NCBI GenBank assembly: GCA_977017575.1
Contig: CDRNVI010000026.1
Coordinates: 372,001 to 436,000, forward strand
Reading direction: 5' to 3'
Length of the DNA stretch: 64,000 bases
Origin: Paramoeba atlantica
Lineage: Eukaryota > Protista > Discosea
Part shown: one piece after another, positions 1-64,000 of the stretch
How positions within the stretch are numbered: the stretch's first letter is position 1
Layout of the letters: each line of letters begins with the position of its first letter
Made by a program: the position numbers and the translations under genes
The notes under the pieces: generated by a model
What the model saw: the letters and a program-made list of their open reading frames with translations, nothing else
The model's database searches: none
What the model was told of the DNA's origin: nothing

Positions 1-2
1 TA

Positions 3-281
3 GAATCGTCATGCATAGAAAACGGGCGAACGAGGTTTCTTTCGATCCGTACTGCTCTCTCGGAAACAACAGAAGTGTACAAGCGGGTTACTATGGCGCT
101 CTCTTCGGCATACCGATCTCTGAAGCTAGGCGACGAGAACAAAGATTTAAATCCTGCATCTACATACCAAGATGTCCTAAAACCAGGTGAAATAAATGGC
201 GTTCCTTTAGAAATCACAGATGAATACGGGTTAGATGTCTTCTCTCTGCCATCCGGCCTACGTTTGTTCTTTGAAATATAG
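3..281 (+). CDS. 3' end of an unidentified CDS entering from upstream of the window
   Basis: Frame 3 is open from base 3 to TAG at 279-281 (ESSCIENGRT...LRLFFEI*), on the same strand as all other genes. No recognisable motif. Confidence 0.45.
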   Translation, partial: ESSCIENGRTRFLSIRTALSETTEVYKRVTMALSSAYRSLKLGDENKDLNPASTYQDVLKPGEINGVPLEITDEYGLDVFSLPSGLRLFFEI

Positions 282-356
282 AAGTGACAACATAGAAGTG
301 GCAAAGAACAGTATAAGGTAAGAGTCCACATCTCTTTGATTTTTTTCAAGATTTAT

Positions 357-890
357 TCAAGGCGAAAAAAACGTTGACTGGCGTGTACCTTCTATTCGGC
401 CACGCTCCAAATCACCGTATCGTTTCCGATCGTTTACAATGCTGGACCACATTTCTATGTCTGTATAATCAGGAATACTGGTACGAGTGGTTCCACTACG
501 ACGGCGTTGTACACGAATTCTCCCCCGACGGAGACAACCCTCCAAATTTTGACCCTTGTTCCGACTAATAAAACCGTAAATCGCCTTTCGGGAAATGCTC
601 ACACCTTCTTTGCGTAAAGTAACAGATGATACATGTTGAGGGTTAAAGCGCCTACGTAGAAGAGACACCTAACTCTCTTTGATGTCCCCTTGAATTTTTA
701 TTTGCGCGGGATTCCGTTTACTTGTCGACTGGTTCGCTGCTTGTTCGCCCTGCTTGGCGTTGTGCGCACCATCTCGATCTCCGCGTGGCAGTTCTCGACT
801 TACAAACGACCGATTTATTTTTCCCTTTCGCGTAATTTGCACCTCGGTAAAGTCTTCTTTGTATCGAATCTTAGTATCGAATCTCGATAA
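357..890 (-). pseudogene. Degenerate IS30-family transposase, N-terminal half
   Basis: One frame with one internal TAG (669-671): ...EVQITRKGKINRSFVSRELPRG...ES*VSLLRRRFNPQHVS...SISRKAIYGFISRNKG.NL..CLRR.R.R...RTSIPDYTDIEMWSSIVNDRKRYGDLERGRIEG. This follows the IS30 pattern (HTH STISREL.R; SPEQI; ISHETIY; SI..RP..V..R..GDWE.D.I.G). Truncated near the first catalytic Asp region. Confidence 0.7.
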
Positions 891-1076
891 ATTTTAAATA
901 AGCTTTTTTTGTAATTGACGCGTGAAAGAATGGCAGAATGTCTTTTATCACATTACATTACGCATTACCAGGATACGTGGTACTCTTCAATATCAAAATT
1001 TTACGCTTTATAAAGGTACGGGTGTTATTAACAAAATTGATTCCGTTGTCATAGTTTTTCTTATATTTATGTCAAT

Positions 1077-3071
1077 ATGTATGTGCGAAAAAAGCACACG
1101 AAACAGAAACGGATGCTACTGCGATCCTTATACAACTTTTCTTCTCTCACACCTTTTTTACAAAGGCACCGCAAAGTAGTTGTACAACTTCCCGAAGACC
1201 TTCTGCCCTATGCCCTCCTAATTCAAGAACTAATTAAAGAAGAGTGGAACCATAGTCCTCAGAACGAAACTCTCTGTGCTAAAGCTGAGTCGTTAGGAGC
1301 ATGTGGCATGACATGTGCTTGCACTCCTAACATGGACGAACAGGGTGTCGCACTAAATACACTGGACGAACTAGCTTGTCCAAAGCCGAATGTTACCTGT
1401 ATCACCGAGAAGAAATCTTCCTGTGATCAAGGAAAATACGGAGCGCCGTCTATTGCGATTATGGCAGACACAACATTTACCTCATGTTGTCCCGATGAGG
1501 TATCCGCTGAACACCTTCCCGGGGTTGATGGAATTGTACACTTTGGAATGGATTGCGGGATTAAAACTTCCCGAATACCCATCCAGTATTGCAGACGAAG
1601 CTTCTCGTCTACGTTTCTTGCAAAATGGGAAAGCGTTTTAGAAAACGAGCTGAAGTCTGTATTTCATACTTTAGAGAGCTCTGAACAAACATCTGGGGAT
1701 TTCATTTCGAACGCAAAGGATGGCATAGCATCATTACGTATTTTGAGTATTGTTCTTGCTGCGGAGGCATATGAGCTCCTACCTATTATACGAACCGTAG
1801 CCAACCAACTTGCGGATGAGGCCAAACAACTCGGATGGGAATTCATTGTCGGTTCTACCACTACAAATGAAACGACCCCAGAGGGTTTCGATACAATACG
1901 CCTGGGCGCACTTCAGATCCCTCTGAAGGCCTCGGTCTATTTCCTTGTCGATCCTACGCTATCCGATGGTTCCCACGTGGGTGCTCTCCACGGGGCTTCC
2001 GAGCGTGCAACGATCTCCAATCCCGAATCCCACCCGCTCTTTTTTCTTACCGGATTGCTCGCCACACACTACGGCGTCCCTCTCCACATCTCCTCGGTTC
2101 GTTTTCCTTCACACGTAAAGGACGAAGCCCGATCGGAGTCGTTCGTCTCTTCCCCTACGGTGCCCAGCAATGACGGAGTAAAAAGTCTACTCCCTATTGA
2201 TGAATTACACAACACCACCGCGAAAATGAATCGTTCAAAACTATGGGCTTCACACGAAGAGCGTGTTGCTGTAAAATCAGCACGATCCAGCGATGCAGAA
2301 TTGGACCCCTGCCGACGTCGTGCGACCCAATCTGTCTATCTGCGTGCGAAACTGCGGTCCTCGCTTGCGGTAGGGATTGTGGTCCATACCCTCAGTGCGG
2401 TCGGGTCGAATCTTTTAATCCGCTACTTGTATGATGTGTTAAAACGAGCAGGCAAGCGCCCGTACGTGTTGTATACGGGACGTCTTAATGTGCCGAAACT
2501 GGCCAATTTTACCGCCGATTTAGATCTCTGTGTGCTGGTGGGGTGTGCGTACCACGGCGTAATGAGCTGTTCACAATCCAGGGAGTATCCGATACCTGTT
2601 CTCACCCCGATGGAGGTGTGGACGGGATTGTTTGTGGATAACTACCCGGAATTAAACGTTTGTATGGGAAGTGAGGTAGATCCTGCGTTCCTGTCCCGCA
2701 CAAACGATGTTTCGCCCCTTTTTGAATCCTCCCCTGTGCCCACACTTCCACTGATTCCCCATGCGCTGCGTTGGTTTCGACACGCCTATGAAAAGCTGGG
2801 CATGTCAAAGCCAGAGGAAGACACATCGAATGTGGTAACAGGAGGAAACTGTTCGTCACAAAATACCCTTTCGCGAGGGATTAAGTCTTCCGCACTAACA
2901 GTGGCCCCTGCACTCTCACTTTCGACAATAACACGTTGGCACTCGCGCAGCTACAAGGGGTTAGACCCACAAGTGGGGCAGACGCCTGTACAGACAGAGA
3001 TTTCAGAGGGCATGAGTGGGATACCCAGCGTTTACGACCATGAGAAGAGCGAGGAAACAGCATTGCAGTAA
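1077..3071 (+). CDS. DPH2: Diphthamide biosynthesis protein 2
   Basis: VVVQLPEDLL, IMADTTFTSCCPDEVSAEH, GIVVHTLS, GRLNVPKLANF, and the DPH2-type C-terminus RSYKGLDPQVGQT...EGMSGIPSVY. Confidence 0.85.
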   Translation: MYVRKKHTKQKRMLLRSLYNFSSLTPFLQRHRKVVVQLPEDLLPYALLIQELIKEEWNHSPQNETLCAKAESLGACGMTCACTPNMDEQGVALNTLDELACPKPNVTCITEKKSSCDQGKYGAPSIAIMADTTFTSCCPDEVSAEHLPGVDGIVHFGMDCGIKTSRIPIQYCRRSFSSTFLAKWESVLENELKSVFHTLESSEQTSGDFISNAKDGIASLRILSIVLAAEAYELLPIIRTVANQLADEAKQLGWEFIVGSTTTNETTPEGFDTIRLGALQIPLKASVYFLVDPTLSDGSHVGALHGASERATISNPESHPLFFLTGLLATHYGVPLHISSVRFPSHVKDEARSESFVSSPTVPSNDGVKSLLPIDELHNTTAKMNRSKLWASHEERVAVKSARSSDAELDPCRRRATQSVYLRAKLRSSLAVGIVVHTLSAVGSNLLIRYLYDVLKRAGKRPYVLYTGRLNVPKLANFTADLDLCVLVGCAYHGVMSCSQSREYPIPVLTPMEVWTGLFVDNYPELNVCMGSEVDPAFLSRTNDVSPLFESSPVPTLPLIPHALRWFRHAYEKLGMSKPEEDTSNVVTGGNCSSQNTLSRGIKSSALTVAPALSLSTITRWHSRSYKGLDPQVGQTPVQTEISEGMSGIPSVYDHEKSEETALQ

Positions 3072-3347
3072 GCTGAAAGAAGACGTACGTACTGTACGCA
3101 CTGTATGTAAGATGCCAAAAGATTATTGTTATAAGAAAATAACACGAAAGCCGAAATACTTATATTTGATATTTGGGCCGCAGTTTTGTACACTTTTGCG
3201 AAATTTATAGCGCCATCTTTAGTATTTCATCGCTCTCCTGCTTCATTTGCCTCTCTAAGCGTAGTCACCTTTCGTCCACTCTCGACCATTCACCTCTCCT
3301 TATCATTTCCAAATCTACCCTCAACGAACCCCACCAAAAAAAAGAAC

Positions 3348-4817
3348 ATGTCGCCCCCCACCCCTACCCTCTTAACTGAAATCCAACACGGACACGATGC
3401 CGGGATTAGCTATGTGAAGTTCGTCTCTCTGCGCCCCAACGCACCTCTTTCCTATGACGCTCTACTCGTCACCTCTCTTGATGGCACGGTGTCAATATGG
3501 GAACGCGGTCCCGCTGCTTCAGCCTCTGGGCGGTCTTCCCATAAAAACATGCCTTCTTTTTCCTGTCTCACACGATGGGGAGCGCCCTCGGAGGGTTTAG
3601 GCCCTTCTCATGAGGAACAGGAGCGCAGTATGATTAACTGTGCGTGTTGGTTAACCCCGACAGTATGGTCTCCAGGTTCCCTCCTGCTGGGATGGGAGAC
3701 CGGGGCGATTTCTCAAATCGTTTTTACCGGAACGACCCTTTCAGAAATCTCAAAAAAGATTTTGTGGCATTCCCCTGAAGATGGAGGGGTGAATGCGATC
3801 ACAAAGGTATTGGATCTCAACGCGTGGTTCAATCCTAATCCTCGAGATGAAAATCCGGATCCTCGAATCAGGGATTGGTGTTGTTTCGGTACCGAGAACG
3901 GGCGGGTGGGGATTTTAGATCCCCGCAGACCGCACGCGTTGCTCGCCTCGATTCAACTTGCATCGGACATTACCTCACTTTGTGTGATGCCGCTTAACGA
4001 GAAGATGAGAGAAAAACAGGAAGACCAAAGGTTTGAATTTTCACAAACGGGTCTCTTGTTTGTGGGAGAGGGCTCGGGGACGTTGTCTTGTTGGGCTTCA
4101 CCCCTTCTGAGTGGGAATGATCTTAAAAAAGAAAGAGGGGAGCCGAGGGAGGTGGTTGGCTCCGATGGAATTGAGCTGAAACAAGTGAAGCTACACACGG
4201 ACGAGACGGAGTACGGTATTGGGATCAATGGAATGGTAGGTTTGCCTGTTGAAGCGTGGGATGAAAAATTAAGCTGTGTAGAAACAAAGGAACGCCATAC
4301 ACAGGGTGGATTTAGGAGTCCTCTAGCAGGCAGTGTGGCTCGACTGCTGCTGTATTATGGTACTTCATGTGAAATTCGGGAGCTTCGTAAGATGGATCCT
4401 CTAAAAATTGGACTGGAGTGTGATGATGCTTCAATGGCAGATTTTGGCCTTGAATTACGTTCCACCGATGCTCGGCTATGTAGTGCACATGATGCATCGA
4501 GAGTACATAGCGACTACGTACGTTCCTGTGTCCGTGTAAACGATTCTAAAGGGTGTTGCTTGCTAACTTCTGGCGATGATGGGCGAATCTCTGCATGGTC
4601 GTACTCTACGAAATCTATGAGATCTTTTTACAAAGATGTCTGTAACGAAACTTGGCCATTGTTTGAATTAGCGGCTGATCAGGATCCCATAATGACTATC
4701 GATGCCATAGTCAACACACCCACGCATGAACGTCGGGAAGGAAATAACTCTGAAGCAATTGTTTTTGTCAGTGGTTCAGAGGGTCCCTTTCTACGAGTGT
4801 GGGAGTGGCCTTCATAG
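3348..4817 (+). CDS. WD40-repeat protein
   Basis: LLVTSLDGTVSIWE, CFGTENGRVGILDPR, LLTSGDDGRISAWS, FVSGSEGPFLRVWE. ATG 3348 chosen because it follows a pyrimidine tract; the frame is open from 3186. Confidence 0.75.
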   Translation: MSPPTPTLLTEIQHGHDAGISYVKFVSLRPNAPLSYDALLVTSLDGTVSIWERGPAASASGRSSHKNMPSFSCLTRWGAPSEGLGPSHEEQERSMINCACWLTPTVWSPGSLLLGWETGAISQIVFTGTTLSEISKKILWHSPEDGGVNAITKVLDLNAWFNPNPRDENPDPRIRDWCCFGTENGRVGILDPRRPHALLASIQLASDITSLCVMPLNEKMREKQEDQRFEFSQTGLLFVGEGSGTLSCWASPLLSGNDLKKERGEPREVVGSDGIELKQVKLHTDETEYGIGINGMVGLPVEAWDEKLSCVETKERHTQGGFRSPLAGSVARLLLYYGTSCEIRELRKMDPLKIGLECDDASMADFGLELRSTDARLCSAHDASRVHSDYVRSCVRVNDSKGCCLLTSGDDGRISAWSYSTKSMRSFYKDVCNETWPLFELAADQDPIMTIDAIVNTPTHERREGNNSEAIVFVSGSEGPFLRVWEWPS

Positions 4818-5023
4818 GTAAAACAACAAAACGACGACTAGGATAGTACTCTGCTGAAAATTTTCCTCAGTGCATTCTTTAAACACACCTTTAATTAAAA
4901 CTCCCTTTCTTTTACCAAAACGGTGTTTTTTTAAAAACCTTTTTTATATCATCTACAACCATCTTATTTTTTTGGTCTTTTGAAGTATCTTGCCACAAAC
5001 TTTATTTCCCCGAAACTTTTTCA

Positions 5024-5392
5024 ATGCTGTGGTCGGTAGTGCAATCAGTCTTCGGTTGGTACGATGTGGCGAATGGGAACCCAAAAGAGATTCCTGTAAA
5101 TTACGTCTTCTCCAACGGATATCACAGTTCTCAGCCCATAGCTGTTTCGAATACTGTCCCGACACAACTTCGTACCTTTCCACGAACTCCCAGTCTTGCG
5201 CGTTCTTCGTCGCTCTTTACACTTGAACGACAACCTTCTACGGGACTCTTGCATTCACCCCTCCCTCTGGCACCCGGGGAGAGTTACCTGACCCCCCACC
5301 GTTACTTGTGGTTTTGTTATGGATCATACGTGCTGCTTTCGCTTTTTGCAATGCTTTTCATTGCATTTGTGCGGAACTTGTTTTTTGGATAA
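5024..5392 (+). CDS. Small hypothetical protein with C-terminal hydrophobic segment
   Basis: 122-aa ORF on the coding strand ending in YLWFCYGSYVLLSLFAMLFIAFVRNLFF. Confidence 0.35.
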   Translation: MLWSVVQSVFGWYDVANGNPKEIPVNYVFSNGYHSSQPIAVSNTVPTQLRTFPRTPSLARSSSLFTLERQPSTGLLHSPLPLAPGESYLTPHRYLWFCYGSYVLLSLFAMLFIAFVRNLFFG

Positions 5393-5587
5393 GGGACGCC
5401 TTGGGTTATCATTCAGAAACCTTTGTTACTTAAATCCTTCGGTGGCTTCACAGGGATTTTATTGGAGCGAAGGAGAAGCGCATTTTTCGTAATAAAGATG
5501 TATATGATACGACTATATATATTGTACGTATACGGGCTATAAAACCTTTTCTCATTTCCGTTTTTCGATATCCAAAACTCATTCTTC

Positions 5588-5901
5588 CTCCGGATGGTCA
5601 CTGGCAAACCAAACGCTTCACAGACAGATTTGGAAGTTTCGAGACGGACGTCCTCTACCAGTTTCCGCTTGTCCAAGTCGGCACAACGCGTTGTTTCCAA
5701 CCTCTGGGTCGACCAATCTTACGTCATCACGGCTTACCCAAGAGGTGTAAGCCGTGCAAGGGAGCTGGTTCCCTAAGGGGGGTCGGTCTTCCGAGTACTG
5801 GCCAAGACGGATCTCGACCCAGCCTCTTAGAGTGAGGCCACCAGGTATTATGCGGGAGGCGAGAGTCGAGGTTGCCGTCTGCTTCAAGTTCTTGCCCACT
5901 T
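5588..5901 (-). repeat. Dispersed SINE-like repeat, copy A
   Basis: The reverse complement aligns over about 310 nt with 45795-46135. Shared blocks include ggcctcactctaa, cagtactcgga, gggaaccagctccctt, ctcttgggtaagccgtg, caagcggaaactggtagaggacgtc and acttccaaatctgtctgtgaag...tgccagtgaccatccggag. Confidence 0.8.
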
Positions 5902-5904
5902 ACT

Positions 5905-6020
5905 TGAGGGGCCGCGGGTGGGGGTCAAAACGAGATCATGATACACGAAAAAGACCGAATAATAACCACTCACGCGCGAAATACTTTTTTATGTAGTCGT
6001 GAAATCACGCGAGATCATAC
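5905..6020. repeat. Truncated MITE-like element related to 19045-19120
   Basis: Starts tgaggggccgcgggt (compare tgaggggctgcgggt) and ends aatcacgcgagatcatac, matching the reverse complement of the gatctc repeats inside the 19045 element. Confidence 0.5.
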
Positions 6021-6171
6021 TTAATCAAGAGCTGACGTGAATGAAAGTACTATGAAAGTAATATGTAGACGCGTCCTTGATCTCACAAAATTGTTTCAGA
6101 ATATTACATTGTAACTGCTTCAATTGTATCTAGCAGACTTTGACTGGTTTCGCTTCCTCTTTGTCCATTCG

Positions 6172-7014
6172 ATGCACTTAATCCCCACTCCAGATATTCC
6201 ACGTGTGGTACGCGCGGGTAAGGTACGTGGAAATCTTGCTCAGGAATATCAACTGGAACGATGTGTACATAATCTTACACAGCGGCACCAGTCCTGGACT
6301 TCAGAGACCCCTGCTTGTATGTGGTACGGTGTGAGTTGTCGCCACGGGGATGTTTATGTTATTGAATGGAATCATGAAAAACTACGAGGCATACTTGACT
6401 TCTCGGCCTTACCTGTCTCCGCTGTGGGTTTCCAGTGTAAAGAAAATCATCTTACGGGTCCCCTTTCCCTCGTTGAATTTCCTCCTTCTCTTTTAGAACT
6501 TAACGTTGCCGTTAATCAGCTCTCAGGTGGTTTAGACATGGGAGAACTTTGGTCAAAGATTACATTCTTTGAGGCGCAGGTAAATACAATGTCGGGACTG
6601 TTGGATTTTACACAAATACCTCCCGATTTGTGGGAAATGCGTCTTGCATGGAATGGATTCTATGGTAATTTAGATTTCACAACTTATCGGATACCGCGAA
6701 ATCTGAGAGTTTTGGATCTTTCACAGAATAAATTTCGTGGCACGCTTTGCTTGAAAGGCTTATGGGCGCCCGATCTTCAATTATCAGTGCAGGGCAATTC
6801 CTTGATTAAACATTTTGATGTCAGACAAGTGAATATCGCTCTGCTTACCGTAGACAGAAAAATGAAGTTGCTTGATGTCCCCCGCTTCTCACCAGTAGTT
6901 ATAAAGTACGTCCCCCGCAGTAAATCACGACCGACTTCAAGATCTATATCTACTGATCCTCATGGCCTGTCAAAACGAACGTGCATGTCAGTTGCATGTC
7001 TACTCTATGTATGA
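6172..7014 (+). CDS. Leucine-rich repeat protein (family A)
   Basis: RAGKVRGNLAQEYQL cap, W.SETPACMWYGVSC, LRR units LNVAVNQLSGGLD and LDLSQNKFRG. Paralogue of 8543-9280. Confidence 0.8.
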   Translation: MHLIPTPDIPRVVRAGKVRGNLAQEYQLERCVHNLTQRHQSWTSETPACMWYGVSCRHGDVYVIEWNHEKLRGILDFSALPVSAVGFQCKENHLTGPLSLVEFPPSLLELNVAVNQLSGGLDMGELWSKITFFEAQVNTMSGLLDFTQIPPDLWEMRLAWNGFYGNLDFTTYRIPRNLRVLDLSQNKFRGTLCLKGLWAPDLQLSVQGNSLIKHFDVRQVNIALLTVDRKMKLLDVPRFSPVVIKYVPRSKSRPTSRSISTDPHGLSKRTCMSVACLLYV

Positions 7015-7511
7015 GGTAACCCATCACAAACACCCATCACGAACCCCACACTCATGATCGGCCGTTTCAGGTCCACTGGGCGGTTGGTTCAGTGTGGTGT
7101 CTCCAACTTCGAAAATAGGTTCCCCAGTAACCAGCCGTCCTTCCCCGCACATGCTAAATTTTTACCCAAACACACAGCAGCAATGTAGAGTTCCATAAAG
7201 TTAGCTATTAGTATACAAGCGGTCCGAAGCATTTTTCATTTAATTAAGTATATTATAGTACAGTGTAAGCTTAGTATGTATTGAAATGAAGTAATTGTAT
7301 ACATTGCGTAGTTCGGTACATTGTATACCCCATCTAGGGGGATGTACCCCCTAGTTATGTTAGCAGTTAGATAATTGTTGTAAATGCATGTGCCTGATTG
7401 CAAATTTAATTCTAATTTCCTTGCATGTGATTACGTAAATGGATTCTTCAAAATCCATTTTAACTATTTGAGTTTTTAGGTGCACCCGTCGACCCTTATC
7501 CAATACAATAA

Positions 7512-8165
7512 ATGTGTTACATTTTCTTCAATACAGCAGACTCATCAGTTCGATCAGGAAAGGTGCGAAGAGCTCTTTTACCTCAGGAGTTCACTCTCGC
7601 GCAGCTCGTACAGGATATCACCACCTCCGAAGCGTCCTGGACTACTTCCACTCCTGCATGTGAATGGTCGTACGTGAAGTGTAATGCTGAAAAGGAAGTA
7701 ACTAGTTTGCCATGGTGCTTCAGTTTGTTTGCATCAGATTGTCCCACACTACAAGGAAAACTATCTTGGAAATACTTACCACGTACCTTGTTGTTTCTTG
7801 ATGCTTCTTCGCAGTCTTTGAGAGGGCCCGTGGATCTTTCTGTTCTACCTCCGGAACTACAAGATTTCCACATTAGTATGAATGAGTGTAGCGGATCACT
7901 GGATTTAACGCGCTTGCCCCCTACTCTTAAATCCCTATATCTCGATGATAATAGATTCAAAGGTGAAATTGATCTCACGTGTCTTCCGTTGTCGATACGC
8001 GAAATCTCCTTGTGCTACAATGAGCTATGCGGTGAGCCGGACGTCACGAAGCTTCCGGAACATGTATTCGAAGTTGACCTTTCTCACAACCACTTTACAT
8101 GGCATGGAGACGTACCATCAATAGTTATTATTTGGGATGAAGAGGAGACAAAAGCAATCGATTAG
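7512..8165 (+). CDS. Leucine-rich repeat protein (family B)
   Basis: SWTTSTPACEWSYVKC; LTRLPPTLKSLYLDDNRFKGEIDLTCLP. Confidence 0.8.
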   Translation: MCYIFFNTADSSVRSGKVRRALLPQEFTLAQLVQDITTSEASWTTSTPACEWSYVKCNAEKEVTSLPWCFSLFASDCPTLQGKLSWKYLPRTLLFLDASSQSLRGPVDLSVLPPELQDFHISMNECSGSLDLTRLPPTLKSLYLDDNRFKGEIDLTCLPLSIREISLCYNELCGEPDVTKLPEHVFEVDLSHNHFTWHGDVPSIVIIWDEEETKAID

Positions 8166-8542
8166 GTGACGGTAAAGCACTTGTAGATTTTTGAAGTTTT
8201 GCTATAAAAACGGCCTTTTCAGTTTTGCCGACACATTAGTATCAATGCAATGTCTACCATTCTGTACTATACATTATAAAAGGCTACATACGTTTCTCCC
8301 ATTCAGCCGGTCATTAATCTAATCAGATCAAATTGATTCAATCGTTCTGAAATGCATTTTTCTGTCCCGAGGACCAGTGGCGCACTTCCGCCGCGATTGA
8401 CACAAGCAGACAATACTTTGCAACAAAAATGACGAAAACTGATAAAAGAGGCGTTGAATTTCTCAGTATGGAAAACGTTTTTCAAACACAAGTACGAAAA
8501 AACCAATTTCCTTTTTTTTTTGTTTCTTTGCTTTGCTTGCAC

Positions 8543-9280
8543 ATGTATCTGACGTCTGCAGCTGATATTCCACGTGCAGTACGCGCGGGTAAGGTACGTG
8601 GAAATTTGGGTCAGGAATATCAACTTGAACGATTTGTACATAATCTGACACAGCGACATCCATCATGGACCTCAGAGACTCCCGCGTGTAAGTGGTACGG
8701 AGTCAGTTGTCGAGACCAAGAAGTATTTTCGATTGATTGGGAAAAAGAAAAATTACGTGGTAGTTTTGAGTTTTCGGGTTTGCCTCCGAGTACAGCACGA
8801 TTTTTGTGTTCTAAAAATCGTGTCTTTGGTTTTTTGCCACTTCTTGAATTTCCTTCCTCTCTCTTGCGAGTTGTCGTTGCGGCGAACCAGTTTTCGGGCC
8901 CCTTAAATTTGAATGACTTGTGGTCCACAGTTATTTATTTTGAGGCACACGTAAATGTGCTTTCTGGAGCTCTAGACTTTTCTACGCTCCCACTTGATTT
9001 GCGGGAATTGCGTTTAGCTAAGAATAACTTTGACGGCGAGCTCCACCTGGTGACAGGACGCGTGTTACAAAATTTGCAAGTTCTTGACCTCTCTTATAAC
9101 TCATTCAATGGTGCGCTTCGTTTAAATGGACTGTGGGCGCCTGCTTTGCAACTTTCACTACAAGGGAATCATTTTATTGCTGCACAGGAACTTCGTAATG
9201 TTTCACTTTCCCGTTTGAAGGTAAGTAATTCGCTAAGAAATCTCGTACGATACTCTTCCATGCCCGTAGAATACGAATAG
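8543..9280 (+). CDS. Leucine-rich repeat protein (family A paralogue)
   Basis: N-terminal DNA nearly identical to 6190-6350 (gatattccacgtg.gtacgcgcgggtaaggtacgtggaaat). LRR units. Frame is open from 8429. Confidence 0.8.
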   Translation: MYLTSAADIPRAVRAGKVRGNLGQEYQLERFVHNLTQRHPSWTSETPACKWYGVSCRDQEVFSIDWEKEKLRGSFEFSGLPPSTARFLCSKNRVFGFLPLLEFPSSLLRVVVAANQFSGPLNLNDLWSTVIYFEAHVNVLSGALDFSTLPLDLRELRLAKNNFDGELHLVTGRVLQNLQVLDLSYNSFNGALRLNGLWAPALQLSLQGNHFIAAQELRNVSLSRLKVSNSLRNLVRYSSMPVEYE

Positions 9281-9846
9281 GAGTTCGTATAGTTTGCGTG
9301 TACAGTATTAGTAAATTTGGTTAGACTGAAGCAATGTGAATACAATGTCTTGTAAAAATTATAATCGTCTTTATAATCGTTTTGTAATCTTTATAATCGT
9401 TCCTCTAGTTTTGCCTAGTTTTTGGACCCAGAGAGCACAAAGTTGTGTCTTTTTGTGTACCAACCTTTTTCTGTCCACCGTCTTCCATGATCAGTTTGAA
9501 TTGCATTTTTTCATTTCTCTTAATATTTTCACTGTTTTTGTTCACTTTTTTTGCAATAATCGAGGGTAGAGCAGTAGTTATACAACAACTGCAATGCATA
9601 AGGCATATTGATAATGCATAAGGATTGCCTTTTACACAGCCTCACGTAGACCATTCTGATCCTCGGGCTCAAAAAAATATCAGCCTTAAAAATACCTGAT
9701 TTCCTCTAGTTATAAAAACGAATGATTTTCTCCTATGGAAAACACTGCGATCAAAGTACTTTCTCACGAGAACGAGAACTCACGAATGTATCAAAATTAA
9801 GCAAAACCGAATAAAAGTTTAATCTTTAGAATTACATGACGCAGAC

Positions 9847-9963
9847 TGAGGGAGTTGCTATGCCCTGTCCATGGTATCGTGTTCAGGGGAACAGCAATCC
9901 CCCATTATCTCGGCGTAGTAAACACGCCTTGGCTTGCCTGGCACCACGATTGCCGAAAAAAAA
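9847..9963. repeat. Left terminus; inverted repeat of 11357-11473
   Basis: 117-bp inverted match with 4 mismatches by my count (tgagggagttgctatgccctgtcc... versus ...ggacagggcatagcaactccctca). Confidence 0.95.
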
Positions 9964-10313
9964 AATTCGGTTCATTTCGCAGCCCAGTTGCTTCCCACTT
10001 AAGGGGCCCGCTCCCACAACCGAGTGATCTCCCCGGCAGCACGGTTTTACCCATGCGTCGAGAAGGCTGGGGTGTGAGACCAGGGTGCATTAGTAGAAAA
10101 TTTTCGGAAGAAGAAATACGGAGATTTTACTGCATAATGGCGTAGAAAACTTTGAGTGCAATAGAACAAAGGGTTGGCGTAAACCTTTGGTTAACGTTTT
10201 TTCTTTTGGGGGGATTTACTTTCTTTGCCATTCCTCATGCTATCAACTCATAAATTTTACCAATTACTCTAGATTCGTATATTTGTTTCCTCCAGTTACG
10301 CTTTCCATAATTC

Positions 10314-11088
10314 TTACATAGGGTCTACATGTACATCGCCAGCTCTTAGAGCTGAGTTCAGGAGTGCTTCTTTTCTGTCATATTTATGCTCTTCTCGAGT
10401 CAACCCGTCCGCTGGGTTTTCTTTAGATTTAATATGGAAAATTCGAAAAGAATGTCCATGTTTCCCTATCTGTTCATCCATTTCCGTGATCTCATTACAC
10501 ATCGATCTCGTAACTGATGTACGCCCCGATTCTGATGGTATTTCACTCTGGTGAAACCAGTGTCACATATCAGCGGATAAAAAGTTTACGTTGGGGAAAT
10601 TCTCTATTACATGGATAATTTCAGCGATAGCTGGAAAATTCAAGCAAGGAGGGCGATTGCACATCTCATTTGGTGGTGTTCCATCCGCAATACTTCTTGA
10701 CAATTCCTCCGCTTTTGGTACCTCAAAGTAACGTAAATATAAACGTGATGATGATGATCGAGAGTCGTGTGCCACACGTAGCACCCCGCATTCCACGAGT
10801 TCTAATAAATGTTGTAACCAAACCCCGGAGGATAGTTTCCTTATTTTCCCGTGAAAAGGGGGACAATTTATCTATTCAATAAAATTTTGGGTACTTTTCA
10901 ATGCCGTGCAACATTTGATACCCCATGGTAAACCATGTTTTAGGTGTGTTGATGTAAAGAAACCAAGTTGTTCCTTCAGTATTTATGATGAATCTTCGTT
11001 AACAAAGAATTCGGGTATAAATGCATCAAGCAAAGCAACCGTTGCTTTTTTTTCTAGTTCTCTTTTTTTTACTCCACCGAATAAGCAC
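10314..11088 (-). pseudogene. Internally deleted reverse transcriptase/RNase H of TATE/DIRS type
   Basis: One frame with three internal stops: ...LRYFEVPKAEELSRSIADGTPPNEMCNRPPCLNFP...NFLSADM*HWFHQSEIP. This is the RT N-terminal motif (D.RHWFHQ; the TGA is probably from CGA). It is joined directly to ...IFHIKSKENPADGLTR, the RNase H C-terminal motif N.AD.LSR. The YxDD region is missing. Confidence 0.75.
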
Positions 11089-11356
11089 TAACGCGTTCAC
11101 TATCGTCGGTCTGAATTTCTGATTCAATATTCCTACCAGGCGAGATATCCTGAAAAGCCGTATTCCGAGCGTCAACCCGAGACGTCCGGTGTGTGCCTCG
11201 ATACTTCCATATGGGAGGATCTATAACGCACGAACAATACTCCCCCCCCCCCTTTGTTTTCTCTCCCCCGAACACTCCATATTTTTCAACTTCAAATCTT
11301 CTTAGGGGGGAGGACTCCCGTTAACATGCCTCAAGTGAGGATTAAGGAACTATTTC

Positions 11357-11516
11357 TTTTTTTTCGGCAATCGTAGTGCCAGGCAAGCCAAGGCGTGTTT
11401 ACTACGCCGAGATAATGGGGAGTTGCTGTTCCCCTGAACATGATACCATGGACAGGGCATAGCAACTCCCTCATTATCACTCCTTCGTAAGCACCATGTT
11501 ACCGGGACCAAGCCCT
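11357..11516. repeat. Internal complementary region (ICR) matching the circular junction of the element
   Basis: Its reverse complement reads ...cttacgaaggagtgataa-TG-agggagttgc..., which is the right end (...gaaggagtgataatg, 12576) fused to the left end (tgagggagttgc, 9847) through a shared TG. Confidence 0.85.
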
Positions 11517-11607
11517 AGGTGCCAGGCATGCCATAGCACGTCACAACTTCCCACCCTCTCCCTTCTGTTTTTATTCTGTTTTCACTTCATTAAAAAAACA
11601 TGCTGGA

Positions 11608-12336
11608 GAGGAGGATGTATAGCGCAAATGGAACGGCAAGTGTGCCCCGAAGGACACGGAGCCCATGGGCCTCCCAGCACGAATGCTGGGGCGGTGGTAC
11701 CCCGAAGGGTACGGAGCCCATGGGCCTCGTTACAGAGGATGTATAAATGCAACGGCAAGTGTGCCCCGAAGGACACGGAGCCCATGGGCCTCCCAGCACG
11801 AATGCTGGGGCGGCGGTACCCCGAAGGGTACGGAGCCCATGGGCCTCGTCACAGAGGATGTATAAATGCAACGGCAAGTGTGCCCCGAAGGACACGGAGC
11901 CCATGGGCCTCCCAGCACGAATGCTGGGGCGGTGGTACCCCGAAGGGTACGGAGCCCATGGGCCTCGTTACAGAGGATGTATAAATGCAACGGCAAGTGT
12001 GCCCCGAAGGACACGGAGCCCATGGGCCTCCCAGCACGAATGCTGGGGCGGTGGTACCCCGAAGGGTACGGAGCCCATGGGCCTCGTCACAGAGGATGTA
12101 TAAATGCAACGGCAAGTGTGCCCCGAAGGACACGGAGCCCATGGGCCTCCCAGCACGAATGCTGGGGCGGTGGTACCCCGAAGGGTACGGAGCCCATGGG
12201 CCTCGTTACAGAGGATGTATAAATGCAATGGCAAGTGTGCCCCGAAGGACACGGAGCCCATGGGCCTCCCTGCACGAATGCTGGGGCGGTGGTACCCCGA
12301 AGGGTACGGAGCCCATGGGCCTCGTTACAGAGGATG
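11608..12336 (-). repeat. Tandem array of about 6 x 119 bp, with three TTCG-loop hairpins per unit on the minus strand
   Basis: Unit starts (acagaggatg) at 11732, 11851, 11970, 12089, 12208 and 12327. Minus-strand stems: gtaccc-TTCG-gggtac, cccagca-TTCG-tgctggg, gtgtcc-TTCG-gggcac. Each unit also has two gcccatgggc palindromes. Confidence 0.95.
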
Positions 12337-12496
12337 AAGTACTGCCAGGCCGGGACCAAGCGAATTGATGTGTGACATTTTCAGGCGTGTAAGATTGTTT
12401 AGTTAAATGGAGCTAAATGTAGTAGTTATACTGGACACTAGAAACAAGTAATTCAATTATATTTAGTTTATAATCGTGCTATAGATGTATTGAAAT

Positions 12497-12565
12497 CTTC
12501 ACCCTCACACTCCGCCGAATATGGCGGTGCCGGGCTTGGGACCGGTAACAAGCGTGTTTACGAAG
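12497..12565 (-). ncRNA. Twister self-cleaving ribozyme (type P1 with a P5 stem)
   Basis: Minus strand: CUUCG UAA ACAC GC UUGUUA CCGG UCCCAAGC CCGG CA CCGCC AUAUUC GGCGG A GUGU GAG GG UGAAG. P1 CUUCG/UGAAG, L1 UAA and GAG-GG, P2 ACAC/GUGU, P4 CCGG/CCGG with loop UCCCAAGC, pseudoknots CC:GG and GC:GC, P5 CCGCC/GGCGG. Confidence 0.88.
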
Positions 12566-12706
12566 GAGTGATAATGTATATTTCATAAAAAGTGTATGAT
12601 TTTGTTTTTACCGATCAAAATTAGCGTTCTAAACGGAATTACATATGTAGATGGCAAGAAGTATGACATACCAGAAAGATAGCACGCGACACCTTTAGTT
12701 CTTTTC

Positions 12707-14761
12707 ATGTACCGCGCGTTTTCCATTACTCACAAGTCCTGGTCTTCCTCCTGCGGGACGACTTCCTCACATGCGTCCAGTCGATACCACCTCACGGGTA
12801 TGGCACAGCCCTTAGCCAAAATTCTACACGCCAAAGCTACCCTTCATCGTGAAAGGATTCAAAAACTACGAAAGGAGAAGGGCAATGAGAGTCTGGGACC
12901 CATCACAGTTGACTCGTTGTATAATGGCGCACGTGGGCTCACGTGTCTTCCCCATGAGCCTTCGACGTTGGACCCTCTGGAGGGCATTCGCTACCGTGGT
13001 ATGAGCCTTGCGGCGTGCCGAAACAAACTGCTAGATTGCTCCGAGATTGGCACCGAGCCGCGGCCGGAGGCGTTGTTCTGGCTCCTGCTCACAGGAGAAC
13101 TCCCCCATGCGGATGAGCTGCGTGAGCTCTCTGCGGATCTCCACAGGCGAAGCACCGAAAGTACCACACTACCCTCGGTGCTGTCCTTTCTCGAGACCCT
13201 CCCTCGCTCCATGCCCCCGATCACACAACTCACCATCGCACTGCTCGCGCTCCAACCCCACTCCTTACTCGCGCTCGCCCAAACGGAGGGCAAAGCCACC
13301 AAACGAAACACCCCCGATTTCATGCTCGAGGACGCCCTTAACTGTGTGGCCTGGGTCCCCGTCCTGGCCGCCGCGATCTACCGCAGGCACTGTGCTCCTG
13401 TGGATTCCAACGACACCCTCCCCCCTTCCGAACCAACCCACAACATCTCCTCAACAGAATCTCCCCTCTTCGAGACCACACCCTATTCTATTTCAAACCG
13501 TGAAACTCATGAGGGGGAAACCCATGAGGGTAACAACAATAACCATACGAACAACGCTCATCCTCTAAACCCCTTCCCCCCCTTATCCCACCCACGACCT
13601 CAAAATCCTCAAGACCACAACTCTCTTCACCTTCACGACAACACCTTGGAGAGCTCACAAAACACACGACCCACGAGTCGTGCTCCAAATTCAAAGTCGG
13701 CTCTCTCCTCCGATCCCTCTTTGGGGTCTTCTTGTGAGTCTTCTGGTGAGTCTTCTGGTGAGTCTTGTGAGTCTTCCGAGGCTCTGGGCTCGGACTGGAC
13801 CGCGGCCTTTGCCCGTGGACTCTCTCTCCACGGTTCTGGGGCCCACGACCTGCTCCGGCTCTTCCTCTTCGTCCACGCCTGCCACGACGGGGGGAGTCTC
13901 TCCACCCATGTGGCCTCGATGGTCGGGGGGGCGCGGGGGGATGTGTTTCTGTGTCTCTCCAGCGCCTGTGCCGCCCTGGGCGCCCCCGGGCACGGGGGGA
14001 ACATGGCGCAGGGGCTGGAGTTTTTACACGCCCTGCAGTGTACGTTGCGGAGGAAGAATAGAGGGGTTGGAGGGGGAGGTTTAGAGGTTGGGGGATTTGC
14101 CCCGCATTCGGCTACGAAGGGGGTAAATGCCTCCATCTCTTCTTCCTCCTCTTCTTCCCCTCTTTCTTTTTGTTCCTCTTCTTCCTCTTCTTCTTCTGTT
14201 TCCGGGGACGAGGGTCTCCGTTCGATTCTCTCCGAACTCACGTGGGAGTATTACCACAACGGAGCGGACCACATCCCCGGCTACGGTCATGCGGTGCTTC
14301 GAGGCCCCGATCCGCGATACGATCTGCTCTATCGCTTCGCCTCGCAGCACTGTGGGGGTAACCCCTACTTTCGCATTCTCCAGCAGATCCACCCGATCAT
14401 GCCGGAGGTGTTAGCGCGGCATGGGCGCGGGGGTAATCCGCATGCAACATCGGATGCCATCTCGGGGCTGTTGTTGGCCCATTACGGGATGAGGGGAAGG
14501 CAGTCGTTGTCTTCTTCATCTTTTTCTTCATCTTCTTCTTTTATTCACTTCTTTCCCGTGCTGTTGGCCGTAAGCCGACAGCTCGGGATTGTGAGTGGGT
14601 TGGTTTGGGACCGCATGGGTCGACGCCCGGTGGAACGGCCGCGGTCGGTGTCGGTGGGGGAGCTGGGGCGGCGGTTTCAAATCACAGAGAGGGGGGAGGG
14701 GAAAATGGGGCAGAGGGGGAAAATGGGGGAGAAAGGGGAGAGGAGGGAGAAAGAGGGGTAG
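12707..14761 (+). CDS. CS: Divergent citrate synthase with long low-complexity insertions
   Basis: YNGARGL...EPSTLDPLEGIRYRG, PEALFWLLLTGELP, HDGGSLSTH, GHGG, IPGYGHAVLR.PDPRY, VWDRMGRRPVERPRS. Confidence 0.85.
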   Translation: MYRAFSITHKSWSSSCGTTSSHASSRYHLTGMAQPLAKILHAKATLHRERIQKLRKEKGNESLGPITVDSLYNGARGLTCLPHEPSTLDPLEGIRYRGMSLAACRNKLLDCSEIGTEPRPEALFWLLLTGELPHADELRELSADLHRRSTESTTLPSVLSFLETLPRSMPPITQLTIALLALQPHSLLALAQTEGKATKRNTPDFMLEDALNCVAWVPVLAAAIYRRHCAPVDSNDTLPPSEPTHNISSTESPLFETTPYSISNRETHEGETHEGNNNNHTNNAHPLNPFPPLSHPRPQNPQDHNSLHLHDNTLESSQNTRPTSRAPNSKSALSSDPSLGSSCESSGESSGESCESSEALGSDWTAAFARGLSLHGSGAHDLLRLFLFVHACHDGGSLSTHVASMVGGARGDVFLCLSSACAALGAPGHGGNMAQGLEFLHALQCTLRRKNRGVGGGGLEVGGFAPHSATKGVNASISSSSSSSPLSFCSSSSSSSSVSGDEGLRSILSELTWEYYHNGADHIPGYGHAVLRGPDPRYDLLYRFASQHCGGNPYFRILQQIHPIMPEVLARHGRGGNPHATSDAISGLLLAHYGMRGRQSLSSSSFSSSSSFIHFFPVLLAVSRQLGIVSGLVWDRMGRRPVERPRSVSVGELGRRFQITERGEGKMGQRGKMGEKGERREKEG

Positions 14762-15231
14762 GGGTAGGTGGGGGTGAGGTGGGAAAAGGGAGTTGTAGCA
14801 GGATAGAGGGGGGGGAAGTAGATTGTTGGTTACGAGTAGAAGATGCAATAGAGGACAAGTGTTTGCATCGCTACAGGGGTCATTATAAATTTGTAGTTGG
14901 GTGGGGACGTTTAGACAAACTTATGGATAATGATAGGTTTTTGAATTCACTTGTTTTTGTTATGATTTCTTGTCCAGATCCCTAGTAGTAGTATTAGGAG
15001 TTGAGTTTGTTGTATTTTTTACATGATTTTTACTGTTTTTCAATGCAGCAGGATATTTAGACAGATCCCCATTGAATTTTTAGTCTTTTTAGATATCACT
15101 TTGTTTTCCTGAAAAATTATTATAGCGTTGGTTTTTTTGAAAATCTATTTAACCATTCTTTTCGCTAATAAACTTCACAATAAAAAATGAATAGTTTGAA
15201 TCCATTTCCTTAACAAGCTTATTCTCTTACT

Positions 15232-15663
15232 ATGACGAAAGCACACGGAATTAACGCGGGACGTAAACTTGTTCGTCTGCGCCGTGAGAATCGCTGGGCC
15301 GACAAGAAATACAAAAAGCGTCACTTGGGCACCGCATTGAAAGCTAATCCCTTCGGAGGGTCCAGTCACGCCAAAGGGATTGTCCTGGAAAAAATTGGTG
15401 TTGAAGCCAAGCAGCCCAACTCTGCCATCCGAAAGTGTGTACGAGTCCAACTGATCAAAAACGGAAAGCGTATTATCGCGTTCTGTCCCCGCGATGGATC
15501 GCTGCACTTTATGGAAGAAAATGACCAGGTCCTCGTCGCGGGTCTCGGACGTAGTGGTCACGCTGTCGGAGATATTCCCGGGGTTCGATTCAAGGTTGTG
15601 AAGGTAAGTTCCGTGGGGCTCTACTCTCTCTTCCGTGGCAAACGTGAGAAGCCACATCACTAA
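15232..15663 (+). CDS. RPS23: 40S ribosomal protein S23 (uS12)
   Basis: [42 protein letters not shown]; [13 protein letters not shown]. Confidence 0.98.
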
Positions 15664-15938
15664 ACAGAGGACTTTCCTGTAAGAATAAAGACGAAGAAAG
15701 TTTTGAGAATGGTAGTTTATACATAAAGTTAAGCGTAAAGTCATTCAAATCGCGTTATTAGTTCATCCGGAGAGTAACAACATCCACGCAAACATTTTTT
15801 AATCTCGACTCCTATTTTTACCATTTTATTTTACCCTTTTATCCCTTTTTTATCCCCTTCTTTTTTTCTTTTTCCTTAGCTTTTTCCATCCCCCTTTATC
15901 TCTCCCCCCCCTAAAAAAAAATATTAAATAAACCAACC

Positions 15939-16409
15939 ATGCCCCGCCCCAAACCCTCCGCGGGTTTCTCCCACCAAGACTGGGCCCCCCAAGCCGCCCA
16001 CCCCGCCGCCGCGGCCTCCGCGGTGCACAAAACCCACAACCCCGCGGAGATTGCCAGAGCCCAGCAAGCCAACCAACCCGTCACCGTGACCACGCGGCAC
16101 GATGCCGGGCACAACCGGCAGCACGGCGCCTCCGAGCACTTACATATGAAAAAGATCGAAAACGAGGAGGACGCCTATGTGCACAAAACCGTGGACCGCT
16201 CCCTCGCGGTGAACCTGCGACGGGCCCGGGCGAAGAGGGAGCTGACCCAGGCCCAGCTCGCGCACGCGATGAACGAGAAAGCCGCGGTGATCCAGAGCTA
16301 CGAAAGCGGCAACGCGATCCCGAATGGGTCGCTGATTGCGAAAATGGAGAAGGCGCTGGGGCTGAGGCTGCGGGGGCCACAGGCGTTGGAACCGCTGGGG
16401 AAGAAATAG
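15939..16409 (+). CDS. MBF1: Multiprotein bridging factor 1
   Basis: QDW..., RRARAKRELTQAQLAHAMNEKAAVIQSYESGNAIPN...KMEKALGLRLRG (HTH_3). Confidence 0.9.
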   Translation: MPRPKPSAGFSHQDWAPQAAHPAAAASAVHKTHNPAEIARAQQANQPVTVTTRHDAGHNRQHGASEHLHMKKIENEEDAYVHKTVDRSLAVNLRRARAKRELTQAQLAHAMNEKAAVIQSYESGNAIPNGSLIAKMEKALGLRLRGPQALEPLGKK

Positions 16410-16842
16410 AGACAGGGGAGGGGGTGAAAAGGGTGTGAATAGAGGAAGATATTATAGACATAATATAGATACCCTATAGAAAACCCTATAGATATAGGGT
16501 TTTGCTACAGGAAATGTGAAGAAGTGAGATCAAAATGAAATTTGCTGTTTTTGGGAATTCGGTGTCGCTTTGCAGCCCTCCGTTGTTGTACAGACTGACG
16601 CTGATGGCCCATGGTCCATATTAAATAATTTTAGCCCTTACATATCGTTTCCTTTTTATCTGCTTTATTCAGCAGTATTTTCGTTTGGTGACTCCTTTAA
16701 AAGAAGTTTGTTTTTTGAAGGTTGTGGAAATGGCTACGGCGCTGCTAGGATGGGCTGAAGTTGATTCTTATGCAAACAAGATTATATCTTTTTCGACCAC
16801 ACATTACTACTGCTTTATGATAGTATGTTTACGTTACATTTT

Positions 16843-17494
16843 ATGTCCTGCCTGAATTTTCATACCGCTGACTCGTCCTCTCGATCAGCAAAGGTGCGAG
16901 GTGCTGTTTTACCGCAAGAATTCACGCTGTCACAATTGGTGAGTATTCTTTCCTACAACTCCTAAGCGTCCTGGACGAATGACACTCCTGCATGTGAATA
17001 GTCGTACGTCCAGTGTAACACTGAACAGAAAGTAGTTCGACTATTTGTGAGATTCTCGGGCCTATGGTTTTGATTGTCCCACACTAGAAGAGGAAGATTA
17101 TCCCACACTAGAAGGCGAATTGTTGTGGAAATACTTGTCGCCTACGTTGTTATACTTTGGTGCTTCGTCGCAGTCCTTGAGCGGGCTTGTGGATCTCTCA
17201 ATTTTACCTCCCGATCTTAAAAAAATCAATATCAGTATGAATCAGTGTAGTGGATCATTGGATTTGACGTGCTTGCCCTCTACTCTTCAAGCTATGTACC
17301 TCGATAAAAACAGATTCAAAGGTGAAATTGATCTGACATGTCTTCCACCATCGATCCGCGAAATCTACTTGGGCGAAACTGAGCTATGTGGGGAACCGGA
17401 TGTCACGAAGCTGCCCGAAGGGTTACAGGTACTGGACCTCTCTTTCAACAAGTTTGGTTGGCGTGGGGATATACCTGCTCTAGTAAGAATCTAG
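16843..17494 (+). pseudogene. LRR family B pseudogene (paralogue of 7512-8165)
   Basis: MSCLNFHTADSSSRSAKVRGAVLPQEFTLSQLV...S*ASWTNDTPACE*SYVQC has two premature stops. A duplicated tcccacactagaag lies near 17075-17115. The 3' part is open and LRR-like. Confidence 0.85.
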
Positions 17495-18580
17495 ATTAAG
17501 ATGCGTCAACAACTGTTTGCCATGCATGATTAATGCACTTTACTTTTTGTGATTTTCTTTTCGAAGAAATAAATTGATTAGGTTTTCCTAAGAACATCGT
17601 TTACCATATACGTTATGCGCCACACTCCTACATGGAGAACCCCCAGAGAGTCACTTGTAGCAGGAAAAAAGTACGCCCAGCACTATGACCTGATGATGGT
17701 TAGGATCAGGCTTGGGAGAAATCTCTAGTGACACAGATCACTACGAATAAATGAATGGCGTAGATTAAATTTGGTTTGTAACTCGACGCAGATGAACTTC
17801 CAACTTAAACGGTTTAAATACTTCTATTCATGCATTCTTTTGGTCATTGTTATTCCTTAACCACGTGACGGGCTGCAGCTGTTTCGCCCAAGATCGGGAT
17901 CGCGGTTTCTATTTTATAGTCCCCATCTTTCGGAGCTACCTTAGTTTAACTAAGTTACTGTCCCGCTGCTCAATCTTTTTACTCTTTGCATTAATGGTTC
18001 TCCGAGGTTGGAGCCGATTGCACTGGACAAAATTCCGCTGAGGAGGAATATATCGTGACCCAAAGCGCTTGTCGTTGTTTTGATGTGCCGAATAGGTCGA
18101 ATTATGTCCACCAAACATTCGGAAATTTCCCGAGCCTCTTCCTCTTTGGGCGTTGTGCTTTCTCGCTTTCGCCATTTCGACTGAATGGCCGCACTCGGAA
18201 CACTCACTTGGGTGGCTGTTGGGACGAGACACACGCTTTCTCGGCATGCTTCCAGGCACGGCGCTTTGGAGGCAGCTAAATAATTTGCATTATATGCAAG
18301 AAATTGGGCAGCCAGCTCCAGTAAGAAATGGTTAGCAGGCACCTGAGCGGCAAGGGAACGATGATGGGGACGATGAAGCTAACGAGCTCCGACTCCTGCT
18401 TTCCAATTTCGTCAGTACAACACTACGCATGACCATTCTCCTAAAACTAGAATAGAAAAACAAATAAAAGTTTCGCTTGTAACTTTTTTAAAATTTTCAA
18501 GTTATTTTGCGAAAAGGTGACAGATAAATAGGGGCGATGGTGGATAAAAAAAAATTATTAGAAGCGCTGAAAAGCGACAT

Positions 18581-18775
18581 ATAACTAGGGGGGTGGGAGT
18601 GACAGGTACTATCCCCCCTATCCTAGCGTTGCCTCGGTACCCCCCTCATTAGCGTTGCTTTTTAGACTGTCTCTTCAAGACCCTCTTGCCGCGAAGCGGC
18701 GATTTTTTTTCTGACCCCCCATCCTAGCGTTGCCTGGTTTTGAGAAAAACCAGAAGAGTAACTAGGGGGGGTACA
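18581..18775. repeat. Dispersed repeat family with CCTAGCGTTGC / CTCTTGCCGCGA motifs, copy 1
   Basis: atcctagcgttgc twice, attagcgttgc and ctcttgccgcgaagcggc. The same motifs occur at about 20700-20800, 39658-39712 and 62268-62345. Confidence 0.75.
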
Positions 18776-19044
18776 ATACATCATATACGTCAGTCCAAAC
18801 GAGAGAAAACAATCTCCCACAAAAACAATACTGTTTCTGTAAACACGAGCTTACGTTTTGCATGTAGGAATCTCCGTTAGACTTGCGCTTACACAAGGAC
18901 AATACTAGCAGATAGTGGTAGCGAGATAATTTGCGACGCGAAAGATAGATTGCGACGCGAAGCGGTGTAAGATTTTTTTTCCTAATTTTCCTCAAAATTT
19001 GTAACCCTCTTATTTAAAAGTTCCTTTTCCTGAAAAGCGGTGAC

Positions 19045-19120
19045 AATTGAGGGGCTGCGGGTATGATCTCACGTGATCTCGCGTGATCTCGTCGTGGGCC
19101 TCACCCGCAGCCCCTCAATT
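19045..19120. repeat. 76-bp MITE-like element with perfect 18-bp inverted ends
   Basis: aattgaggggctgcgggt ... acccgcagcccctcaatt flank three tgatctc repeats. Confidence 0.8.
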
Positions 19121-19638
19121 AAGTAGGAGGGTACAGTATTACTTCTCACAAGTTCAACACAGTTGAAGTATAAAGGGGGAGTCACAGTAATCCGTGCAGT
19201 TCTGAATCTTCGTTTCGAACTGTACGCGGGGGAGCCAGCTGGCCGTCCGCTGGCACGTCTTCGAACGTGGAGAGGGAGCAGTGGCGGCAGTGCACAAAAC
19301 TACTGGGGGTGTACTGGCATCTTTACTCTTACAAAAAGGAGACAAAGAAAATGCTACTTATAGAACTGCGTTCTTTGGTGGGTCGCCCAATACGGTATTC
19401 GGGTGAGGTATTACACCTGACCGATCGGTAAAATATGGCAAGATTAGCTGTTCACTTCCCTCTGAATTGTTATTTTCACGTGTACCAGAAATTCATAGTT
19501 TCGAATTGTGCACAAAAACAAATTTTTTGTTTTCGTTTAATTTTTCTATCTGCATATTATCGTGAGAGCGCCAGTGTTAAAAGGTTAGTAAAAGTTTCCC
19601 TCTGCTTCTCCATGTCTCATCCCCTCTAACCCCTAACC

Positions 19639-20253
19639 ATGACGGATCATCTCTGCTCCACCCACTTCCCCCCGTTAGTATTTTTCATCGTCGGGGGACC
19701 GGGCAGCGGGAAAGGAACAAACTGCACGCGATTCGCCACCGAGTTCGGTTTCGAACACATCAGTGCTGGGGAGCTCCTGCGCGCGGAGGCCGCAAAGGAT
19801 ACCCCCCGGGGGCGGCACGTGTCCTCTATCCTCTCCTCCGGGCATATTGTCCCCTCGGAGATTACCATGGAGCTCATGCAGCTGGCTTTGGTAGGGACCA
19901 AAAGAAACGAGACCTCCCCCTCTCCTGCAGGCTTCTTAATTGATGGGTTTCCGCGAAAACGGGACCAGGGGGAGATGTTTGAGCAACGTATCGGTCCCGC
20001 ACGAAAAGTAATCCATTTACGCTGTAGTGAGGGGGAAATGCTGCGTAGGTTACGGGAGAGGCAGGGTGCTCGCAGGGATGACTCCCCGGAGGTGATTTTG
20101 GAACGGCTTCGGACCAACACGTTGCAGTGTGTTCCAGTGCTGGAGCAGTACCGCAGGGAGGGGAGGGTGGATGTGGTGGACTGTGATACGGGGTCCGTGG
20201 AGGAGGTTTACCAAAGGTTTCGGAAGTGTGTTCTACAACATGCGAAGTTGTAA
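19639..20253 (+). CDS. UMP-CMP kinase / adenylate kinase family
   Basis: IVGGPGSGKGTNC, HISAGELLRAE, FLIDGFPRK.DQ, R.DDSPEVILERL. Confidence 0.9.
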   Translation: MTDHLCSTHFPPLVFFIVGGPGSGKGTNCTRFATEFGFEHISAGELLRAEAAKDTPRGRHVSSILSSGHIVPSEITMELMQLALVGTKRNETSPSPAGFLIDGFPRKRDQGEMFEQRIGPARKVIHLRCSEGEMLRRLRERQGARRDDSPEVILERLRTNTLQCVPVLEQYRREGRVDVVDCDTGSVEEVYQRFRKCVLQHAKL

Positions 20254-20699
20254 GCAAAAATTTGGAGTGGGATTTGTGATGGGCGGAACTGGTAAAAAAA
20301 AATCCATTTAGAGCCACATTTTATAGATTCTACGAATTTCCTAAAGCACTATGTAGGAGGACTACAATATGGCAGTACAATATAATTTAGCGTATATTTT
20401 AGCATATGGATTCATTCCCGTGTGCGATCCCCACATACTATTTTGAAGGGCAGTGTTAAATTTTATACTTCGTCCATAAGACAACAAGTACAGCTCGACC
20501 TGTGATTATTGAAAGAAAGTGAACAAATTCCCTGCGAAATTGAGAGTAACACACAATAAAAACGGCAAAATAAAAGGCGTTCCGGTGATCTAAAATCGGG
20601 CAAAAGGAAATTGGAAAACAGTGGCATTAGGGCCCCTTATGATCCACGTGAAAATCCTATATAGAAATCCGAATTATAATTTGAAAACAACTTTCACCT

Positions 20700-20805
20700 C
20701 CCTATCCTAGCGTTGCCTCGGTACACCCCTTATTAGCGTTGCTTTTACGACTTAACTCTTGCCGCGATGCGACAACTTTTTTTACGCCCCTTAGGGTTGC
20801 TTTTT
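20700..20805. repeat. CCTAGCGTTGC repeat family, copy 2
   Basis: ccctatcctagcgttgcctcggtacacccc ttattagcgttgctttt ... ctcttgccgcga, collinear with 18617-18700. Confidence 0.75.
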
Positions 20806-20941
20806 ACTAAACGGAAGCCCGGTTTAGTATACCTGTGAGGTTTAGCATGCCTGTGGAAGAGAGTATATTAGAAGGACAGTCTTTCTTGACGTTGACTAGT
20901 ACTTTTTACACAACTTTTGCTAAGCGTGTTAGGTAATTTTC

Positions 20942-21604
20942 ATGAATTCCACAAGTACGACCCCGCATCTTCGCACTTCGAAGGTCCGTCACACCGAGCT
21001 ACCGGTAGAGTATCGGATGATGCATCTCATTAAAGATATTGAAAACCCACACAAGAGTTGGTCTGAAGACACACATCTCTGCAATTGGTCTGGCGTGAGC
21101 TGCAACCGCACTGCTCTACCCCTCATAAGTATCACGGAAATTTTATGGAGAGGTCGAAATCTAGCAGGAAGGCTTCGCTGGGAATTTCTACCCCCAACAG
21201 TACGAAACCTAGACGTCGGCCTCAACACGTATTTTGGCTGGCAGCAGAATATGCTTAAAGGACCACTTCCACTGTACGATATGCCTACACAGTTAAAGAA
21301 AATACTAGTCGGGTACAATCAATTGTCGGGGGAACTAGCTCTTACGTCGCTTCCCTCTAACCTTTGGATGCTCAATGTTTCTTCGAACGATTTCGAAGGA
21401 AATGTAGACTTAACAGCATTACCTCGAACGTTAGAATTTTTGCAGATGGATACGAATCCTGGACTACGTGGTCCCACGGACCTTTCTTGCCTTCCACTTT
21501 CATTGTGCTCGCTAACAATGATTCAGACGGGGTTATATCCTTCTGATACTCAGCATGTTCCACGATTTGTGAAATGGTCTAATAAAACCGCGTATGCGAG
21601 GTAG
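20942..21604 (+). CDS. Leucine-rich repeat protein
   Basis: SWSEDTHLCNWSGVSC; LTSLPSNLWMLNVSSNDFEGNVDLTALP. Confidence 0.8.
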   Translation: MNSTSTTPHLRTSKVRHTELPVEYRMMHLIKDIENPHKSWSEDTHLCNWSGVSCNRTALPLISITEILWRGRNLAGRLRWEFLPPTVRNLDVGLNTYFGWQQNMLKGPLPLYDMPTQLKKILVGYNQLSGELALTSLPSNLWMLNVSSNDFEGNVDLTALPRTLEFLQMDTNPGLRGPTDLSCLPLSLCSLTMIQTGLYPSDTQHVPRFVKWSNKTAYAR

Positions 21605-21962
21605 ATACAACCAAAATGCGGTGGTTGACGGAATGGTTGAAGGGTACTTAAATTATCAACGACCATGAATAGTTGACCGGTAGTTGCATTCGGTAGTTGT
21701 ACAAATACGCGCGTATGCGTAGCAATATAAACAATCTCATTTTACACGAAATTTTACACAAGGATCATTTACATTCTCAACGTATCATTATTTTACAAAT
21801 GTATTTATAAAACATTTACAAACCGTTTTAGAAAGGTTTTAAAAACTTTTCAATTAAAATCCCAGCGGTGTGTTTGCTAGACAAATGTAATGTTAGTTCA
21901 TTTTTTGAAAGACATAAGTTTTACTTCCGATTTTCCTTTCTCATACAGCTTCTTCACTCCCA

Positions 21963-24452
21963 ATGATGGAAAATCTTATCTCTGTCATGAATTCCCTTCA
22001 TGACGTGTTTTCACGCATCGACATGGGTGGCACGCTGGCTAAGTCTTTGGAATTTCCTCAAATCGCCGTTGTGGGCTCTCAAAGCTGTGGAAAAAGCAGC
22101 GTCCTGGAGGCTCTCGTGGGACGTACCTTCCTCCCTCGTGGTCAGGGCATCGTGACCCGGCGACCGCTTATCCTACAACTCCATCCCGTCGATGCGCATG
22201 GGAAACCCAAGTATCAATCCTCCTCCTCGCTACCCCTCGGGAGTAGTGCAAAATACCCCTCGGGGTCGGATTCGGTTCTACGCGGGGCATTTCCTTCCCC
22301 TCCCCCTTCTTCACGATCTAGGGGATCGGATTCCGAATTACTAAATGAGCCCAGGAGCTCACGACCGACCCTCTCCTCCAAGACTCCCTCCTCTCATAAA
22401 GTAGAGCTGCTCTCCTCTCTTCCCGAGGTGCCCCCGAGTCGTCCGGACTCACGCAGCGGGGAGCAAAGCTTCTCCGGAAGCCTCGAGGCCATGGAGGAGT
22501 TAAATGGGCGACCGAGCTCACCGGGAAAAGAGGATAACGGGGTAGCAGGCCCCTCCTTTAATAAGGAGGATGGAGGGACACGTCCAACCGAGTGGGCGGA
22601 GTTTCTACATCTTCCGGGGGTAAAATTTACCAATTTTGATGAAGTCCGGCAGGAGATTGTGCATGAGACCGAAAAGGTGGCGGGACGACAGAAAAATATT
22701 TCCCCAGTGCCGATTGTGTTGAAAATTTACAGTCCCCATGTGCTGGCGCTTACCCTGATTGACCTTCCCGGGTTGGTGCGCAACCCTGTCGCGGATCAGC
22801 CGAAGGATATTGATCGACAAGTGCAAGCCATGGTGTTGGATTACGTCACGCAGCCCAATACACTCATCTTGGCCGTCTCTGCGGCTAACGCTGATATTGC
22901 CACCTCGGATGGCATTCAGCTCGCGCACCGTGTCGACCGTGAGGGAGTGCGCACGCTTGGGGTGCTGACAAAGATTGATATTATGGACGAGGGCACCGAT
23001 GCGGCTGACATTCTCGAAGGCCGCGTCATCCCTCTTCGTCGCGGATTTATCGGGGTTATGAACATGAGCCAGCGGGATCTCGATTTGGGAAAGAATGTAG
23101 GGGAGCACCGAAACGCCGAAAGAGAGTTCTTTGCTACCCATCCTAAATACCGGCACATGGCTGAGCGCTGTGGGACGGCGTACCTTGCCGAGACGCTGTC
23201 CTCCATGTTGCTGCAGCATATCCAATCTACCTTACCTACTCTACGGGGAAAGATCGAGGACTTGTTAAAGTCCACCAAGGCGGAACTTGCGAAATACGAC
23301 GAGGGCTCGCCCTCCTTACTCCACGCAGGATCAACGCAAAACGCAGCCCAGTTGTTACATCTCCTCACAGCCTATGCGAACGCCGTCTCCGAGTCCATCT
23401 CTGGACGAAGCGAGGATAGTTCCAAGGCCCGGGAGCTCTACGGCGGGGCGCGGATCAATTTTATCTTCCACGAGCGTTTTGTGCCGTACATCGCCTCCCT
23501 CTCCCCCTCCAAGGACCTTACGGATGAGCAAATCCGCATGGCGATTAGTAACAGCCAAGGCAACCGTACCGCGCTGTTCCCCTCCGAGCCCGCATTCGAG
23601 ACCTTACTGGTGGCACAACTCGCGCGGCTAAAGAAGCCCTCTTTGCGCTGTGTCGGGTTTGTCTTCGAGGAGCTGGTCCGGATCGCGGACCAGTGTGCTC
23701 ACAAACTCGAGCGCTACCCGCTGCTCCGTCGTCGTGTGTTTGAGGTCACCGTGGAGCTTTTAAATCTTCACCGCCCCATGGCCGAGGAACATCTTACGGT
23801 TAACCTCATGGCCGAGCGGCTCTATATTAACTCCAACCACCCCGATTTCGGAGACTCCTCGGCGATTTTACAAGCGGCCTATGGTGTCAGTGGGGCACAC
23901 GCGCCGAGTGAAATACAGCATGCTGCGCCTCCCGCTAGCGCTCAGCTGCGTACGCGTGCGACGACCACAGCCGTAAACCCCAATGTTGGAAATCAAAATG
24001 TCGCCCCCTCCACAAGCTCCATGTTTCCTCCCGCTCCGGTAATGGAGGGGAAACCAACAATAGAGCGTGTGCCGTTTCCCGCTCACGGGTTTGACACCAT
24101 CCCGGATCAAATTACCCACACCGGGCCATTAAGTGAGCGCGAGGGCAGGGAGCATTTTGCGCTACGCAGCCTCATTGAGTCCTATTTCCGTGTGGTGAAA
24201 AAGACGGTGCAGGACCAGACCCCGAAGATTGTGACCTATTTTTTGGTCAAGCGGCTCACGGAGAGGCTGCGGAATTTTTTGGTCGAGAAACTCTACAAGG
24301 AGGGGCTGCTGGAGGCGATGTTGCAAGAGAATGAGGAGGTGGTGCGTCGGCGCTCCGCGGCGCAACGTATGCTGGCCTGTTTGAACGCCGCAAAGGAAGT
24401 CCTGGATAGTGTGAATGACGGTTCCTTTGCCGCAGCCTATCGTGGAAATTAG
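21963..24452 (+). CDS. Dynamin-related protein (DLP/Drp1/Vps1-like)
   Basis: PQIAVVGSQSCGKSSVLE, GIVTRRPLILQL, TLIDLPGL, TKIDIMDEGT, ELYGGARI, GED region YFRVVKKTVQDQTPK. Ser/Pro-rich insert of about 130 aa in the GTPase domain. Confidence 0.95.
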   Translation: MMENLISVMNSLHDVFSRIDMGGTLAKSLEFPQIAVVGSQSCGKSSVLEALVGRTFLPRGQGIVTRRPLILQLHPVDAHGKPKYQSSSSLPLGSSAKYPSGSDSVLRGAFPSPPPSSRSRGSDSELLNEPRSSRPTLSSKTPSSHKVELLSSLPEVPPSRPDSRSGEQSFSGSLEAMEELNGRPSSPGKEDNGVAGPSFNKEDGGTRPTEWAEFLHLPGVKFTNFDEVRQEIVHETEKVAGRQKNISPVPIVLKIYSPHVLALTLIDLPGLVRNPVADQPKDIDRQVQAMVLDYVTQPNTLILAVSAANADIATSDGIQLAHRVDREGVRTLGVLTKIDIMDEGTDAADILEGRVIPLRRGFIGVMNMSQRDLDLGKNVGEHRNAEREFFATHPKYRHMAERCGTAYLAETLSSMLLQHIQSTLPTLRGKIEDLLKSTKAELAKYDEGSPSLLHAGSTQNAAQLLHLLTAYANAVSESISGRSEDSSKARELYGGARINFIFHERFVPYIASLSPSKDLTDEQIRMAISNSQGNRTALFPSEPAFETLLVAQLARLKKPSLRCVGFVFEELVRIADQCAHKLERYPLLRRRVFEVTVELLNLHRPMAEEHLTVNLMAERLYINSNHPDFGDSSAILQAAYGVSGAHAPSEIQHAAPPASAQLRTRATTTAVNPNVGNQNVAPSTSSMFPPAPVMEGKPTIERVPFPAHGFDTIPDQITHTGPLSEREGREHFALRSLIESYFRVVKKTVQDQTPKIVTYFLVKRLTERLRNFLVEKLYKEGLLEAMLQENEEVVRRRSAAQRMLACLNAAKEVLDSVNDGSFAAAYRGN

Positions 24453-24814
24453 GTTTGAATTTATTAAAAACGTATGTGTATCTTTGCGTTTTGTTTTGAA
24501 ATTGATTTGTACAAAGCTCCCACTTCTCGAAAATGGGAGTACTTGAAAACCTGATCGAATACAGTTTGAACTATGGAGTCATGGCCAAATGTGTTCCACG
24601 GTGAAATAAGAAGGCATTGACATAATGCTGTAAACGAATATCCAAAACAATATTATCCTTGATTTATTTAGGTGATATTCTTGAATTCTAACTGTTTCTG
24701 GTAAATAGAGGTTTTTACTCCCAAGTACCAAGAGTTCTATTATTTCTTCGAAATTTGAACACAGACCATCTCTCCTTTCTTTCTACTCAAAGACGTTGGA
24801 TTCTTTCTATTTCC

Positions 24815-27418
24815 ATGTCAACTAATCCATCACCAACCCCGTCGGAGAATCGTCCTAGTGATCCATTATGTCTGATTAATGAAGACTGTATTTTTACATC
24901 AACAGAAAAGTTTAATCAGTTCCTGTCTTTCGCTGCACACACATCGGAACCTGCAGCGGAGACATTTCCCCCGTCGACTGAATACAATATCATTGGAATC
25001 CTCGGAGGTCAAAGTACCGGAAAATCGACTCTTCTCAACGCACTATTTGGGACAACCTTTCCTGTGATGGACGAGGACGCGGGAAGGTATCAAACCACAA
25101 AAGGGTTATGGCTTGCGCACGCACACTCATCTTCGACGAAAACTCCTTTGTTTGTAATGGATGCAGAAGGCACCGATGGTCGTGAGCGGTTTGATGACCA
25201 AACGTTTGAACGGCGCGCTTCTTTATTCTCTCTCGCCACTTGCGACCTACTTGTGATTAATCTTTTAAGCTCTGAAGTGGGACGATACAACGCCGCGAAT
25301 CTGAGTTTGCTGCGCTGTGTTATGGAGCTCTATCTCCAGTTGTTCTCGAAAAGTGTGGAGCACACCAATAATGGTGGGGAAGAATCACAACTAGAACACA
25401 CGGAGGAAAGAGAGTTTGTAGAGACTGAGAAAGTTACGGAGCGCTCTAACGAATTTGATGCGTCTACAGAGATTAGAAATGAGACTCCTCGAATTAATGA
25501 AGAAACACCTAAGACTGAGCCCAAGGTTCCGGTAAGCGGCCACCGTCGTATGCAGCTTCTTTTCATTCTTCGCGACCATGTCAAGACTTCTTTTGACACC
25601 GAAGTAACTGTCCTGGAGAAATCATTGCGTCAAGTGTGGAGTGGTGTCTATCGCTCAGGAAACGCAACACCGAATGTTACGCCTCAGCGAAATACCGATC
25701 GCTCGAATGTCAGCACCTCGAAACGCAGCGCCAAACGACGTAATCGCAAATTTCATGCACACAAATCTTACAACTCGGGGTTGGCAGAATCATCGGGCCA
25801 TACCCACGAGCTCCCTACAGATAGCACTTTCGAACCCGAGCACATGTTTGAGGATTACTTTGATGTCTCTTATTTCGCTCTCCCACACTACCAGTTGCAA
25901 CGTAGCGAATTTGACCAGCAAATTGAAACTCTAAAACACAAATTTCGTTTCGACGCGGCGTGTATTCTTCCCTCGCTCCCACTTCGTGCCGCACGTCCAT
26001 GCGGCCGAGGTCTGGACGTCCCCCTCGAAGCGCTCTACATTTATATGAGTAACTGCTGGGCTACGATTTGTGACAACAAGGAAATTGACATTCCTTCTCA
26101 AAAAGAGCTGATTGCGGTGCACCGATGTGCAGAGCTTCGTCGAGACACCCTCACGGTGGTCGAGAAAACGCTATCGGAATGGAATGCGCAGCTTCGGGAT
26201 AAAAAGCCAATCCCGCGTTTGATGGCACAAGTCCGTTCGTTAGCCCACGCCCACGAGCGACAAATGCAGCACCGCGCGGAGCTCTACCCCCGTCATACGG
26301 TCTCCAAACTGAGCCATGAGCTGCATGAGGAGATTTTACGGCAGGCGGAGCCCATTTTAGAGGCGCAGTTACAGCTTGTGCTCAGCAGCGCTCAATCCGC
26401 GCTAGAAGCTGAACTCTTTCTCCCCCTGGATCGAATTCTCCAAGCTGGTTTACCTGTAGAAACGACATGGCCTCAAATTCGAGAATTACTCCAGTCCTTG
26501 CGGAAAGGTCTGATTCCTCGTTTTATTCGGTTACAGGAAAAGGCACAAACATTAGATGAAGCGCTGAGCGATTCTGCAATTTCACGATTGGAGCTCAATC
26601 TTGAAATCACGTTTGATCGACGACTACGCGCCTTAGCTCGTGATGCGCACAAACACATGGCTTCTCTTTTTGAGTACGCGTTGCATCACAAAAAGGATGG
26701 CGCCCTACGGGTCTACCCCTCCCTTGCAGGACTGATGAAGCGTGCGAGTGTGGTCGAGAAACTCGGGGTGCGGTATTTGGAAAATGTCTGCTGCAATCGG
26801 TTAAAAAACAGAGAATGGGATTCAAGTGTTGGTATAAAAATCGAGGGCCCGAATGTTCATTTATGTGTGCCGTTAAGTAAAACCTGGTCTAGTGATGTGG
26901 AGAAAGCTTTGCAGGTCATAAAATCGAGTGGAGAAGTTTCGGAGGATAAGGCGAATACGGAAGAGATTGACCATGGAGATGTCGTACCGTTGATCTTACA
27001 AGAGTGGGAGCTACAACGTGCCTACGAGCTTTATAAGCAGCAAACGCAGTTCACGGTACAGCTTTTGCAGAGGACTATGGAATCCCCTTCACGGACGCAC
27101 ATTCCGCTTTGGTTTTGGGCGTTGTTTGCTTTTTTTGCATTCGACGATGTTTGTTACATGCTGACGAGTCCTCTGTGGTTGATGCTTGCGCTTACGCTGG
27201 GGTATTTGTTCCTACATGAATGGATCTCAGTGCGTTGGGAAAAAATAAATCGAATCGGAGATCTACTGCAACTGCAAAACGTCTTTAGTTTCTTGCAACC
27301 CCTTTCTGGAGACCTTAAAACGCGTAAAATGGACACTCCGCCAGATCGCTCTACGAAGGATAAAGCAAATAAAAGGATATCATCCAGCACAGATTCCCTT
27401 AGTGGAGATTCCCCTTAG
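24815..27418 (+). CDS. SEY1: SEY1/RHD3 atlastin-like ER fusion GTPase
   Basis: IGILGGQSTGKSTLLNALFGT.F, QTTKGLW, MDAEGTDGRER..DQ.FER, FILRD, C-terminal hairpin TM (IPLWFWALFAFFAFDDV..ML.SPL). Confidence 0.92.
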   Translation: MSTNPSPTPSENRPSDPLCLINEDCIFTSTEKFNQFLSFAAHTSEPAAETFPPSTEYNIIGILGGQSTGKSTLLNALFGTTFPVMDEDAGRYQTTKGLWLAHAHSSSTKTPLFVMDAEGTDGRERFDDQTFERRASLFSLATCDLLVINLLSSEVGRYNAANLSLLRCVMELYLQLFSKSVEHTNNGGEESQLEHTEEREFVETEKVTERSNEFDASTEIRNETPRINEETPKTEPKVPVSGHRRMQLLFILRDHVKTSFDTEVTVLEKSLRQVWSGVYRSGNATPNVTPQRNTDRSNVSTSKRSAKRRNRKFHAHKSYNSGLAESSGHTHELPTDSTFEPEHMFEDYFDVSYFALPHYQLQRSEFDQQIETLKHKFRFDAACILPSLPLRAARPCGRGLDVPLEALYIYMSNCWATICDNKEIDIPSQKELIAVHRCAELRRDTLTVVEKTLSEWNAQLRDKKPIPRLMAQVRSLAHAHERQMQHRAELYPRHTVSKLSHELHEEILRQAEPILEAQLQLVLSSAQSALEAELFLPLDRILQAGLPVETTWPQIRELLQSLRKGLIPRFIRLQEKAQTLDEALSDSAISRLELNLEITFDRRLRALARDAHKHMASLFEYALHHKKDGALRVYPSLAGLMKRASVVEKLGVRYLENVCCNRLKNREWDSSVGIKIEGPNVHLCVPLSKTWSSDVEKALQVIKSSGEVSEDKANTEEIDHGDVVPLILQEWELQRAYELYKQQTQFTVQLLQRTMESPSRTHIPLWFWALFAFFAFDDVCYMLTSPLWLMLALTLGYLFLHEWISVRWEKINRIGDLLQLQNVFSFLQPLSGDLKTRKMDTPPDRSTKDKANKRISSSTDSLSGDSP

Positions 27419-27797
27419 TGAAGAGGGCACGAAAAATGATTCGTATTAACTCACGTAGATTGTAGCAGACTTTATCGTACTAGGTGTACGAGATGTGTAT
27501 GTGTACTGGTTTGGAATGTGAGTAACTCCTTGCACAACAGCCTCTTTCTTAGCAAACGGTGGTCGGGGCTATGTTCCGACATATTTTTTAAATGACTCTT
27601 AGCAGATGCCTTCTCCAACAGATTGGTTTTTGTTGTACATGACTTTGCTTTTAGATTCATGTTATTTATTTATTTTTCATCCCGAATGACAAGTAACAAC
27701 GTACTTTCCATTCAACACCTTTTTACCAGCTTTTTACCACACAAATTTTCAAATTCAAAATTCAGGTTCACCAATGTTTTTTTAATAATCTACCTAA

Positions 27798-28676
27798 ATG
27801 GCGCCACACAATCTTACCCCATTCTTGCAATCTAAACTGCAAGAGTATCGTGGAATCAAACATTTTGACCCATTGGCATGGGTTGACTCAAAATGTCTTG
27901 CCCTCAACCAATACATGACGAAGCATAACCTCTCCGGGTGTGTCACCTCCGTCTCCGGTGGTATCGACAGCGCAGTGACTCTCTTTCTCTGTGCTCGGGC
28001 AAAACAGATGTCGCAGTCGCCTATTCGTCGAAATATTGCGCTGTGTCAACCCATTGAGAGTAGCGACTGGGCCACGGAACGAGGGATGGAAAATGCAAAG
28101 GCCTGCGGGGCTGAAATCGTGCTGATCGACCAAACCGCATCTCATCGTTTGCTCTCGGCTAAGATCGAAACGGCAATGGGTGTCGAGAAACCGAACACTT
28201 TTGCTCGTGGTCAACTTCGCTCGTACATGCGCACTCCGGTTAGTTACTATGTAGCGCAGCTTTTGGGTGCACAAGAATGTCCAGCGATTGTAATGGGCAC
28301 AGGCAATGAGGACGGCTATTTGGGCTACTTCTGCAAGGCAGGAGATGGGGTGTTTGACGTATCACTAATATCAGATTTACACAAATCGGAGGTGTACGCT
28401 GTGGGACAGCATTTAAGCGTGCCGCTGAACACCTTGAACGCCTCGCCTTCGGCTGATCTGTGGCCAAATCAGACGGATGAGGATGAGCTAAACGTTCTCT
28501 ATGACACTGTTGAGCTTTACACTGGATGGTTTCTGCAACTTGCAAAGGAGGAACAAGATCAGTTTTTGTCCTCTATGGATGAAACCTCTAAAAGCATTTT
28601 CTTGAAAGATGCCACTCAAATAGAAAGTTTACATAGGCGAAACGCGCATAAGCTATCGCCGTCCGTACTCTTGTGA
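27798..28676 (+). CDS. NH3-dependent NAD+ synthetase (no glutaminase domain)
   Basis: SVSGGIDSAV, GQLRSYMRTP, MGTGN, YFCKAGDG, ISDLHKSEVY, PSADLW..QTDEDEL. Confidence 0.9.
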   Translation: MAPHNLTPFLQSKLQEYRGIKHFDPLAWVDSKCLALNQYMTKHNLSGCVTSVSGGIDSAVTLFLCARAKQMSQSPIRRNIALCQPIESSDWATERGMENAKACGAEIVLIDQTASHRLLSAKIETAMGVEKPNTFARGQLRSYMRTPVSYYVAQLLGAQECPAIVMGTGNEDGYLGYFCKAGDGVFDVSLISDLHKSEVYAVGQHLSVPLNTLNASPSADLWPNQTDEDELNVLYDTVELYTGWFLQLAKEEQDQFLSSMDETSKSIFLKDATQIESLHRRNAHKLSPSVLL

Positions 28677-28947
28677 GAGTAAAATTTCTCACGCTTTGTG
28701 ATGACGGGCCCTATTGTGCATCCATTTACTCACTAACCGCAAAAACCTTTTTAACAAAAATCTTTCTCAAAGACGCACACAAATCATTGTATCACTATAC
28801 AACCACCATACACATGATTTTTATCCCTAAATTTATTCTTGTAACGAAAAACAAAAATCTTTTCTGTCTTTCCTAGACATCTCTGTTTTACTTACTGTAG
28901 ATAGACATCTCTCTTTTTACTCCCCATCTCTCCCCCCTCTCCCCACC

Positions 28948-31900
28948 ATGGATTTCCTCAGCACCATTGATTTCGCCGCCGCTCTCGACGAGGAGGAGGA
29001 GGAGGAGGCCAAGAACCACGCCTCACGGTACGGCCGGCTCCACCCCTCCCAGCGTGGGCTTCACCCTTTCCTCCCCTCACCCTCTTCAACGACCACAACC
29101 CCGATGGCCCCCTTTACACGTCAAACTACCCAACCCAGTGATTTCGGTCCCACACAGGATTCGGTGTATTCGCTCGGTACCACTCAAGAGGATACCCAAG
29201 ATGATTTCAGTGATACTGAAGAAGACGAAGAAGACGAAAACTCCGAAGACCATGAAGATGAAGAAGAAAACGATGAAACCCCAAACGGTGACCGCGACGA
29301 AAATCATCCCAGTGTGTTTGCTCTTCACTCTGCCTCTTCTACACTATTATCTCAAAATACGGAAATTCAATCCATTGCCCCTTCTGAGGTGAACAGTGAT
29401 GAGAGCAGCTGTTCAAGTCTTGAGGAAGACGAAGAAGAAGACTATGAAGAAGGAGAGGATGGAAGGAAGGGGAAACGTAAAAAGGCCAACGGGGCCTTAT
29501 CCCATCTCCCGGCCCATGCCTGCGCGTACTGTGGGTGTGGGGACCCGGCCGCGGTGGTCCAGTGCGGGGTGGGACGCTGCGGGAAGTGGTTCTGTAACGG
29601 CCGCGGCTCCACCGCGGGGTCTCATGCCATCCACCATTGCATCCGGAGTAAACACAAGGAGGTGGTGCTGCACCCGGAGGGGTTGCTCGGGGATACCACC
29701 CTGGAGTGTTTCGTTTGCGGCAATAAGAATGTGTTTGTGCTGGGGTTCGTGCCGAGTTGTACCGAGAGTGTGGTGATTTTGCTGTGCCGGGATCCGTGTT
29801 TGGGAACGTCCCAGGCGGGAAGTGGGACGGATTGGGATCCGTCGACGTGGTTGCCGTTGATTGAGGATCGGAAGCTGTTGCCGTGGCTGGTGAAGTCGCC
29901 TTCGGCGGCGGAGATGGCACGGTGTCGGAAGATTACCACGGAGCAGATTGTGAAGCTGGAGGAGTTGTGGAAAACGAACCCGCAGGGGAGCATTGAGGAT
30001 TTGAATCCGGCGCAGGCTTCTCGTACCGGTCCGCTGGAGTCCGTTTGTTTCTTTTATGAGGATGCTTACCACTACCAAGCCGTGTTTACCCCTCTGATTG
30101 AGATGGAAGCCGCCTATGACGAGGCCATGAAGGCGTCACAAGCCATCACGAATGCGACAATATCGTGGACGCCGGGGATTAGTGGAAAAACCATGGCCAC
30201 GTTTGTGTTTCCTCGCGCCGACAGCGACACACGACTGGTCGTGGGAGACGAAATTCGTATTATACATCCCTCGGAAAAGCTCGCCGCCGAAAACCAAGGA
30301 AAGCTGTCCGGCGGTGCGAAAGACCCCACCTTGGGTGTTTTGTCGCGGGCTGTGGCGTCAAAGTCCGGAAAATCGAAATCTATATCGCTGCGTTCCTCGG
30401 GTGCGACCTTAAACGAATCCATTGCGCTGACGCTGGAGCAAAAGATTTTATCCCAGAAATGGCAGCAAGGGGCGTTCGACAAGAAGCCCGGCGACAAGAA
30501 GGTAAAGGGTGAGGACGAGGGGCTTGGGGTCGTGGGCACCGTCGTCCGCATCAATGTCACCCCCACCTCCACCGATGAGATCACCGTCGAACTCAAACCC
30601 ACGGAAGCGCAAAAAGTCCACACCGAGCTCACCCACGGGTACATCTGCGAAATGGTATGGAAACCGGTCACCTTTGAGCGCATGAAACAAGCCATGCGGG
30701 TGTTCGCCGCCGACGAGAGCAGCGTAAGTGCCTACCTCTACCACCGTCTCCTGGGCCACGCCGTGGAGCACCACCCCACCCTCCCCGTGGACCTCCCCAA
30801 AACCCTCCACGCCCCCTCCCTCCCCAAACTCAACCCCAGCCAGGCCGCCGCGGTGCGCAGTGTGCTCCCCCAGCCCCTGAGTCTTATCCAAGGCCCCCCG
30901 GGGACGGGGAAGACGGTGACCAGTGCCACCCTCGTCTACCACATGGCCTCCCTGAACAAAACCCAGGTCCTGGTCACCGCCCCCAGCAACGTGGCCGTGG
31001 ACCACCTCGCGGAGCGCATCGCGAAGACCGGGCTCCGTGTGGTCCGCATGTGCGCCCGGTCCCGGGAGAGCGTGCTGAGTGTCGTGGAGCCCCTGACACT
31101 GCACGCCCAGGTGGAGAGCCTAGCCACGAACAGCCCCCAGTGGAGCGAGCTGTACAAACTGCGCAAACTCCGCGACGTGCTGGGCCATCTCTCCACCGCG
31201 GATGAGCATAAATATGTCCATTTGTTGCGAAAAATGGAGAGCGAGCTGCTCCGGGGGGCGGATGTGGTGTGCACGACCTGTGTGGGGAGCGGGGACAGCC
31301 GTCTCGGTCGGTTTCGGTTCAAACATGTGCTGATTGATGAGAGCACGCAGTCGTGTGAGCCGGAGACGCTGCTGGCGCTGGTGCGCGGGGTCCGGCAGGT
31401 CGTCCTCGTCGGGGACCACTGCCAGCTGGGGCCGGTGATTTTGTGTAAGGAGGCGACGAAAGCGGGGCTCGGGCGGTCGTTGTTCGAGCGGCTCGTGCTG
31501 CTCGGGGTGCGGCCGTACCGTCTGCAGGTGCAGTACCGGATGCACCCCGCGATCTCGGCCTTCCCCTCCGCAACGTTCTATGAGGGGACGTTACAGAATG
31601 GGGTGACGCAGGAGGAGAGGCTGCGGGAGGAACACCCGTTTCCGTGGCCCTGCCCCCATAAGCCGCTGTTCTTTTACAACAGCATTGGGGCTGAGGAGCT
31701 CAGTGGGAGTGGCACGAGCTACCTGAACCGGGTAGAAGGGGCGCTGGTTGAGAAATGTGTCACCCAGCTCCTCCAAGTCGGGGTACTCCCCGATGATGTG
31801 GGGATTATTACCCCCTACGAGGGCCAACGGGCCTATGTGGTCCACTATCTACAACGAAACGGTACTCTCCCCTCGGACCTCTACAAACGTATCGAGGTCA

Positions 31901-32625
31901 GCTCCGTGGATGCGTTCCAGGGCCGGGAGAAGCAGTACATTATCCTTAGCTGTGTGCGAAGTAATGACCACCAGGGGATTGGTTTCCTCTCGGATGCGCG
32001 ACGGCTTAATGTCGCGCTTACCCGAGCCCAGAGCGGGCTGATCATTATCGGCAACGGTCGGGTGTTAAGTCGCAGCCCTCTGTGGCACGCGCTGATCTCC
32101 CATTACAAGGCCATGAGTCTGGTCGTGGAAGGGCCACTGAGTGGGTTAAAGGCTGTGAATCTCACTTTGCAGCGCCCCTATGAGATTCGCAGTGGGTTGT
32201 TTCGAACCCAGACCGAGTTGGTCGCGGGGGTCGGGGGGACAAAGGAACAAGCCGCAAATGTTGCTGTCCCCAAGACAGCGATGGAGGCCGCCCCTGAGAT
32301 GTATGACACCCCGATCGATGGGTCCTACTCCCGGGCCCTGCGTGAGGGGGGGAGGGGGGAGAAACCCTCCGCGGCCGGGGGTGAGGGCGTGGGCGGCACG
32401 CGGGAGGCCGCACTTCCGGGGTTGAACAAGGGAAAGGAGGCAGCGGGTGGGAAAAACAATGAACAAACAAGCCCAATGGAGACAGGAGCTGTCCCGTATC
32501 ACCCTCGCATGACGCCCGCGGCTCAGGCCCAGTCCTATGTGAAGGCGCTGGAGACCCATTTGCGGAAGCAGCCGGGGAGGGAGGCGGAAGGTGGCAGGGG
32601 GGCGGTCGGGGGTGGGAGGAGGTAA
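28948..32625 (+). CDS. UPF1: Regulator of nonsense transcripts 1 (SF1 RNA helicase)
   Basis: CH domain HACAYCG...KWFCNG...LECFVCG; LIQGPPGTGKTVTSA; IDESTQSCEPE; LQVQYRMHP; SVDAFQGREK; RRLNVALTRA. Confidence 0.97.
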   Translation: MDFLSTIDFAAALDEEEEEEAKNHASRYGRLHPSQRGLHPFLPSPSSTTTTPMAPFTRQTTQPSDFGPTQDSVYSLGTTQEDTQDDFSDTEEDEEDENSEDHEDEEENDETPNGDRDENHPSVFALHSASSTLLSQNTEIQSIAPSEVNSDESSCSSLEEDEEEDYEEGEDGRKGKRKKANGALSHLPAHACAYCGCGDPAAVVQCGVGRCGKWFCNGRGSTAGSHAIHHCIRSKHKEVVLHPEGLLGDTTLECFVCGNKNVFVLGFVPSCTESVVILLCRDPCLGTSQAGSGTDWDPSTWLPLIEDRKLLPWLVKSPSAAEMARCRKITTEQIVKLEELWKTNPQGSIEDLNPAQASRTGPLESVCFFYEDAYHYQAVFTPLIEMEAAYDEAMKASQAITNATISWTPGISGKTMATFVFPRADSDTRLVVGDEIRIIHPSEKLAAENQGKLSGGAKDPTLGVLSRAVASKSGKSKSISLRSSGATLNESIALTLEQKILSQKWQQGAFDKKPGDKKVKGEDEGLGVVGTVVRINVTPTSTDEITVELKPTEAQKVHTELTHGYICEMVWKPVTFERMKQAMRVFAADESSVSAYLYHRLLGHAVEHHPTLPVDLPKTLHAPSLPKLNPSQAAAVRSVLPQPLSLIQGPPGTGKTVTSATLVYHMASLNKTQVLVTAPSNVAVDHLAERIAKTGLRVVRMCARSRESVLSVVEPLTLHAQVESLATNSPQWSELYKLRKLRDVLGHLSTADEHKYVHLLRKMESELLRGADVVCTTCVGSGDSRLGRFRFKHVLIDESTQSCEPETLLALVRGVRQVVLVGDHCQLGPVILCKEATKAGLGRSLFERLVLLGVRPYRLQVQYRMHPAISAFPSATFYEGTLQNGVTQEERLREEHPFPWPCPHKPLFFYNSIGAEELSGSGTSYLNRVEGALVEKCVTQLLQVGVLPDDVGIITPYEGQRAYVVHYLQRNGTLPSDLYKRIEVSSVDAFQGREKQYIILSCVRSNDHQGIGFLSDARRLNVALTRAQSGLIIIGNGRVLSRSPLWHALISHYKAMSLVVEGPLSGLKAVNLTLQRPYEIRSGLFRTQTELVAGVGGTKEQAANVAVPKTAMEAAPEMYDTPIDGSYSRALREGGRGEKPSAAGGEGVGGTREAALPGLNKGKEAAGGKNNEQTSPMETGAVPYHPRMTPAAQAQSYVKALETHLRKQPGREAEGGRGAVGGGRR

Positions 32626-33514
32626 AAGGCTTCGTGATTGAAGGAAATATAGGGAAACGAGATCTGTGGGTGGTGGAATACGGCATATGATATTTTTCTG
32701 TACGAAAACATTACGAAACGATTATTTTTGTGAGCGTGTGTGAATGACAGTGCCTGAATGCGAGGGTATCAAAGAGGTGACAATAGCGAAATGTGGTGAC
32801 TTTCGGACTTTTGGGAAAAGAACATCGTACTTTGCTTCAATGCGTGTTTCGCACATGTAATATTGCTTTTCCACTTATGATCAATGTGTAACCAGTAGCT
32901 TCCAAGACCCTAAAGATATGCGAAAGGTCTAACTCTTGGGAAACATCGTTCACATCCACAATTTTCGCGCATGGGCAACTTACAGTAAACATACTGAAGT
33001 GCACGTGTCTGTGAAACCTATTGCTTCTCTCCCGATTATGGAACCTTTCAAGACTCTCAATTTCGATGCACGTGCTCTCAGAGTATTATCCCTTTGAAAA
33101 GTGTGCGCCACATTATTTATTTCTTACATTATGTATGCAATACTGTTTGCTAATATTATTTTTATTTTTTCTCAAGGTATTCTTCTGGTAGGGTGCTCAA
33201 GGTGAGAACTTCTGTCACTCTGCATTTACTGCTATTCAAAGCATTTCGAATTGTAGTAAGAGAATACGTACTGTCGCTATCAGTAATGTCGCCACGATAC
33301 GGTAGCTAGTGTCGCTACTTTGTATGAAATTGTTTTGATGAACCTTGAAGAATCATGATGTCCTGCATTTATCAATTAATGATCGATTATTTTAAAATAA
33401 ACCGTAAAGGCTTGGATTCTAAAATTTTGATATACATTTCTCGGAGTAGTACTCCAGTGATTTTAATCTTTACTCCAATAGCAGACTCTTTTTTACATTG
33501 CACTCGTTCCAATT

Positions 33515-34003
33515 ATGTCGTCTTCCAACGCCGATCCTCATGATTACTTTACCCAACTCACTACAGAGTTGGTATCGCTCGACGAAATACCCCCGAAACT
33601 TCATCCCTTCTCTGTCTCCAGTGCTTTTCCTGAGACAATAACAGGATGCAAGGCTTTGCTACTGCTGCACTACAATCGTCTACTCGCCTATCGTGGCTGC
33701 GCAGTACTCACACGTGAGAGGGAACTTATGAAAGCCATGCGAAACGGTTCGGTTGCCTCCCGAGATGAGATTCAACAATGGGTGGAGAGTTATCACACTC
33801 GAGAGATTGACTCACAGTCCATGGAACAGCCAGAGGTAGATGAGATTACACAAGCAAGCGCAAGCAAAATGGATAGAAATATCAACTGGGAAGTGCCTAA
33901 AACGTTGCGAGAAATTGATAATGCGCTTGCTCATCTCCGATACCTGTTAGATGCCGCAATTAAGCTGGAGGGGCCCAGAAAGGGGCTCGCGAAAAGCAAG
34001 TAA
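33515..34003 (+). CDS. Hypothetical protein
   Basis: 162-aa ATG-TAA ORF on the coding strand between genes. No recognised motif. Confidence 0.55.
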   Translation: MSSSNADPHDYFTQLTTELVSLDEIPPKLHPFSVSSAFPETITGCKALLLLHYNRLLAYRGCAVLTRERELMKAMRNGSVASRDEIQQWVESYHTREIDSQSMEQPEVDEITQASASKMDRNINWEVPKTLREIDNALAHLRYLLDAAIKLEGPRKGLAKSK

Positions 34004-34202
34004 ACTAACTTACAGTGTCAAATCTGGCTTCATGCCGAAATCCCGTCGTTGGTTGTTTGAAATTGTTTTTTTCGAATCTCTTTTCTCCACTCTGTGAGAG
34101 CTCATCGGCGATTACTCCGCAGTTAACGTCACATACCGACTTCCAACAGCCATATTGAATTAAAAGATCATCTCCTACAACCGCATCCTTCTTATTTTAT
34201 AG

Positions 34203-35540
34203 ATGCGATTTTTACGAGCCTCCTTTCTCTCTAACCCCTCTTACCTCCTTCCCCCCATGTTCCGCTTCCTTCGACATTTTCATTCCCCCTCCATTTTTCC
34301 CGCACTCCCCTCCCCTCTCCCCATTCACCCCACACTCCCCGACACGGACCCACAAAATCCCGAACACCTCGACGACGACGACGACATCTTTTCTTACCCC
34401 ACAAACTCTACCGCGTATCTTCGCGAGTCGGATGCTAAAATGTCTCCCCCCTCTTTTTCTTCTTCTTCTTCTTCTTCCAGCGAAAACAAAAATGCAACCG
34501 GAAAGAAAAAATACAATCCTCTCACGGCACGTCTTCAATGGTACGCGGCGCTTAACAACGCTGAGGACCTTGTAACGCCTGGGGGAATCCATCAGTGCCT
34601 TGAACGTGCAGAAAAGAGGCCATCACTTTCGGGTTCCGAGGCCCATCACACGGAATACGGCAACCCCCATCCGTTTCCGCACTATTACGGCATCGATGGG
34701 TTTACCTCTCCGGGGTTTTGTATTGCCGAGACCCACGCGGACCCCAGCCAGGGGTTTTGTCTCTCGATGGCTTATCTCCCGAAACAAGCCACCGTGGAGA
34801 TGCGCTATTTGCCGCAGAAAGCAAAGTTCGCCCCCGCGGTGGGGCTACGGAGAATACAAGACGACCGTGGAGAACGGTTTAAGGAGGACAGTGAAGCCTA
34901 TCTGGGGAGGGGGGAGGAAAAAGGGAGAAACACCTGCGAACTGGTGATTGAACCCAGCGATCCCGGAGCCCCCGAATTTGACCCGCGACGGATGATGTAT
35001 AAAAGAATTCATCCGATTTGTGTGGCGAAAATAATAGCGGTGGTGGAAAATCGCATTCCCGAGATGGAATTTCGGAACTTCGATAAAGAGGTTCGTGTAG
35101 CGTTTTGGAAGATGAGGGAAAACGGTTTTGCGCTGTTTCTGGCAGGGAACCAGATGCGACTTCCCGGAGCGCCTCATATTGAGACCACATTGACGTTTGA
35201 AGGCGAACATGTCACACAGTTACATCAGTTTCTAATCAATGCGCTCATAGCTAGTTTTAGCCGATCGGAGGGTGGGGTAAAACTCCCAGAGCTTCGCACA
35301 CGCGCACAGTTGCGGCAGTCCGCAATGGAAAAATTTGGATCTTGTCTGTTTTGTAAGGCGAAGGGTCACTATGAGAGCATGTGTCCGATACGAGAGAGAG
35401 TTCACAAGTGTGTGTATTGTTCGCAGGAAGGGCACTACGAGGCGCGCTGCCCTAGATGTAAGATATGCAGTCACTGTCGGCAGCGGGGTCACGGGTCACA
35501 GGATTGTCCGCTGAACGTGTGGTTCGGCGCAGCAAACTAG
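34203..35540 (+). CDS. MRP1/MRP2 (gBP21/25)-like mitochondrial RNA-binding protein with three C-terminal CCHC zinc knuckles
   Basis: Presequence-like N-terminus. The segment RYLPQ...DPGAPEFD.RR...IAVVE.R...F...GF.L...F.G.....L..FL..AL..SF matches the MRP pattern as I recall it. Knuckles: CLFCKAKGHYESMC, CVYCSQEGHYEARC, CSHCRQRGHGSQDC. Confidence 0.6.
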   Translation: MRFLRASFLSNPSYLLPPMFRFLRHFHSPSIFPALPSPLPIHPTLPDTDPQNPEHLDDDDDIFSYPTNSTAYLRESDAKMSPPSFSSSSSSSSENKNATGKKKYNPLTARLQWYAALNNAEDLVTPGGIHQCLERAEKRPSLSGSEAHHTEYGNPHPFPHYYGIDGFTSPGFCIAETHADPSQGFCLSMAYLPKQATVEMRYLPQKAKFAPAVGLRRIQDDRGERFKEDSEAYLGRGEEKGRNTCELVIEPSDPGAPEFDPRRMMYKRIHPICVAKIIAVVENRIPEMEFRNFDKEVRVAFWKMRENGFALFLAGNQMRLPGAPHIETTLTFEGEHVTQLHQFLINALIASFSRSEGGVKLPELRTRAQLRQSAMEKFGSCLFCKAKGHYESMCPIRERVHKCVYCSQEGHYEARCPRCKICSHCRQRGHGSQDCPLNVWFGAAN

Positions 35541-35997
35541 TACACCGACGTACCGTATCAAATGCAATCATTATGTAACAGGTTGCGTTACGGGAACCCG
35601 TCAGTGGTATCGTGCGGTGCAATCCGGTAATACAATATGGGACGCCGTATTTTACCTTCAGTGGGATAGTTTCGGCAATCACCCTGGTTGACCCCGGTTG
35701 TGTCCAGAGTAGAAAAGTCCGGATCAAGGTCGCATTTTGAGTGAGGTCTCTCCCTCGTGGTCTCTTTTTTAAAATCGTGGTGTGTGTTCTGTCCTTCATC
35801 CGGGCGTCTTCCTTGAACATCTCAACTACATAACTTTGTCCATATGAAACTCACAAAATATAGTATATTTTTAATCTCACACAAGATGCTGAGCACAATG
35901 AAACAAAAACTTTCTCATTACCATCTCAGCTCCACAAAAACAAAACTTTCTAGGCCTTTTTATCTTCCTCCTCTCCCTTCCCACCAGCCCCCCCCCC

Positions 35998-37923
35998 ATG
36001 TTCTCTCGCTGCCTTCGTCGTCTCTGCGCCGTCCCCCTGGACCCCTCCTACACCGCCATGAATTTTCTTCAAACACCCAAAACGCTTTGCAAAGGGGCAA
36101 GAGCAGCCAAGGAGGTCTGCACCCAGCTCTACCAGCTCCTGGAGAAGCCCCTAACGCCGCAGCACCGACACGACGTGCTGGACTCCATGTCGAACACGCT
36201 TTGCTTGGTGCTGGACCCATGTGAGTTTGTGCGGCACATGCACCCGGGGAAGGCGTATAAGGAAGGCGCCCAGGAAGCGTTCTCAGAGGCCCACACGTTC
36301 ATGTGTGAACTCAACACCAGCGCGTTTCTCTACGAGCAGTTGTTGATTGTAACCAAGCCTGAGGCGTTTGCCACGCTGGACTCAGAATCGAAGAAAAATA
36401 TTGTCCAACTGAAACGGGATATGGAATCCAATGGCATTCACCTCCCCGAGAGTCAGCGTAAAGAAGTGATGGAGTTGAATTGTGAGCGCGAGGAGATCGC
36501 GGCGCTTTTTCTACAAAAAGAAGGTCAGCAAAATCCCATAGGGACGTTACGGAAGCTGCTGTTGTGTCGTCGGGCCTTAGCAAAGCGGCTGGAGTTTGAT
36601 AGTTTTGCGGCGCAACAACTGCGGGGCACGATTCTGGACTCCCAGGAGAAAGTGTGGCACTTTTTATGTGCGGTCTCTCATAAGTATTGGCCCCAGGCGG
36701 TAAAGGAAATTGAATTTCTTCGCACGCTTCAGGGAAATGCGAAATGAACCCAGGAGTTTACAGATGACGCCCGAGCCATGACTTCGCATAGCTATCGACG
36801 CCGGGAGGATGCTCTTCATCTGGAGGAATACTTTAGCGTGGCGAATTGTTGGAAAGGGATTGAGATTCTGTGTGCAGAGGTTTTCGGGCTCACGTTACGT
36901 GAGCTGCCGATGCCTGCCCATGAGCGGTACCACCCGGAGGTGCAAAAATTTGCCGTGATGCATGACACAGAGGGGTTTATGGGGACCATCGTGGTTGATT
37001 TGTTTAGCCGCCCGGATAAAGGGTGCCAGGCTGGGCATATGACCGTACAACTGGGTTGTCGCCCACACGCAGGGGTGATGGAACAAATTGGAGTCAAGGT
37101 CCCTCCTCGACAGTTTCCAATAGTGGTGCTAACCTGCAACGCAGGTAGTGTCTCTCTACCCCAGCGTAATCCCGATGGTACCTGCAACCGGGAGACCACT
37201 CGGATGCACGCCCATGAGGTGACAACGCTGTTTCACGAATTCGGCCACGCCGTGCATAGTATCTTTGGTCAAACTACGGTGCAGAACCTCGCGGGAACCC
37301 GCAGCAGTATTGACTTTGTCGAGACTTTTAGTCAGCTGTTTGAGCTTTTTATCAGCTCCCCACAGTTTGTGCAGCGTTTCGCAAAGAATATGCAAGGGGA
37401 GCCGATTCCTCGAGAAAAAGTGGAGAAATACGCGGAGATACGAAACCAGCTCCGGGCGTGTGACATTATGGATCAAGTCGTGATGTCGGGGATTGACCAG
37501 GCCGTACATGGGCCACAGCCTATCGCGACGTATTTCCCCAAGCCCGGGAGTAGAAAAGGGGAACTTGCGAAACTCGTTATCGGCCATTTTGATGATTTTG
37601 GGGAGGGCATTTTGGATATGGCAAAGTTGATGGTGCAGATCGGTAAGCCACTGAGCCCAATAGTCCCAACCGAAAAGGGTGTCCTGCGTTCCCTGTCGAC
37701 CGAGCACATGGCGTCCTATCCTGCGACTTACTACGGTTACCTCTACAGCGCAGTATTTGCACGACGTATCTGGGATAAGTTTTTTAGTCGCAATCCTCTA
37801 AGCCGAGAGGAAGGCGACCGGCTACGTAAAGAGGTACTGAGCTACGGAGCCGATTGCGATCCACGACTAACTCTACAAGAATATTTGAAGGAGGATTTGG
37901 ATAATTTGGAGGTTTGGGTATGA
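35998..37923 (+). CDS. MIP: Mitochondrial intermediate peptidase (M3 family), interrupted by one in-frame TGA at 36745-36747
   Basis: The two ORFs are in the same frame (offset 780 nt) with no other stop between them. SNTLCLVLDPCEFVRHMHP, EYFSVANC, DLFSRPDK, TLFHEFGHAVHS (HEXXH), YYGYLYS. Confidence 0.88.
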
Positions 37924-38243
37924 GCATTTCAGAGGGCTACCTTTCCGTAATCTAATCTACTTTTCTATATTTGAATGAGTATTTAAAAAGTCGTTTTCAG
38001 GAAGAAGTGGTTTTCTTCAAATGTTTTTTTCAGCTGAATTCCATCCAATACACTCCGTTTTTTTATAAAAATAAGGATACGAGGAACATTCACTTTTTCA
38101 AACCCTTTTTTCCAACACTCTCATAATTTTGTCCTCTCTTTACCTTAATCGTCATCTTTCCCTCTCTTATCTCAAACTTTAAAACCAAGCTTTTCTTCTT
38201 TTTTATCCAACGCTCTCTTCCCTCTCCACCCTCCCCACTCCCG

Positions 38244-39080
38244 ATGGAAATCGAGTGCAAAGTGATTCTCCCCACCGCCTCCGACGTCTCCGCCCTTCTC
38301 ACCCTCCTCGGTCAACCTCTCGCCGAGGAGCGCCAAGAAAACCATTTCTTCGACTCCCCGGACGACTCGCTTCGTAAAAACCACAGCGCGCTACGGCTGC
38401 GGCGGGTCCACGGCAACCCCCTGGCCGAGTGCTCGCTCAAGGAGGATTCCGAGACCTCCCACGGGACGACACTGCGCTGGGGGACACGAGCCTCGGTTCC
38501 CGAGACCCTCGCGAATGAGATTTTACAACATCCTGATCGTTTGCTATGGGAAGAGGCCGAGACCCAAACCGAGAAACTAAAAAAGGTACAAAGTACGAAT
38601 AAAAAAGAGACCGACGTGGAAGGCAGTAAGGAAGCACAGCATGAGGGTAACGAACAACAGGTTGAAAAGGACAGTCTGAAGCAGAAGCGTAGTATGGCTG
38701 CCGTGCCTACCCAGAATCCGGTCAGCACGGTGTTACGTTCCAAGTACCAGATCGAGACGCTTCACTACCTTGGGGGGTTTCGTAACTACCGTCGGGTGTT
38801 TGCGTACCCCAATCCGGTGGTCCAGCCCCACGGGTTGTTAGTCAAGCTCGATGAGGTCACGTTCCCGTTTCATACTTCCCTGTTCGAGGTGGAGGTCTCC
38901 GGGATTGTGGTCCCGATGGGAGATGTGCTGGAGGAGTTTTGTACACGGCTCCAAGAGGCCAACGTGGGGTATCGTAAAAGTGAGGGGTCGAAATATGAAA
39001 CGTTTGTCAAGGGAAAGGCGAACGCCATGATGTCGTGTGATATTCGGAACACGGAGACGTCGCAAGGGGCAACGAAATAG
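38244..39080 (+). CDS. CYTH / triphosphate tunnel metalloenzyme family protein
   Basis: MEIECK (ExExK), QENHFFD, LRLRR, GGFRNYRRVF, KLDEV.F, FEVEV, SKYE.F. Confidence 0.85.
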   Translation: MEIECKVILPTASDVSALLTLLGQPLAEERQENHFFDSPDDSLRKNHSALRLRRVHGNPLAECSLKEDSETSHGTTLRWGTRASVPETLANEILQHPDRLLWEEAETQTEKLKKVQSTNKKETDVEGSKEAQHEGNEQQVEKDSLKQKRSMAAVPTQNPVSTVLRSKYQIETLHYLGGFRNYRRVFAYPNPVVQPHGLLVKLDEVTFPFHTSLFEVEVSGIVVPMGDVLEEFCTRLQEANVGYRKSEGSKYETFVKGKANAMMSCDIRNTETSQGATK

Positions 39081-39657
39081 GGAAGGGGTCTACCGATTTA
39101 TGGGACAATGATCTGGATAGGAAAAATAAAGAGGAGGCTTTTCAAAGATTTTGCAGAGAGTCTGTATTATACTTTTTATGTGAGAAAAAAGGTACGGAAA
39201 TAGTTGAAGAACACTATATTTTTTTGGAGAAACGAGTTTGTTTCTTTTTAAAATTGGCGTTGCAATGCACAAGAAATATCAAAGCGCACAACGAAGTTGC
39301 GTGCTTCTACATCAAGCTTCTATGTACTGTATGTGTTGCACCGGAGATACACATGAGCTTGTAGATCTTGGTGACATCATTTTGCAATGTATCAAACGCC
39401 AGAATGTTCTTGAAGGAAGCATATTAAACAAATAATACGCTATAGCACATATTTTGTGTCCATGTTTCAATGTTTGAAATAGGAGTATGTTATAACTGCT
39501 TTATACAGGCGGGGGCACGGAAACGGACAAGGTCCGCATTTTAGTGTCCTGGTGCCGTTTGAGCTATTTTTTGTTGCAAACGAGAGATCTGGTTCTGAAC
39601 ATCGTGTCTACGCTATTTAGAGCTCGTTTCTACTAATTATATTTTAATTAATTTCCA

Positions 39658-39712
39658 CGCCCCTCCTAACGTTGCTTTTTACCAAAACCGGGTAACACTA
39701 GGATAGGAGGGG
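39658..39712. repeat. CCTAGCGTTGC family, short copy with inverted halves
   Basis: cccctcctaacgttgc ... ggtaacactaggataggagggg; the right half is the reverse complement of cccctcctatcctagtgttacc. Confidence 0.55.
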
Positions 39713-40159
39713 AGTAAATAAATTATGAGCATACTTTCTAAACCACTGACCGGATTAATGTTTTCATAGGCTCGTAGTATTTCTACCAGAAATATCAAGT
39801 GTCCCAATGGTGCTTAATATTACTACCCCCTGCTCGACGACTATCCGCATCTCTACTTCAGCTCCATACATTTTCGACCCATAAATTCAAAATAAAATTG
39901 TGCTTTTCATGTTAGAATGAAGTTAAATGCATGAAAAGACCCAAAAATAGAAACAAACGACCATAAAAGGAGCGACGTTTTTTGATCGTTTTGTTTCTAA
40001 TTTTTTAATGTTTCTATACCTCGTAATATTACCATACACTCTTAATGTTCCTTCCAGGAATATTAACCCGGACAGTGTTTTATATTCGAAGTCAAATTGT
40101 TTAGTATCTCATAAGTCACAAAACAGTTGCAATAGACAGCGAAACAATTATTGTTTTTT

Positions 40160-40879
40160 ATGGATATCGATTCATCAACCACGAAGCGTGGAAAAGCAAA
40201 AGGCTGCTTACTTCCTATCGAATATAATCTTGTCCGCGTCTTTGAGAAAATAAGAAATCGCGATCCCTCATGGAGTTTGGAAAATCCGCCACGTATGTGG
40301 TCAGGAATTGAATGCAACGCAGAACAACAGCTTATTGCGTTTCGCTGGAATGAATATTATTCTCTTGACGGACCATTGATGTGGGAATTCGTGCCGACTA
40401 CACTTCAGACTATTAGTATCAGTTGTACCTTACTTAGTGGCAGTATACCGTTTGAACAACTTCCTCCAAGGTTGGAAGATTTAAGCCTCTACAGTAACAA
40501 ACTTGTAGGCAGTATTGATCTGACTAGGTTGCCTGTGACACTCTTCAACCTTTTTTTGTGTTCAAACTCCTTCTCCGGAGAGGTAGTGTTGAACGCTCTT
40601 CCTCCTCGGCTATGCCAACTGGACTTATCTGGAAACGATTTCTCGGGTGCACTTGATTTACGAAACCTTCCCGCTTCATTATCCGAACTCTACTTGCACA
40701 ACAACAAGTTTGGGGGATTCTTACACTTTGACAGGCTTCCAGTGGGTTTGAATGCTCTTACGTTGGGAACGAATGAGAATTTGACAGGTACCATTGATGC
40801 TGCGCTGCTTCCCGCATCACTCCCTATCGGCGACATTGACTACAGTGAGACTGGAATTCAACTTCTACTCGAGGGATAA
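40160..40879 (+). CDS. Leucine-rich repeat protein
   Basis: KRGKAK..LLPIEY.L...DPSWS...W.GIECN; LPPRLEDLSLYSNKLVGSIDLTRLP. Confidence 0.82.
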   Translation: MDIDSSTTKRGKAKGCLLPIEYNLVRVFEKIRNRDPSWSLENPPRMWSGIECNAEQQLIAFRWNEYYSLDGPLMWEFVPTTLQTISISCTLLSGSIPFEQLPPRLEDLSLYSNKLVGSIDLTRLPVTLFNLFLCSNSFSGEVVLNALPPRLCQLDLSGNDFSGALDLRNLPASLSELYLHNNKFGGFLHFDRLPVGLNALTLGTNENLTGTIDAALLPASLPIGDIDYSETGIQLLLEG

Positions 40880-40991
40880 TACTCTTAATAGTTCATGAAG
40901 ATGTTTCCTTACGAGTAAAGGAAGAACTTACAATTTCTTTCAAATTTCGCGAATATAGAAAATCTTATACTACAGATATAAATTTGGCATA

Positions 40992-41815
40992 CAGTCAGCA
41001 AAAAAAAAACTTTCGAATGTTTTGATTTTTTTTTCTTTTGTATACAGCCATTGATTAAATATCACTGTTGCGCTGGTAATGTGTGCTAAGTAGTGTAGGC
41101 ATGAGTGTCACCCAACAGCACCCATAGATAGTTCACCTCAGTTCGTTCTACCCAAGAATTAAGAATGAATTTAAAAAAATGTAGCCTTCGAAAGGTTTTT
41201 TTGCCTAACATAAACCAAACCTAACATAAATCACGTACCCGCAAGACCCCTAGCAAGATACAGTTTCTGTACCTTGTGCCCTTCCTTTCTTTTCCCGGAA
41301 AACTTCCGACCACACAACTGGAGACCAGTTGTGCGCTGTCCAGTGCTCATGGGCCGTGGCAAAGTCCATCCGAAGCTTGCGATGGCGCTTGGACAGGTAG
41401 AGCTTTCGGACACGCTTTCTACCTTTGTGTCCGAAACGGTGCATCGAAACTCGGATAGACTGAGGAACAACTTCGGCAACGCTCTCGCGGCGCAGCTGAG
41501 ATGAAACCTCTCGCGCAGAATTGCCAGAGAACACAAGTCGTCGCACACGGCGTGTGCACGGCTCGGAAAGCTTTCGAGGGAGTCCACCCTGCAGAGAGTA
41601 TCAGGCCTTTCTTGTTTTAGTATCATAGAAATTGTTGAGATGCTTAAGTTAACTGTATCAGAGATGGACCTCATAGACACGCCGCTGTCGTACTATTAGG
41701 TGACACTCATGCCTACACTACTAGCACACATTACCAGCGCACCGGTGATATTTATTCAATGACTATATACAAAAGGAAAAGAATTGAAACATTCGAAAGG
41801 TTTTTTTGCTGACTG
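40992..41815 (-). mobile_element. 824-bp internally deleted Tc1-type DNA transposon
   Basis: TA|CAGTCAGCAAAA...TTTTGCTGACTG|TA; TIRs of about 125 bp. Frameshifted transposase N-terminus: SMRSISDTVNLSISTIS.IL / RRLV..NSAREVSSQL..QSIRVSMHRFGHKGRK...LSKRHRKLRMDFATAHEHWTAHNWSPVVWS. Confidence 0.92.
41255..41301 (+). other. Captured fragment of the SL-like locus inside the Tc1 element
   Basis: aagatacagtttctgtaccttgt|gcccttcctttcttttcccggaaa equals 43846-43907 minus 15 nt (tggtaaattttgcta). Confidence 0.8.
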
Positions 41816-42246
41816 TACATGTGCACCTGCAGGTACACCTGAGAATTATTTTTTACCCGAGAATTATTTTTCTTAAAGTTCCATAATGAATGGGGATTTC
41901 AAAAAATAATAGAAAAGTTTTTATTGGGTTAGAATACGTATGGTGCACTAACTGTAAACAAACTGCGATAAGAATGGCTGTATACTGGTAGAGCTGTATG
42001 ATATAAAGGGCTACATGTACTGAGAAACACAGGTCTTCGAAAGCTAAACCACAGAAAATAAAGTTTATGTTAATGCATTTCGGTTTTCGTTTAATAAGCA
42101 GTTTGCAAGCCAAAGTGGGAACAGAAAAATACTTTCCACATGGCGAATACATGATGTAGAACAGCGAGAATATGTTTTTTTCTTTCCTTTCTTTCTTTCT
42201 TTCTTTTCACTGTAGTTGGTACTTTCTTTCCCCTCATCGATTACCC

Positions 42247-42840
42247 ATGGGACTTTTCGACTGGTTCTGGGACCTCCTCGCCTATCTCGGCTTTGGCGGC
42301 AAGGAGGGGAAGATTTTATTCCTTGGCCTAGACAACGCTGGCAAGACCACGTTGCTGGGGAAACTCACCACGGATGAGATCCACATCCACCGACCCACAC
42401 TTCACCCGAATGTCGAGGACCTCGCGCTTGGGGGAATTAAACTCAAGACATTTGATCTTGGAGGACACGCCGAGGCCCGACGTCTGTGGCGGGATTATTT
42501 CACGCAGTGTGACGCTGTGGTGTTTATGATTGACGCCGCGTGCCCGGAGCGCTTTCCGGAGGTCCGCGCGGAGCTGGAGCAGCTGCTGCAGGCCGAGGAG
42601 CTTCTAACGGCCCCGTTCCTACTTCTGGGGAATAAAATCGACATGGTACATCGTGCGGTGAGTGAGGAGAGTCTGAAACAGGCGCTGGGAGTTACGGGGT
42701 TCACGACCGGAAAAGCAGTAGGTGTGGTCTCGAAAAGGAGCGGGATACGTCCCGTTGAGGTTTTTATGTGTAGTGTGGTGAAACGGACCGGGTACGGGGA
42801 TGGGTTTCGCTGGCTGGCGCAGTATTTAAAAAACGTGTAG
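42247..42840 (+). CDS. SAR1: Small GTPase SAR1 (COPII)
   Basis: MGLFDWFWDLL.YLG, KILFLGLDNAGKTTLL, PTLHP, FDLGGH, GNKID, EVFMCSVVKR.GYGDGFRWL. Confidence 0.97.
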   Translation: MGLFDWFWDLLAYLGFGGKEGKILFLGLDNAGKTTLLGKLTTDEIHIHRPTLHPNVEDLALGGIKLKTFDLGGHAEARRLWRDYFTQCDAVVFMIDAACPERFPEVRAELEQLLQAEELLTAPFLLLGNKIDMVHRAVSEESLKQALGVTGFTTGKAVGVVSKRSGIRPVEVFMCSVVKRTGYGDGFRWLAQYLKNV

Positions 42841-43827
42841 TGCGGTGGGGAAGTGAGTAGGTCTGGAGATAGGGGGTAAATAGCGGGAAGAAAATCATTG
42901 GTCAGGCTTTCCGGAGTGTTTAAAGGAGGCACCCGGAGTCAAGGTATAAACATACGAACCGACTTGCGCTGAACAATGAGTTGTTAATGTTGCTATTTTA
43001 TGCTAATTGGGTTTTATACATGTGCTTAATTTTATTTGGGTCCTCTTTTTATATCCAAGGTTGTGAGAACGTCGCTTGTTCCTGGGTTTGTTTTTATAAT
43101 CTAGTGGCTTCGTTAGACGCGGTGATTGTTTTCAACGTAGAAGTCATTGCAGCTACGCGTTTCGTTGGGAAAATTACCTCCACCTGAACGGAGTGACTAA
43201 AACATGGGCAAGAGAAGCGGAACCACGGGTATTTGAGCCAAAAGTAGGATCAAAGTTAGTATTGTTAAGGAATCGAAGTATCGATTCATATTGCCCTTTT
43301 GGGCAGGTGAACATACATAACATACCCTTATGGGTCTCATGGGTCCGGACCCACCCGGTCCCAGGTCCGTGCGTATCCGGACTCGGGCACACCATAGAGA
43401 CGTTTCTCATACACCGTTTCTCATACAGAGTGTACATGTATCTCGCGTATCGAGAGTGGGTGAAGTAGTTGAAGGACTTCTGCAGTACTGGTATAATGTA
43501 ATACATTGTACCACTAAGGTTGTTCACTACTAAACTACTACACCACTAAGGTTGCTATACATTGTATAGCACATGTGCATGTTTTCACATTAACGGCGTT
43601 ACAGGTTAGCATACTGTGGGGGAGGGGCATGTTATGGTGCTACAGGCATGTTAACTTTTTGAACCTTCGTTTGAAAGTGATCGCACAAAAAATGGTATTG
43701 ACCTTAGTGTGAAATTAAACGCTACAAAACTTTGCTTTAAACTTTACAGCTTTCGAAACTCGCTTACTTCCTCAGGGCTTCCATTATTCCTGACTTGCAC
43801 TTTTGAAATCCACTTTTGTATAGTGCA

Positions 43828-43975
43828 AACATAGGCTCCTCCATAAAGATACAGTTTCTGTACCTTGTTGGTAAATTTTGCTAGCCCTTCCTTTCTTTTC
43901 CCGGAAACGGGCATACATTTTCCTTTTAAATGCCCGTTTCCGGCTGACGGCTAGCGGAAACTGTCCCTCTTTGTC
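43828..43975 (+). ncRNA. Spliced-leader RNA gene-like sequence (solitary; functional copy or relic)
   Basis: aagatACAGTTTCTGTACcttgTTG|GTaaattttg carries the kinetoplastid SL core and the TTG/GT donor at 43870/43871. It is followed by nested stems gctagcc/ggctagc and ccggaaacgggcat/atgcccgtttccgg. The 5' end (aacataggctcc...) differs from the usual AACTAACGCT. Confidence 0.55.
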
Positions 43976-44156
43976 GTGGAAGTAGGGGACGTACTTCCGA
44001 CTTTTCACCCCTCCCCGGCTCACTCCTTGAGTGAGTTTTCTTCCCTCCCCGGCTTTCTTCTTCTCGCGCCTGTCTCTTCCCGGGAGCTATGCGCCATGGT
44101 GGCCTCCCTTGAGGACCTCCGGGCGTGACTCTGCCTTGCATTATCGCGAGGCAGCG

Positions 44157-44299
44157 GTCGGTTGCAGTGCGCCCCTCCGGCTGCGTAAAGAGATGGTGAG
44201 TTGCCTGGACCACCTCTACCGACTGGGACCGAGTCGGTTGCAGTACGCCCCTCCGGCTGCGTAAAGAGAGGGCGAGTTGCCTGGACCCCCTCTACCGAC
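44157..44299 (-). repeat. Two 67-bp structured direct repeats (period 76 bp)
   Basis: 44157-44223 and 44233-44299. Each is closed by gtcggt/accgac and has an inner hairpin with a compensatory T-A/G-C change. Confidence 0.85.
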
Positions 44300-44786
44300 A
44301 GAGTCCGTGTCGAACCCCCTTTGGCGACATCCGTTGTGGGCGGATTATGTGCCGATGATATCGGCCGTCGCAGTAAGGGGATTATCTCTGCGCCAAAGAG
44401 CGCATGATAAACAAATGATAAACAAGCGGGTCTGTTGGTACAGTTAGGCTTGGTAAATTAATGACGCTGTTGCTCCACGCAGCTACAACTCCATGCGAAC
44501 CATCGACTCCAATCTTGTGGATTAAGTGCTGCACGAACGCTGCAATTAAGGACAACGAAAGTAATGCACTTCTTAGTAGGAGTAGAAAAATTCATTAGAT
44601 AATAGTCCATTAGGTAACAAAAGCGAAGTTTTATCGAAAAAGGAAGAACTACACTATACAGAATTTCGGGGGGAAAAATTTCCTTTTCACCTTATTTCTT
44701 TACTATCTAGTAGCATGTGGATGAGAAATTAATTCTTTGTAGGATTTTCTTCGTCTTAAAATTTAGTTGATGTTCGGGTACTCCAC

Positions 44787-45548
44787 ATGGCAGAGACTTT
44801 GCTGCGACAAAATCGCTTAGGAAAAGCGCGAGCCAAACTGCCAGACGAATACCATTTAGCTCAATTCCTACAGAAAATTGACAACAAACATCCCTCCTGG
44901 ACGACGAATACTCCCGTATGCAAATGGCATAATATAGAGTGTGATGCCAACGGTGAAATTTTTCGAATTAATTGGACAATGCTCTCTCTCGACGGAACAC
45001 CGCATTGGACCCATCTATCAAATATAAAGTGCATTTTCATATTCCTTAACAGTAACAAACTACTGGAAGATATCGTGTTGAAATGGTTACCCCCGAACAT
45101 TCGACTTTTCAATGGTAGAGGCAACAAGTTTGGTGGCGGTTTAAATTTGAACGAACTGCCGAAACAGATAGAAAGCCTGCAATTAGATAGCTGCCACCTA
45201 CGCGGGACCATTTCTCTACACGATCTGCCCCATGGATTTCAGTCGCTGCAGTTAGGGCAAAATCAGCTCTCGGGTTGTCTTGACTTTCGAGCGTTACCTG
45301 TCTCAATCAACTTGTTGGGTTTCTCATACAACAACTTTTCAGGACCTGTAGATTTACATATTCTTCCATATTACATCCTTTTATGGTTAGACAACAATCC
45401 GAATCTCTGCGGAGAGTTTGATCCAATACGCTTCGAACGCAGCATTAACACTTATGGCACACAAATCAAGAAACTCCCGCCTCGCGGTTCTTATAGTTGC
45501 TTTTTGTCTCTGCGATATGTTTTTGACTCCGATATCTGGAGGTTTTAG
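44787..45548 (+). CDS. Leucine-rich repeat protein
   Basis: RLGKARAKLPDEYHLAQFL...HPSWTTNTPVCKWHNIEC; LDLHILP-type repeats. Confidence 0.8.
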   Translation: MAETLLRQNRLGKARAKLPDEYHLAQFLQKIDNKHPSWTTNTPVCKWHNIECDANGEIFRINWTMLSLDGTPHWTHLSNIKCIFIFLNSNKLLEDIVLKWLPPNIRLFNGRGNKFGGGLNLNELPKQIESLQLDSCHLRGTISLHDLPHGFQSLQLGQNQLSGCLDFRALPVSINLLGFSYNNFSGPVDLHILPYYILLWLDNNPNLCGEFDPIRFERSINTYGTQIKKLPPRGSYSCFLSLRYVFDSDIWRF

Positions 45549-45781
45549 GAAAACGAATTGTATCTCCTTTTTTTACCTATGCTACTCTATTAATCTGATT
45601 TCCCAAAATCTTTATAAGCCAAAATTCGAGTTATTGTCCCTAGAAGGGACAATGAGAAAGAAAATCCTAACCAGTAAACGATAAAAAATATACTCAAAGA
45701 TAATTATGGAGATAGGGCTTTTTCAACTGAGTTCTTAAAGGACAACCTATCATAACAGTCCCACCCTTTAACTTTAGATAA

Positions 45782-46135
45782 GGCGGAGGTGGCGGAGTGG
45801 CAAGAATTCAAAGTTTGAAGCACATGGTGCTCAGACGGCGAGTTCAAACCCGCTCATCGCAATATTCCTGGCGGCCTCACTCTAAAAGGCTGGGCTGATA
45901 ACCGACTAGGCCCAGTACTCGGAGGACCGTCCCGGACCCTCCCCTCAGGGAACCAGCTCCCTTACCCGGCTTAAACCTCTTGGGTAAGCCGTGTTGACGT
46001 ACAATTCGTCGACGCAGCGTGTTGGCAACAGCACGTTGGTGCCGCCTTGGGCAAGCGGAAACTGGTAGAGGACGTCGGCCTCGGAACTTCCAAATCTGTC
46101 TGTGAAGGGTCTGGCTTGCCAGTGACCATCCGGAG
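45782..46135 (+). repeat. Dispersed SINE-like repeat, copy B, with degenerate tRNA-like head
   Basis: Head 45783-45861: gcggaggTGGCGGAGTGG (A-box-like) ... gaGTTCAAACC (B-box-like) ... tcatcgca. The body is homologous to 5588-5860. Confidence 0.7.
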
Positions 46136-46890
46136 CAATCTGGAATGATTTGGATTTTTTAACTTTAGTTCAGGTGGAGTTCAGGAGTATACATGCCTTA
46201 TATGAGGGTAGGCGAAAATGTCGGGGTGTGTGAATCGAAAATACTAAGAATAATAAAGCGTCGTAGAAGCCTAATAGAGGTTGAAATGGATTTTTTTAGG
46301 GTGGAAAATTTTCAGACCCCCCTTATACTTTAGTTTTCCCCAAAACAAGTGAAGTACAAAGGGTCACAGTAATACCACTCTGCCCTCGATTATCGAAAAG
46401 CATAGGTGAGCAAAAACAGTTCAGCAATAAAGAGGAACACAACAATACAGTTCGCGTTATATTGATACATCCCCCCCCCCGGAAATTGGCGTTTCTTGTC
46501 CATTTTTGCTTATTTTTATTGTAAACGAGAGATCTCGTTCGCATAAGACGTTAGCCGTAGCTCCCCCCTGGAACGTAGTTAAGAGTGTCTGACTTACGTG
46601 TGTCTCACACAAGACAAAACATGGTAAAAAAATTAATTCGTCTCTTTCTGGGAGATGTTTGCGAGAAAATTTATGTATGAGGGTGAGATTTTTATTCCTT
46701 TGCGCTCCATGTAGTTATACCACCGCAATTATAAATTTAAATACACTATATCACCTATTAGATTCTCTTCTGGCATGGTACACTTATCTGATGCACACCA
46801 TATGAATACGTGTCTTATGGAAAAGCCTACATTCCTTCACTGCAAAACCGTGACACGATTACATCTTCGCTGCACGTTTTAGGTCAAACT

Positions 46891-48567
46891 ATGAAATTCA
46901 AAACTATGTGCAGTGCACCTGGTAAACGGTGGTACCTTTCTTTATCGTTTCCCCAGCATCATGAAAGATTCATTTCCGTTCACTTACCTCTTACCGACGA
47001 GCGATTCAACCATTCTTTAGTTCAGTCCAATTCTTTACACAGACTTCACGTTGTTGAGCACCTCTCCCCAAGCTACACAGCACTGATTTCTCCATCCGGA
47101 TTTTCGAGATCATTCCCTCGGTTGGATAGCAAAGAGTCTTCCATAGCCTCACGCGACACGCTGAAACCTCCCCTTCTCATATACCCTGTTCCTCGTTCAA
47201 AGCGAAATAGTATCTCAAGTAGCATTCCTTCATTATCATCGAGCGTTTTTCCTCGTTGCACCACCTCGTTATCCATCCCTTTTTTCTTCCCTTTCCGGAC
47301 CTACACCGCCAAACATGACACATCGCGTGTCCCCACTTCTCCACCTCACCCTCCTACACCACTAAATCCTAAAGCCCCGCACAAACAAACCCGTCTTCAA
47401 AAATCAGAAAAAATGACTCCCAGTGCAAAGGAGGACAAAAGGGCTTCTCCTAAAAATCCAAATTCGGAAAAGGCACCAAACCTGAAAAGTTCCAAAAAGG
47501 CGGAAAATGTACAACATGTGAAAACTACGCCTCACGCGAAATCTCCACCCCCTTCGGACCTCCCTGAAACCCCACCCCCCTCCCCCCCTTCCGAGCCCCC
47601 CTGCGCCAACCCGCCCCCCTCCCCTCCCCCCCTCGCCTCCACCGCCTCCGCGCTCGAGACCGACCTCGTGCTGGCCCACTCCGCGGCCTGCCTCCGTGCG
47701 GAGGGCCGGGAGCACCAGATCGAGCCCCTGGTCTGGGCCGAGGACACCCACTACCCCCCCATCCTCAGCCGCCCCGGGCAGCGCAGCGTCTACTACCACA
47801 TGGACGACCTCCCCCCCCACGTCTCCCCGCTCTACCCCTACCTCCACTCCCAGCGCCGTGAGTTCTTCCAAACCGAACGCAACAAAAGGCCCTGGAGCCA
47901 AACCCTCTTTCGTTTCGGTTTCTTTTTTCTAAGTTTTATTTTGTTTGTTTATGCGCTGGTCGCGGCGGAGGTTTGGATTCACCAGCCCCGGGATGTGCTG
48001 CTGATGCGGGAGGAGATGCTACAGAACGCGTATGGGAGAGTGCTGGAGCTGGGCGCGGGGCAGGGCTCCAATGTGGGGCTGTACCCGTACCCCGCCCATG
48101 AGGTGTGGATGATGGATCAGGATGTGGTGTTGCTGCGACGGTTGGAGGCTCGACTGCCGCGGACCTCGTTCCCGGGGTATCATATTTTGCAGCAAAAGGT
48201 GGAGGATTTGGAACGGATTCCGAGTGGGTCGTTTGATACGGTGGTGGATTCGTATGGGTTGTGTCACTATCGGGATCCGGTGAGTGTGTTGCGGGAGGTG
48301 CAGCGGATTGTGAAGCCCACGGGGGTGATACTGTTGCTGGAACATGGACGAACGGAGTACCCCTGGGTGAATGCGTTCTTGGATTTTTATGCGGATCGGC
48401 ACGCGGAGAAAACGGCGGGGTGTCGATGGAATCGACCGGTGGAGGAGTTCGTGAAGGAGTCCGGGATGGTGATAAAGGATCTGAGGAGGAAACACTTTGG
48501 GGTGAGCTTGTATTGCGTGGGGTATCCAACGGAAGGGGCGGGGGCAAGTAAGGAGGCAGGGGGGTAG
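46891..48567 (+). CDS. SAM-dependent methyltransferase with one TM segment (OMS1-like architecture)
   Basis: GRVLELGAGQGSN, FDTVVDSYGLCH, VKPTGVILLLEHG; TM FGFFFLSFILFVYALVAA. The ATG follows ttttAG at 46881-46882. Confidence 0.85.
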   Translation: MKFKTMCSAPGKRWYLSLSFPQHHERFISVHLPLTDERFNHSLVQSNSLHRLHVVEHLSPSYTALISPSGFSRSFPRLDSKESSIASRDTLKPPLLIYPVPRSKRNSISSSIPSLSSSVFPRCTTSLSIPFFFPFRTYTAKHDTSRVPTSPPHPPTPLNPKAPHKQTRLQKSEKMTPSAKEDKRASPKNPNSEKAPNLKSSKKAENVQHVKTTPHAKSPPPSDLPETPPPSPPSEPPCANPPPSPPPLASTASALETDLVLAHSAACLRAEGREHQIEPLVWAEDTHYPPILSRPGQRSVYYHMDDLPPHVSPLYPYLHSQRREFFQTERNKRPWSQTLFRFGFFFLSFILFVYALVAAEVWIHQPRDVLLMREEMLQNAYGRVLELGAGQGSNVGLYPYPAHEVWMMDQDVVLLRRLEARLPRTSFPGYHILQQKVEDLERIPSGSFDTVVDSYGLCHYRDPVSVLREVQRIVKPTGVILLLEHGRTEYPWVNAFLDFYADRHAEKTAGCRWNRPVEEFVKESGMVIKDLRRKHFGVSLYCVGYPTEGAGASKEAGG

Positions 48568-48926
48568 AAGGAGGATCTCTCTACAAATAGATATCCCATC
48601 GAAGGATAATACGGCTCCTGGTGGGTGTTTAAATCTGTTTTTCCGTTCGGCAGACTTAAATATTGTTTGAACAAAAGAAGTCCTTTGAAAGTGTTTTCGT
48701 ATAAGACAGAGGTTAGTTACATGTAGTGTAGTCATGCTATAATTAGCTTTTGGTTTGCTGTACGTATAGTATTGTTCAGAATACCGTTCCCCTAAGCATT
48801 CATTTATCGTTACTCTAAGAAGCACTTCATAGCCTCCTTTTTACGTCAAGGTCACGACTCGAAGTGTAAATTGTGCCTATAATATAAACAACTTTTTTGT
48901 ATTATTCAAACAACGTACTGGTTGCT

Positions 48927-49961
48927 ATGGAATCCCGTCTTGGTCGTCCACGAAAAAATCTGATTCTCCCTCCCGATGAAGCAATCCACCAATTTCTACG
49001 AAACACGACAGCACATCATCCAACATGGAGTAATGTATACCCCGTAAAGCATTGGACTGGATTTAAATTTCGCGCGAACGAATTGGACAACATTACATTG
49101 GATAGATCCCAGTGGCCGAGTTGGTCACCCAACCTATTGACGGGGACGTTAAGCTGGTCATTTCTTCCCCGTTCGTTGCTCTCAATTTCGATCATTCGTT
49201 TGCCGGTAGAAGGATTTTTGCCCACTGCTGATCTCCCCCAATCTCTTCAACGTTTGAGTCTCGTAAGAACAAGGCTTGGTGGGGATTTTGATTTCACAAC
49301 ATTGCCTCCAGGGCTCGTCCGGTTACGCGTGGTAAATTCTAATTTTGGAAGTTCATGTGATTTCTCTTTTTTGCCTCCTACACTCGAGTGTTTGAATTTT
49401 CAGCATAGTCGTTTAGAGGGAAAAATCGATTTGACTTGTCTCCCCGATGGTCTTCGTATCATTCGCTTGAATCATAACTTACTAAAAGGTTCCCTTCAAC
49501 TGGGAGAATTGCCACCTAAGCTGCGATGCCTCGATGTGGAGGCCAATAATTTTACTGATGTACAAGGAATGTGTTGCCTACCCTACACTTTGCTAACATT
49601 GAACCTTTCTCACAATCGTCTACAAGGACCCCTGGCGTTTAGGAATCTCCCCGCTACCTTGCATGTTCTCAATTTTTCTCATAATCACTTTACCGGAAAT
49701 CCAATTCTTACGTATCGTCATATTCCAAAGGACTTGGAAGTTCTTGACCTTTCGGAGAATCCGTTACTTGCCGGATTTTTAAATACTCGTCTCATCGTGC
49801 CTCGCACGATAATACGCACCACGGGGACTCAAGTGCACACCGTACCCTTGCCTCGTACTTCTGTAGATATTCGAAAGGAAGAAAACAAGCAAACGGGAAT
49901 TGTTCTTGCTGGCGCACTCGCTGTAATGGCAGTGGTTATTTGGGGTGTTTATGCTCTATAA
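48927..49961 (+). CDS. Leucine-rich repeat protein with C-terminal TM anchor
   Basis: RLGRPRKNLILPPDEAIHQFL; about 8 LPxxLxxLxLxxNxxxG repeats; IVLAGALAVMAVVIWGVYAL. Confidence 0.85.
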   Translation: MESRLGRPRKNLILPPDEAIHQFLRNTTAHHPTWSNVYPVKHWTGFKFRANELDNITLDRSQWPSWSPNLLTGTLSWSFLPRSLLSISIIRLPVEGFLPTADLPQSLQRLSLVRTRLGGDFDFTTLPPGLVRLRVVNSNFGSSCDFSFLPPTLECLNFQHSRLEGKIDLTCLPDGLRIIRLNHNLLKGSLQLGELPPKLRCLDVEANNFTDVQGMCCLPYTLLTLNLSHNRLQGPLAFRNLPATLHVLNFSHNHFTGNPILTYRHIPKDLEVLDLSENPLLAGFLNTRLIVPRTIIRTTGTQVHTVPLPRTSVDIRKEENKQTGIVLAGALAVMAVVIWGVYAL

Positions 49962-50473
49962 ATTTTATAGAGGTTTTCGTTTTATAGTATAAAAAGAAGA
50001 GCAGTCTCAATAAGAACATTAATATTTTTTTATGAACCGTTCAAAGCTTCCCTTAATGTTTCTAATAAATAGGAAAAAGGGAATTACAGTATGGTGATAA
50101 AAAATGTGTGTATTTAATGCGTTCACATTCAGCGTGATGGTACGATGTTTTCATGACTGTAACCTCTTTCAAGAAAAGAAAAACTGAAATCAGAAAGACA
50201 CAACCAATTTTTTTAAACTCCGTTCCCCGATCAACGACTCAAATAACATTAAAACTCAAATATGATATTATAAAAACTGCTAAAGCATATGCGGCGCGCA
50301 TACAAGTTGAGATTTCTTTTAAGGTTATGATTCTCTTCAATAAATTTTGTAACGGCTAACATAACAAGGTTATGATTTCACAAAGGTATCAGTCTCCTAT
50401 CGGACTTTATTTTAATCCTCTGGCCCAATTTCGCAGCGCAATTCTTTTTCCCTCCAGCTAAGATTACCACCCT

Positions 50474-51050
50474 CTAGATTTCCACGAATGAACTTCTGTG
50501 TCGCGATCGTATCTCAGTGAAGGAAAGATTTTGACAAGAATCCGGGTTTCGTAGACGTCTTCGTCGTGCGCAACTCGCGTAGCTTTTCATCAGCCCCGAT
50601 AGAAGACAATCTTCTCCGGGGAGATCTTGACAAGTTTCTCTGCTACTTCCGTCCACCTGGTCACTGCCTTCCAGCACAATAGAATTGTCATTGCCTCGCA
50701 GTACCCTACGTTCGTAGTTACCCTGCGGCATAGCTCTCTCAGAAGATAAGGCATCAGGGGTCTCATTTGGCGTTGGGGCTCCAATCCGCCCTGCGCTTGC
50801 AACGCGCTTGCGTACAGCCTTAGCGGGGTTTTTTCGGCATTTACGTGAGCGTAAATGGTTTGGAGATTTCGTGTGAAGGTCAGCCGAGTTCGAGCCCTGG
50901 GGGTAAGAGTTGTTATCTTAGATAACTGATTCCCATAACAATGTTTTGGATGGCAGCGCACGGCATTGGATGGCAGTGGACAACTGCATAGTGTACCAAG
51001 ACAGCTGTGTTTTTCGCATGGAAAGCCGATACATACATTTTTGTCATTCA
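50474..51050 (-). pseudogene. Tyrosine recombinase remnant of TATE/VIPER/DIRS type
   Basis: ARTRLTFTRNLQTIY...PLRLYASALQAQGGLEPQRQMRPL...ILLCWKAVTRWTEV resembles the TATE-type YR pattern TRLTYA.L...L.A..P..QA.P...LAWKTASRW.DV (catalytic Arg box) as I recall it. It stops at a double TGA; HxxR and Tyr boxes were not found. Confidence 0.62.
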
Positions 51051-51384
51051 CCCAGGCACATACGTGTAATAAATTTATAAGGTTCATAAGCAAATTAATT
51101 GTGCTTACACATCGAAGAAAAAAATGTTTAGTTGGGGTTAATGATGTTTAATTGACCCGGAATTACGTTCAGTGCATGTGAAGGCTTGTGTCGTAACTAA
51201 ATGTAGCTTTAATTTCTCCGAGATAAAAATGTATGCATACTTTGTAGTAAGTTACTGCAACTTCAATGCAGGGTGTGAAGAAGAATGCAGGGTATGATGA
51301 GACTAACTAGAACAGCTAGATGTTGTGCAGCAAGACTGCATGAACAACAAGCAAGTTTAAAATATATATTGTATAGACGAAAGA

Positions 51385-52110
51385 ATGTATCATATTCGAA
51401 ATATGTACGGATTAGAAAATCTGGTAAGCGCAATTCTTGGTTGCTGCTTCTTATTTTTGGTTAGCGTCGCATATTTGGTAAGGTCGGCCGATCCTCACTT
51501 TCGTCAGAACTCCACACAGTATGTGTCGCTACCACACACAGATATTGACTTCGCCTTTTTTCCTTCTCTCTTGGTTGCATTCTTCACAGGTTGGTTTTTA
51601 GGTAATCGATGGAAAACGGATTATGATCACGAAGAAAAGGTTCATCAGGAAAATAAAACAAGCGAAATAAAACAACCAACGAGTACCAGAACATGTAATA
51701 AGGAAGCAAAGAGTATAGCATCTCAAGCATCTTCGACAAAGATGGTGCTTCTTGTTCGCACAGATTTAGGTATGACTACAGGAAAAATAGCAGCTCAATG
51801 TTGTCACGCGGCGGTAGGACTTGTCGAAGCCATAGTTACGGAACAAAACACAGCCAGATTGAAAAAGGTACACTTTCAATGGTATAAATCGTGGCAACGC
51901 ACTGCTTGCGCCAAAATTACTTTGCATGTACCGCACGAGCATGATCTTCATAGTTTTGCCGAGCAGGCAGAAGAGAAGGGATTGCCTTACTATTTGGTTC
52001 AGGACGCTGGACGAACTCAAATTCCTACGGGTTCTTACACAGTACTAGGTATAGGCCCCGCACCTTCCGAAGCCATTAATGAGATATCAGGTGAACTCAA
52101 ACTATTGTGA
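51385..52110 (+). CDS. PTH2: Peptidyl-tRNA hydrolase 2
   Basis: KMVLLVRTDLGMTTGKIAAQCCHAAV, VQDAGRTQIPTGSYTVLGIGPAP. Confidence 0.95.
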   Translation: MYHIRNMYGLENLVSAILGCCFLFLVSVAYLVRSADPHFRQNSTQYVSLPHTDIDFAFFPSLLVAFFTGWFLGNRWKTDYDHEEKVHQENKTSEIKQPTSTRTCNKEAKSIASQASSTKMVLLVRTDLGMTTGKIAAQCCHAAVGLVEAIVTEQNTARLKKVHFQWYKSWQRTACAKITLHVPHEHDLHSFAEQAEEKGLPYYLVQDAGRTQIPTGSYTVLGIGPAPSEAINEISGELKLL

Positions 52111-52645
52111 TCCAATGCTTTGTAATGGCGACGCTAATTGTCTGTTTTGCGTTCGTTATGATATGTGCTATTCCAAATTTTGCGAACGGCCTTCAACTCT
52201 AAATAGTACTCGTCTCCACAACTGTGATTTACTGTTATGAAATGTTTTTACAGTCCCGTTCCGAATCCTTGGAACAAACTTTTAGAGAACACGAAAAGAG
52301 CTTTTTAGATGCGGTTTTTTCTCAGTTACTCATATTCTTGTGAGGTTTAGTGCAAAATTATGCCATCCTTTTGTCATTTATGCATTGCCACTTGATCTCT
52401 TAATTATGCATAATTTAGCTTCCCTTCTCTGTTCGACCACATATATTTTTTGATGCAACGTTTGATACTGCAGACATTACCACGGGCTCTGAGATGACGA
52501 TATATCATGCTCATCCGGGTACAGCACCGACGACAGCGACTCTAGCGAAGACGAAACGCCTCTTTTCACGGGGTGGACTCACGAAACCTCTCATACTCCT
52601 TTACCTCTTATTTCCTCACCCGTTTCCGCTACTTCTCATGTCGAG

Positions 52646-53935
52646 GTGCAGCCCATTATTTATGAAGGACAACTCATGGATCTACTACAGAAAACAGAGG
52701 AAACGACTCATGCCGCGTGTATAAGTGATGCACGCCAAGATTACGAAACCGAAATCGATGGGTCCACGGAGAAAAAAAACGTGATGGTTCTGGAGCAGAA
52801 CATCAGCGTTGAACCTTGTGATGTCACTACCCACGTGCCGGGGATAGATCATTATGAGCATGAGATCGCTAACCTTGAGAACAGCCTTTGTACGAAAATT
52901 CGAACTATACACGCGCTTCGCCGAAAGCTGTAGAATCTTAAAGCGCAAGTTAAGAGACTAAGGGTCACAGTGGATGAGAAAAAAACACTTTTAAGCAAAG
53001 CAAATCAGCGCGAACGAGAGCTCGCAATTGAACTAACTCTTCTGAAAGGAGAGTTGAAAACGTCTACCGAGCTTTGCGAACACTACAAAGCGCAGTGTGA
53101 AATTTTAAAAAAAAGCGAAACGACATTGCTACTTTCTATCGCTCGCCTTAGGGACGAAAATTTTTTACTCAAGCAAAGTGAGGGATGGAAAGGAGAACCG
53201 AAAAAACAAGTTGGTCGTCCGCAGAGTCGTCGAAAAAGAAATCGAAGAGGCCTACCGCGCATTTGGTTCGGAAAAGGTGGTTTGACCGAAACAGGCGTCA
53301 TCACGGTCAAACTTCCTTTTAAGACTGGGATGTTCACACAAGCTGACTTGTGTCACATGCTGTTCCTTACGCGAAGCACTTGCAGCAGAATTTTGCAAAG
53401 TCCGGAAGGTGACGAGCGACTAAAGAAACTTGCATACACATGTACCACTTTACAGAGTTGGACTGGTTACGAGAATGCGAAAAACTTGCTTCCCAAAGTA
53501 TTGGCTGTTGTCAACTCGCAAAGAACACTTACTAATCTTCGTTGCACAATGATGCAAATGAGTGAAGTACCTTTACATGTTTCTAGGCGACGAATGCGGG
53601 CCCTTCTGTATTATCATGGTTATCGATTCCGCTCGAAGGAGCACACGCTTCACTTGATAGAAGCGAAACGCAAGGCTCGCGTAGAATTTTGTCATGCCAT
53701 GCTTAAAGAGAACAGCATGTCTAATGGATCATTTTTTAGTTGTCTGGTCTTCACGGACGAGGTTAATGTACACGCTGGAGACCTGTCTCGAGGCGCTTGG
53801 CAAAGTCCCGAAGATCGCGTTCCGAAAAGCCGTTCTCATCATCCGACAAAGGTGATGTTATGGGGGGCTATCGACAGTGATGGTCGGGTAATTTTTCATT
53901 GGTGTGACGAAAATTATTATAGAGCTTTCTGTTGA
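52646..53935 (+). pseudogene. Coiled-coil region fused to a truncated Tc1/IS630-type transposase; in-frame TAG at 52931-52933
   Basis: The ORFs at 52646 and 52970 are in frame. C-terminus: HVSRRRMRALL...GY...KRKARVEFC...LVFTDE...HHPTKVMLWGAI. The second and third catalytic residues were not found. Confidence 0.75.
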
Positions 53936-54390
53936 CTTCTACGTCGTTCTTGAAATGCTTTGTGTCTTAGCAAACGATCCTGTACTTCGTATACATTTCC
54001 TTCGTATACATTTCACACATATTTATGTCAAAAATTCGACAAAAGAGGGCCGAAAAATTGCGTCTTACCCAATATTGGGACCGCAAACTTAATCATTTTA
54101 TTTAAAAACTGTTTCATCAAACTATTTTTACACTAAAGCCCCCACCCTAAATGATGCGTTTCCACCACTTATTTCATCTGAGGACCTTTCCTATGAGCGA
54201 AACGTTTGTTGCAATATGGCTGGAACGGCACTGTAGATGTTAATACTGTTACGCCTTTACTTTTTCGTACTGCGTCAGAAAAAAGAAACAAGTTTTTTTG
54301 TTTATAATTAGTTCATCAGGAGGAACCAAAGATATCCATTTTTCTACGTAGCAATCCGATTTATTCTTACTCTTTATATTCTGTCCCAGC

Positions 54391-55464
54391 ATGGCAGTCC
54401 GAGTCTTAGGCCTCCCGCATTCGATCACCACAGAACACCTTCGTCAAGTGTGTGCCTTTTACACCCCTTCACACAATTTAAAGGACATAACCCTCAAAGA
54501 GGAGACGAGACATGACAGTGTAGGAAACTGTGAACGTGTTGAAGAAAATTTTCAATCCTCAGAGGAGGATCAGAAAATACAAAATGCTGATCCCATGCAA
54601 AGTACGCCTGCAGATGTTCGAGGAAAATCTGCTGAGATTTTCTTACGTCGCGGGGCCACACGTCTGGCTCAAGCGCTGCATCATTCCGAGTTTGATGGTA
54701 AGCCCATATACACATGTGTGCTGGTCGAAAACAGTGAAAGTACCGAAAGAGAACGGGAGGAAAATGAGGTAAAAGGTGAAGGTAAATACGATGAAGATCA
54801 ATTCAGACATTCACCAGAACGAAGAGTCACAAGGTCGTATAGAACACATCGCCGCAGCCCAAGTCCTGTCCTCCATCGTGATTCATATCGCAGAGGAGAC
54901 TATCACTCGAGTCGGGATACCAGAGCGGGGTACAGCCACTCACGTTCGAAAAACCGACGAAGATCTTGTCGTTCTCGAAGCAGAGGGAGGCATAGGCGAA
55001 CGCGCAGAGAAGAATCCAGTGATGAGAGGGTCGAGTACCCCAGCAGACGTCGAGAGAACTCCTACATAAGAAGTCACCGTGTCCATGATTCACGTTCTCG
55101 ACGTCGTGAAAAGTCTTATCGGCGTTCCTACCGAGACAGAAAAGATAGTTTGGAGAGAGGCAACTCCACAGCAAGAAGGAGACACGCCTATGAATATGAA
55201 GGACGTTCTCGTTCGTACAAACGGAGACGATATGCAAGTCGAGATAGAGAATGTTCTCGGCATCCTCTAGATTCCCATGAGAAATACAGATCGCGCAGTC
55301 GCAGTCATGGGAGAAAAAGGTATCGCAATGATTCGTACGAGAGACGTCGAAGTCTTAATTCAGAATACAGCAGAGATCGAAAACGGTCACCTAAATATGA
55401 GGAAAGTAGGCATGCCCCCCTGAAAGAGTCCATATGGGATGTGTGGGATGCGCAGAATCGTTAG
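54391..55464 (+). CDS. RRM-like / Arg-Ser-rich protein (putative splicing or RNA-binding factor)
   Basis: VRVLGLPHSITTEHL...LAQALHHSEFDGKPI (split RRM-like) followed by a long RS/RD/RE-rich tail. Confidence 0.7.
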   Translation: MAVRVLGLPHSITTEHLRQVCAFYTPSHNLKDITLKEETRHDSVGNCERVEENFQSSEEDQKIQNADPMQSTPADVRGKSAEIFLRRGATRLAQALHHSEFDGKPIYTCVLVENSESTEREREENEVKGEGKYDEDQFRHSPERRVTRSYRTHRRSPSPVLHRDSYRRGDYHSSRDTRAGYSHSRSKNRRRSCRSRSRGRHRRTRREESSDERVEYPSRRRENSYIRSHRVHDSRSRRREKSYRRSYRDRKDSLERGNSTARRRHAYEYEGRSRSYKRRRYASRDRECSRHPLDSHEKYRSRSRSHGRKRYRNDSYERRRSLNSEYSRDRKRSPKYEESRHAPLKESIWDVWDAQNR

Positions 55465-55846
55465 ACAAGTGCTAAGACCGTTCCTTCTGGTAGATTCGTG
55501 TCGTAATGTGATTTCTCTTCATACTATTTACTGGTCTTAAGCGTTCACTAGGCAATCAATACTCAGGAACTGGTGTCTGCTCAATCCCCCGAAAACATTA
55601 CGAATATTTTGGAATCCGCATGCTGTGTAAAGCCCGTTATTTCGTTGCATTCTACACGATGCAATTTTATACTCACTTTCGTAATTTTTCTTACGCGCAA
55701 ACAAAAATAATTTAAATGAAGGCACTCCAATCAAGCAGTTGAAATTAGCTTCGGAAATTAGCCTTTCTACATTCGAAATCCATCTAACAGCTACATGTAC
55801 TCACTTCTAGATCATCAAAATATTTCTTACGTTTCTTTACTGTACA

Positions 55847-58800
55847 ATGACGGATACCTTCTTAACTCCTCCCCCTCTTGTCTCTCACACACGTTACGGC
55901 ACCCTACACGCCACGCTTCCCTTTCCGTTAAGTACGGAGGAGCTCAGCAACGCCGAGACCGCACTCAAGGATTTGCCCCGGGATGTTCACTCCGCAGACG
56001 CCTTTCTTCCCTTGACTCATCCGGATCATTTTACCCCATGGAATGCATCGGCCTATATGAATTCCCCTGGATATCGTGCTCCTCCTGAAACACCTTCACA
56101 GATTGTTGTTGGATCTGCAATCACAGAAATCGTAGAAAACACGCGGTCGCCGTGTGTGACCATCGTGCATGGTGGAAAAGGGAGTGGGAAATCCACCTGG
56201 GTTCCGCTGGCTCTCCTGAACGCTCATTCTGGAGCACGCGTCTTTCTGGTGTCCCCTTTTCCCGCAAGTTGCGCACTAGTAGCTTCCCGTATTGTGGAGT
56301 TAACAGGATGGACCATGGGGGTTGAAATTGGTATTCAAACCTCACTGATTGATATGGAGATTGCTCCGACTTCTCGTTTGGTTATTTGCACACCAGAGAT
56401 GATGGTGAGACGACTACAAAATGGGTGCGACCCCCACTTGATCAACTCGTTGCTTGTGTTGGATGAAATCCAAACACGTCATCCGTATTTGGATTTACTC
56501 CTCTTGCTGGCGAAGCAATTCGTACATGTGTTAAATCATTCTGTGGTTGTAATGGCAGGTCCGATGGACGCCAGCTCATTCATCTCTCGACTACGTGCTT
56601 ACATGGAATCAGGCACGGAGGGGAGCTGCTGTGTGGTAACAGTTGCAGATTCCCCCATTGGTGGGCATGAGGTTTTTCAGGAATCTTTACCTACTGAACA
56701 AGCAAACGAAACCTCGGAAAAGGGGTTGAATGAAGACATCATTCGGGCAGTACACGCTTCTACACCTGAAATTTGGGACTTGGAGCGCCTACTGGGCATG
56801 GTTACCAAGCAGGATGACAACACTTCTCAACTTTTTGAAGAGCGCCTATCTTCTTTTTCGAATCTCGATGCAGATTTCACCACCATTTGTACTGAAGTCA
56901 TTTCTCCCGTACTCACCACAATGCATTGTGATCTAGCCCATGACAACGGGGGCTTTATTGTCGTTTTGCCCGATGAGGCTTCCTGCACCTTGGTAGCTGA
57001 ACATTTGCAATCCGCCTACATCCCCGCCTCCCAAGCACCCCTAACCGTGTTTACCCTACACGAAAATTCAACCTCCGAACATGCACAAGAAGTCGCAAAC
57101 GCCACATTACCCTATCGTCAACCCTTTGCCACACCAAAATCTGAAACCACGACCCCCACACCACCCCGCCCGCGCCCCGTACTCCTCTCCACCTACGCCA
57201 CCCTCCCCACCCTCCCCATCCTCCTCTCCCCCACCGCCCTCCTCCTTGACACCTGTCGTCGTACCCTCCACCGTTACGACCCTATCGAAGACACTGAATC
57301 CCACATCCCCACCTGGATTACCCTTGACCAACTTCAAGCCAGTGCACAGACCCTTATCGCCTCGAATCCCCGTCACTCTAACGCTGTCTCGTCTACCGCC
57401 TCGAATCCCCATAGTCATCCTAACGCTACCTCTTCTACCTCTGCTTCTACCCCCTCTTCAGAAACCGCTTCTTCGGCTCCTCCTTTTACCAATACCACTA
57501 CCTCTTCTCCTTCTGCAACCCCCTCTCCATCCAGCGCTTCTTCGGCTCCTCCCTTTACGAATACTGCCTCTTCTGCAACCCCTTCTTCATCCATCCCTTC
57601 CGCTCCCTTTACGAGTCCCACTACTTCTTCTTCCACTCCCTCTTCTTCCACTCCCTCTTCTTCCACTCCCTCTTCTTCCACTCCCTCTTCTTCTTCTTCT
57701 TCTCCTGCTGCTGCTGCCCCCCCCTCCCGCCCCCGCCACCTCCTCCTCCTCCCCTCCCCCGCCCTCTCCGCCACCCTCGCCCTCGAGTCCCCCTCCCACG
57801 ACCCCATCCAGCACACCCCCCGCCTCCACGAGCTTATCCTCCAGCTCTACCCCCTCACCGAGGCCCTCCGGCAGCACAGCCCCGAGCGCGTCCTCTGGCA
57901 GCTGCTCCGCCCCCCGGGCCCCGCGGCCGTGGAGGCCGCGCTGCGGGGACTCGCCCAGCAGGGGCTGCTGACCCCGGGGGGGGCAGCGCTTTCCCCGATG
58001 GGCAGAGTGGTGGCCCACCTGGGGCTGCCGGTGGGGGTCGCGCGCCTGCTGGTCGGGGGGCTGGGGCTGGGGGTGGGGAGACCGCTATTGTGGTTGGCCG
58101 CGGCTGCGGGGATGCCGGGGTGTGAGGGGTGGAGGAAGGGAGGACCAAACCGCAGGGATGGGGCGCAACCCGGGGAGGGGGGTTCGATGAGATGTGACGC
58201 GGAGGTGATCGGGGGACTGGCGCAGCGGTACTTGGGGGAGATGGACCGTGTGGGGTTTTGTGCTCGTGTGGGGTTGGATGCGGAGGTGATGGGTCGGATC
58301 ACGAGGACAGCGTCGCGAATGGAGAGGTTGCTGCAGTCGTGTGGGTTGCTGGGGGAGAGCGCTGGGGTGTATGTCCCGCCACTGTCGAGGAGTTTTACCG
58401 GGTCGCTGGGGTTTACGGGAGCGGCGCATCGGGATCGGGAGGTTCATAGCCGGTTGGTACAACATGCTGTGGTGAGTGCGCTGTATCCCCGGGTTTGTTG
58501 TATCGAACGCGGAGGCTCTACGGTGTTTTTTCCTCATCTTACGACGGAGAAACGGGAAGTAAAAGTATCGTTTGACACACTTGCTCAGCTTTCTTTTACC
58601 GATGGCACGGTATTGGCTTATTCTCGTAAAGTGTCTCACTTGGATTCCTCCGGGACTGAACACATTACGTTATCAGGCCTCTGTGAAGTTCCATTGCTCA
58701 GTCTCGTGCTGTGTAGTGGTAGTGCAGGAGTAGAAGAGACACCCAGCTCAGAGTTGACAAGAGGAGCGATAAAATCAAATAGCCGAAAACCTCGACAATG

Positions 58801-60070
58801 TCGTGGGTGGTGGCCGAGTCCTTTCGATGCGGTCGATCCAGCGGTACAAAGCGTCGTGGCTCCGATCTCACGACACGCAACGTTATCCGAAAGGGAGAGA
58901 GAAACCGAAACCTCTCCGTTTTCTTCCTCTGTGAAAAGCACATGCCCCCGAAATCCTACAGTACCGTGCTACATCCTGGCTCGCACTACAGAGAAGGCTT
59001 GGATCCGGCTCGACCATGCGTTGTTAATCGCGGTAGATGCGAGTGCGTTACGGTTGTTGTTTGCGTTACGCAGTACGCTCTATGCTGCCGTGCTGCACTG
59101 GCTGGCGTTCTCGCGCAAACAAGCCCCCGGGTCGGTACTCCCGGCTCCGTTACGTGACGTGCTCCCGTGGCTGTTGTTTCTTACGCACCGTAACCCGAAA
59201 AAGCTTACAGAGTATTTAGCGGAGATTGGGTTTGTGAACAGTCGTCGACTTTTACAAGACGCCACCGCGCCGATTCATATTATGCCACGCTGGGGTTCGT
59301 ACTTGTTACGACGGAAAGAAGAAAAACGTGGAGAAAAAACAGAAGAGCAGAAGGCTGTGGATGCCGCAGAAAGTCAGTCACAGAAAGGAGAAGGCTCTGC
59401 CGCGACGACGCGTGTGGGTTCAATGCCAGAAATCGAAACCGATTCCCTTTCCGCGCCCTTCCCCCAACTGCGTGCAAAAGAGCTCGAGCTCATCCATCGC
59501 ACCGTGGAGATTCTGGTCAAAAAAGGCACGAAACAATTCGAAATGGAGTTTCGTCGTCGGGTCGCGGACAACCCCTGTTTTCGTTTTCTGCAAGACCACA
59601 GCCCCGCCCACCCGCACTATTTAACGCTCTATGCCGCGGAACGACGACACGCGGAAGCCAAGATGGATGGAGGCCTGGTTTATCCTCCTGTTGAGGGGGG
59701 GAACGAGAATCATCTTTCGGGGGAAGAACTTCCCCAAATCCAGCTGGAGTACCTCCCCCCTCATCTCGCAGCTGCGTTCGCGCTCACGGCGGTGTCGTCC
59801 TCTCCCGCTTTCGCGCATAAACCCATGGAATACAATTTAGAGGGCTCCACACTGAATACGGTTTTGCGTTACTACAGTGTGGAGTTTAGCTCGGTACGGC
59901 TGCCGAATGCTGCTGTCCATCGAGCGCTGCTGCTGCCTCGGAGTTTTGTCCCGATCCGTACCGCCGAGGGGAGGAAACGGGAGGTGCTGCGCGCGTATCG
60001 CACAGCGGGGCTGCTGGAGAGTGATGGGCTCACGGCACGACGCGCCGCGATGCGACGCATAGGGGAGTGA
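55847..60070 (+). CDS. Divergent DEAH/RHA-family RNA helicase with C-terminal SURP-like domain
   Basis: GGKGSGKSTWVP, VICTPEMM.RRL, LVLDEIQTR, HA2-like SPMGRVVAHL.L, SALYP; SURP-like ELIHRTV....KQFE...NPCFRFL..HSPAHPHY. Confidence 0.75.
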   Translation: MTDTFLTPPPLVSHTRYGTLHATLPFPLSTEELSNAETALKDLPRDVHSADAFLPLTHPDHFTPWNASAYMNSPGYRAPPETPSQIVVGSAITEIVENTRSPCVTIVHGGKGSGKSTWVPLALLNAHSGARVFLVSPFPASCALVASRIVELTGWTMGVEIGIQTSLIDMEIAPTSRLVICTPEMMVRRLQNGCDPHLINSLLVLDEIQTRHPYLDLLLLLAKQFVHVLNHSVVVMAGPMDASSFISRLRAYMESGTEGSCCVVTVADSPIGGHEVFQESLPTEQANETSEKGLNEDIIRAVHASTPEIWDLERLLGMVTKQDDNTSQLFEERLSSFSNLDADFTTICTEVISPVLTTMHCDLAHDNGGFIVVLPDEASCTLVAEHLQSAYIPASQAPLTVFTLHENSTSEHAQEVANATLPYRQPFATPKSETTTPTPPRPRPVLLSTYATLPTLPILLSPTALLLDTCRRTLHRYDPIEDTESHIPTWITLDQLQASAQTLIASNPRHSNAVSSTASNPHSHPNATSSTSASTPSSETASSAPPFTNTTTSSPSATPSPSSASSAPPFTNTASSATPSSSIPSAPFTSPTTSSSTPSSSTPSSSTPSSSTPSSSSSSPAAAAPPSRPRHLLLLPSPALSATLALESPSHDPIQHTPRLHELILQLYPLTEALRQHSPERVLWQLLRPPGPAAVEAALRGLAQQGLLTPGGAALSPMGRVVAHLGLPVGVARLLVGGLGLGVGRPLLWLAAAAGMPGCEGWRKGGPNRRDGAQPGEGGSMRCDAEVIGGLAQRYLGEMDRVGFCARVGLDAEVMGRITRTASRMERLLQSCGLLGESAGVYVPPLSRSFTGSLGFTGAAHRDREVHSRLVQHAVVSALYPRVCCIERGGSTVFFPHLTTEKREVKVSFDTLAQLSFTDGTVLAYSRKVSHLDSSGTEHITLSGLCEVPLLSLVLCSGSAGVEETPSSELTRGAIKSNSRKPRQCRGWWPSPFDAVDPAVQSVVAPISRHATLSERERETETSPFSSSVKSTCPRNPTVPCYILARTTEKAWIRLDHALLIAVDASALRLLFALRSTLYAAVLHWLAFSRKQAPGSVLPAPLRDVLPWLLFLTHRNPKKLTEYLAEIGFVNSRRLLQDATAPIHIMPRWGSYLLRRKEEKRGEKTEEQKAVDAAESQSQKGEGSAATTRVGSMPEIETDSLSAPFPQLRAKELELIHRTVEILVKKGTKQFEMEFRRRVADNPCFRFLQDHSPAHPHYLTLYAAERRHAEAKMDGGLVYPPVEGGNENHLSGEELPQIQLEYLPPHLAAAFALTAVSSSPAFAHKPMEYNLEGSTLNTVLRYYSVEFSSVRLPNAAVHRALLLPRSFVPIRTAEGRKREVLRAYRTAGLLESDGLTARRAAMRRIGE

Positions 60071-60461
60071 AAGGGGGGAAGGGGTGGAGTGGAACAATGT
60101 AGTTTTATAGTTCAAAGGAGATTCTGGGCACAGGATACAAAAGTGCATGTGTTAGGGGGATAGGTGAAAAGGGGATAAAGGATGGGTTAAAGTATAACCC
60201 TTTCGTGGCTTGAGAGGACCGCGGCATGAGTTTTGCATGAGTGGGGCGACACCAAGGCGCGCAAATCAATGCAGAAAAAACTATTGTTTGATGAATAAAT
60301 TATACGCTTTCTAGTGGATATGATAGCAATTTTAAAGTCCTTTCGGTTCTATACTTTTTTCAGCTTGTTTTATAAAATAGTGCTGTAGCGTAGATTACGA
60401 AGTATCGCATTACGAGTATTTAATCTATGATACCTTAACCTCTACACAATAATAGAAACCA

Positions 60462-61064
60462 ATGCAAGGTAATACAAGTATTGATACCTCGTTCCTTAAA
60501 GCCCGCCGACGTTTGAAAATACTAATACGCTCTGTCCCTCAAGACCGAACGGTTGAGCTTGAAATTGAAGCGATCTACAAGGCATATCCGAAACTTCAGG
60601 AGGAGATACCACGCCCTTCATTGCAGGCAAGTGATGCGCTAAGGCAATGCCCATTCTTGAAGAATGAGCAAACTAACTGCACTAATAGTTGCTTTCCTCT
60701 GATATTAAATTTACTGAGCATGATTTTAAATATACGGCAGTACCTTCTTCAGCTTCCTAGATACACCATTATGAGCGTGGCAGTCTGTTCGATCGCATGC
60801 GCAGTGTTAGAGCATGTTAATTTCCTTCATGTGGATCTTTCTATTTTGAAGGAAGCATTAAGTGTATATCAGAACCACTTTTACTTCGTTGCTATTTTTC
60901 TTTCTTTTACTTTATTTTATTTGCTTTGCACAGGATTGCACGGTTCGAGAATATCGTTTATCAGCCTCAAACATGTATCCTTTTTTGCTTTGTCGTGCAT
61001 TGTTTTCGCATGCGTTAGGAGACTTGTGCAAGTTCTTCTCGGCATGTATGCGTTACCATTATAA
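60462..61064 (+). CDS. Hypothetical multi-pass membrane protein
   Basis: 200-aa ATG ORF with 3-4 hydrophobic segments in the C-terminal half. Confidence 0.5.
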   Translation: MQGNTSIDTSFLKARRRLKILIRSVPQDRTVELEIEAIYKAYPKLQEEIPRPSLQASDALRQCPFLKNEQTNCTNSCFPLILNLLSMILNIRQYLLQLPRYTIMSVAVCSIACAVLEHVNFLHVDLSILKEALSVYQNHFYFVAIFLSFTLFYLLCTGLHGSRISFISLKHVSFFALSCIVFACVRRLVQVLLGMYALPL

Positions 61065-61379
61065 CAAGAGTGGGAAGACGTTGTCTTTGGTGTTGCGACG
61101 TACAAAAAACATTCCATGTACTACGACGAAGAAGGGGTACTACAGTGTATGGCCGAAGCGATAAGATAGAGAGATGCAGACTCGCTAATGTCCTTTCCCG
61201 GAGGGGTGAAGAAAAGAATATGCAACAGTTACATAATCCCAAAGAAATAGTAAAAACGTGTACTGTGTTGTTTTTCTCTTTTTGTGGGAATCATGTGTGA
61301 GTTTTGTTACTACTGTGGAAAAATTACTTACATTGCAAACAAGAGAACTGAGATTCATCATTTTTTATCATTTATTCCG

Positions 61380-62201
61380 ATGTTCGGCAGTACGATGCTG
61401 TTACGGGCCAGCTATGCTGTCGATGATCAATCGGACCTTCGGCGCGGACGCATTGAAAGTTCCCTTTTGCCCCAGGAGGTATTGCTCTGGCGTTTAACCG
61501 AAAATTTAAAAGTACGGCATTCGAGTTGGAGGCTTACCAAAAAGAATTTCTTCCGTACCTCCAATGTGTCGCCTTGCACATGGGCGGGCATCGCATGCAA
61601 CGACAACAAAAGCGTCGTAACACTGGATATGTCTGCGGTGTCCCGATACAAAATGGAAGGCAATCTTACTTGGGAAAATTTACCACAAACAATCGTTCAC
61701 GTCAATGTCGCTAATCAGGGTCTACAGGGCACAATGGACACACGCCTGTTCCCACCAGGTTTAAATTTTTTTTCTAGCATGGATAACTGGCAATCCGGTC
61801 CAATTGATCTCTCTCAGCTTCCAGTGGGAATCACTATCGTACGGTTTAATAAAAATGCACACACAGAGTATCTTGATCTAACTTCTCTGCCCGATACCCT
61901 TCGCCAACTGAACGTTTCCTCAAATTTATTTATCGGGGAAATCAATCTAGATTCTCTTCCCGCATCGCTACGTCGACTTGAGCTCTCCAACAACCGACTG
62001 TACGGAACTCTAGGTTTTAACGAACTTCACAGACGATATCCGTCAGACATCAGAAAAGATGAGAGTGAAAGACGAAAATTGAAGAACCGATTCGTGCCAA
62101 CTCTTGCAGTTGACTTAAGTAATAATTACTTTTATAAATATGTGCCCGAGGGCGTCTTACCGAAGGGTATAACGTACGGTTATCAAAATTTCTCTAATTA
62201 A
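61380..62201 (+). CDS. Leucine-rich repeat protein
   Basis: RRGRIESSLLPQEVLL...SPCTWAGIACN; LTSLPDTLRQLNVSSNLFIGEINL. Frame is open from 61284. Confidence 0.82.
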   Translation: MFGSTMLLRASYAVDDQSDLRRGRIESSLLPQEVLLWRLTENLKVRHSSWRLTKKNFFRTSNVSPCTWAGIACNDNKSVVTLDMSAVSRYKMEGNLTWENLPQTIVHVNVANQGLQGTMDTRLFPPGLNFFSSMDNWQSGPIDLSQLPVGITIVRFNKNAHTEYLDLTSLPDTLRQLNVSSNLFIGEINLDSLPASLRRLELSNNRLYGTLGFNELHRRYPSDIRKDESERRKLKNRFVPTLAVDLSNNYFYKYVPEGVLPKGITYGYQNFSN

Positions 62202-62267
62202 GACCAATTCAGAGGGGAAGGGTTGTCTAGATTTCTTACAGTATAGTACAGTGCATAATAATCCTCT

Positions 62268-62345
62268 ACCCCTTATCCTAGCGTTGCTCGGAGACCCCCT
62301 TAATTCACCATTGAGGGGATTGACTCTTGCCGCGAAGCGGCACGA
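62268..62345. repeat. CCTAGCGTTGC repeat family, copy 4
   Basis: ccttatcctagcgttgctcgg ... ctcttgccgcgaagcggc. Confidence 0.65.
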
Positions 62346-62489
62346 TATACATTTCGTCTGGACCCCCCCCCCTGTATTTTGACCCCCTTCAATACTAGTA
62401 GTATTATTTGGGTATTTAAACCTTCGCGTACGTGAATATGTGCATATTCACATATTTTTGACCAACATACCTCAAGGTAAGATGCACAA

Positions 62490-62690
62490 TGCATACTGCC
62501 CCATAGCATTACCTTTGTAGGGTGATGAGTTCGACTCCTTGCAACTTTATCGTCGGGATTCTGTATCATTCGTATCGAATATCTTCGTTACGTGTATCAT
62601 TCGTATCGAATATCTTTTCGTCAGAAAAGACTATTATTTTAGAACCACCACTCCAAGTGGAAGCAAAATCAACTCTGTTTTCCTTCTGTC
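62490..62690 (-). pseudogene. Tc1/IS630 transposase remnant related to 53700-53900
   Basis: QKENRVDFASTW...IVFSDEKIFD, then a duplicated aagatattcgatacgaatgatac and a frameshift, then QNPDDKVARSRTHHPTKVMLWGS (compare QSPEDRVPKSRSHHPTKVMLWGA). Confidence 0.8.
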
Positions 62691-62725
62691 ATGCACTCAA
62701 GGCCATTGTAATAGGCCTAATAGGA

Positions 62726-63297
62726 TTCGTTTCGAATCCGAGGTCCTTTTCACTCGTGGACACCTGTATCATACCTAAGCCGGAAAAAAACTGCAAAAAA
62801 GTCGATTTTTTTTCACAGAGTACATTTTTTTCAAAATTGGTACACTTGTTGGTGATTCATGAAGAAGCACCGCCCCCTGTGCTTACCTTCCACGAGGCAG
62901 GAGCCTCGTGTGCCCCGAGATGCGCACGGCACTCGCGATCGATTGAGAGCGACTTAAGTCCTATAAGACACTCGAAAATTTTCATAAATTTAGCCCCGGG
63001 TCCATTATTGAAACTTTTCGCTTTTTTTCTGAAGATTAACCGGAAACGTTTAAGAAAGCCTTCCGGGACTATAGTAAACGTTTTCTTTTGGTCAAGGAGG
63101 CTAAAGTGCATATGACTAAATACTAGAGATTACTTTGCACACCTTTTCCACGTCTTCTGACCTACTTTACTACTGTTCCTCATCCGAAACATTCAAAAAA
63201 ATGAGCCCAAAAAAATTGTAATTAGCGTTTTTCACCCCTACCTGGCTAGGGGGGGTAGGGGGTCGCTCGAATGAAAAGGACCTCGGATTCGGAACGA
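62726..63297. repeat. Pair of 30-bp inverted repeats (possible MITE ends)
   Basis: ttcgtttcgaatccgaggtccttttcactcg (62726-62756) versus cgaatgaaaaggacctcggattcggaacga (63268-63297). Confidence 0.65.
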
Positions 63298-63542
63298 TTA
63301 GGTCGAAAAACGGTGGTATACCAAATATTTCCAAAATCGGACAAAATACAAGACCTGTAGGGGGGGGGGGGTAAAAGACGCTGAACACCACTGTACAAGT
63401 ATGTATACTGCTATGTACATGTGTATTTCTCATTAACATAAGATTTACAATTTATTTCACAGGTTTCCATTTTTTTCTGCTTATCTCGCTCCTCCCGACA
63501 TAATTTCAACTGCTACTTCTCATTTACCCCCCTCTCATCCCC

Positions 63543-64000
63543 ATGTCTTCCAGCCACCTCCACCACCACACCCCCCACACCACCCAAAACCAAGGCAACG
63601 CCCTAGGCACACGCTCCAGCATACGTCTCTGTACACACGGCAAATCCCAAGGCCATGGAGGTGCAATGAAAGATCTTCTCGGTCTCTCCTCCTCCGGTTC
63701 TGTCTCAAAACCACCTACCCCCTTCTCTCATACACCCTCTTCTAACGTTCAGAACGTATCAAACAGCAGCAAAGAAGAAGCTCTACCCGCGAAAAATACA
63801 GATATTGAAAACATAAACACAATCTCTTCTTCTTCTTCTCATCCGAACGTGTTGAATACCACAACAACTCGTAGCACGACGCGGTCTCAATCTCACCTTC
63901 ACCTCTCGTGCCCCAGTTCCACACAGAACCAGGGGAACGTGCTAGGGGAGCGTCCCTGTGTGAGACGCAATGTGATTGGCACCCGCCATGGTGGGGGGAA
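63543..64000 (+). CDS. 5' part of an unidentified CDS running off the window
   Basis: ATG after a pyrimidine-rich tract; about 152 codons open to the window end (MSSSHLHHHTPHTTQNQGNALG...). Confidence 0.5.
   Translation, partial: MSSSHLHHHTPHTTQNQGNALGTRSSIRLCTHGKSQGHGGAMKDLLGLSSSGSVSKPPTPFSHTPSSNVQNVSNSSKEEALPAKNTDIENINTISSSSSHPNVLNTTTTRSTTRSQSHLHLSCPSSTQNQGNVLGERPCVRRNVIGTRHGGG

Follow-up and report, generated by a model that had tools for sequence, protein, structure and literature searches.

The minus strand of the 64,000-nucleotide stretch of DNA analysed here (the window) carries a defective element copy of 2.73 kb, whose parts are collected in Table 1. Read in its own direction, the copy begins with CATTATCAC at the 5′ end and finishes with CTCA at the 3′ end, and element position i corresponds to window position 12577 - i. 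The leader, twister, array, ICR, RT/RNase H and 3′ hairpin described in a first-pass annotation of this DNA were all found where it had placed them, and the TG that it reported on the plus strand is present at both boundaries. Apart from the termini themselves, the terminal 24-25-mers are found nowhere but in the ICR, with 0 occurrences expected by chance. The last ~58 nt of the element fold as a terminal hairpin (the 144-nt stretch that was folded gave z = -4.1), which is kept, with different sequences, in two related copies, L008 and L009. The neighbouring ORFs form a gene array on one strand, and since the element copy lies antisense to them, it would not itself be released from the transcript of that array. 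The host, which uses spliced-leader trans-splicing, appears to be a euglenozoan.

Table 1. Parts of the element copy, in window coordinates and in the order in which the element is read.
Feature	Position	Strand	Basis or remark
17-nt leader, 5′ terminus of the element	12560-12576	-	5′ boundary common to L001, L008, L009 and L011
Candidate twister motif, type P1, with P5, without P3	12497-12565	-	pairing, P5 covariation, Rfam alignment of the L008 homologue
Tandem array	11626-12336	-	119 nt x 6, three UUCG-capped hairpins per unit
ICR (A′ + B′)	11344-11515	-	inverted-repeat matches; same arrangement in L003, L008, L009 and L011
Spacer at the place of the gag and recombinase genes of full-length relatives	10941-11343	-	
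N-terminal RT remnant (L004 pol, approximately residues 52-183)	10536-10940	-	tblastn
C-terminal pol remnant in the RNase H region (L004 pol, residues 499-566)	10317-10523	-	tblastn
Repeat B at the 3′ terminus, the complement of B′	9847-9976	-	carries a conserved small hairpin and the terminal hairpin 9847-9904

The relatives of the element come from one public assembly (ENA ERZ24900291), which holds seven related copies. Four of them (L001, L008, L009 and L011) have both termini in flanks that differ from one another and from those of the window copy, and two further copies match at one end; the boundaries first drawn on the window copy are thus shared by five insertions, while L003 has a different start, TATTATCAC. 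Behind a head composed of twister, array and ICR, the gag, probable tyrosine-recombinase (YR) and RT/RNase H genes follow in L008, L003 and L011, so that the earlier reading of the window copy as the non-autonomous form of a YR retroelement is supported by full-length relatives with the same non-coding head. The order gag, YR, RT/RNase H was found in L008, L003 and L004, the last of these being a gag/YR/RT core that lacks the twister module and is enclosed by inverted repeats of 126 nt. No flanking duplications were seen in six copies. The flanks of L011 read ...AAAGATA|CA on one side and CA|GTTTCTGTACC... on the other, and the uninterrupted paralogue L003:16227-16262 has one CA, which makes the two a filled/empty pair without target duplication and provides, at a paralogous locus, the empty site with a single dinucleotide that the first-pass annotation had called for. 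The search for homologues of the flanking citrate-synthase ORF, which might have supplied an orthologous empty site, returned nothing closer than 27-43% identity. Together, these comparisons show that the element is a mobile unit in its own right, with constant termini, and that it inserts at one CA without target-site duplication.

Little of the coding capacity of these relatives is left in the window copy. When the pol of full-length relatives was used in tblastn, the residues between 183 and 499 were unmatched and hence about 315 residues have been deleted; the deleted RT/RNase H frame noticed at first sight is therefore two pol remnants joined directly across a deletion of ~1 kb. The RT remnant also has an in-frame stop at 10563-10565, and the copy is without gag and without a recombinase gene, the spacer giving no tblastn match to the Gag or YR proteins of L004 and L008. 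The same RT deletion junction is found in L001 and L002, and since the deletion is common to two other insertions, the deleted form has itself been amplified. Pfam gave no match on the two pol remnants of the window; among the proteins of the family, P0006 matched RVT_1 at 28.5 bits (cut-off 29.6) and RVT_3 at 22.2 bits (cut-off 21.6), P0007 matched RVT_1 at 29.6 bits, and no methyltransferase domain was matched in the proteins of relatives. The YR proteins of relatives (~295 aa) contain the motifs ALRSCE, HTLRHGG and KHY, in the pattern R...HxLRH...Y, and in P0025 a SAM-like N-domain (Phage_int_SAM_4, E 4.7e-4) precedes a Phage_integrase domain (E 0.0084), the canonical order, with both matches below the Pfam threshold. 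On these motifs and sub-threshold matches, the gene probably encodes a tyrosine recombinase. A profile of the recombinase found 0 matches among PDB sequences, and its AlphaFold model from a 6-sequence alignment reached a pLDDT of 44, too poor to use. As for the affiliation of the RT fragment, on which the first-pass annotation had made its reading depend, the closest homologues sit in elements that also encode the probable tyrosine recombinase; the distant RT matches are environmental proteins.

The ICR is defined by two inverted repeats. In the first, 9847-9976 is repeated at 11344-11473 (130 nt, 92%), and in the second 11472-11494 is repeated at 12554-12576 (23 nt, 96%), with a further match of 11497-11515 to 12532-12550. 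Because the two abut, overlapping at the TG 11472-11473, the whole region is complementary to the joined termini, as had been proposed: its part A′ (11472-11515) is the complement of the 5′ end, and its part B′ (11344-11473) is the complement of the 3′ end. In the family it sits between the array and gag, upstream of pol, which agrees with the contrast to DIRS-1 drawn earlier. Over its whole length the leader has 100% identity with the complement of ICR positions 11472-11488, and it lies upstream of the predicted twister cleavage, which would fall between 12560 and 12559. In the window copy, L008, L009 and L011, the 5′ segment A is identical to the complement of A′ up to position 19-20, despite subfamily differences there, and in every copy compared the leader matches the complement of its own ICR exactly. 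Fixed differences between A and the complement of A′, common to three subfamilies, start 2-3 nt past the predicted cleavage site: from position 20-21 on, AAACACGC stands against AAGCAC-C and GGTCCC against GGGACC in all subfamilies, the GGGACC belonging to the ICR and the GGTCCC, which holds loop nucleotides needed by the twister, being kept at the 5′ end. Between B and the complement of B′, the youngest copies are 98-100% identical and have no fixed differences.

The full twister fold that had been claimed behind the leader is present, with P1, P2, P4, P5 and both pseudoknots. In the window copy P1 pairs 12561-12565 with 12497-12501, P2 pairs 12554-12557 with 12507-12510, P4 pairs 12542-12545 with 12530-12533 and P5 pairs 12523-12527 with 12512-12516, while the pseudoknots join 12538-12540 to 12502-12504 (T1) and 12552-12553 to 12534-12535 (T2). 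The stems P1, P2 and P4 stand in canonical order around the internal loops, with all pairs in the window copy, L001, L003, L008 and L011; all 23 pairs (100%) are formed in the 3 copies of alignment A3 (window, L001 and L003), and the minimum-energy fold of the window copy recovers P4, P5 and P2. T1 (CCC/GGG) and T2 (GC/GC; GU in L001) are pairable in all intact copies, which is a matter of pairing potential alone. The U-A cleavage site is present and the conserved nucleotides are all there, namely the UAA at the cleavage site, the GC after P2, the P4 loop UCCCAAGC and the GAGGG before the 3′ strand of P1, with the same conserved letters in the window copy as in L008, where the Rfam twister-P1 positions match. 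The optional P5 occurs as three different stems, with changes on both sides at 4 of the 5 pairs, a covariation to which L010 adds a fourth stem. On L008 the Rfam twister-P1 model matches over its full length at 37.4 bits (E = 2.6e-7 in a 106-nt search), the best score in the family, against a gathering threshold of 67.2 bits; at gathering score, no ribozyme was matched in the window or in L001-L004, and the window copy has a partial match to Twister-P5 at 17.9-19.6 bits (threshold 37.6). These scores stay below threshold because P3 is missing and P5 is inserted; among known twister examples, P3 occurs in 78% and P5 in 1% (review PMC6154101). L003 has an A in place of the U just before the cleavage site, L005, L009 and L010 have disrupted motifs, and the family-specific twister pattern had 0 matches in metagenome contigs. 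We infer that intact copies cleave themselves, for which the end of leader/ICR identity 2-3 nt past the predicted site in three subfamilies is indirect support.

We put at roughly 70% the probability that the window holds a non-autonomous, internally deleted copy of a tyrosine-recombinase (DIRS-order) retrotransposon in whose replication the RNA is processed by the twister. In the proposed mechanism, the element would be transcribed within a longer RNA, and the twister, folding once it has been made, would cut 17-18 nt inside the element and so set the 5′ end of the RNA, with no element promoter needed. Reverse transcription of this RNA would yield a minus-strand cDNA with the complement of positions 18-45 at its 3′ end; this end would anneal to the ICR copy on the same strand, and extension over the junction would restore the lost leader and copy the 3′ repeat. 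The product would then become a closed, double-stranded circle, its ends joined as ...CTCA/TTATCAC..., and the recombinase would insert it at a target CA; the deleted form in the window would depend on proteins from autonomous copies. The ICR of DIRS-1 is required for retrotransposition and has been proposed to restore ends that are absent from the transcript (PMC7192593). Two observations speak for such a mechanism here: the filled/empty pair with a single CA and the boundary of identity between leader and ICR.

It is unlikely that the twister-like sequence does not cleave and serves instead as a recombinase site or inverted repeat at the DNA level, or as a non-catalytic RNA for packaging or translation. 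Positions 1-45 are an inverted duplicate in the ICR, which means that their conservation could be partly at the DNA level, and the Rfam scores are all sub-threshold; however, element positions 46-80 are equally conserved even though they are absent from the ICR duplication, P5 covaries, no conserved twister nucleotide is missing, both pseudoknots can pair, and it is exactly the twister loop nucleotides that the ICR copy has lost and the 5′ copy has retained. We regard as improbable, too, a reading in which the twister does not trim read-through transcripts of single insertions, and rather cuts unit-length RNA from multimers transcribed on DNA that is circular or arranged head-to-tail, the ICR acting as an RNA splint for circularisation as in a retrozyme. 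The contiguous A′ and B′ would indeed hold the 3′ end of B and the leader beside position 18, and ribozyme-made circular RNAs are known in retrozymes (PMC4918200 and PMC7761336). Against this, no head-to-tail copies occur in ten loci, a leader carried on the 3′ end of the RNA would be under no force keeping it identical to A′, and a boundary of homogenisation at the cleavage site is more simply explained by templated regeneration. It would be a long shot that the ICR also acts on RNA, bringing the 5′-OH left by the twister beside a 2′,3′-cyclic-phosphate 3′ end that another twister makes when the template is circular or tandem, with ligation of the protein-coding element RNA into a circle and a retrozyme-like replication of this circular RNA before reverse transcription. 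That two unrelated repeats, one with the twister and array (11472-12576) and one with RT between inverted repeats (9847-11473), are chance neighbours is very hard to credit, and we reject it on the comparison of copies: L002, truncated upstream of the ICR with the 3′ end in common, consists of the ICR-to-3′ part alone and L004 is a core without the twister module, but in five further loci the two parts follow each other in this order between the same outer termini, the two complementarities overlap in the junction TG every time, and L001 has both outer ends despite its internal deletion. The first-pass expectation that the halves do not occur independently stands for L003, L008, L009 and L011, in which twister, array, ICR, ORFs and 3′ repeat again follow one another, and does not extend to L002 and L004. 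Judged by the three refuting conditions that it had set for itself (boundaries, halves and RT affiliation), the first-pass reading holds.

Under the preferred reading of a recombinase retroelement with a twister, the element shares with DIRS-1 and DIRS1-like elements gag, RT/RNase H and, probably, a tyrosine recombinase, an ICR made of the side-by-side complements of both termini, the lack of a target-site duplication together with a short sequence that the target has in common with the circle junction, and a hairpin at the 3′ end that has been proposed as a primer (PMC7192593; PMC6681497). It differs from the DIRS1-like elements in that its ICR lies upstream of gag, whereas theirs adjoins the right repeat; that its genes run gag-YR-RT/RH, whereas theirs are overlapping RT/RH-(MT)-YR ORFs; that it has no long inverted LTRs, only a terminal inverted similarity of 80% over 25 nt; that no methyltransferase domain was detected in its family; that a putative ribozyme, in place of an LTR promoter, would define its 5′ end; and that its 5′ region holds a tandem hairpin array. 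VIPER and TATE, with the derivative SIRE, have the same order of gag, YR and RT/RH and no target-site duplication (PMC12278014; PMC6681497), short non-autonomous derivatives, and hosts of the euglenozoan type to which the present host appears to belong. Their repeats, by their descriptions, are split direct repeats (A1 ... B1 A2 B2) and not inverted complements, and no ribozyme has been reported for them.

A 5′ self-cleaving ribozyme frees the element RNA from a longer transcript in non-LTR retrotransposons (PMC8501958; PMC5814959). L1Tc/ingi and R2 (HDV-like) and Perere-3 of Schistosoma mansoni (twister variants) are alike in this to the putative arrangement here. In contrast to the recombinase-type element, LINEs integrate by target-primed reverse transcription, and their RNA is cut at or before the first nucleotide, whereas the predicted cut here lies 17-18 nt inside and the nucleotides lost are templated in the ICR. 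The motif has a canonical twister core and not the T-variant, and it resembles twister type P1 (Rfam RF03160, clan CL00120) in P1, P2, P4, T1, T2, the U-A site and the conserved nucleotides, differing from it by having P5 but no P3. In the literature searched, no published retroelement combining a twister with a tyrosine recombinase was found.

Self-cleaving ribozymes have already been tied to LINEs (HDV-like and twister variants), to Penelope-like elements and to retrozymes (hammerhead). If true, the mechanism proposed here would extend this link to tyrosine-recombinase retrotransposons and give the canonical twister a concrete biological job, and it would account for the production of genomic RNA with defined ends by a recombinase retroelement whose host transcribes long gene arrays in which the genes have no individual promoters. 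The boundary of leader/ICR identity marks the place where the RNA would be expected to begin, and it lends sequence-level support to an old proposal, little tested so far, in which the ICR rebuilds the ends that the RNA lacks.

The array between the twister and the ICR has a period of 119 nt, 6.0 copies and 98% matches, and contains 17 UUCG-capped hairpins in the window, where one unit folds with z = -4.0. Analogous arrays with different units occur in L003, in L008 (78 nt x 8.6) and in L009 (124 nt x 4.9), and the units of L008 and L009 were not significantly more stable than shuffles (z = -0.4 and -1.6); what the arrays have in common is only the recurring UUCG-capped hairpins, not overall stability. 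The plus-strand ORF at 11496-11984, within the array, was rejected as a by-product of the repeat. As a minor observation, the sole match at Rfam gathering score among the window and L001-L004 is a 5S rRNA in L001.

The minus-strand element between window positions 12576 and 9847 has the layout that the first-pass annotation proposed for it: the repeats, the internal complementary region (ICR), the hairpin array and a terminal hairpin, formed by the final ~58 nt, could all be located. Two inverted repeats meet at the TG at 11472-11473, so that 11344-11515 is complementary to the 3′ terminus followed by the 5′ terminus and forms the ICR. Within the 64 kb, the terminal 24-25-mers of the element occur otherwise only in this region. 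The array holds 17 UUCG-capped hairpins, and a single 119-nt unit gives a folding z of -4.0.

Features of the element and of the spliced-leader-like copies
Feature	Position	Strand	Detail
Inverted repeat	window 9847-9976 with 11344-11473		130 nt, 92%
Inverted repeat	window 11472-11494 with 12554-12576		23 nt, 96%
Continuation of the 23-nt repeat	window 11497-11515 with 12532-12550		
Tandem array	window 11626-12336		119-nt unit x 6.0
RT remnant	window 10536-10940		residues 52-183 (relatives' proteins)
pol remnant	window 10317-10523		residues 499-566 (relatives' proteins)
Twister motif	element 12-80 = window 12565-12497	-	pairing potential
P1			CUUCG / UGAAG
Predicted cleavage site			U^A
P2			ACAC / GUGU
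P4			CCGG / CCGG, loop UCCCAAGC
P5			CCGCC / GGCGG
T1			CCC / GGG
T2			GC with GC of P4 loop
AGATACAGTTTCTGTACCTTG(TTG) copies	window 41253-41275, 43846-43870		
AGATACAGTTTCTGTACCTTG(TTG) copies	L003 12437, 12879, 16238		
AGATACAGTTTCTGTACCTTG(TTG) copy	L004 14002	-	
AGATACAGTTTCTGTACCTTG(TTG) copy	L008 4643		
AGATACAGTTTCTGTACCTTG(TTG) copy	L011 15657	-	
AGATACAGTTTCTGTACCTTG(TTG) copy	L011 18421		

Searched against 1.84 billion proteins, the 102-residue RT remnant gave 23 matches, the top two 94% and 90% identical; the contigs of these two and of more distant matches all belong to one ENA assembly, ERZ24900291 (loci L001-L011). The proposed boundaries recur there with different flanks: the 1469-bp L001 copy has the first and last bases of the window element, while L008 (7255 bp), L009 (5.3 kb) and L011 (12 kb, including nested insertions) share 5′ CATTATCAC and 3′ CTCA amid flanks unrelated in each. 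The 6958-bp L003 element starts with TATTATCAC. The window element is thus a mobile unit. Since the window, L001 and L002 copies have the same RT deletion junction and are collinear across it, the deleted form was amplified in its own right; the window copy reads TGA at a point where the other two read CGA. An L003 segment comprising the element's final 40 nt and 3′ flank is repeated 442 bp downstream (12404-12703 and 12846-13145; 300 nt, 100% identity).

In L008, L003 and L004 the gene order is a gag-like protein, a ~295-aa recombinase and RT/RNase H, the last matching RVT_1 and RVT_3 in one relative's protein (P0006). Common to the recombinase proteins are ALRSCE, HTLRHGG and KHY motifs, which show the R...HxxR...Y pattern of tyrosine recombinases. 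One of them, P0025, shows a SAM-like N-domain followed by a Phage_integrase catalytic domain, both below the Pfam cut-off. A sequence-profile search of the PDB with these proteins gave no match and the predicted structure was too poor for use, so the case for a tyrosine recombinase is good but not airtight. Comparison with the relatives' proteins found neither gag nor recombinase in the window element, whose likeness to the L008 element at the DNA level is confined to the twister, the ICR, the RT remnants and the 3′ end. Elsewhere in the window, 18175-18351 (-) has 41% identity over 59 residues to the L008 gag-like protein (E 1.6e-10) and is probably what is left of a further element of that kind. 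At L004 1383-6606, a gag/YR/RT core lies between 126-nt, 96% inverted repeats, without twister, array or 5′-end complement; the core is either a copy that was truncated or a relative of simpler build, and a LINE-like ORF (zf-RVT) terminates just upstream of it.

The window, L001 and L003 copies can each form all 23 twister pairs. With a model built on three copies, every further element proved to have the motif at its 5′ end (L005, L008, L009, L010 and L011), clearly damaged in L005, L009 and L010. The window copy matches the Rfam twister only in part. In the L008 copy the whole length of the twister-P1 model aligns and every conserved letter is matched, yet the score of 37.4 bits (E = 2.6e-7 in a 106-nt search) stays below the 67.2 set for gathering, a shortfall due to the absence of P3 and the insertion of P5; among known twisters P3 is present in 78% and P5 in 1% (PMC6154101). 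P5 occurs as at least three unrelated stems, with both sides changed at four of five pairs and 100% pairing, and L010 has a fourth stem of 9 bp. Because P5 covaries and lies outside the stretch duplicated in the ICR, these changes reflect selection on RNA structure. A second twister-like P4/P5 motif at L001 7196-7236 (-), CCGG-UCCAAAGC-CCGG with a 5-bp stem after it, is preceded by a hairpin, lies in unrelated sequence and may mark a different ribozyme-bearing repeat.

Each element's 5′ end (A) was aligned to the complement of its own ICR counterpart (A′). The two are identical over positions 1 to 19-20 in the window, L008, L009 and L011, even though subfamilies differ at leader positions 10-17; from position 20-21 on, the same differences are found in all subfamilies (AAACACGC versus AAGCAC-C; GGTCCC versus GGGACC). 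The leader and the ICR therefore evolve together, a behaviour not shared by the bases that directly follow the predicted cut (behind position 17 or 18). An RNA that began at the twister cut, with its leader restored from the ICR in each cycle, would be expected to leave this pattern. In the copies compared, B, the repeat at the 3′ end, had no fixed differences from the complement of B′, its counterpart in the ICR, mismatches numbering 0-1 in L011 and L008, 3 in L003, 5 in the window and 7 in L009; B and B′ behave as the paired LTRs of an LTR retroelement do, which match when the element inserts and drift apart afterwards.

L011 has ...ACGATAAAGATA|CA as its left flank and CA|GTTTCTGTACCTTGTTGAATT as its right flank, and the empty site with a single dinucleotide that the annotation looked to was found at L003:16227-16262, where the same sequence runs uninterrupted with one CA. 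L003's own copy is inserted at the same point in another copy of this repeat, and no target-site duplication was seen in any copy examined. Flanks loosely resemble ATA|CA|(G/T)TT, itself close to the putative circle junction CTCA|TTAT; as only six sites were compared, this is no more than suggestive. The L003 copy has an irregular joint: it starts with TA rather than CA, and at its 5′ junction (5465-5486) 8-9 extra bases (TGTATCTT) make a palindrome with the target flank AAAGATA.

In the mechanism we propose, the twister, transcribed ~1 kb ahead of A′, could fold and cut first, twisters being among the fastest self-cleavers (PMC6154101), and the RNA would then begin at position 18. Reverse transcription might be primed by the conserved 3′ hairpin. 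The minus-strand cDNA would end in the complement of positions 18-45 and anneal to its own copy of the ICR; extension over the junction would restore the leader and copy B, and the resulting terminal redundancy would allow circle closure at ...CTCA/TTATCAC..., which the recombinase would cross with a target CA. This is the Cappello model of DIRS-1 (PMC7192593), except that a ribozyme, not an LTR promoter, would set the RNA 5′ end. DIRS-1 shares the ICR principle but differs in having long inverted LTRs, absent here, and in ICR placement, which here is upstream of gag and so, as first noted, upstream of pol. VIPER and TATE have the ORF order of the full-length relatives but carry split direct repeats (PMC12278014, PMC6681497). 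Some LINEs are known to be headed by a ribozyme, among them Perere-3 with its twister variants (PMC8501958). A search of full-text literature with partial journal coverage for twister or self-cleaving ribozymes in connection with DIRS, tyrosine recombinase or spliced leader turned up no comparable element, and the first-pass annotation likewise knew of no described DIRS/TATE element with a twister.

The host appears to be of euglenozoan type with polycistronic transcription. The large ORFs of the window are all on the plus strand, antisense to the element; in L008 host genes and element share one strand. A homologue search with the host's citrate synthase gave no close relative. The sequence GATACAGTTTCTGTAC agrees with the 3′ half of the spliced-leader exons of euglenozoans (PMC3795323); it has two window copies and at least six more across L003, L004, L008 and L011. 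The 5′ cut points of these spliced-leader-like copies vary, as do the sequences after them, and in the window and L008 a shared CCTTTCTTT(T)CCCGG segment follows AGATACAGTTTCTGTACCTTG(TTG) copies. These copies resemble either trans-spliced RNAs that were retrocopied or another repeat family's 5′ end. The element copies in L003 and L011 sit at CA inside the spliced-leader-like motif. Two adjacent 5S rRNA genes, the second degenerate, lie at L001 3930-4186 (98.7 and 53.1 bits). The window also holds inverted pairs at 5570-5854 with 45858-46155 (300 nt, 83%, 40 kb apart) and 40990-41121 with 41690-41817 (132 nt, 87%, around ~570 bp), and a 76-nt tandem repeat at 44157-44299. Paralogous LRR ORFs (LRRNT_2/LRR) flank the element (7531-8116 with 16862-17475; 6193-6414 with 8564-8785), and L005 has similar LRR genes.

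Follow-up and report, generated by a model that had tools for sequence, protein, structure and literature searches.

The 64,000 nucleotides of Paramoeba atlantica DNA analyzed here (contig CDRNVI010000026.1, positions 372,001 to 436,000, hereafter called the window) carry on their minus strand a short motif that a first, sequence-only reading had taken for a complete twister ribozyme lying 17 nt from the terminus of an element. The locus raises the question of whether this motif is a twister and, if so, what a self-cleaving RNA would do so close to the end of the element that carries it. We know of few twister ribozymes with a known job, and to our knowledge the sole documented link between twisters and retroelements is that of truncated variants in RTE-type non-LTR elements. 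As to how elements of the DIRS type define and restore the ends of their RNA, the one point that we know to have been shown experimentally is the need for the ICR.

Sequence and pairing parts of the motif

The letters of the minus strand from 12565 to 12497 are exactly those transcribed in the sequence-only reading, and each of the twister elements that it had claimed, namely P1, P2, P4, the pseudoknot partners, the UAA, the GAGGG and P5, was recovered from the sequence and the minimum-free-energy fold. The parts of the motif are the following.

12497..12565, minus strand: twister ribozyme motif of type P1 that has P5 but no P3 (sequence, minimum-free-energy fold, Rfam twister-P1 alignment, our own covariance model and relatives)
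12565-12561 and 12501-12497, minus strand: P1, CUUCG with UGAAG
12560-12558, minus strand: UAA cleavage loop
12559..12560, minus strand: predicted scissile dinucleotide U12560/A12559 (from the UAA of the Rfam consensus alignment and the rule of PMC5408937)
12557-12554 and 12510-12507, minus strand: P2, ACAC with GUGU
12552..12553, minus strand: conserved GC of L2, partner of GC 12535-12534 in pseudoknot T2 (Rfam alignment; rule of PMC5408937)
After the GC of L2, minus strand: linker of 6 nt
12530..12545, minus strand: P4 stem and L4 loop, CCGG UCCCAAGC CCGG, in which L4 holds partners for both pseudoknots (16 of 16 positions agree with the Rfam consensus)
12512..12527, minus strand: optional P5 hairpin, CCGCC AUAUUC GGCGG (minimum-free-energy fold; relatives)
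12511, minus strand: single A after P5
12502..12506, minus strand: GAGGG of the internal loop L1, of which GGG 12504-12502 and CCC 12540-12538 make up pseudoknot T1

The nested minimum-free-energy fold of the 69-mer consists of exactly P1, P2, P4 and P5, and its stability is not significantly greater than that of shuffled sequences (z -1.06). The partners of T1 and T2, which are the pairings that define a twister (PMC5408937), are complementary in the window copy and in every intact relative, and could form. The predicted cleavage between U12560 and A12559, as it had been placed from the letters, agrees both with the Rfam alignment and with the published rule that the scissile bond of a twister lies 5' of the conserved adenine adjoining P1 (PMC5408937). 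The core had also been likened to that of the rice Osa-1-4 twister; here the exact match was obtained against the Rfam consensus, and the comparison with Osa-1-4 itself is therefore an indirect one. When 11 nt of the leader were added to the sequence, the predicted fold paired the leader with the GAGGG region (-25.9 versus -22.9 kcal/mol). Such a pairing would compete with pseudoknot T1 and might delay or modulate folding.

Rfam scores and chance expectation

No twister was found in the whole window at the Rfam gathering threshold, and none in a scan of the whole window by E-value. In a 500-nt Rfam search the only match was to Twister-P5, a local one of 17.9 bits that covers the P4/L4 half of the motif, because a better member of the clan was filtered out. 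When the search was limited to 12490-12572, positions 1-68 of RF03160 (twister-P1) aligned with 12498-12564 at 28.2 bits (E 8.9e-5), and all the upper-case consensus letters were matched (UAA, CGC, CCGGUCCCAAGCCCGG, A and GAGGG). The gathering score of twister-P1, 67.2 bits, was reached neither by the window motif nor by a relative from a metagenome described below (L004, 24.9 bits). This shortfall arises because the window motif lacks the 6-bp P3 stem of the model and its P5 counts as an insertion of 14 nt. The absence of a significant covariance-model hit had been proposed, together with a lack of self-cleavage in vitro, as grounds for refuting the ribozyme, and on this point the outcome is divided: the gathering score was missed, whereas the local E-value of 8.9e-5 and the full-length alignment speak for a twister.

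Both P3 and P5 are optional in the twister class (PMC11662667, PMC5408937). P3 is present in 78% of annotated twisters (PMC5408937), and type-P1 twisters bearing P5 were uncommon in a large experimental survey. In that survey the cleaved fraction exceeded 0.8 for every one of them, and about 94% of the predicted type-P1 twisters tested were active (PMC11662667). The subclass without P3 and with P5 falls so far below the Rfam threshold that standard annotation will miss such ribozymes.

We also asked how often the motif is expected by chance. The exact 16-mer core is expected 1.8e-5 times on both strands of the window and was found there only once, even when 2 mismatches were allowed. With the core held fixed, the UAA, the GC, the A, the GAGGG and P1 and P2 stems of 4 bp each never arose together when the flanks were shuffled 2,000,000 times. 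These two values exclude a chance origin.

Relatives and covariation

Six related loci were fetched by exact-protein look-up from one ENA assembly, ERZ24900291. JGI metagenomes were scanned with the family pattern, which gave one contig, L004; neither viral contigs nor the genomes of bacteria and archaea contained a match to the same pattern. A covariance model of our own, trained on the window copy together with its nearest relative, scored the copies as follows.

Window copy: 103 bits, the query copy
L001: 103 bits, same subfamily as the window copy, decayed
L007: 88 bits, same subfamily as the window copy, decayed
L004: 58 bits, metagenome contig
L002: 51 bits, second subfamily, same genome assembly
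L005: 33 bits, second subfamily, with a 12-nt insertion that destroys the GAGGG

L004 (P1 UCACC/GGUGA, P5 of 9 bp) and L002 (8-bp P5 UUCUCGUG/CACGGGAA, with a weaker and offset P1) each fold independently into the twister secondary structure, and the P5 position is taken in these relatives by unrelated hairpins of 9 and 8 bp instead of the P5 of the window. Covariation was assessed on five sequences, among them two pairs of close relatives, in a model-based alignment fitted to our own covariance model with the pseudoknots included; MAFFT was not suitable because it misaligned the 3' halves, where P5 differs in length. In this alignment 95.5% of the cells pair. Both-sided changes occur in 8 of the 23 pairs (4 in P1 and 4 in P5), P2 and P4 are invariant, T2 varies by one C-to-U wobble only, and T1 departs only in L005, which is broken by its insertion. 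The covariation values were reached in none of 500 shuffles, and controls with slid partners were 30-49% paired. With so few sequences, close kin among them, and an alignment fitted to the model, we take the covariation as supporting evidence and not as proof.

In our view the conservation across subfamilies is the stronger evidence. When the first 240 nt of the two subfamilies were compared, only the CATTATC terminus and the twister core aligned, and over the whole element conservation between subfamilies is confined to three blocks, namely the twister-bearing 5' end, the ICR and the 3' terminus. The putative ribozyme behaves like a conserved cis-acting module.

Individual copies show how the motif decays. 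In L001 the GC of L2 has become GU and a U of L4 has become C, and in L007 one G of T2 is altered and P2 has a mismatch. Such hits at conserved positions in the older copies L001, L005 and L007 suggest that inserted copies are not maintained, as expected without selection, and the pristine motif of the window copy is in line with the polymorphic, hence young, state of that insertion described below. Among public contigs, the differences between copies lie in the P5 loop, as indels at 12516-12518, and several contigs match from 12529 upward only, which indicates that they have the 5' half of the ribozyme in common and a different P5.

In all, the motif is very probably a true twister, and we would expect with good confidence that it cleaves in vitro. 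A chance resemblance to a ribozyme has the missed Rfam gathering score as its sole support and has against it the expectation for the core, the shuffled flanks and the independent relatives with the same architecture. We regard it as refuted by the statistics and the relatives, with next to no probability left, and we rejected it.

The twister lies in a DIRS-like element

The motif belongs to an element on the minus strand whose internal features are given below.

9847..12576, minus strand: whole element, a defective, non-autonomous, DIRS-like retroelement of 2.73 kb (repeats, empty site, subfamily comparison)
12560..12576, minus strand: 17-nt 5' leader that the predicted cleavage would remove and that contains the 5' strand of P1 (terminus from the empty-site joint and from five copies with unrelated flanks)
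11626..12336, minus strand: tandem array of six 119-bp units, located between twister and ICR (period of 119 with 6.0 copies and 98% matches by Tandem Repeats Finder)
11472..11494, minus strand: ICR arm complementary to the 5' terminus of the element (inverted repeat I2, 22 of 23 positions against 12554-12576)
11344..11473, minus strand: ICR arm complementary to the 3' terminal 130 nt, adjoining the other arm and so giving the complement of the circle junction (inverted repeat I1, 92%)
10317..10562, minus strand: remnant of the C-terminal part of an RNase H domain (45% identical to P0002)
9847..9976, minus strand: 3' terminal region of the element, in which 9903-9927 are a relic, in inverted orientation, of the 5' leader and the start of the twister (inverted repeats I1 and I3; empty-site joint)

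The boundaries were established by comparing public contigs over 9600-12800. A 5,879-nt contig from run X2 runs from 12800 to 12575 and then directly to 9846, skipping 2,728 nt. The presence of this empty site in run X2 indicates that the insertion is polymorphic among the sampled isolates. At the joint 9846/12575 there is an ambiguity or overlap of 2 nt (TG) and no target-site duplication of the endonuclease type, and the two letters CA at both ends of the element are common to element and target. Other public contigs diverge into unrelated sequence right after 12576 or 12577. Five copies (the window copy, L001, L002, L005 and L007) each start with CATTATC after an unrelated flank, and their five 5' flanks are not clearly alike. 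The empty site and the five copies thus fix the terminus at 12576, and the predicted cut consequently lies 17 nt inside the element: the 17 nt from the terminus given in the sequence-only reading are true of the cleavage site. Word depth over the bin with the twister is about 20x that of the unique flank in two runs, which is an indication of a multi-copy family and not a copy number. The window copy has been recently mobile.

The two arms of the ICR, 11344-11473 and 11472-11494, together make the block 11344-11494 the complement of both extremities of the element placed side by side. Between the ICR and the twister, the tandem array has a very high contig word depth in public runs, and exact protein look-up of its ORF gave no record. 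The one run that we guess to be RNA contributes a single, poor contig, which matches the array.

Coding capacity is reduced to remnants. Downstream of the ICR the minus strand has broken reading frames, and the window copy has no intact ORF. The RNase H remnant was recognized by its likeness to P0002, a protein of 189 aa from another copy with the RNase H-type motifs FSDAS, AE, CDN and ENPADGLT in a D..E..D..N-x-x-AD layout. A Pfam search of seven ORF pieces of the window element gave nothing credible, the RNase H remnant itself included, and protein searches with this remnant found 4-6 relatives only, all in one ENA assembly. Of the related copies, L003 matches RVT_1 at 23.2 bits (E 6e-5), below the 29.6 cut-off, and L005 has a sub-threshold match (E 0.0026) to Phage_int_SAM_4, a SAM-like domain found N-terminally in tyrosine recombinases; no recombinase was matched in PDB sequence searches. 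We therefore call the element DIRS-like on its architecture, a reverse transcriptase and a tyrosine recombinase being suggested by these sub-threshold Pfam matches in related copies alone.

The element and the window contain a single twister and no second one. In the window copy, L001, L002, L005 and L007 the twister lies upstream of the RNase H remnant on the same strand, and it is thus in sense with its own element. It is also, as had been noted from the sequence, antisense to the local gene cluster, which consists of LRR ORFs and a citrate-synthase ORF on the plus strand. A protein-atlas search with the citrate synthase gave generic bacterial clusters only. Because of this orientation, read-through from the host ORFs would not make sense RNA of the window copy.

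The ICR mirror ends close to the predicted cut

We reverse-complemented the ICR arm complementary to the 5' terminus and compared it in register with the start of the element. In the window copy nt 1-19 of the element, which are the 17 nt upstream of the cut and the following AA, equal the ICR complement; nt 20 is a mismatch and the register is lost soon after. L005, from the second subfamily, behaves in the same way, with nt 1-19 equal to the ICR complement and a mismatch at nt 20, even though 4 of nt 10-16 are different between the subfamilies. The same 19 nt are present in the ICR of L006. Between leader and ICR there are two mismatches in L002 and three in the old copy L007. In two subfamilies, then, identity with the ICR stops no more than 2 nt from the predicted cut.

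This mirror pattern is what would be expected if the RNA template started at the cut and the leader were copied from the ICR in each cycle, in the way put forward in the DIRS-1 model for missing ends that are much longer (PMC7192593). Under such copying the leader would always equal the ICR, and the sequence past the cut would evolve separately. The 5' strand of P1, which sits in the leader, would be inherited through the ICR and would have to co-evolve with the 3' strand of P1, and the two strands do match in both subfamilies (CUUCG/UGAAG in one, GCUC/GAGU in the other). A DIRS repair device of the ordinary kind, with an end that lies close to the ribozyme by coincidence, would give the same proximity.

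Proposed mechanism

From its membership of the twister class, we propose that sense transcripts entering the element would fold into the double-pseudoknot twister and that the RNA would then cut itself between U12560 and A12559. The element RNA released in this way would have a 5'-OH and start at AAACACGC, with the folded body of the ribozyme as its 5' structure. The 17 nt that would be lost, including the 5' strand of P1, have their exact complement in the ICR at 11472-11494. By analogy with DIRS-1, reverse transcription would be followed by a step in which the ICR, as template or splint, would restore the 17-nt leader and the circle junction, where a single CA would stand between ...CTCCCT and TTATCAC.... 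Again by analogy with DIRS-1, the circle would insert by recombination at a CA/TG dinucleotide, which would produce the 2-nt ambiguity seen at the empty site. Since the ICR would rebuild the ends, every new copy would regain a complete ribozyme, whatever its flank.

We consider it rather probable that the motif is a genuine type-P1 twister, of the kind without P3 and with P5, that takes part in the proposed RNA release and ICR repair. For the mechanism in full the balance is only slightly favourable. That the twister defines where the genomic RNA of a DIRS-like element starts, that the ICR rebuilds the 17 nt cut off and that the ribozyme is renewed at every retrotransposition are, taken together, a proposal to which we give an even chance.

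Alternative explanations

An active twister could have a different main role. It might chiefly cut longer-than-unit transcripts, made from tandem or circular DNA, to unit length, with products that are perhaps circularised like those of retrozymes, and trimming in relation to the ICR would then be secondary. Twister cleavage leaves a 5'-OH and a 2',3'-cyclic phosphate (PMC11662667), ends of this kind are joined in retrozyme circles (PMC6765202), and circular DNA intermediates are part of DIRS models (PMC7192593). However, the element and the window have only one twister, the empty site shows the insertion of a single unit, and the exact 19-nt mirror in the ICR would go unexplained if the leader were never lost; we consider this role unlikely. 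The twister might otherwise matter mainly after cleavage, as a 5' structure that guards an uncapped 5'-OH RNA from 5' exonucleases or aids translation or packaging, the release itself being incidental. Nearly the whole ribozyme (element nt 18-80) would indeed remain on the 3' product, and HDV-like ribozymes and T-variant twisters at the 5' ends of retrotransposons promote translation of the downstream ORF (PMC8501958, PMC6765202). The window copy, however, moved recently without an intact ORF, so that a translation role cannot be what counts for non-autonomous copies, and as the main function this one is quite unlikely. It is compatible with RNA release and ICR repair and may add to them.

The motif might also be an inactive or hitch-hiking relic that is twister-like by descent, the ICR being a device of ordinary DIRS end repair unrelated to any cut. 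The Rfam score below threshold and the decay of older copies would fit such a relic, and DIRS-1, with no ribozyme at all, loses much more of its ends (PMC7192593). What makes the relic very unlikely is that the core is invariant and that P1 and P5 covary across the subfamilies and the metagenome relative, in the midst of neighbouring sequence that cannot be aligned; moreover, in two subfamilies the identity with the ICR ends at most 2 nt away from the predicted cut.

Comparison with known systems

With type-P1 twisters (RF03160, clan CL00120; for example the class of rice Osa-1-4) the window motif shares the order P1, UAA, P2, GC, P4/L4, A, P2', GAGGG and P1', and it has an identical CCGGUCCCAAGCCCGG core, the partners of both pseudoknots and the same predicted cleavage 5' of the conserved A. 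It differs from them in the lack of P3, the presence of P5 and its protist host; no protist appears in the list of organism groups with twisters. According to the sequence-only reading, twisters are not known to have been reported from kinetoplastids, and our literature search found no paper linking the two in substance.

Other retrotransposons have a ribozyme at their head, and 5' ribozymes free the RNA of several of them (PMC8501958, PMC6765202, PMC7761336). The T-variant twisters of Perere-3, an RTE-type non-LTR element of Schistosoma mansoni, likewise lie in sense at the retrotransposon 5' end, and the truncated twisters of Perere-3 and RTE elements are thought to free the element RNA from co-transcripts (PMC8501958, PMC7761336). 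Those twisters are truncated variants in target-primed elements, the cut adjoins the target-site duplication and the flank provides the 5' strand of P1. The window element, in contrast, is DIRS-like and has a full canonical twister whose predicted cut is 17 nt inside, and the piece that would be lost, with its P1 strand, is represented in the ICR. The HDV-like ribozymes of R2 and of L1Tc of Trypanosoma cruzi likewise head retrotransposon RNA and process it from upstream transcript, in the case of L1Tc in a kinetoplastid (PMC6765202). These ribozymes are of another class and their elements are non-LTR. As an HDV-like ribozyme cuts at its own 5' edge, the element loses nothing and needs no repair template. 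With its cut 17 nt inside and with an ICR and inverted ends, the window element departs from this target-primed, ribozyme-headed non-LTR type.

The ICR with the complements of both extremities is shared with DIRS-1 of Dictyostelium and other tyrosine-recombinase elements that have ITRs and an ICR. In DIRS-1 the ICR is complementary to both extremities and was shown by experiment to be essential for retrotransposition; its genomic RNA is not full-length, and without the ICR the cycle cannot be finished (PMC7192593). A short sequence is shared by both junctions, a trinucleotide in DIRS-1 (PMC7192593) and 2 nt in the window element. DIRS-1 has no known ribozyme: transcription initiating in its left repeat determines the 5' end of the RNA, which lacks about 300 nt. 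In the window element a ribozyme would set the end 17 nt in. Retrozymes and Penelope-like elements also have small self-cleaving ribozymes in the repeats of often non-autonomous retroelements (PMC6765202); theirs are hammerheads, with two ribozymes per unit and a circular RNA biology, while the window element has one twister per unit. The literature search found no paper linking a twister with DIRS or tyrosine-recombinase elements, and a survey of VIPER/TATE, the kinetoplastid recombinase retroelements, does not mention ribozymes.

Significance

That a ribozyme can lie at the 5' end of a retrotransposon is established for the HDV-like ribozymes of R2 and L1Tc and for the truncated twisters of RTE-type elements. 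What appears to be new here is a canonical twister used by a DIRS-like retroelement that would hold a built-in spare of the predicted cut-off piece. The position of the cut site within 2 nt of the end of the ICR mirror joins the question of what twisters do with that of how DIRS-type elements define their ends, and makes both of them testable. If the proposal is true, the element has a self-renewing ribozyme module, which would give a full-length twister a defined biological role and would be the first ribozyme known in the DIRS order.

Relic ribozyme sequence at the element ends

The internal complementary region (ICR, window 11344-11494) of the defective DIRS-like element has arms complementary to the 3' and 5' termini of the element. 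Beyond the leader, the sequence that continues the ICR arm (window 11495-11525) is a degenerate mirror of the 5' half of the twister, in which the core is replaced by CCGGGACCAAGCCCUAGG. The 3' terminal region of the element retains, at window 9903-9950, a relic inverted leader and UAAACACGC, the L4 part being deleted. Taken together, the degenerate mirror in the ICR arm and the relic inverted leader at the 3' end suggest that the element ends were formerly true inverted repeats, ribozyme included.

The 11-nt portion of the leader upstream of P1 (window 12566-12576) can pair with the region comprising GAGGG and P1', the 3' strand of P1 (window 12499-12506), in a nested fold (-25.9 versus -22.9 kcal/mol). 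According to this prediction, the pairing would compete with pseudoknot T1, which joins the CCC of L4 to the GGG of GAGGG in L1, and it could act as a folding switch; it could also be an artefact of the pseudoknot-free prediction from which it comes.

Tandem arrays near the twister

A tandem array is located near the ribozyme in the window:

11626-12336, tandem array of six 119-bp units with 98% identity

In public runs the summed word depth of this array is hundreds of times the level of the unique flank. Short GC hairpins are abundant in its units. On a JGI metagenome contig (L004), tandem repeats of about 119-120 nt directly adjoin a related twister, and an RT/RNase H-like ORF (L004:1364-3328) is preceded by an inverted copy of the array; the stretches concerned are L004:140-340 and L004:864-1238. 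The array sequences of L004 and of the window are unrelated while the layout is common to both, and a twister followed by an array of about 120-nt units may therefore be a conserved design.

Flanks, neighbouring genes and mobility

Comparison of the 5' flanks of five element copies did not reveal any clear likeness among them. Among the flanks of L002, L007 and the window copy, some, for example GAACAGTTTAAAGTAACTAA (L007, a locus of the window's subfamily) and ACAGTACTA (L002, a locus of the second subfamily), loosely resemble the tail of the kinetoplastid spliced leader. The L002 flank also contains, about 12 nt before the 5' end of that element copy, a perfect 18-bp hairpin (C7TTTATACTTCC ... 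GGAAGTATAAAG7, L002:4419-4472). The element of the window lies just downstream of leucine-rich-repeat-like ORFs and, in the opposite orientation, 131 nt upstream of the start codon of a 684-aa ORF:

6124-9280, plus strand, three tandem ORFs with weak matches to the leucine-rich-repeat domains LRRNT_2 and LRR
12707-14761, plus strand, 684-aa ORF with three matched stretches of citrate synthase, the best at residues 511-646

Short TCT-type repeats are abundant over much of the N-terminal part of the 684-aa ORF. The empty site was found in a contig of public sequencing run X2, where the joint 9846/12575 marks the precise absence of the 2,728-bp element with a 2-nt TG overlap. This contig indicates that the insertion is polymorphic among the sampled isolates and that the element family has been recently active.
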